IMG/VR virus record: IMGVR_UViG_3300027374_000252
DNA from: an uncultured virus (IMG/VR IMGVR_UViG_3300027374_000252)
Lineage: Duplodnaviria > Heunggongvirae > Uroviricota > Caudoviricetes
Strand: one strand, 5' to 3'
DNA length: 20,000 nucleotides
Positions 1 to 20,000 of the stretch are shown here, piece by piece. The notes under the pieces were generated by a model. That model ran no database searches, was not told where the DNA came from, and worked only from the letters and a program-made list of their open reading frames with translations. Both the position numbers and the translations under genes were made by a program. Position 1 is the stretch's first letter; the number at the start of each line of letters is the position of its first letter.

Positions 1-179
1 GGACGGTCAATATCCGGAGAGAATGTAAAGATTTTGGATTTATAAACTCTGTCAAAATCCCAATACAAATCGCCACACCACTCTACATTATCCCCATGTG
101 CCTTATGCCATGCAGATATTTTCATAAGTGCGAAGTTGGGGAAGTTATGCCCGTCCACGTCAACAAGTCCGATGTTCAT
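1..179 (-). CDS. N-terminus of a conserved phage protein, often radical SAM-like (runs off the window)
   Basis: Manual translation MNIGLVDVDGHNFPNFALMKISAWHKAHGDNVEW...YKSKIFTFSPD resembles a widespread prophage family from memory; catalytic part not in window; not in the ORF track. Confidence 0.7.
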   Translation of the reverse strand, partial: MNIGLVDVDGHNFPNFALMKISAWHKAHGDNVEWCGDLYWDFDRVYKSKIFTFSPDIDR

Positions 180-293
180 TGTCGTTTCTTCTTTAATTCA
201 TAATTGAAGCACTGCATCACAGGCTTTACTATGCGCATACAGCATCTGTGATTCCACTGTGGAGGTCGGAGGGGTGATGGATTGTTTCGGTTA

Positions 294-512
294 TCATAAC
301 TTCTCAATTTCGTTTTCGTAATAGTCTATCGATTTGTCTATTGCTTCAATGAATATATGCTTTACCTCTGTGGGAATGGGGTGTCTATTTTCATCAACCA
401 TAAAAGACCAGCCTCTCATTTTATTATTCGAGACTGCATCTGCCCTCATACTCAATAGCCTATCCCTCTCGGTTATTAGAGCATAAGCCTTTTTTGCTGT
501 ATCAATTTCCAT
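294..512 (-). CDS. Hypothetical phage protein, 72 aa
   Basis: ORF in operon orientation, starting 1 bp after the upstream stop. Confidence 0.75.
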   Translation of the reverse strand: MEIDTAKKAYALITERDRLLSMRADAVSNNKMRGWSFMVDENRHPIPTEVKHIFIEAIDKSIDYYENEIEKL

Positions 513-513
513 A

Positions 514-1257
514 TTATGTTGTTATAAGTTCCAAGTTCTTGACTGTCCAATAGGCACAGTATTTTATATTCTTATCCGGTTTGAGTACCATTACCCGGAT
601 GAATGATGTTCCGACTGTTCTTGGGTCTTCCATTACTTGACCTATGTTGCCGGAGCGTTTATTGCGGACGGTATCACTAACTTTGAAGTTTTGCTTATCT
701 TCAAAAATAATCTGATAAACACCGTCCTTAGCTACCGTACAATCATCAACCCAAAGTTCCCATTCTCCTGTAAACCTCATCTTGAAACAGTCCTTTGCAA
801 GAGCGAGGATTTCTTCCTTTGTGTCGAAACTTGTAGTGAATACTCCAAGCTGATAACATACCCACCTGTCCGGGTCATGATTAATCTCCTCCTGCGTAAC
901 AGGTCTGCGCAGGTCAAATTCATATCTCCATTGGTAGAATGGATTTATCTTTTTAGCATCCCAGTTTGACGTTGTTGTTCGGGGATTGTCGAGACACTGA
1001 AATTCGATGCCATCAGCAACCAATTTGCCGTAGTAGTGTATTGCATCCCAATTTATACCACGAAATGAGGTTATCTCCAACTTGACACATCTTGTCTTGC
1101 TCTTTTTTTGATAGATGCAAGAGTTATGAGGAATTGCACGCGTTTCCTCATCTTTATAGTCCAATCCCGCCTTATCATCAATGACCAAAGGGAAATCAGA
1201 CTCATAGTTATTCATGTAGTCCCGGATGTTATCGGGAGTGATATTGTACTTTTTCAT
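514..1257 (-). CDS. Hypothetical phage protein, 247 aa, possible small SH3/KOW-like C-terminal domain
   Basis: Long ORF overlapping the MTase stop by 1 bp; C-terminal FKVSDTVRNKRSGNIGQV. Confidence 0.8.
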   Translation of the reverse strand: MKKYNITPDNIRDYMNNYESDFPLVIDDKAGLDYKDEETRAIPHNSCIYQKKSKTRCVKLEITSFRGINWDAIHYYGKLVADGIEFQCLDNPRTTTSNWDAKKINPFYQWRYEFDLRRPVTQEEINHDPDRWVCYQLGVFTTSFDTKEEILALAKDCFKMRFTGEWELWVDDCTVAKDGVYQIIFEDKQNFKVSDTVRNKRSGNIGQVMEDPRTVGTSFIRVMVLKPDKNIKYCAYWTVKNLELITT

Positions 1258-2882
1258 TATGCTACCTGTATAGAGTGATACTTTGTTGGGTCGAAGGAAC
1301 GGAGACCGGAGCAGAGAGCCTCACACCATTTCCGTGCGATTGTGACCTCTACGGCATTGCCGATGAATTTATTTTTCTCTGCCTGTGTGCCGATGAGAAT
1401 GTAATCTTCGGGGAAACCCATGATGAGTTTAAGCTCATCAATCATGAGCATACGCATAGAAATGTCGATGATAAAGTATATGCGCATAAACTCTTTTATC
1501 TTAACTGTCATTGGAGAGTCAGTATCGTATATGGCAATGTTGAGTGCGCCATGTTTCACGCTCACAAATGATGGCGGCCGCTTGTCCATTCTTGCAATTA
1601 ACGTGAAGCAGGGAGAATCAATTGACGAACCCGCAGAACTGAATTGAGGGTTGAGCAAAAAATGTGAGACAGATACAAGTTTTTGTTTGGGATTGGTAAG
1701 TACTGCAGGGCATATACCTTCGACACTTGATAATTGTCCGCCTCCCGAATATTCGTTAGCTATGAATGGAGTCACACCAACCAACGACAATTTGTCTTTG
1801 GTCGTAATCGTGGGTGCCGGACGGTCAAGACCAATATTATAGCCATTGCCATAATGTACCGACACGAACATGTGGTGGTCTCTCGCCGTCACTGTTCCGG
1901 CAGGTCCGTCAACGGACACGTTCTTACTGTATGGATGTCCACCGTATTGTTTTGAGAGAAAAGACACCTGCGCGAGTGCCAAGCGGTTCTGAGTAGCTAC
2001 CGTAGGGCATGGAGCATCGAGCGAGGGAGGACAATATTTCCCGGTCTTCTGATTGACTGAGTTGTATTTCACCATGAAAGCGTCTTTCCCACCTGCAACG
2101 AACTTGATTAGTCCGGCGTAGATGCGCTCAAGGGTCTTTTCAGACAATGGTTTCTCACGATCAAAAATACTTCTGCCCTCGTTGGAAAAATCAAGAACTT
2201 CACGGACAGGCTTCCACGGTTGCAATTCTGAGAACAGGTTCTTACTTCCGTTCTTGCAGTGTGTAGGCTCCGGAAACACAATGGGCAATCCCTTTCGGGC
2301 GAAGATACCAAAGAAGCGTTTGCGTGAAGTGTATGCACCATAATCGGCGGCATTGAGGATACGGTGTTCAAAGTTGTAGCCGTAGCGGCGGACATTGCGC
2401 ACCCATCGGAGATAACTCTTGCCCTTATCCATAGAGATAGGCTTACCGTTTTCATCCACCTCTCCCCATGACATAAACTCCTCCACATTCTCAATCTGAA
2501 TGTAGTCCGGGTTGATGGCTTCAATGTAACGGAACAGGTGTTCAGCGAGTGTCCGACTGTCTGCATCACGAGGCTGACCACCTTTTGCCCGGCTGAAATT
2601 GGTACATTCAAGGGAAGCCCAGAGGACGGTCAATGCGTCGAGATTAGCAGCTCTACATTGCCTTAGATGGGTGACAAGCGGAGACAGGTCAAGTGTGCGG
2701 ATGTCCTCGGTGAAGTGCAATGCTTCCGGATGATTGGAAGCGTGAGAGGCTATCGCATTAGCATCGTGATTGACACAGGCAACAACTTTCGCACATTCCT
2801 CTCCGTCGAGACGAGCGGTGTTGATACCGGTGGAGGTGCCTCCTGCACCACAAAAGAGGTCGATGTAAAGTAAGTTAATCAT
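1257..2882 (-). CDS. DNA (cytosine-5)-methyltransferase, orphan phage type
   Basis: Motif I DLFCGAGG, motif IV variant ASLECTNFS, motif VI IENV, motif VIII TSRKRFF, motif X IGNAV; start reassigned to MINLLYID at 2882. Confidence 0.93.
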   Translation of the reverse strand: MINLLYIDLFCGAGGTSTGINTARLDGEECAKVVACVNHDANAIASHASNHPEALHFTEDIRTLDLSPLVTHLRQCRAANLDALTVLWASLECTNFSRAKGGQPRDADSRTLAEHLFRYIEAINPDYIQIENVEEFMSWGEVDENGKPISMDKGKSYLRWVRNVRRYGYNFEHRILNAADYGAYTSRKRFFGIFARKGLPIVFPEPTHCKNGSKNLFSELQPWKPVREVLDFSNEGRSIFDREKPLSEKTLERIYAGLIKFVAGGKDAFMVKYNSVNQKTGKYCPPSLDAPCPTVATQNRLALAQVSFLSKQYGGHPYSKNVSVDGPAGTVTARDHHMFVSVHYGNGYNIGLDRPAPTITTKDKLSLVGVTPFIANEYSGGGQLSSVEGICPAVLTNPKQKLVSVSHFLLNPQFSSAGSSIDSPCFTLIARMDKRPPSFVSVKHGALNIAIYDTDSPMTVKIKEFMRIYFIIDISMRMLMIDELKLIMGFPEDYILIGTQAEKNKFIGNAVEVTIARKWCEALCSGLRSFDPTKYHSIQVA

Positions 2883-3072
2883 TGATTTTTTTTGGGGCGA
2901 TTGGAACTTCGGCGATTTTGATGTTGGAGACGCTGAGATTGTCGGCGGTGGGGTCGATGCCAGATGCAAGCTGATTGGCGAGCAGGTCTTTTACTCTTTC
3001 GGGGTTGGAACGATAGTAGCGTTCGCTGCGTCCGGAGATGTTTATGGTGAAGCTACATGTGAGGGAAATCAT
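2875..3072 (-). CDS. Hypothetical phage protein, 65 aa
   Basis: Fills the gap between the initiator and MTase, overlapping the MTase start; AT-rich leader. Confidence 0.6.
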   Translation of the reverse strand: MISLTCSFTINISGRSERYYRSNPERVKDLLANQLASGIDPTADNLSVSNIKIAEVPIAPKKIND

Positions 3073-3103
3073 ATGTCATTATTTGGTTAAGTAACTGTTC
3101 TAC

Positions 3104-4033
3104 TTATTTGGGTATTTTGGCGAAGTCGGCGGCAGAGTCGGCGGCAGCTACTTTTGAGAGGTCGGTTGCGGCGGGGTCAAGTCCTCGAGAGGCGAGGTAG
3201 TCGCGTAGTTCGGCGGCGGAGTCGACGGCCGGCCGGTACTTTTTTTCTTTTTTAGGTGAGGCAGGATTGGTCTTTTGGGGTGGAGGCGTGGACTTTTTTG
3301 AGTCGAGTTGTTTCTGGAGCCAATAGCAGAAATGGCTTCGGGCATCTTGCATTGAGGTATGCAGTTTGTCGCATTTCAGGGCGAAGTCGGCGAGATAAGC
3401 GTCGACTTGCTCGTTGGATAGATGATAGCGTATGCAGACGCTTTCTTTCCATTGTGCGCTCTTTTTCATTTCGGCAATTTCATCATTAATTGACAATGAA
3501 TATTTCTGAGCGGTGGTGGGCGCGGGTGGTGGCGGGACAGGTGTTTCTACGTGGCGGGGAGGTGTGGCTTTGCTCTGTCGTTGTTTGGGGGTATCGGGCT
3601 GTTGGTGGATGTTTGTCTGTTTTTCTTGCAGTGGCAGGACGGTTGCGGTGTTGTCGATGAGATTGTATTCATCAATGAGGCAGTTTCTCCGGGAGGAGCA
3701 GCAGATGGCGCGGTAGCGTTCTTGAATGCCTTTGGAAGTAAGAACCTTATCGGACTCAAATAATTGTTTAGACAGCAGACCAATGTTCATGCAGCAATCG
3801 ATGACCTCCTGTATATATGCCTCGGTATATCCTGACTGTTCGGAGATTATAAAGGGCAACTCTTTATCCCACTTGGCGTAATACCCGTTTTTGTAGATAG
3901 TACACAGCAGGAGAGCATATACAGTGACGGCCTTGCCACCTTGATACTTGATGAGTTTTCTAATTCTAATGTCTTGAAAGAAATCCACGTCGAACGGGAA
4001 ATAGTCAAGACCTCTTTTTATTGTCCGAGCCAT
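3104..4033 (-). CDS. DUF4373 (Lin1244/Lin1753-like) domain protein, putative replication initiator
   Basis: MARTIKRGLDYFPFDVDFFQDIRIRKL...VLTSKGIQERY pattern, Pro-rich linker, helical C-terminal domain; start reassigned to 4033. Confidence 0.85.
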   Translation of the reverse strand: MARTIKRGLDYFPFDVDFFQDIRIRKLIKYQGGKAVTVYALLLCTIYKNGYYAKWDKELPFIISEQSGYTEAYIQEVIDCCMNIGLLSKQLFESDKVLTSKGIQERYRAICCSSRRNCLIDEYNLIDNTATVLPLQEKQTNIHQQPDTPKQRQSKATPPRHVETPVPPPPAPTTAQKYSLSINDEIAEMKKSAQWKESVCIRYHLSNEQVDAYLADFALKCDKLHTSMQDARSHFCYWLQKQLDSKKSTPPPQKTNPASPKKEKKYRPAVDSAAELRDYLASRGLDPAATDLSKVAAADSAADFAKIPK

Positions 4034-4038
4034 AGCGG

Positions 4039-4434
4039 TTATGTTTCTTTGATTCTTATTCCGTGGACTGACAGCATGAGCTTGCGTTTTATCTTGTACT
4101 CCGGAGTCTTGAAGCCTTTTGTATCCTCGACGATCAATTGTCCGGATTGGTCGCGATAGACGAAGTCGGCGATGTAGCGGCATGCGTATTCCAGGAGTTT
4201 TCCGGCGCTGTCGCGCTGTGGGGGGATTAGCTCGAAGGAGACTTGTTCCTGCAATGCGGATATGAGGCCGGCGCGTTGCAGCAGCTTGAGTTGGTTGGCG
4301 CGGTTATGTTCCTTCTTTGAGGCATGGCCGCCCACTTTTTTAGCGTGATACTTGCTTGTGCCGGAACCGTATGAACGGCTCGTAATCTCACGGGAGTGCT
4401 TGCGCAGCTCCTCAATCGTCATTCGCTCTGTCAT
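4039..4434 (-). CDS. DUF1064-family PD-(D/E)XK endonuclease
   Basis: SKYHAKK...SKKE...QVSFELIP...YIADFVY...VEDTKGFKTPEYKIKRKLM. Confidence 0.88.
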   Translation of the reverse strand: MTERMTIEELRKHSREITSRSYGSGTSKYHAKKVGGHASKKEHNRANQLKLLQRAGLISALQEQVSFELIPPQRDSAGKLLEYACRYIADFVYRDQSGQLIVEDTKGFKTPEYKIKRKLMLSVHGIRIKET

Positions 4435-5338
4435 TGTAAACCTCCGAGAAACTGACCGGGATAAAACACCCGATTGGGATTATCTTAGACTCCTCAATGA
4501 AGGAGTTGATCTGATACTTGACGAACGTGCGTTCCGGGTGCTTCAAAGACTCTCTGAAACGTTCCTCCTGTTTGTCACGAAGCCATTTCTCGATAAGCAT
4601 ATTGGCACGGACTGCCGATATTGTCTGCACTATGAAGGTATGGTCTTCTTCAATATCCCCCTCCTTATCGTCATGGAGGACAACGTGCGCACCTATCTGA
4701 TAGAATTTCTTGGTCTCCTTCTTATCATCGGATTTTCCCTCTGCATCGGGATTCCCTTTGCTGATATTGTCACAAGTAGCCTCAACAAAGTCCTCCATCG
4801 ACATTTCACCTTTCAGATACGCAGCATCAAGTTCATACCTGCGAGCTTCAGCCGATTTGAGACGGTCAATGATTACCACACAATATTCCATCTCCTTAAT
4901 GTCGGTAATCTCAAAACCACCTTTGTAGTACAGCTCGATATAGTCCACCAAAATGACTAAAGCGTTGGCAACGGAATTGGCATAAAGCAGGAATGATTTA
5001 CGCTTGCCGTCAATCTTGGCAACCGCCTTGTAGGGAAAGAAAGAGCGGTTTTCAAGCAGCATTCCCTGTCGGTTCTGATTGGACACCTCTACTTCCTTCA
5101 AAGAGCCTTCCGACATCATGAATTTTATTGAACAGAGAACGTCTTGACTGATATATGTGCCACGTTCAAGAAGGATTTCATTACGTTCTATGGACTCTAC
5201 TTTGCCCGTATCCTCGTCCACGAAGTCCTCAGTCCATGTTCTTAATGCACGGCGGGCAACCCATTTGCCGAGCATTTTTTTCGGGTCACTCGTCACATAG
5301 CGGATTTCCGTTTTGCGGGATTCAACAGTAATATTCAT
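4412..5338 (-). CDS. Phage protein, 308 aa, with N-terminal RpoB-like segment and DUF4494-like C-terminal region
   Basis: ARRALRTWTEDFVDEDTGKVESIERNEI resembles Bacteroidetes RpoB as recalled; two later beta-beta-alpha units resemble DUF4494. Confidence 0.7.
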   Translation of the reverse strand: MNITVESRKTEIRYVTSDPKKMLGKWVARRALRTWTEDFVDEDTGKVESIERNEILLERGTYISQDVLCSIKFMMSEGSLKEVEVSNQNRQGMLLENRSFFPYKAVAKIDGKRKSFLLYANSVANALVILVDYIELYYKGGFEITDIKEMEYCVVIIDRLKSAEARRYELDAAYLKGEMSMEDFVEATCDNISKGNPDAEGKSDDKKETKKFYQIGAHVVLHDDKEGDIEEDHTFIVQTISAVRANMLIEKWLRDKQEERFRESLKHPERTFVKYQINSFIEESKIIPIGCFIPVSFSEVYNDRANDD

Positions 5339-5502
5339 TTTTGCTGATTTAATTTTAGTTTGAGTTTATTTGTTAATTGTTTAATCATGTGAGAACGGCT
5401 GTTGCACTTCTGCATTGGCAGAGTGGCGAGTGCGTCATATAGTTTGGCAGCATCATCGAGATATGCGATGATTTTCTGCACGTCAGTTTTAGCCACCTCC
5501 AT
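5335..5502 (-). CDS. Small hypothetical protein, 55 aa (MEVAKTDVQKIIAYLDDAAKLY...KLNQQK)
   Basis: Manual translation; overlaps the helicase end and couples by ATGA to the next gene; below the ORF-track cutoff. Confidence 0.7.
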   Translation of the reverse strand: MEVAKTDVQKIIAYLDDAAKLYDALATLPMQKCNSRSHMIKQLTNKLKLKLNQQK

Positions 5503-6949
5503 CTTCCGAACCTCCCATAAACATTGTTACCAATTCGTTGAAGTACATTTCATCCTGCGGAATATCGTCACTTGCCGCCATGATTTGATTGGCGATTGAC
5601 TTCTTCTTGTGGATGATGGAATATAGAACATGGTCAATGGTATTGCGACCAAGCAGATAATAGCACGTCACATTATCTTTCTGCCCTATGCGGTGTGCCC
5701 TGTCCTCGCACTGGCAGCAGTCGGCATACGTCCATGGAAATTCCACAAACGCAACATTGGACGATGCCGTGAGGGTAAGACCGACACCTGCCGCCTTGAT
5801 GGAGCAGACTATGAGTTGTGCATGACCATTCTGAAAAGAGTCCACAGCCGCCTGTTTCTCCACAAGGGAATCACGTCCGGTCACGCTTACAGCCTTGGGG
5901 AATGCTTTTTTCAGAGCATCCACAATCTCATGATAGGAGCAGAACAGTATGAGGGGTTTGCCATTGGCGAGAAAGGTATTGACAAAATCGACAGCCTGCC
6001 GAACCTTGCCCTTTGCTGACAATGACCGGAGTGTCATGAATTTGACGAGAGCCTCCATGCGCATCTTGCGGCGAATTTCCACATCGGTGCATCCGGTGTA
6101 CTTCTCAAGATATTCACGGAGGTCAGCGGCGGCAGTGTCATATACCGTGCGGCTTTCGGGGTCAAGTTCGACATATAGGTCTGTGCGTGTCTTTTCGGGA
6201 AGTTCCGTAAGTACAGACTTCTTTTCACGGCGGATCATGCAATTATCGTAGAGCTTGGCTGACAAGTCGGCAAGTGCTTCGGCTTGTTCTTCCTCCTGGT
6301 CTTTGCCAAATGAGCAATAATCAGAGAGGAACTTGCCACGTCCTCCGAAGTCATCGGCAAGACGTTCCATAATGGAGAGCTGCGCCACCAAATCTTCAGG
6401 ACGATTAACGACAGGGGTGCCGGACAGCAGGGCTATATACCGTTTGCCGGAGCATATACCCTTTGTGAAAATCGTCTGTTGTGCGCCGGGGTCTTTGACC
6501 CGGTGTGACTCGTCTATGATTACAGATTTGAATAACTTGATGCAGGACGAAAATACCACGTCTTTTAACCGGAACGAGCCATTGGTTTTAATGTCCCATA
6601 CAAAGTATTTACGAAGCGACTCAAAATTGACAATGGCAACTTGGTACATTCCCATGCTCAACAGATACGGGAATGTGGAACGGGTTGCGTTGTCAAGTAC
6701 AAGAGCCTTAACATCAGCAAACTTTTCAAACTCTCTCTGCCAATTTATCTTTAGCGAAGAAGGGCAGATAACAAGGCATGGGTAGGCACGGGCGCAATCG
6801 ACAACACCGATACTCTGCAATGTTTTACCCAATCCCGGCTCATCACCTATGAGGAAGCGTTTCTTCCGAAGACCGAAAAGAATACCCTCCTGCTGGTACT
6901 CGTATGGAGTGACTTTCAGATTATGTTTCAATGCTTCCATAGGTCTCAT
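5489..6949 (-). CDS. SNF2-family (SF2) helicase/ATPase
   Basis: Q motif PYEYQ, Walker A DEPGLGKT, DESH, LSGTP, motif V AAGVGLTL, motif VI QCEDRAHRIGQ. Confidence 0.95.
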   Translation of the reverse strand: MRPMEALKHNLKVTPYEYQQEGILFGLRKKRFLIGDEPGLGKTLQSIGVVDCARAYPCLVICPSSLKINWQREFEKFADVKALVLDNATRSTFPYLLSMGMYQVAIVNFESLRKYFVWDIKTNGSFRLKDVVFSSCIKLFKSVIIDESHRVKDPGAQQTIFTKGICSGKRYIALLSGTPVVNRPEDLVAQLSIMERLADDFGGRGKFLSDYCSFGKDQEEEQAEALADLSAKLYDNCMIRREKKSVLTELPEKTRTDLYVELDPESRTVYDTAAADLREYLEKYTGCTDVEIRRKMRMEALVKFMTLRSLSAKGKVRQAVDFVNTFLANGKPLILFCSYHEIVDALKKAFPKAVSVTGRDSLVEKQAAVDSFQNGHAQLIVCSIKAAGVGLTLTASSNVAFVEFPWTYADCCQCEDRAHRIGQKDNVTCYYLLGRNTIDHVLYSIIHKKKSIANQIMAASDDIPQDEMYFNELVTMFMGGSEDGGG

Positions 6950-7833
6950 ACAAGATTAACTTGAGGTTGATTTGCGGCTGCGCTCGGCAAAGCCGGAGCA
7001 AGCTCCACTTTGCTCTTGCTGGCACACAAATTAACTTGAGGTTGATTTGCGGCTGCGCTCGGCAAAGCCGGAGCAAGCTCCACTTTGCTCTCGCTGGCAC
7101 ACAAATTAACTTGAGGTTGATTTGCGGCTGCGCTCGGCAAAGCCGGAGCAAGCTCCACTTTGCTCTCGCTGGCACACAAATTCAGGCACCAATACTGAAA
7201 GGCCAACTCTTCATACTTTTCACGCCCGGCATTATAGATGGCATCGCCACGAGTGATTTGCTTCTTGAATACCATACTGTTCTTTTTGCTGATGGCATAT
7301 ATAAAGTCCCGGTCAGAATGAGCAATATCCATATACCACGCACGTGAGCGGTCCCAATCGAAGAAGTCAATCATCTGCTCAAATTCCTTTTGTGAAGTGG
7401 CGGCAGTAGTTTTAAGGTCTCCACCAAAAAGCGCAGCCTCAAGCCACCAATCCCACTTGCAGCGAGTGGCAAGCGTAAAAGGAAATCCGCAATATTCAAA
7501 TTGCTGTGACTGATTGACCATGAACTTCTGTGTTGTAGCATTTTCCAACACGAAAGCGAGAAACCTGTCACTCCGTGCCTCCATGCGCAGAGATTTATAC
7601 ATTTCCTGTGCATGGCGAAACTCGTCCTCCGTGTACTGCGTATCATCAACTGTGAAGCGATAATAATTGACTCTCGCAGGTTCGGTAATTATGGCATCGA
7701 CCAAATTCCCGAAACGGAAAGCCTCCTCCCGGTTGCCGAATTGCAACCGGGGGTGAAGCAGCTCTTTGAGGGCAGTGAGGTCTGAGTTAGAGACCTCACT
7801 ACGCAGATAATATGTATCGGGATTGTTACTCAT
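6946..7833 (-). CDS. PD-(D/E)XK nuclease-like protein (RecE/DUF3799-like, probable RecT partner) with repeat-derived C-terminal extension
   Basis: VSNSDL, AFRFGNLVDA, RCKWD, GGDLKTT, AWY motifs; lies two genes downstream of recT. Confidence 0.78.
   Translation of the reverse strand: MSNNPDTYYLRSEVSNSDLTALKELLHPRLQFGNREEAFRFGNLVDAIITEPARVNYYRFTVDDTQYTEDEFRHAQEMYKSLRMEARSDRFLAFVLENATTQKFMVNQSQQFEYCGFPFTLATRCKWDWWLEAALFGGDLKTTAATSQKEFEQMIDFFDWDRSRAWYMDIAHSDRDFIYAISKKNSMVFKKQITRGDAIYNAGREKYEELAFQYWCLNLCASESKVELAPALPSAAANQPQVNLCASESKVELAPALPSAAANQPQVNLCASKSKVELAPALPSAAANQPQVNLV
6956..7180. repeat. Three tandem copies of a 75-bp palindromic unit
   Basis: Copies at 6956-7030, 7031-7105 and 7106-7180, identical except T at 7017 versus C at 7092 and 7167; no spacers. 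Confidence 0.97.
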
Positions 7834-8342
7834 ACCTTACAGATTTCTTTGAATTGAAATGTAACTTGATTAAACGTTTCGCTAATTACAGAGAATACAT
7901 AAATCTTATTATCCCAATCTGAGCAAACCTCTATATGATAGTCTTCGCTCACTAAATGAGGGTTTCCCTTTCTTCGCTCAATTACAGCTTCTTCAAGTGT
8001 CTGATATATTTTCTCTTCACTTGTGAATGTTGATGGATAGCGAATCTTGTAGTCCTCAATAAAGGGTTTCACATCGGTAAAGTTTTGTATTATGACCTCA
8101 ACCCTTCCGGATATTTTCATAATCTCCTTATCTATCCTACCAATGTACTTATTGAGCAAAGGAAGCAGGTCAGTCGGATCGATTGGAATGTTTATGTATT
8201 TTTTCTTACCCCAACCGTCAACGCAAGAATAAAACAGGGAGGCATCTTTGGTATAAATATTTATTGCCATAGCCGCCTCCTGTAATCTTGCGCGACCGTT
8301 GAAACAATCCTGTAATTCCGTTATTAATGCAGGGGTTAACAT
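7830..8342 (-). CDS. Hypothetical protein, 170 aa, AT-rich
   Basis: Overlaps both neighbouring genes by 1-4 bp. Confidence 0.78.
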   Translation of the reverse strand: MLTPALITELQDCFNGRARLQEAAMAINIYTKDASLFYSCVDGWGKKKYINIPIDPTDLLPLLNKYIGRIDKEIMKISGRVEVIIQNFTDVKPFIEDYKIRYPSTFTSEEKIYQTLEEAVIERRKGNPHLVSEDYHIEVCSDWDNKIYVFSVISETFNQVTFQFKEICKV

Positions 8343-9559
8343 TACTGTGCCTTTACGTCATCGACATATACCACGCTTCCATCACTGATGAACTCGCCGT
8401 CTTTATTGGCAACTTTCTCACAGAAGGAGATTTGCTTCTTGAATATCTTGGCAAGTTCCTCATCGGTCATACGGCTGCCCTCCTTTGCCCACCACATCAT
8501 AAGCACCTGCATATATCCGTTGGGGTTGAGTATGCGGATTTTCTTAGTGACTTTGGCTTTGGGCTGATAGGCCGGGGCGGTTGCCTGTGCGAGGTCGAAC
8601 AGCGAGGCAGCTTCGGCACCTGCTTTCTGCACTTCCTTTTTCTTGGCTTCCTCCTGCTCACGTGCGATGCGTTCAGCCTCTTTTCGGGCAAGTTCAGCCG
8701 CTTCACGTTTCTTAATTTCCTCAGCAATGCGCTTGGATTCTTCTTCAGATGCTTTGGCGGCACGTTCCAACTCAGCTTTCTTTGACGGCAGCTTGTCAAG
8801 TATTTCCTGACGGTAATCGCCTATTTCAAACTTGTATTGCTCAGCAAACTGAACGATGAGTCGGCGCATCACATCTCCACGGATGTTGCGTGACTCGTCC
8901 GGTGTGAGATTGAAAGGCATACGCACTGACGAGGGAGGACACCAATCAGCAGGAAGTTCTACGGCATATCCGGCGACAGTATCATACACTGCCTTGTAGT
9001 TGTCGAGATTAACGCTGGTGTTGAGGTCGGTCAGTTCGTTGATACGAGCCACAACAAGGTCATTGAACTTCTGCCTGTAATCATCCTCACAAGCATTGCG
9101 ATACTGTTCACGTGCCATATCTGCCTGACGTTTTGCTTCTTCAGCTCTACGCTTTGCTTCTTCCTCCTCTCGCTTCTTGGCTGCATACATATTGCGGAAC
9201 TGCTGGAGCTGATAAGGGATTGTCCCGGCTTTTGTGGGGTCTATGTCGTTTTCAAGCGCTGTAAACTCTTTACGCACTTGGTCAAACAGCTTGGTCACCG
9301 GCGAGCGTAGTTCGGTCATGGCTTTAACAGTGCGTCGAGTGCGTTCCAAGTAGGTTGCAGCGGTCTTGTCAAGTTCATCTGTCATTCCTTTTTCCTTGAT
9401 TTGCACAAGGAGGTTCTCACATGCTCTTAAGCAATTGTCATGTGAAAGCTGGTTTTTACGAAATGACTCCGGGGTGTTACGGACAATTGCGTCTACGTTG
9501 TCGGCAGATGCGGCTATTGCCAATGCCGTTGTTGTCGGTTGAATGACTTCATTACTCAT
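8342..9559 (-). CDS. Coiled-coil phage protein, 405 aa, recombination-module associated
   Basis: Long E/K/A/R-rich helical segments; directly downstream of recT. Confidence 0.82.
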   Translation of the reverse strand: MSNEVIQPTTTALAIAASADNVDAIVRNTPESFRKNQLSHDNCLRACENLLVQIKEKGMTDELDKTAATYLERTRRTVKAMTELRSPVTKLFDQVRKEFTALENDIDPTKAGTIPYQLQQFRNMYAAKKREEEEAKRRAEEAKRQADMAREQYRNACEDDYRQKFNDLVVARINELTDLNTSVNLDNYKAVYDTVAGYAVELPADWCPPSSVRMPFNLTPDESRNIRGDVMRRLIVQFAEQYKFEIGDYRQEILDKLPSKKAELERAAKASEEESKRIAEEIKKREAAELARKEAERIAREQEEAKKKEVQKAGAEAASLFDLAQATAPAYQPKAKVTKKIRILNPNGYMQVLMMWWAKEGSRMTDEELAKIFKKQISFCEKVANKDGEFISDGSVVYVDDVKAQ

Positions 9560-9579
9560 GATTGAAATATTTTAAGGTT

Positions 9580-10542
9580 TTACCATGTTCCATCATCTGA
9601 TGATGCGTCCTCTGCGGCTGGGTCAACGGTGACACCCTCGGAGTGGTCGGCAGGGGCGGAGAATGAGTCCGGCTCTTTAGGAGCTTGTGGAGTCTTGCCC
9701 ATGTTGTAATAGTCGGGCATCTGTTCTTCTTCGGGAAGGTCTGCCTCCATGACCATGCCCTTGCCGATAGGGAGTTTCGGGTAGTTCTTGAATGCGTGTT
9801 TTACACACTTGGCGATGAGGAAGCCGGGGTCAATAGTCCCATTCAGACCGGAGGTGTAGAGGTCATTAGCTTTGGCATTCTCCTTGTCTCTCCTACCTCG
9901 CTCATTCTGCTTTAGCGAGTAGTTGGCAAGACGTTGCCATGCTTCGGAGAGAATGATGGCATAATCGGTAGTACCGTCAAGACGTGTAATTTTCATGAAG
10001 CAAGCCATTGGATTGCCGGGATTATGCTTGATGTTGAGGCCATAGGTCACTTCCTTACGACCGTTGCGCTCAATGTAGCTGAACTCGTCACCCTCATATA
10101 CCACTGTAGGCGTGTCGCAATGACGGATTTGTCCGGCACGTTGGCGCAGGAGTATTTCACCGTAACCGGTGACGGAAATGTATGCACGGTTCTCCCACGC
10201 TTCGACAATTTTGCCATTTCCATCACCCTGTGATACTTTCGTGCTTCTGTTGAGGAGGTAGCACATTGCCTGTGCGCCCGGTTCAAGGGTGAGGTCTTTG
10301 ACGGCAAGGTCAACGTATGCGAGGAACACGGAGATAGGAGTGACATTCCACTTGTTCTTGTCATCGATGATGAGGCGGTTGATGAAACGTGACTCCCTTT
10401 CGGCGAATGCCTCACCGCCCTCTCCATGCACTTGGTTGTAGAGGGAGACGATGTGTTGATGCACATAGGAGTTCACGGGAACTTCCCACGGCTTCAGCGA
10501 CTGAAGTTTGCTGACTGTATCAGCGAATTTGTTTGTACTCAT
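9580..10542 (-). CDS. recT: RecT-family ssDNA annealing recombinase
   Basis: LTLEP..AMCYL, ISVTGYGE, VVYEGDEF, KCVKHAFKNYPK and acidic disordered tail. Confidence 0.85.
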   Translation of the reverse strand: MSTNKFADTVSKLQSLKPWEVPVNSYVHQHIVSLYNQVHGEGGEAFAERESRFINRLIIDDKNKWNVTPISVFLAYVDLAVKDLTLEPGAQAMCYLLNRSTKVSQGDGNGKIVEAWENRAYISVTGYGEILLRQRAGQIRHCDTPTVVYEGDEFSYIERNGRKEVTYGLNIKHNPGNPMACFMKITRLDGTTDYAIILSEAWQRLANYSLKQNERGRRDKENAKANDLYTSGLNGTIDPGFLIAKCVKHAFKNYPKLPIGKGMVMEADLPEEEQMPDYYNMGKTPQAPKEPDSFSAPADHSEGVTVDPAAEDASSDDGTW

Positions 10543-10596
10543 GACTGAGAGATTTAAATTATTAATAACTTGTTGACAACCTCCGGCTCGACTGAT

Positions 10597-10631
10597 AAAA
10601 GGGCGGCACTGCCAAGCGGCAAATGCCGCCC
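10597..10631 (-). terminator. Probable intrinsic terminator upstream of recT
   Basis: Minus strand GGGCGGCA-TTTGCC-GCTT-GGCAG-TGCCGCCC followed by TTTTAT. Confidence 0.7.
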
Positions 10632-10666
10632 ATCAATCAATCATGAGCAGGACGGATGTCCTGTTG

Positions 10667-10789
10667 TGGGAAGTGACGGACTCGAACCGTCAATCGACAG
10701 CATGGGGATGCTGTGTCGTGGCGCTTTGGTGGAAGGAGCGGTGGCCGGCGCTTGGACTCTGCGGATTCCGTTATCGCAGACTTCTTCCC
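10667..10789 (-). ncRNA. tRNA-like element B (123 nt; acceptor stem and T-arm, non-canonical interior)
   Basis: 5' GGGAAG pairs with 3' CTTCCC-A; perfect T-arm GACGG-TTCGAGT-CCGTC; internal hairpins TCTGCG/CGCAGA and CGAC-AC-AGCAT/ATGCTGTCG. Confidence 0.6.
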
Positions 10790-11003
10790 GTAGTGCCCCG
10801 GATGGTTTGGCTGCCGGGGCGATGATTTTAGGGAAAGCTCTTTGTCCGGAGCTTTGGTTTTTCGCTGTCATCGGGCGAGGGGGGCATCGCTGCTGACCCT
10901 GTTTTGCTCCGTAATTGATGGAGCGTTAATGAAGCCTAATGAATTGGAGTTTTTGCCTCTCTTGGCATGGTGTCCTCGCGGATTGGCCTTTGGTGATGTT
11001 GTG

Positions 11004-11090
11004 TGGTCCGGAGGGGATTTGAACCGCTGTCTTGTGCGTGGGGTGTCAGGGTGGGGGTGACGCACTGCTCTTCCGCTGAGCTACCGGACC
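11004..11090 (-). ncRNA. tRNA-like element A / pseudo-tRNA (87 nt) with 22-nt C-rich anticodon loop
   Basis: GGTCCGG TA GCTC-AGCGGAA-GAGC A GTGCG-[22 nt]-CGCAC AAGAC AGCGG-TTCAAAT-CCCCT CCGGACC A. Confidence 0.8.
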
Positions 11091-11162
11091 GTGTGAGCCG
11101 CCATGCGCTTCACAGCGTTGCGTGCTCGGTTGATTCACATTGAATTCATGTACCTATTGAGG

Positions 11163-11420
11163 TCAGATTGATTGTTGGTAATGTTGCTGTGATTCAAGTT
11201 GCGAGTGCAATTGGTGATGTATGTGTCGGAGTGGTTGGGGCTGCTCTTCTTTGTGGCGTTTTTGTGGCCGGTGGTTTGGACGCCGGAATGCGGTAGTGTA
11301 TGCGGCGGCGAGTAGTAGGAGGCCGAGGAGGTTCCAGAGGGGTGATATGTGGGGATTTTCGTTGAATGCGAGCGAAACTCCGATTATGACTGCTATGGCT
11401 GTGAGGATGTGTTTAATCAT
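11163..11420 (-). CDS. Small membrane protein, 85 aa, two hydrophobic segments and His/Gln-rich tail
   Basis: MIKHILTAIAVIIGVSLAF...LWNLLGLLLLAAAY; start reassigned to 11420. Confidence 0.6.
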   Translation of the reverse strand: MIKHILTAIAVIIGVSLAFNENPHISPLWNLLGLLLLAAAYTTAFRRPNHRPQKRHKEEQPQPLRHIHHQLHSQLESQQHYQQSI

Positions 11421-11455
11421 TGTGGACTGTGTGGGGGTTGTGGGTTGGGTGGATG

Positions 11456-11620
11456 TCAGAGGGTTTCTTGAACGTGGTCGTAGAGTAGCCGGCGGATTTC
11501 GGTGAGCTTTGCGCGGGCTTCGGTGGTGTCGGCGATTGCGATGAGCACGTCGATGTCGCGGTAGTCCCAACGGCTGAAGGTGTCGGCTTTTTCGATGAGT
11601 TTGCGGTCGAAGTCGGTCAT
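11456..11620 (-). CDS. Small hypothetical phage protein, 54 aa (MTDFDRKLIEKADTFSRWDYRDIDVLIAIADT...)
   Basis: Manual translation; A-rich leader and C-ending codon bias; not in the ORF track. Confidence 0.72.
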   Translation of the reverse strand: MTDFDRKLIEKADTFSRWDYRDIDVLIAIADTTEARAKLTEIRRLLYDHVQETL

Positions 11621-11699
11621 ATGATTGATTGTTTAGATTTTGTTCGGTGCTCCCCCGGCCACATCGAAGTGACGCTCTGTGCTTGTCGGGGGATTTTTG

Positions 11700-11707
11700 T
11701 AGATTTG
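11700..11707 (+). promoter_or_regulatory. Bacteroidetes -7 promoter box for the plus-strand ORF at 11735
   Basis: TAGATTTG matches TAnnTTTG, 27 bp before the ATG; no clear -33 box. Confidence 0.55.
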
Positions 11708-11734
11708 CGGCGACCAAACCAAAAATTTACAAAT

Positions 11735-11980
11735 ATGATTAATCAGTTCAATCTTGATGATTTGGCTTCCAAGCTATCGAAATTACCTTGTCCGGAGTGT
11801 AGAGAAACACATTCTGTCAGATTGAAATTGGCCCATTCCTCCTCGATGGATCGTCCTGTAGTAAGTATAGGCTTCCCCGACCAAGATACATGCAACGGCT
11901 TCAAACAGAAGGCCACGGCCTTTGCCAACCGTTTCATACAATCCATGAACCTCGGGCCGTTCCCGTTTGACCGGATATAA
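11735..11980 (+). CDS. Small putative Zn-binding protein, 81 aa, antisense to the early operon
   Basis: MINQFNLDDL...CPECRETH...TC; own -7 box and A-rich leader; start reassigned to 11735. Confidence 0.68.
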   Translation: MINQFNLDDLASKLSKLPCPECRETHSVRLKLAHSSSMDRPVVSIGFPDQDTCNGFKQKATAFANRFIQSMNLGPFPFDRI

Positions 11981-12108
11981 AGCATAGCGAATCTTAACCG
12001 TTCTTTTGCTGTAGGCTTTGGCACTGGTTGGTTCCCTGCCCATGTCAAGGTCAGGGAGGTTGTGTCCAAAAGCCAGAAGCCGTAATGGGGCTGTATGTTT
12101 CTTTCCAT
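11743..12108 (-). CDS. Possible hypothetical protein; only the N-terminal part is likely genuine
   Basis: Operon-oriented ATG at 12108, but two thirds overlaps the plus-strand ORF. Confidence 0.3.
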   Translation of the reverse strand: MERNIQPHYGFWLLDTTSLTLTWAGNQPVPKPTAKERLRFAMLYIRSNGNGPRFMDCMKRLAKAVAFCLKPLHVSWSGKPILTTGRSIEEEWANFNLTECVSLHSGQGNFDSLEAKSSRLN

Positions 12109-12183
12109 GACTGTAGTCTTTAAGAGTTGGCTTTTCTTGCTTCGCTGATTGATAACACGTTCGCTTTCCTCATGATGATTTGA

Positions 12184-12462
12184 TTAGATTCTACTTATTG
12201 CTATGTGGGTGGCTGCCCGGGAGGTGATTTCGGCATTGGTGGGAACTCGCTGTCCAAGCCTCCAGGCTTCTATCTCGGATTTGCGGAAGGATATTTGTCC
12301 TTTGTCGTTTTTGTAGTGGGGAATGTCACGGTCTGCAACCATGTGACGCACTCTGCTTTCTGACTTCTTTATCAGAATGGCGACTTCTTTCACGTTGAGG
12401 ACTTCTGTGATACTCATTGAGATGAGTGCTTCGATGCGTTCAAGGCGTTGCTCGATGCTCAT
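12184..12462 (-). CDS. Excisionase-like / MerR-type HTH DNA-binding protein
   Basis: VLNVKEVAILIKKSESRVRHMV..RDIPHYK...ISFRKSEIEAW. Confidence 0.88.
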   Translation of the reverse strand: MSIEQRLERIEALISMSITEVLNVKEVAILIKKSESRVRHMVADRDIPHYKNDKGQISFRKSEIEAWRLGQRVPTNAEITSRAATHIAISRI

Positions 12463-12487
12463 GACTTTTGGGTTTTAGGGGGGGAGG

Positions 12488-12754
12488 TTATGCAATGCGG
12501 GTGACGGTTATGGTTGTTGCTTTGTGGGTGGTTGGCGGTTGTTTGGGTGGGAATAGTTCTTGTGGTGTGGTGTTGAAGTGGCGTGCAAGTACTTCCTTGG
12601 TGAGTGCGTCGGGCTCCGTTTCTCCTGAGAGCCATCGGCGGACTGCAAGTTCTGTCTTGCGTGTGACACTTGCTACTTCCCGTATGAATGCAGTGGCTGG
12701 TGCTATCGGGCGTTGCTGATTTTTAGCATGTTGATACTTTTCTAAAAGTGTCAT
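12488..12754 (-). CDS. Cro-like XRE HTH transcriptional regulator
   Basis: EVASVTRKTELAVRRWLSGETEPD...LARHFNTTPQELFP; divergent from the CI-like gene. Confidence 0.85.
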   Translation of the reverse strand: MTLLEKYQHAKNQQRPIAPATAFIREVASVTRKTELAVRRWLSGETEPDALTKEVLARHFNTTPQELFPPKQPPTTHKATTITVTRIA

Positions 12755-12762
12755 GTTTTTTA

Positions 12763-12794
12763 TTTGTATTTATTATGATTGTTGACTATCTTTG
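12763..12794 (+). promoter_or_regulatory. Promoter for the repressor (lysogenic) operon
   Basis: TTTG (12763-12766), N20, TATCTTTG (12787-12794): full Bacteroidetes consensus. Confidence 0.75.
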
Positions 12795-12818
12795 CGATAG
12801 CAGTGAGCTATCATGACG

Positions 12819-12849
12819 CAAAGGTAAGAGAATGTTCTGAAAAATCAAA
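12819..12849 (-). promoter_or_regulatory. Promoter for the early lytic operon
   Basis: Minus strand TTTG (12849-12846), N19, TACCTTTG (12826-12819). Confidence 0.78.
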
Positions 12850-12872
12850 GCAATGTTCTGAAAAATCAAAGC
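12831..12872. repeat. Perfect 21-bp tandem duplication, candidate operators
   Basis: AATGTTCTGAAAAATCAAAGC twice, overlapping the -33 box of the lytic promoter. Confidence 0.85.
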
Positions 12873-12898
12873 AATTAACTTATTTTAACCGACACCAC

Positions 12899-13606
12899 AT
12901 GCCAGAAAGTATAAAAGAGCGAACAATAGAGTTTGTGAAATACAAGGGCTTTTCGATGAAGACCTTTGAACAGCGGTGTAATCTGTCGACAGGATATGTT
13001 ACTTCAATGAGGAAGGGCTTTGGTCCTGAGAAGTTGAACAATGTTCTGATGGCGTTCCCGGAATTGAATAGAGATTGGCTTCTGTATGGCGAGGGCGAAA
13101 TGCTGAAAGAAACAATTGGCAACGGCACATCGAGCAGTGCGATTGTATCGGACAAGTCTTTCAGAACATATTTCAAGGAGGAGAATGTGAGGATGGTGCC
13201 ATTGCTGAACATTGACAGCGTTGGCGGCATGCATTCTTCAAATGAAGTCGGGGAGTATGAGCCGGAATTTATATTGGACATGCTGCCATTCAAGGGCGCG
13301 ATTCAAGGCGACGTGGCTATTAAGGAGACGGGCGATTCGATGTCTCCGCGTATTCCATCGGGTGCAATCATGCTGCTGCGGCGTGTTATGGAATGGCAGG
13401 AGTATTTCGGCTACGGGCATGTATTCGTGTTGGTTCTGACTGATGGACGACGTATAACAAAGCGTGTCACAAAGTGTATTGAGAATCCACGAGAGTATGT
13501 GCTCTGCGAGTCAATCAATCCGGCCTATCCCTCGGAGGAGCTGCCGAAGAAGATGATTTATTCGGTGTGGAAAGTGATAGATGTTCTTGTACATGAAGGA
13601 TATTGA
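12899..13606 (+). CDS. CI-like phage repressor (HTH plus S24 peptidase)
   Basis: N-terminal HTH ending PELNRDWLLYGEGEM; catalytic Ser in GDSMSP and Lys in ITKR; start reassigned to MPESIKER at 12899. Confidence 0.92.
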   Translation: MPESIKERTIEFVKYKGFSMKTFEQRCNLSTGYVTSMRKGFGPEKLNNVLMAFPELNRDWLLYGEGEMLKETIGNGTSSSAIVSDKSFRTYFKEENVRMVPLLNIDSVGGMHSSNEVGEYEPEFILDMLPFKGAIQGDVAIKETGDSMSPRIPSGAIMLLRRVMEWQEYFGYGHVFVLVLTDGRRITKRVTKCIENPREYVLCESINPAYPSEELPKKMIYSVWKVIDVLVHEGY

Positions 13607-13616
13607 TTTATTGTGT

Positions 13617-13754
13617 ATGCGACGTATATTTGTTTTGCTTTTCGTACTGATGACGTGTGGATTTATCTTTGCGAAATCTTCAATCAATGAGAAAAAAAGC
13701 ATGCTGATCGAAGCGCAGGAAAAAATCATTAAACTGATGGAGGAAAGGAAATGA
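13617..13754 (+). CDS. Small protein, 45 aa, with signal-peptide-like N-terminus
   Basis: MRRIFVLLFVLMTCGFIFAKSSINEKKSMLIEAQEKIIKLMEERK; ATGA-coupled to the next gene; manual translation. Confidence 0.55.
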   Translation: MRRIFVLLFVLMTCGFIFAKSSINEKKSMLIEAQEKIIKLMEERK

Positions 13755-14272
13755 CTACATCAATACTTTGGGGAATCGGTGCTATATTAGTTGGCGCAGT
13801 GATATTTTGGGTTTACGAATCAATCAAAGCCACAAAAGATCCAAATGTACAGGCAGCATCAAAATTACGGATTTCAATTTCAACCTATAACCGATTGAAA
13901 TCCCTCTTTGATGCCAAACTTCAAGACCCATTTGAAGATGCCATATCTACCAAAACATTCATAGAACTGACATCTGGACATACAAAACAATGGAAACAGA
14001 TTTGCGAAAACTACGCTAAAGATTATGTGCCCTTTTATTCCAATAGCAAAGAAATATTTGTAAGGATGGAGGATGATAACAAGCTCATTCGTGGTACGAT
14101 TACAAACAATAAATTATACTCTATCGATTGGTGGCACTATAAAGTTAAATTTGACGAATCGATATCAATTAACAACTGCTATCCATCACAAGAGATTCTT
14201 CTATCAAACCGGCAAATTCGAGATATTGAAATGGAGATATTGCTGGGTAGTTACTGCCACTATCATTTTTAA
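13751..14272 (+). CDS. Membrane-anchored hypothetical protein, 173 aa, AT-rich accessory gene
   Basis: N-terminal hydrophobic helix ILWGIGAILVGAVIFWVY; in the repressor operon. Confidence 0.8.
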   Translation: MTTSILWGIGAILVGAVIFWVYESIKATKDPNVQAASKLRISISTYNRLKSLFDAKLQDPFEDAISTKTFIELTSGHTKQWKQICENYAKDYVPFYSNSKEIFVRMEDDNKLIRGTITNNKLYSIDWWHYKVKFDESISINNCYPSQEILLSNRQIRDIEMEILLGSYCHYHF

Positions 14273-14286
14273 CAATATATTTCCCC

Positions 14287-14538
14287 ATGGAACTAAAAGA
14301 CCTCTTGAATGAGAACGAAGACAAACTATTTGAGGAGTTTGTTTCAATTCCCACAATCAGCCATGCGTTTGACAGACGCAGATTCGTTAAATATGCGATT
14401 GTATCCAATGCTAACCGCACAGGATTTAACCGGGAGCGAATCCGTGTCCTACGTCAAAAAGGATTTCGTGAACGGGAGATAGAAGAAATGGCAAGAGTCT
14501 ATGAATGGATCGACGATGTTTTAGAAGTCTTGAAATAG
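14287..14538 (+). CDS. Hypothetical protein, 83 aa
   Basis: Co-oriented ORF 14 bp after the previous stop. Confidence 0.7.
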   Translation: MELKDLLNENEDKLFEEFVSIPTISHAFDRRRFVKYAIVSNANRTGFNRERIRVLRQKGFREREIEEMARVYEWIDDVLEVLK

Positions 14539-14717
14539 GCTTCGAGCATAACTGACCTTGCGCGCTCGGCTTCATCCCTTGTCCTAAAGAGAAGTCCTTC
14601 TGCAAGCAGCTCCTCACAGCATTTTGTGGCTACTCCGTGCGGACAATCCGACAACCGTTCCGCATGAAGGTCAAGGTCTCTCAGATAGTAGAAATCTTTG
14701 TATTTTTCGGGTATTAT
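14499..14717 (-). pseudogene. Phage-like small ORF lacking an ATG (ATA start or start-codon loss)
   Basis: IIPEKYKDFYYLRDLDLHAERLSDCPHGVATKCCEELLAEGLLFRTRDEAERARSVMLEAYF...; TATCTTTG box upstream at 14756-14749. Confidence 0.45.
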
Positions 14718-14917
14718 AACTCTCTTGGTAATGAAAAAAATTGTCCGACAAAGATACTACTAGAAACTCATGAACGGACTTATATCTTTAACCTTTCACA
14801 CCTCTCCCCTCCACCTTTTTCTCAAATTGTGGTACTATTATGTCACCCGTTATGCTTTAGGACTACTATAACAAACAATAATTCAAATAATTACAAACTT
14901 TAACTTACTTTTTTGAG

Positions 14918-15724
14918 ATGAAAAAAACGGCAATTAAATTTTTATTATCGTTCATGTGCGTGGCTGCAGCAGTGCCCGCGTCGGCTCAGTTCAATCTTAA
15001 AAAGGCTATCGGCGGTGCTACCAAAGCCGTACAGGCCGCTACACTTACCGATGCCCAGATGGCTGAGTATGTAAAGGAATCGGTCGACTGGATGGACAAG
15101 AACAATCCCGTCACTCCCGACGACAATCCATACACCATCCGCCTGAAGAAACTCACCGAGGGTATCACTGAAGCCGACGGTATACCATTGAATTTCAAGG
15201 TATACGATGTAATCGACGTGAATGCTTTCGCATGCCCCGACGGCAGTGTGCGTGTGTTCTCATCGCTGATGGACATTATGAGCGACGACGAACTGCTCGG
15301 CATCATCGGTCATGAAATCGGTCATGTGATGAAGCATCACTCAAAGAACGCTTTCCGCACTCAGCTGCTTACCGACGCGCTGAAGGACGGTATCGCCTCG
15401 ACAGGCGGCAAGGCTGCCGCTCTTACCGAATCGCAGCTCGGCACTCTCGGCTCGGGACTTATCAATGCCAAGTTCTCGCAGAAGCAGGAGAATGAGGCCG
15501 ACAACTGCGGCTATGATTTTCTCGTGTCGAAGGGCAAGAATCCCTGGGGCATGGTGATGGCTTTCGAGAAGTTCCTCAAGATGGAGGGTGAGAATGGCGG
15601 CAAGTCGTCGTATGTGACCAAGATGTTTTCATCACACCCCGAGACTCAGGCGCGTATCGACAAGATGACAAAGCGTTGTCAGGCCGACGGCTTCCAGCGT
15701 CCCGCCGCCGAGAAGAGTAAGTAA
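14918..15724 (+). CDS. M48-family Zn metallopeptidase (LoiP/YggG-like), secreted
   Basis: Signal peptide, VNAFACPDG, HEIGH zinc motif, FSQKQENEAD, SSHP. Confidence 0.93.
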   Translation: MKKTAIKFLLSFMCVAAAVPASAQFNLKKAIGGATKAVQAATLTDAQMAEYVKESVDWMDKNNPVTPDDNPYTIRLKKLTEGITEADGIPLNFKVYDVIDVNAFACPDGSVRVFSSLMDIMSDDELLGIIGHEIGHVMKHHSKNAFRTQLLTDALKDGIASTGGKAAALTESQLGTLGSGLINAKFSQKQENEADNCGYDFLVSKGKNPWGMVMAFEKFLKMEGENGGKSSYVTKMFSSHPETQARIDKMTKRCQADGFQRPAAEKSK

Positions 15725-15751
15725 TCGCATCGGCTGTTGCGACAGACAGAT

Positions 15752-15797
15752 ACCATAATAATAGGGCCACCCGACCGGGTGGCCCTATTATTATGGT
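15752..15797. terminator. Bidirectional terminator between convergent genes
   Basis: Perfect 22-bp inverted repeat ACCATAATAATAGGGCCACCCG-ac-CGGGTGGCCCTATTATTATGGT. Confidence 0.85.
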
Positions 15798-15850
15798 CGA
15801 TTGGGACTTATCGTAGGGGATTGTGCCTTAGCAGAGGGGCAGAGTGGACG

Positions 15851-18800
15851 TCAGTCGTGGACAGGACGCACGGTAAGGCCGTAGCTGTTGTTTGAAGTGG
15901 TGCATGCGGTAGCCGGAACCAGCGTGTTCCTGTTGATGTCTTCTGCCTTGTAATGACTTTGACAAGTGGTCTGTAACGCGCCGTTGTAGTAGTATTCAAA
16001 TCGGTTGTCAATAAGATATACCATAGTCTGTTCGCCCTTTAATGAGGATGTACTCACATACGTAATCATACGAAATGCAGGATATGTCTGATCTTTCAGA
16101 GAATACTTGTCGGTGAAATCATCGGCTCGTGAGGCTGTGTATTTGGTCATTGTGCCGAATACTGTATACCGCAGGCTCATGTTGCGCATGCCGGTGGCCG
16201 GGAAGCGGATTGACCCTCCCGGATATGTTACCGTCCAGGCATGGTCGCTGAATTTTGCCGAGGTCTTGTAGTCAGCCAGTTGATATGCTTTATTTTCTGA
16301 GGCTTTGTCGGCCGACGCTGCAAGAGCCGAGAACACATAGGCCTGAGGCACATGGTAGCCCGCAGGACAGGGGTCGTAGATTGATTTGGTAACAGTCTGT
16401 TCGTTTGCTTTTTTATCTGTTGCAGCCGGATTCCACATCTGGAACATGTCACCATTATTGCCTGATATATACGAGGGTATGTTGACATCCTTATCCACTT
16501 TGTATAAGGTGTGCCAATGGTTTCTGTATTTGCTGAAAATTTTTCCGTTGCTGTCTTTGATTTTGTCATCATATTTGCTCATCACGAAGCGGTAGGGATA
16601 CTTTATTGTATAGTCGATGGTGACGCCTCTTTCTTCTCCAAGGTCCGATATGCTTGTGCCGGGTTTGTTGCGAGAGAAGTCGTACGACACCCCATCCTTG
16701 TTGTAGGCGTTGAATGTCGGCTTGTTCTCCATGCTCATCTCTGTGTAGTTCGGGCTACTGGTATCGATATTGTATATGTCGGTCTTGTCGTTGTATATGC
16801 CGCCGAGCATCGGGTCTTTGCGGCCCCATTGGTAGTAGGTGTTGTCGCCGCCGAGCGATCCTTTGAACTCGGCTTGTGTGAATGGCGTTGTGGTGCAGTC
16901 GATTTTCTTGTCAGAGGCTTTGCCATCCTTGTAGATATAAAACGAGTTGCATGCCACGGGCGCGCTGCTACCTGTGATTTTGCTACAGTCGAGCCTGAAG
17001 CGTATCCTTATCTTGCGAGAGTCGTTGCCGTTGTGTGGGTCGCAGTATCCGAGATTGCAGGCGGTCAGATAATATGTATTGCCGGTTGGGGTAGAGGATG
17101 TGCCGCTTCCGGTTCGCGATTCCAGTTTGTGGCACGCCGCTTTGCCCTGTACCATCCATTCGTCGCGGTGCTGTGTGACCCATATGTGCCAGCTCCACAC
17201 TATCTCGCCTGCAGGATCGCGTGCCACGAGCAGCGCGTTGCCCTGGGTGATTGAGTGTTTGCGCACGCGGAATCGTATCCATTTCAGTCCGGCTATTGGT
17301 TGATTTTTGTCGAGTATCTCTACTTCGTCGATGAGGTCGGGCGCGTCCTGCCAGGCGAGCACGGCATCATTTATGTCGGACGCTGCAGGTGCCGGCGATG
17401 ATATCTGCCGGCATTTGTAGTCGACAAAATAGGTCATACCCGGGGATGTGGTGTTTTGGTTGACGGTGTAGGCCGCGGGGTTGTTGTAGGCGTTGCCGTA
17501 GACTATCGGGAAGCAGTAGTAGCCGGGTTGGTCCACGAGGTAGCAGTTGGCGGTCTCCCCCTTGGTATCGTCGAGCAGATTGTGGGGATTCTCGCGGGTG
17601 CCCTTGCATGTGGCTCTCTTGGTCAGTGTGCCGCTCAGGGTGGTGAAGTCGGACTGCGGGGCCAGGGCGAATGTGCCCTTGTAGAGGGTAAATCCGTCGG
17701 GCGATTCGTGCCATTCCACCATGCGCTGTGCGGTTCCCGAGGCCGAAGCTGTGGCGTCGGATGCGGGGTCGGGGTCGTAGACTGCCGGGGTTGATTCCCA
17801 CGATGTGCCTCCGTCGAGAGAGTATTCGATGTCGGGACGCGGCAGCTCGATATACTGGATGCCATTGACTCCGTTCTGTGTCACAGCCACATATGCCTTG
17901 ATTTCAGAGTCGTGCCATGTGCCTGAGTAGGGGAGCACATCGGTGGCGGGGTCTTTGCTGAATAGAACAGTCGGGGTGATGTGGATGCTCGACGGCGACA
18001 GCGAGTAGGTGACAACCTTGCCTGCAGGCCATGTCTTTCCGGCCAAGGATGCCGATAGGGTGCGGGCGGTGCCTGTAAGGTCGTCGGTGAATTTTATGGT
18101 CAGTCGTGCTCCCTCGGGGAGGGTCTGGGGTATGAGCAGCATGGTGAGGTCGCCGGTCTCGCCGGTGATTTCGGTCTTGTCGGGTATGTCGCCGATTATC
18201 TCGCCCTTTTTGTTGCCGGTGTCGCCTGCGGGCTTATAGCCCGAGTTGCTCTCTTCGGGCGACAGGGTGAGGTCGCGTGTCACCTTGTAGGTGGCCTTGG
18301 CATCGGTAGGCACCCACGTTCCTCCTGCGGGAGTGGGGGTGAATGTTCCTGAGCCGTACACTCCGCTTATTTCCACGTCGGTGATTTTGCCGGGGAGCAT
18401 GTCGGATGCGGCCACAATCTTTACGGCGGTGAGGGCGTGGCGGAAGTTGAGCGTCACGTCGGGAGATGTGGCGTCGGTGCATGCGGCCATTATGTCGGTC
18501 TGCTTTTTGACGTCGGTGGGTACGGTATATGTTATCTTCGGTGAGCCTGGCTGTGTGGAGGATGAGAGGATGAATGCACCGGCTGCGTCAGATTGTGAAT
18601 TTTCGGCGATAGGGGCAAAGGCGAAGAAGCGGACTTTGCCGCCTGCGGGCCATTGCAGGGTGGTGCCGTCGGCTGTGGAGCCGTTGACGGTGTAGGTGAG
18701 GTTGTAGGCGAAGTCGGGAGTCCATGTTATGTCGGCTTCGTCGGAGGGGTATTCTCCGGGGTAGCATATGGCGCTTAGGGAGAATGATGACACCGACTTG

Positions 18801-19096
18801 GCGAGCGCGCCTCTCGACTGAGCGGCGGGGGCTGTGGCTTGGTTGTCGGCTTCGAATGTGTGCAGATATAAAGGGGTGTCACCGTCGGAGGTGTCGGTGG
18901 CTTCAATCGATATGCAGCGCGAGGCAGAGTTATCGGTGTCATCGTTGCCGCCGGTCCATTGTGTGGGCGCGTCGATATTGAAAATCACGTTGCCCGATGT
19001 GCGCAGGTCGTTTTCGAAATCGTCGGAGCAGCCGGTGGTGGCTGCGGATATTGCGACAGCCGACAGCATGATGATTCCTTTATATATGCGGTTCAT
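15851..19096 (-). CDS. Fimbrillin-family (Mfa-like, type V pilus) lipoprotein, 1081 aa, probable tip adhesin
   Basis: Lipobox TGCSDD, SRG processing site, FFAFAP, LNFRHALT, LLIPQTL; C-terminal ANCY, WSWHIW, YYQWGRKDP, DPCPAGYHVP, GLTVRPV. Confidence 0.88.
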   Translation of the reverse strand: MNRIYKGIIMLSAVAISAATTGCSDDFENDLRTSGNVIFNIDAPTQWTGGNDDTDNSASRCISIEATDTSDGDTPLYLHTFEADNQATAPAAQSRGALAKSVSSFSLSAICYPGEYPSDEADITWTPDFAYNLTYTVNGSTADGTTLQWPAGGKVRFFAFAPIAENSQSDAAGAFILSSSTQPGSPKITYTVPTDVKKQTDIMAACTDATSPDVTLNFRHALTAVKIVAASDMLPGKITDVEISGVYGSGTFTPTPAGGTWVPTDAKATYKVTRDLTLSPEESNSGYKPAGDTGNKKGEIIGDIPDKTEITGETGDLTMLLIPQTLPEGARLTIKFTDDLTGTARTLSASLAGKTWPAGKVVTYSLSPSSIHITPTVLFSKDPATDVLPYSGTWHDSEIKAYVAVTQNGVNGIQYIELPRPDIEYSLDGGTSWESTPAVYDPDPASDATASASGTAQRMVEWHESPDGFTLYKGTFALAPQSDFTTLSGTLTKRATCKGTRENPHNLLDDTKGETANCYLVDQPGYYCFPIVYGNAYNNPAAYTVNQNTTSPGMTYFVDYKCRQISSPAPAASDINDAVLAWQDAPDLIDEVEILDKNQPIAGLKWIRFRVRKHSITQGNALLVARDPAGEIVWSWHIWVTQHRDEWMVQGKAACHKLESRTGSGTSSTPTGNTYYLTACNLGYCDPHNGNDSRKIRIRFRLDCSKITGSSAPVACNSFYIYKDGKASDKKIDCTTTPFTQAEFKGSLGGDNTYYQWGRKDPMLGGIYNDKTDIYNIDTSSPNYTEMSMENKPTFNAYNKDGVSYDFSRNKPGTSISDLGEERGVTIDYTIKYPYRFVMSKYDDKIKDSNGKIFSKYRNHWHTLYKVDKDVNIPSYISGNNGDMFQMWNPAATDKKANEQTVTKSIYDPCPAGYHVPQAYVFSALAASADKASENKAYQLADYKTSAKFSDHAWTVTYPGGSIRFPATGMRNMSLRYTVFGTMTKYTASRADDFTDKYSLKDQTYPAFRMITYVSTSSLKGEQTMVYLIDNRFEYYYNGALQTTCQSHYKAEDINRNTLVPATACTTSNNSYGLTVRPVHD

Positions 19097-19156
19097 TGTG
19101 TAATGATTTGGGTTGTGTGGAGGGATAGCAGTGCCGCTATGCGGCAGAGTGATTTG

Positions 19157-19191
19157 AAAGGGGGAGGCATAATGAGATGCCTCCCCTCTTT
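19157..19191 (-). terminator. Intergenic stem-loop (partial terminator or mRNA stabiliser) between fimbrillin genes
   Basis: GGGGAGGCAT-N6-ATGCCTCCCC flanked by AAAG and CTTT. Confidence 0.65.
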
Positions 19192-19221
19192 ATAATGATG
19201 GTTGCAAGTGAAATCGTGTGA

Positions 19222-20000
19222 TTAGAGGTTGACGTTGCCGTCTGTCCATTCGCTGCCGGCATTCGCCCAGTCAGAAACAGTGACGTTGAACTTGATAGGC
19301 TCTTCAAGTACTGGATCACCGACCTTCTTTCCATCAGGTCTATTGGTTACTACTTTGATTTTAGTATTGTCGCCCTCGGTTTCTGAACTGGGAATGAGTT
19401 TATTTATATAGGCTTTTACCGCATCTGTGGTTGTCGGGATATTGGGAGGATAAACACCGGCTCCTGAGCTGGCTCCACAGATATCAAGATTATAGCTATA
19501 TTTTTTGCCCATTGACCATGTGGATTTTAATGGAACGCATGAGAATCCATACTCCTCTGCATGATATTTCCCATCTGTTGATACAGGGAATTGCTGATGA
19601 TAGTGGTTTGTGCCATCAACGCCTATGTCTGATAGATCTGCTCCATCATGGGTAGCGCCAGGGTGCTTTAGTTCTACGCGGCATAGAAGAAGTATATAGG
19701 CATTGTTTGTGGTAATATCCTTTCCATTCCATTCGTTAAGTTGTTGCGGCATAAGCATAAGTGAACTGCTGAGCAAATCGGATGCATTGTCGGAACTTAA
19801 TTCTATGGCACTGGAGAAATAGGAGCCAAAGGACTCAGTGCCGGAAAGTGTCCACTCATTGTTTTCTTTGGCTGTGTTTGTGTCTTTATCATAGGCATAT
19901 CCGGCAGATAGATTACCTGTGCCATTGGCATTTACAATCCATGCACCTTTTACTTTTACGATGCGGGAGTCATTGCCTGCTTTGTCTTTTTGGATGGCAT
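19222..20000 (-). CDS. Fimbrillin-family protein, C-terminal part (starts beyond the right edge)
   Basis: Frame open to the window edge; LMLMPQ, WSMGKKYSYNLD, PIKFNVTVSDW. Confidence 0.87.
   Translation of the reverse strand, partial: AIQKDKAGNDSRIVKVKGAWIVNANGTGNLSAGYAYDKDTNTAKENNEWTLSGTESFGSYFSSAIELSSDNASDLLSSSLMLMPQQLNEWNGKDITTNNAYILLLCRVELKHPGATHDGADLSDIGVDGTNHYHQQFPVSTDGKYHAEEYGFSCVPLKSTWSMGKKYSYNLDICGASSGAGVYPPNIPTTTDAVKAYINKLIPSSETEGDNTKIKVVTNRPDGKKVGDPVLEEPIKFNVTVSDWANAGSEWTDGNVNL

What the first reader, a model, noticed from the sequence alone, without database searches (positions are those of the whole stretch)
10597..11135. Structured non-coding leader with two tRNA mimics and a hairpin array ahead of a terminator and recT
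Seen: about 540 nt with no convincing ORF inside an otherwise gene-dense operon. On the minus strand it reads: hairpin (CGCT-GTGA-AGCG within a GAGC/GCTC stem), tRNA-like A, a run of hairpins (TCC-GCGA-GGA, TGCC/GGCA, GCTCC/GGAGC, GCA-GCGA-TGC, AAAGCTC/GAGCTTT), GCCCCGG/CCGGGGC hairpin, tRNA-like B, terminator. Three loops are GNRA on the transcribed strand. Each tRNA mimic is preceded 4-5 nt upstream by a hairpin. I see no TAnnTTTG promoter between the terminator and recT, and no recognisable N-like antiterminator. Known: HK022 put RNAs antiterminate without a protein, and tRNA-like structures direct RNase P/Z cleavage. Inference: an RNA-based control device gating the delayed-early genes, or a precursor that releases small functional RNAs.
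Basis: partly seen in the sequence, partly recalled or inferred. Interest (0 to 1): 0.78.

Follow-up and report, generated by a model that had tools for sequence, protein, structure and literature searches.

The report
Phage tRNA-spaced antisense RNA cassette
A gut-bacterium prophage appears to use anticodon-less tRNA look-alikes as cut marks to release a small RNA that blocks the start codons of its own early recombination genes; this is predicted from sequence comparison and has not been tested in the lab.

Summary
The structures are real. Minus-strand 11162-10586 lies in the early operon of a Bacteroidales (Muribaculaceae-like) prophage, with no canonical promoter of its own. It holds two tRNA-like elements with intact acceptor and T arms but no usable anticodon. 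Such elements are common upstream of recT in relatives (93 sense, 9 antisense hits in 70 loci), with compensatory changes. The 18 nt between tRNA-like B and the terminator are antisense to the start codons of recT, the gene after it and the xis-like HTH gene, the three best of 27 window starts. Seed and targets change together across clades, and mismatches favour G-U pairs. The units resemble host FopS sRNAs, but a FopS-like model does not hit the window. Best model: host RNase P and 3' trimming cut at the tRNA mimics and release a ~70-nt antisense RNA that damps early genes, working like P1 c4 or P4 CI RNA. Processing, expression and function are inferred, not shown. No support was found for put-like antitermination.

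The parts
12819..12826 (-). Bacteroidota -7 promoter box; the only canonical promoter upstream of the cassette on its strand (faces the cI promoter box at 12787-12794, + strand)
   Evidence: consensus from PMC7366714
12456..12470 (-). predicted target 1: start region of the xis-like HTH gene (12184-12462)
   Evidence: duplex -20.0 kcal/mol; HTH_17 and phrog_66
11128..11162 (-). AU-rich linker S1, possible seed of the first unit; no target established
11095..11127 (-). hairpin H1 with GUGA tetraloop and internal loop, nearly identical in 7 relatives; FopS/GibS-like loop but no U-tract, ends 4 nt before tRNA-like A
11004..11090 (-). tRNA-like A: acceptor, D and T arms intact; 20-nt loop replaces the anticodon loop; no encoded CCA tail
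10790..11003 (-). variable hairpin cassette between the two tRNA mimics (two GCGA-loop hairpins and four others); absent from close relatives L004 and the X7 contig; pieces recur in L011, L014, L105, L109; no target found
10667..10789 (-). tRNA-like B: acceptor stem and canonical T arm with three inner hairpins, 123 nt
   Evidence: z -2.51
10650..10661 (-). 4-bp hairpin at the 5' end of the predicted sRNA
10632..10649 (-). seed S4, antisense to the start regions of recT, ORF 9559 and ORF 12462
10597..10631 (-). intrinsic terminator-like hairpin with a short (4 U) tract; probably leaky
   Evidence: z -3.88; not called by the generic scan
10586..10596 (-). post-terminator segment complementary to the seed; can mask it in read-through RNA
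10536..10550 (-). predicted target 2: recT start region (recT 9580-10542)
   Evidence: duplex -21.4 kcal/mol; PF03837, phrog_148
9553..9567 (-). predicted target 3: start region of the 405-aa gene after recT (8342-9559)
   Evidence: duplex -19.6 kcal/mol

Best explanation
The region is a polycistronic small-RNA cassette inside the phage early transcript. Transcription starts at the cro promoter (about 12810) and much of it stops at the leaky terminator at 10631-10597. Host RNase P cuts at the 5' end of each tRNA mimic, and tRNA 3'-processing enzymes cut after it. The mimics act as punctuation, not as decoding tRNAs. This frees a ~70-nt RNA (about 10666-10595: small hairpin, seed, terminator). 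It pairs across the start codons of the xis-like HTH gene, recT and the gene after recT, and lowers their translation. In read-through RNA the seed can instead pair with the segment just after the U-tract, which frees the recT start. The likely purpose is to damp or time excision and recombination genes, for example against leaky expression in the lysogen. Shown: structures, conservation, complementarity, covariation. Inferred: cleavage, sRNA accumulation, repression, physiological role. My odds by step: antisense pairing 0.8, release by tRNA-processing enzymes 0.65, damping role 0.45.
For: (1) tRNA-like descriptor: 93 sense, 9 antisense and 2 downstream-coding hits in 70 loci. Only 5 of 68 well-scoring elements have a canonical anticodon arm and 13 of 68 encode CCA. 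In 25 aligned elements the acceptor is 99.4%, D 100% and T 99.2% paired, with two-sided changes in 7 of 7 acceptor and 4 of 5 T pairs. L076, L088 and L094 lack the anticodon arm altogether. Bacterial RNase P tolerates extensive truncation (PMC4919922). (2) The seed's three best partners among 27 window gene starts are recT, 12462 and 9559; the next is -14.4. Among 522 host ORF starts only 4, 5 and 7 bind as well. A 13-nt target pattern occurs once in the 3.3-Mb G001, antisense within a gene, and at two gene starts in the 29-kb phage record. (3) In 27 loci, own recT start -17.8 vs others -15.1; partner gene -18.6 vs -15.4, n=24. Clade-specific seeds match several gene starts of the same phage, e.g. 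L024, L029, L072, L073. (4) G-U-compatible transitions outnumber A-C ones 59 to 13 (41 to 11 without the last column, my count). Four loci change the anti-AUG so that pairing survives but the opposite-strand ATG is lost. (5) recT and partner starts share 6.75 of 10 flanking bases in 20 loci with the seed, and 3.6 in 30 binned as without. (6) A tRNA mimic ends within 60 nt before the seed in 23 of 27 loci. (7) No own promoter. G001 has RNase P RNA and an RNase Z-like gene. (8) The host uses the same logic: FopS sRNAs block start codons (PMC11697453).
Against: There is no direct evidence of cleavage, strand-specific expression or repression; one search gave contigs only. Seeds were located with a pattern that already demands an anti-ATG, and the 29 loci were hand-picked from the 68, so the shuffle test is partly circular. 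Loci are related: the seed label changes only 5 times on the RecT tree (quick tree). The own recT start ranked first for only 3 of 27 seeds. At group level the own group was best in 3 of 6, second in 2 and poor in 1. T-rich start regions could inflate the G-U count. 42 of 69 distinct RecT loci lack the seed unit, yet many keep a tRNA mimic about 40 nt before recT, so the mimic has a role that does not need the sRNA. No convincing target was found for S1 or the middle cassette. With one promoter making both sRNA and mRNA, what lifts repression in lytic growth is unexplained. The RNase Z match is below its curated cut-off.
Confidence: 0.6

Rival explanations
1. Cis-only switch: the seed folds back on the recT start, or on the post-terminator segment, within one transcript, perhaps making an RNase III site as in lambda sib (recalled). 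No trans-acting RNA.
For: Equilibrium folding splits the seed between the recT start (14 of 27 loci) and the post-terminator segment (13 of 27). The post-terminator complement is conserved.
Against: It does not explain the same signature at genes 1-2.9 kb away, upstream and downstream, changing with the seed by clade.
Confidence: 0.15
2. The tRNA mimics are themselves the product: decoys for tRNA-targeting defence nucleases or tRNA-sensing proteins, or 5' stabilisers of the recT mRNA.
For: Mimics persist right before recT without any seed unit (L019, L043, L056, L074-L076, L088). Several phages carry 3-4 of them, with large variable inserts. An inner hairpin in the anticodon arm co-varies (helix 4).
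Against: The anticodon loop, the usual nuclease target, is the least conserved part and is sometimes absent, and most lack encoded CCA. It does not explain the seed. It is not exclusive with the best model.
Confidence: 0.13
3. Antitermination signal: put-like RNA, or boxA/boxB-like sites (the seed as boxA, GNRA hairpins as boxB) for a phage or host factor that drives read-through into recT.
For: H1 is conserved in sequence beyond what pairing needs. A terminator precedes recT with no internal promoter. The seed loosely resembles boxA (recalled).
Against: The seed differs at 4 or more of 12 positions from anything in the G001 rRNA leader and spacer (a gapped partial likeness remains). It co-varies with gene starts. 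Similar hairpin loops occur in host FopS-like terminators. No N-like family was found among the small ORFs tested.
Confidence: 0.08
4. Decayed tRNA genes and neutral hairpins in a recombination-prone moron region.
For: A few true tRNAs (Gln, Leu, Thr) occur at these positions, and the cassette is patchy.
Against: Compensatory changes in acceptor and T stems alongside anticodon loss, fixed position before recT, strand bias and seed covariation.
Confidence: 0.04

Closest known systems
P1/P7 c4 antisense RNA and P4 CI RNA
   Same: A phage regulatory RNA cut from a precursor by host RNase P (PMC5499578 passage). That they act on their own operon and co-vary with their targets is recalled.
   Different: There the sRNA itself is the RNase P substrate and lacks a T loop. 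Here a separate full-elbow tRNA mimic is the cut mark and the seed targets Bacteroidota start regions of several genes. No Rfam hit except tRNA.
FopS/GibS (R1) sRNAs of Bacteroides thetaiotaomicron
   Same: Single-stranded anti-start-codon seed followed by a hairpin; blocks translation initiation. Host FopS-like loci have GUGA/GCGA-type loops like the phage units. Relative L031 carries a near-FopS seed (E 0.003).
   Different: FopS have their own promoters, strong U-tracts and host susC targets. The window units lack promoters, have a different seed and are not hit by a FopS-like model. No RRM protein was found in G001.
tRNA-like punctuation (mascRNA/menRNA, plant mitochondrial t-elements)
   Same: Non-decoding tRNA-like structures cut by RNase P and RNase Z to define the ends of neighbouring RNAs (PMC4919922).
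   Different: Eukaryotic or organellar; not described as spacers of antisense sRNA arrays in phages in the searches run here.
Theta ribozymes
   Same: tRNA-adjacent RNA processing in gut Bacteroidota phages (PMC10879173).
   Different: No HDV-like fold was found in the leader by my descriptor, and there is no G within 5 nt of either mimic's 3' end.
HK022 put RNA
   Same: Structured RNA ahead of a terminator in an early operon (recalled).
   Different: No Rfam match; the conserved features point to processing and antisense pairing.

Membership tests
decoding tRNA | acceptor stem, D arm, T arm | tested here: met
   A. B: acceptor and T arm present, D arm atypical.
decoding tRNA | 5-bp anticodon stem with 7-nt loop | tested here: not met
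   A has a 20-nt loop, B has none; 5 of 68 elements canonical.
decoding tRNA | aminoacylation | not testable with these tools
   needs experiment
FopS sRNA | R1' seed sequence / family model match | tested here: not met
   Model R1 from 13 host FopS-like loci gives no hit in the leader.
FopS sRNA | single-stranded anti-start-codon 5' part plus 3' hairpin | tested here: met
FopS sRNA | own sigma-ABfr promoter | tested here: not met
   (non-canonical promoters not excluded)
FopS sRNA | RbpB (RRM) binding | tested here: inconclusive
   No PF00076 in G001 or G002; G001 is only the nearest genome; binding not testable.
c4 / CI antisense RNA | Rfam family match | tested here: not met
c4 / CI antisense RNA | complementarity to, and covariation with, sites in own operon | tested here: met
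c4 / CI antisense RNA | maturation by RNase P | not testable with these tools
   substrate shape and host enzyme present; cleavage not shown
theta ribozyme | HDV-like nested pseudoknot starting within 5 nt of a tRNA 3' end | tested here: not met
   (home-made descriptor, no positive control)
put / nut antitermination site | boxA likeness to host rRNA operon motif | tested here: inconclusive
   4 or more mismatches in 12 nt, partial gapped likeness
put / nut antitermination site | increases read-through of downstream terminators | not testable with these tools
   needs reporter assay

The most novel reading that the evidence does not exclude
Bacteroidales temperate phages carry natural, modular 'tRNA-spacer' guide arrays. 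Anticodon-less tRNA scaffolds let host RNase P/Z cut one early transcript into several FopS-like antisense RNAs with exchangeable seeds. The last one polices the phage's own early genes through a clade-specific start-codon signature, which could also act as RNA-based immunity against related superinfecting phages. The others silence host or competitor mRNAs.
Probability: 0.35. Interest if true: 0.88.

Novelty: new variant of a known kind. Interest (0 to 1): 0.74.

Why it matters
RNA control in Bacteroidota phages is barely described, and many odd 'tRNAs' annotated in these genomes may be processing signals instead. The finding gives a short RNA, three named targets and natural compensatory variants, so it can be tested directly. 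It links host FopS-type sRNAs to phages, which the FopS paper suggested as carriers. It would also offer a native way to express several sRNAs from one promoter in gut Bacteroidales.

Tried and rejected
Rfam found only tRNA in the window and in 23 related loci (one weak tmRNA fragment at E 0.52). A BLAST of the leader against the phage collection gave 8 short tRNA-like matches only, and G001 has no match. RNA runs (4 of 24 laid, contigs only): X2 and X3 cover 10666-11059 but also flanking genes. Contigs of one study stop or start at 10662-10669, near the 3' end of mimic B. The X7 variant joins at the same point, so this may be a graph branch; it is not used as evidence. Small-ORF reading: four overlapping ORFs have no Pfam match, L003 has a 29-nt insertion in the one crossing A, and the opposite-strand ATG is lost in 5 of 27 loci. 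Target prediction for S1, S3 and the C-rich loops against window, G002 and 760 kb of G001 gave no convincing start-region target; the rest of G001 was not examined. A seed pattern scan of viral contigs gave 15 stretches: 4 known loci and 11 in unrelated contexts without the terminator. The H1 pattern gave 3 known loci only. The HDV descriptor gave nothing. The generic sigma-70/terminator scan was uninformative. Earlier scan findings: none. Literature searches that found no description of this arrangement. The candidate-RNA models in the supplements of PMC10690425, and the FopS alignment figure and supplementary PDF of PMC11697453, were not seen and may contain parts of it.

Full report
Context. 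The window holds the early region of a temperate phage: a cI-like repressor on the + strand, and cro-like, xis-like HTH, recT, a 405-aa gene, exonuclease VIII and a helicase on the - strand. The closest named RecT relatives are from Muribaculaceae and other Bacteroidales. No genome is held for the window; G001 is the nearest genome and G002 the nearest virus record. The only minus-strand TAnnTTTG box between 13300 and recT is at 12826, so the cassette is probably part of the cro transcript (consensus from passages of PMC7366714).

Observation. Element A scores as tRNA but has a 20-nt loop where the anticodon loop should be. Element B keeps an acceptor stem and a canonical T arm around three inner hairpins.

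The tRNA mimics are a family. Loci were collected with RecT as bait. A descriptor for acceptor plus T arm gave 93 hits on the sense strand upstream of recT, 9 on the antisense strand and 2 in downstream coding DNA, in 70 de-duplicated loci. Of the 68 that passed a stricter score, 5 have a canonical anticodon arm and 13 encode CCA (the classifier is strict). In 25 aligned elements the acceptor, D and T helices are 99-100% paired, with two-sided changes in 7 of 7 acceptor and 4 of 5 T pairs. The anticodon stem scores 66%, partly through misalignment. Three loci have lost the anticodon arm. This pattern fits selection for an RNase P substrate, since bacterial RNase P tolerates extensive truncation (passage of PMC4919922). 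G001 has RNase P RNA and an RNase Z-like gene just under its cut-off. Cleavage is inferred.

The seed. The 18 nt before the terminator are the reverse complement of a start-codon region. Among 27 window gene starts the best partners are recT (-21.4), the xis-like gene (-20.0) and ORF 9559 (-19.6); the next is -14.4. Against 522 ORFs of at least 200 aa from 760 kb of G001, taking the best ATG within 120 nt of each, only 4, 5 and 7 bind as well. A 13-nt target pattern occurs once in G001, antisense inside a gene. It occurs four times in G002: the seed itself, the two gene starts, and one opposite-strand site I place by offset inside a coding region. I hand-picked 29 of the 68 loci as having a terminator-like hairpin; 27 carried a seed anchor 86-123 nt before recT. 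In 26 of 27, at most 2 of 200 shuffles bound as well, but the anchor pattern demands an anti-ATG, so this test is partly circular. Less circular are these. Own vs other recT starts: -17.8 vs -15.1. Own vs other partner-gene starts: -18.6 vs -15.4, n=24. Clade-specific seeds match up to four gene starts in the same phage. G-U-compatible transitions outnumber A-C ones 59 to 13, or 41 to 11 without the last column. recT and partner starts are more alike where the seed exists: 6.75 of 10 in 20 loci vs 3.6 in 30, one of which, L001, was mis-binned and kept. Against: the own start ranked first for only 3 of 27 seeds, the own group was best in 3 of 6 groups, and the label changes only 5 times on a quick RecT tree, 27 of 69 rows, so the effective sample is small.

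Masking. A second complement of the seed follows the U-tract in most loci. Folding splits the seed between it and the recT start, 13 vs 14 loci. It is made first, so it may capture the seed in read-through RNA, while the terminated RNA has a free seed. This is inference.

The GNRA hairpins. Hairpins with G[C/U/G]GA loops number 60 on the sense strand, 1 antisense and 1 downstream in 69 loci. Their 5' linkers (57 distinct) are enriched in TCAT (26 vs 12.8 expected) and AGGT[T/A] (20 vs 4.3); plain CAT and ATG do not discriminate. FopS sRNAs of B. thetaiotaomicron consist of a single-stranded seed and a terminator hairpin, block translation next to start codons, and were noted in a phage (PMC11697453: abstract, six sections and supplement hits read; figures and the large supplement not seen). 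The FopS 5' motif occurs in 10 of 151 Bacteroidales genomes, G001 included. Most of those 18 loci have a promoter box, the AGGTTA motif and a hairpin with the same kind of loop. A model built from 13 of them hits relative L031 (E 0.003) but not the window leader. The window units work like FopS at most; they are not members. G001 shows no RRM protein. No target was established for the upstream units.

Mechanism. The early transcript is cut at the mimics; a mimic ends within 60 nt of the seed in 23 of 27 loci. The last piece, about 70 nt, represses the xis-like gene, recT and its neighbour. The likely effect is a threshold or delay on excision and recombination functions. What lifts it in lytic growth is open. 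Many Bacteroides-type relatives keep only a mimic about 40 nt before recT, so mRNA processing or stabilisation is probably a second role. RNA-seq contigs were uninformative.

Comparison and novelty. The nearest working analogues are P1/P7 c4 and P4 CI RNAs, RNase P substrates according to a passage of PMC5499578. The original paper was not held, and their mode of action is recalled. tRNA-like punctuation is known from mascRNA and t-elements. Theta ribozymes (passages) were not found. Passages of PMC10690425 mention five tRNA-like phage candidates without this context. Passages of PMC5737381 and bioRxiv 10.64898/2026.09.22.753630 describe other prophage RNAs. Searches found no description of tRNA-mimic-spaced antisense cassettes before recT. 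Verdict: a real, conserved, apparently undescribed variant of processed phage antisense control, with strong comparative support for the pairing and no experimental support yet.

Noticed in passing
L020, L021, L024, L027, L029, L032, L042, L050, L109; about 300-700 nt upstream of recT, directly after a tRNA-like element: A second conserved ~190-nt RNA-like motif with apparent compensatory stems, flanked by tRNA mimics. No Rfam match in the loci scanned. Absent from the window leader. It may be another cargo of the cassette.
   Followed up: no
L069:3191-3295, L072:3356-3468, L050:3201-3326: tRNA scaffolds whose anticodon arm holds long AU-rich inserts, some reading like anti-start-region sequence; possible natural tRNA-scaffold guides.
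   Followed up: no
window 11625-12180: A moron insertion with an 81-aa + strand ORF (11735-11980) and its own promoter box at 11700; skipped in the X2 contig. No Pfam or PHROG match.
   Followed up: partly
window 12787-12826: The cI and early promoter boxes face each other and their transcripts would overlap by a few nt; the likely cI start is 12899 (my reading), not 12779.
   Followed up: partly
window 6949-7175: The exonuclease VIII ORF ends in three tandem copies of a ~26-codon repeat overlapping the helicase start; a real repeat or an assembly artefact.
   Followed up: no
G001:C1:3053718-3053734 (L121) and L114-L122: FopS-like sRNA genes occur outside Bacteroidaceae: 10 of 151 Bacteroidales genomes from several families, including G001, which shows no RRM protein.
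   Followed up: partly
L031, L072, L073 upstream regions: A recurring short motif: a CATCACC-type run, a small GC hairpin and an A-rich tail right after GNRA hairpins; also seen at window 10998-10950.
   Followed up: no
window 18249-18338 (+): An ARAGORN tRNA-Thr call inside the antisense of a long ORF, with no Rfam support; probably spurious.
   Followed up: no
L099 and L110: One metagenome contig carries two RecT copies 100% identical to the window's, about 61 kb apart.
   Followed up: no
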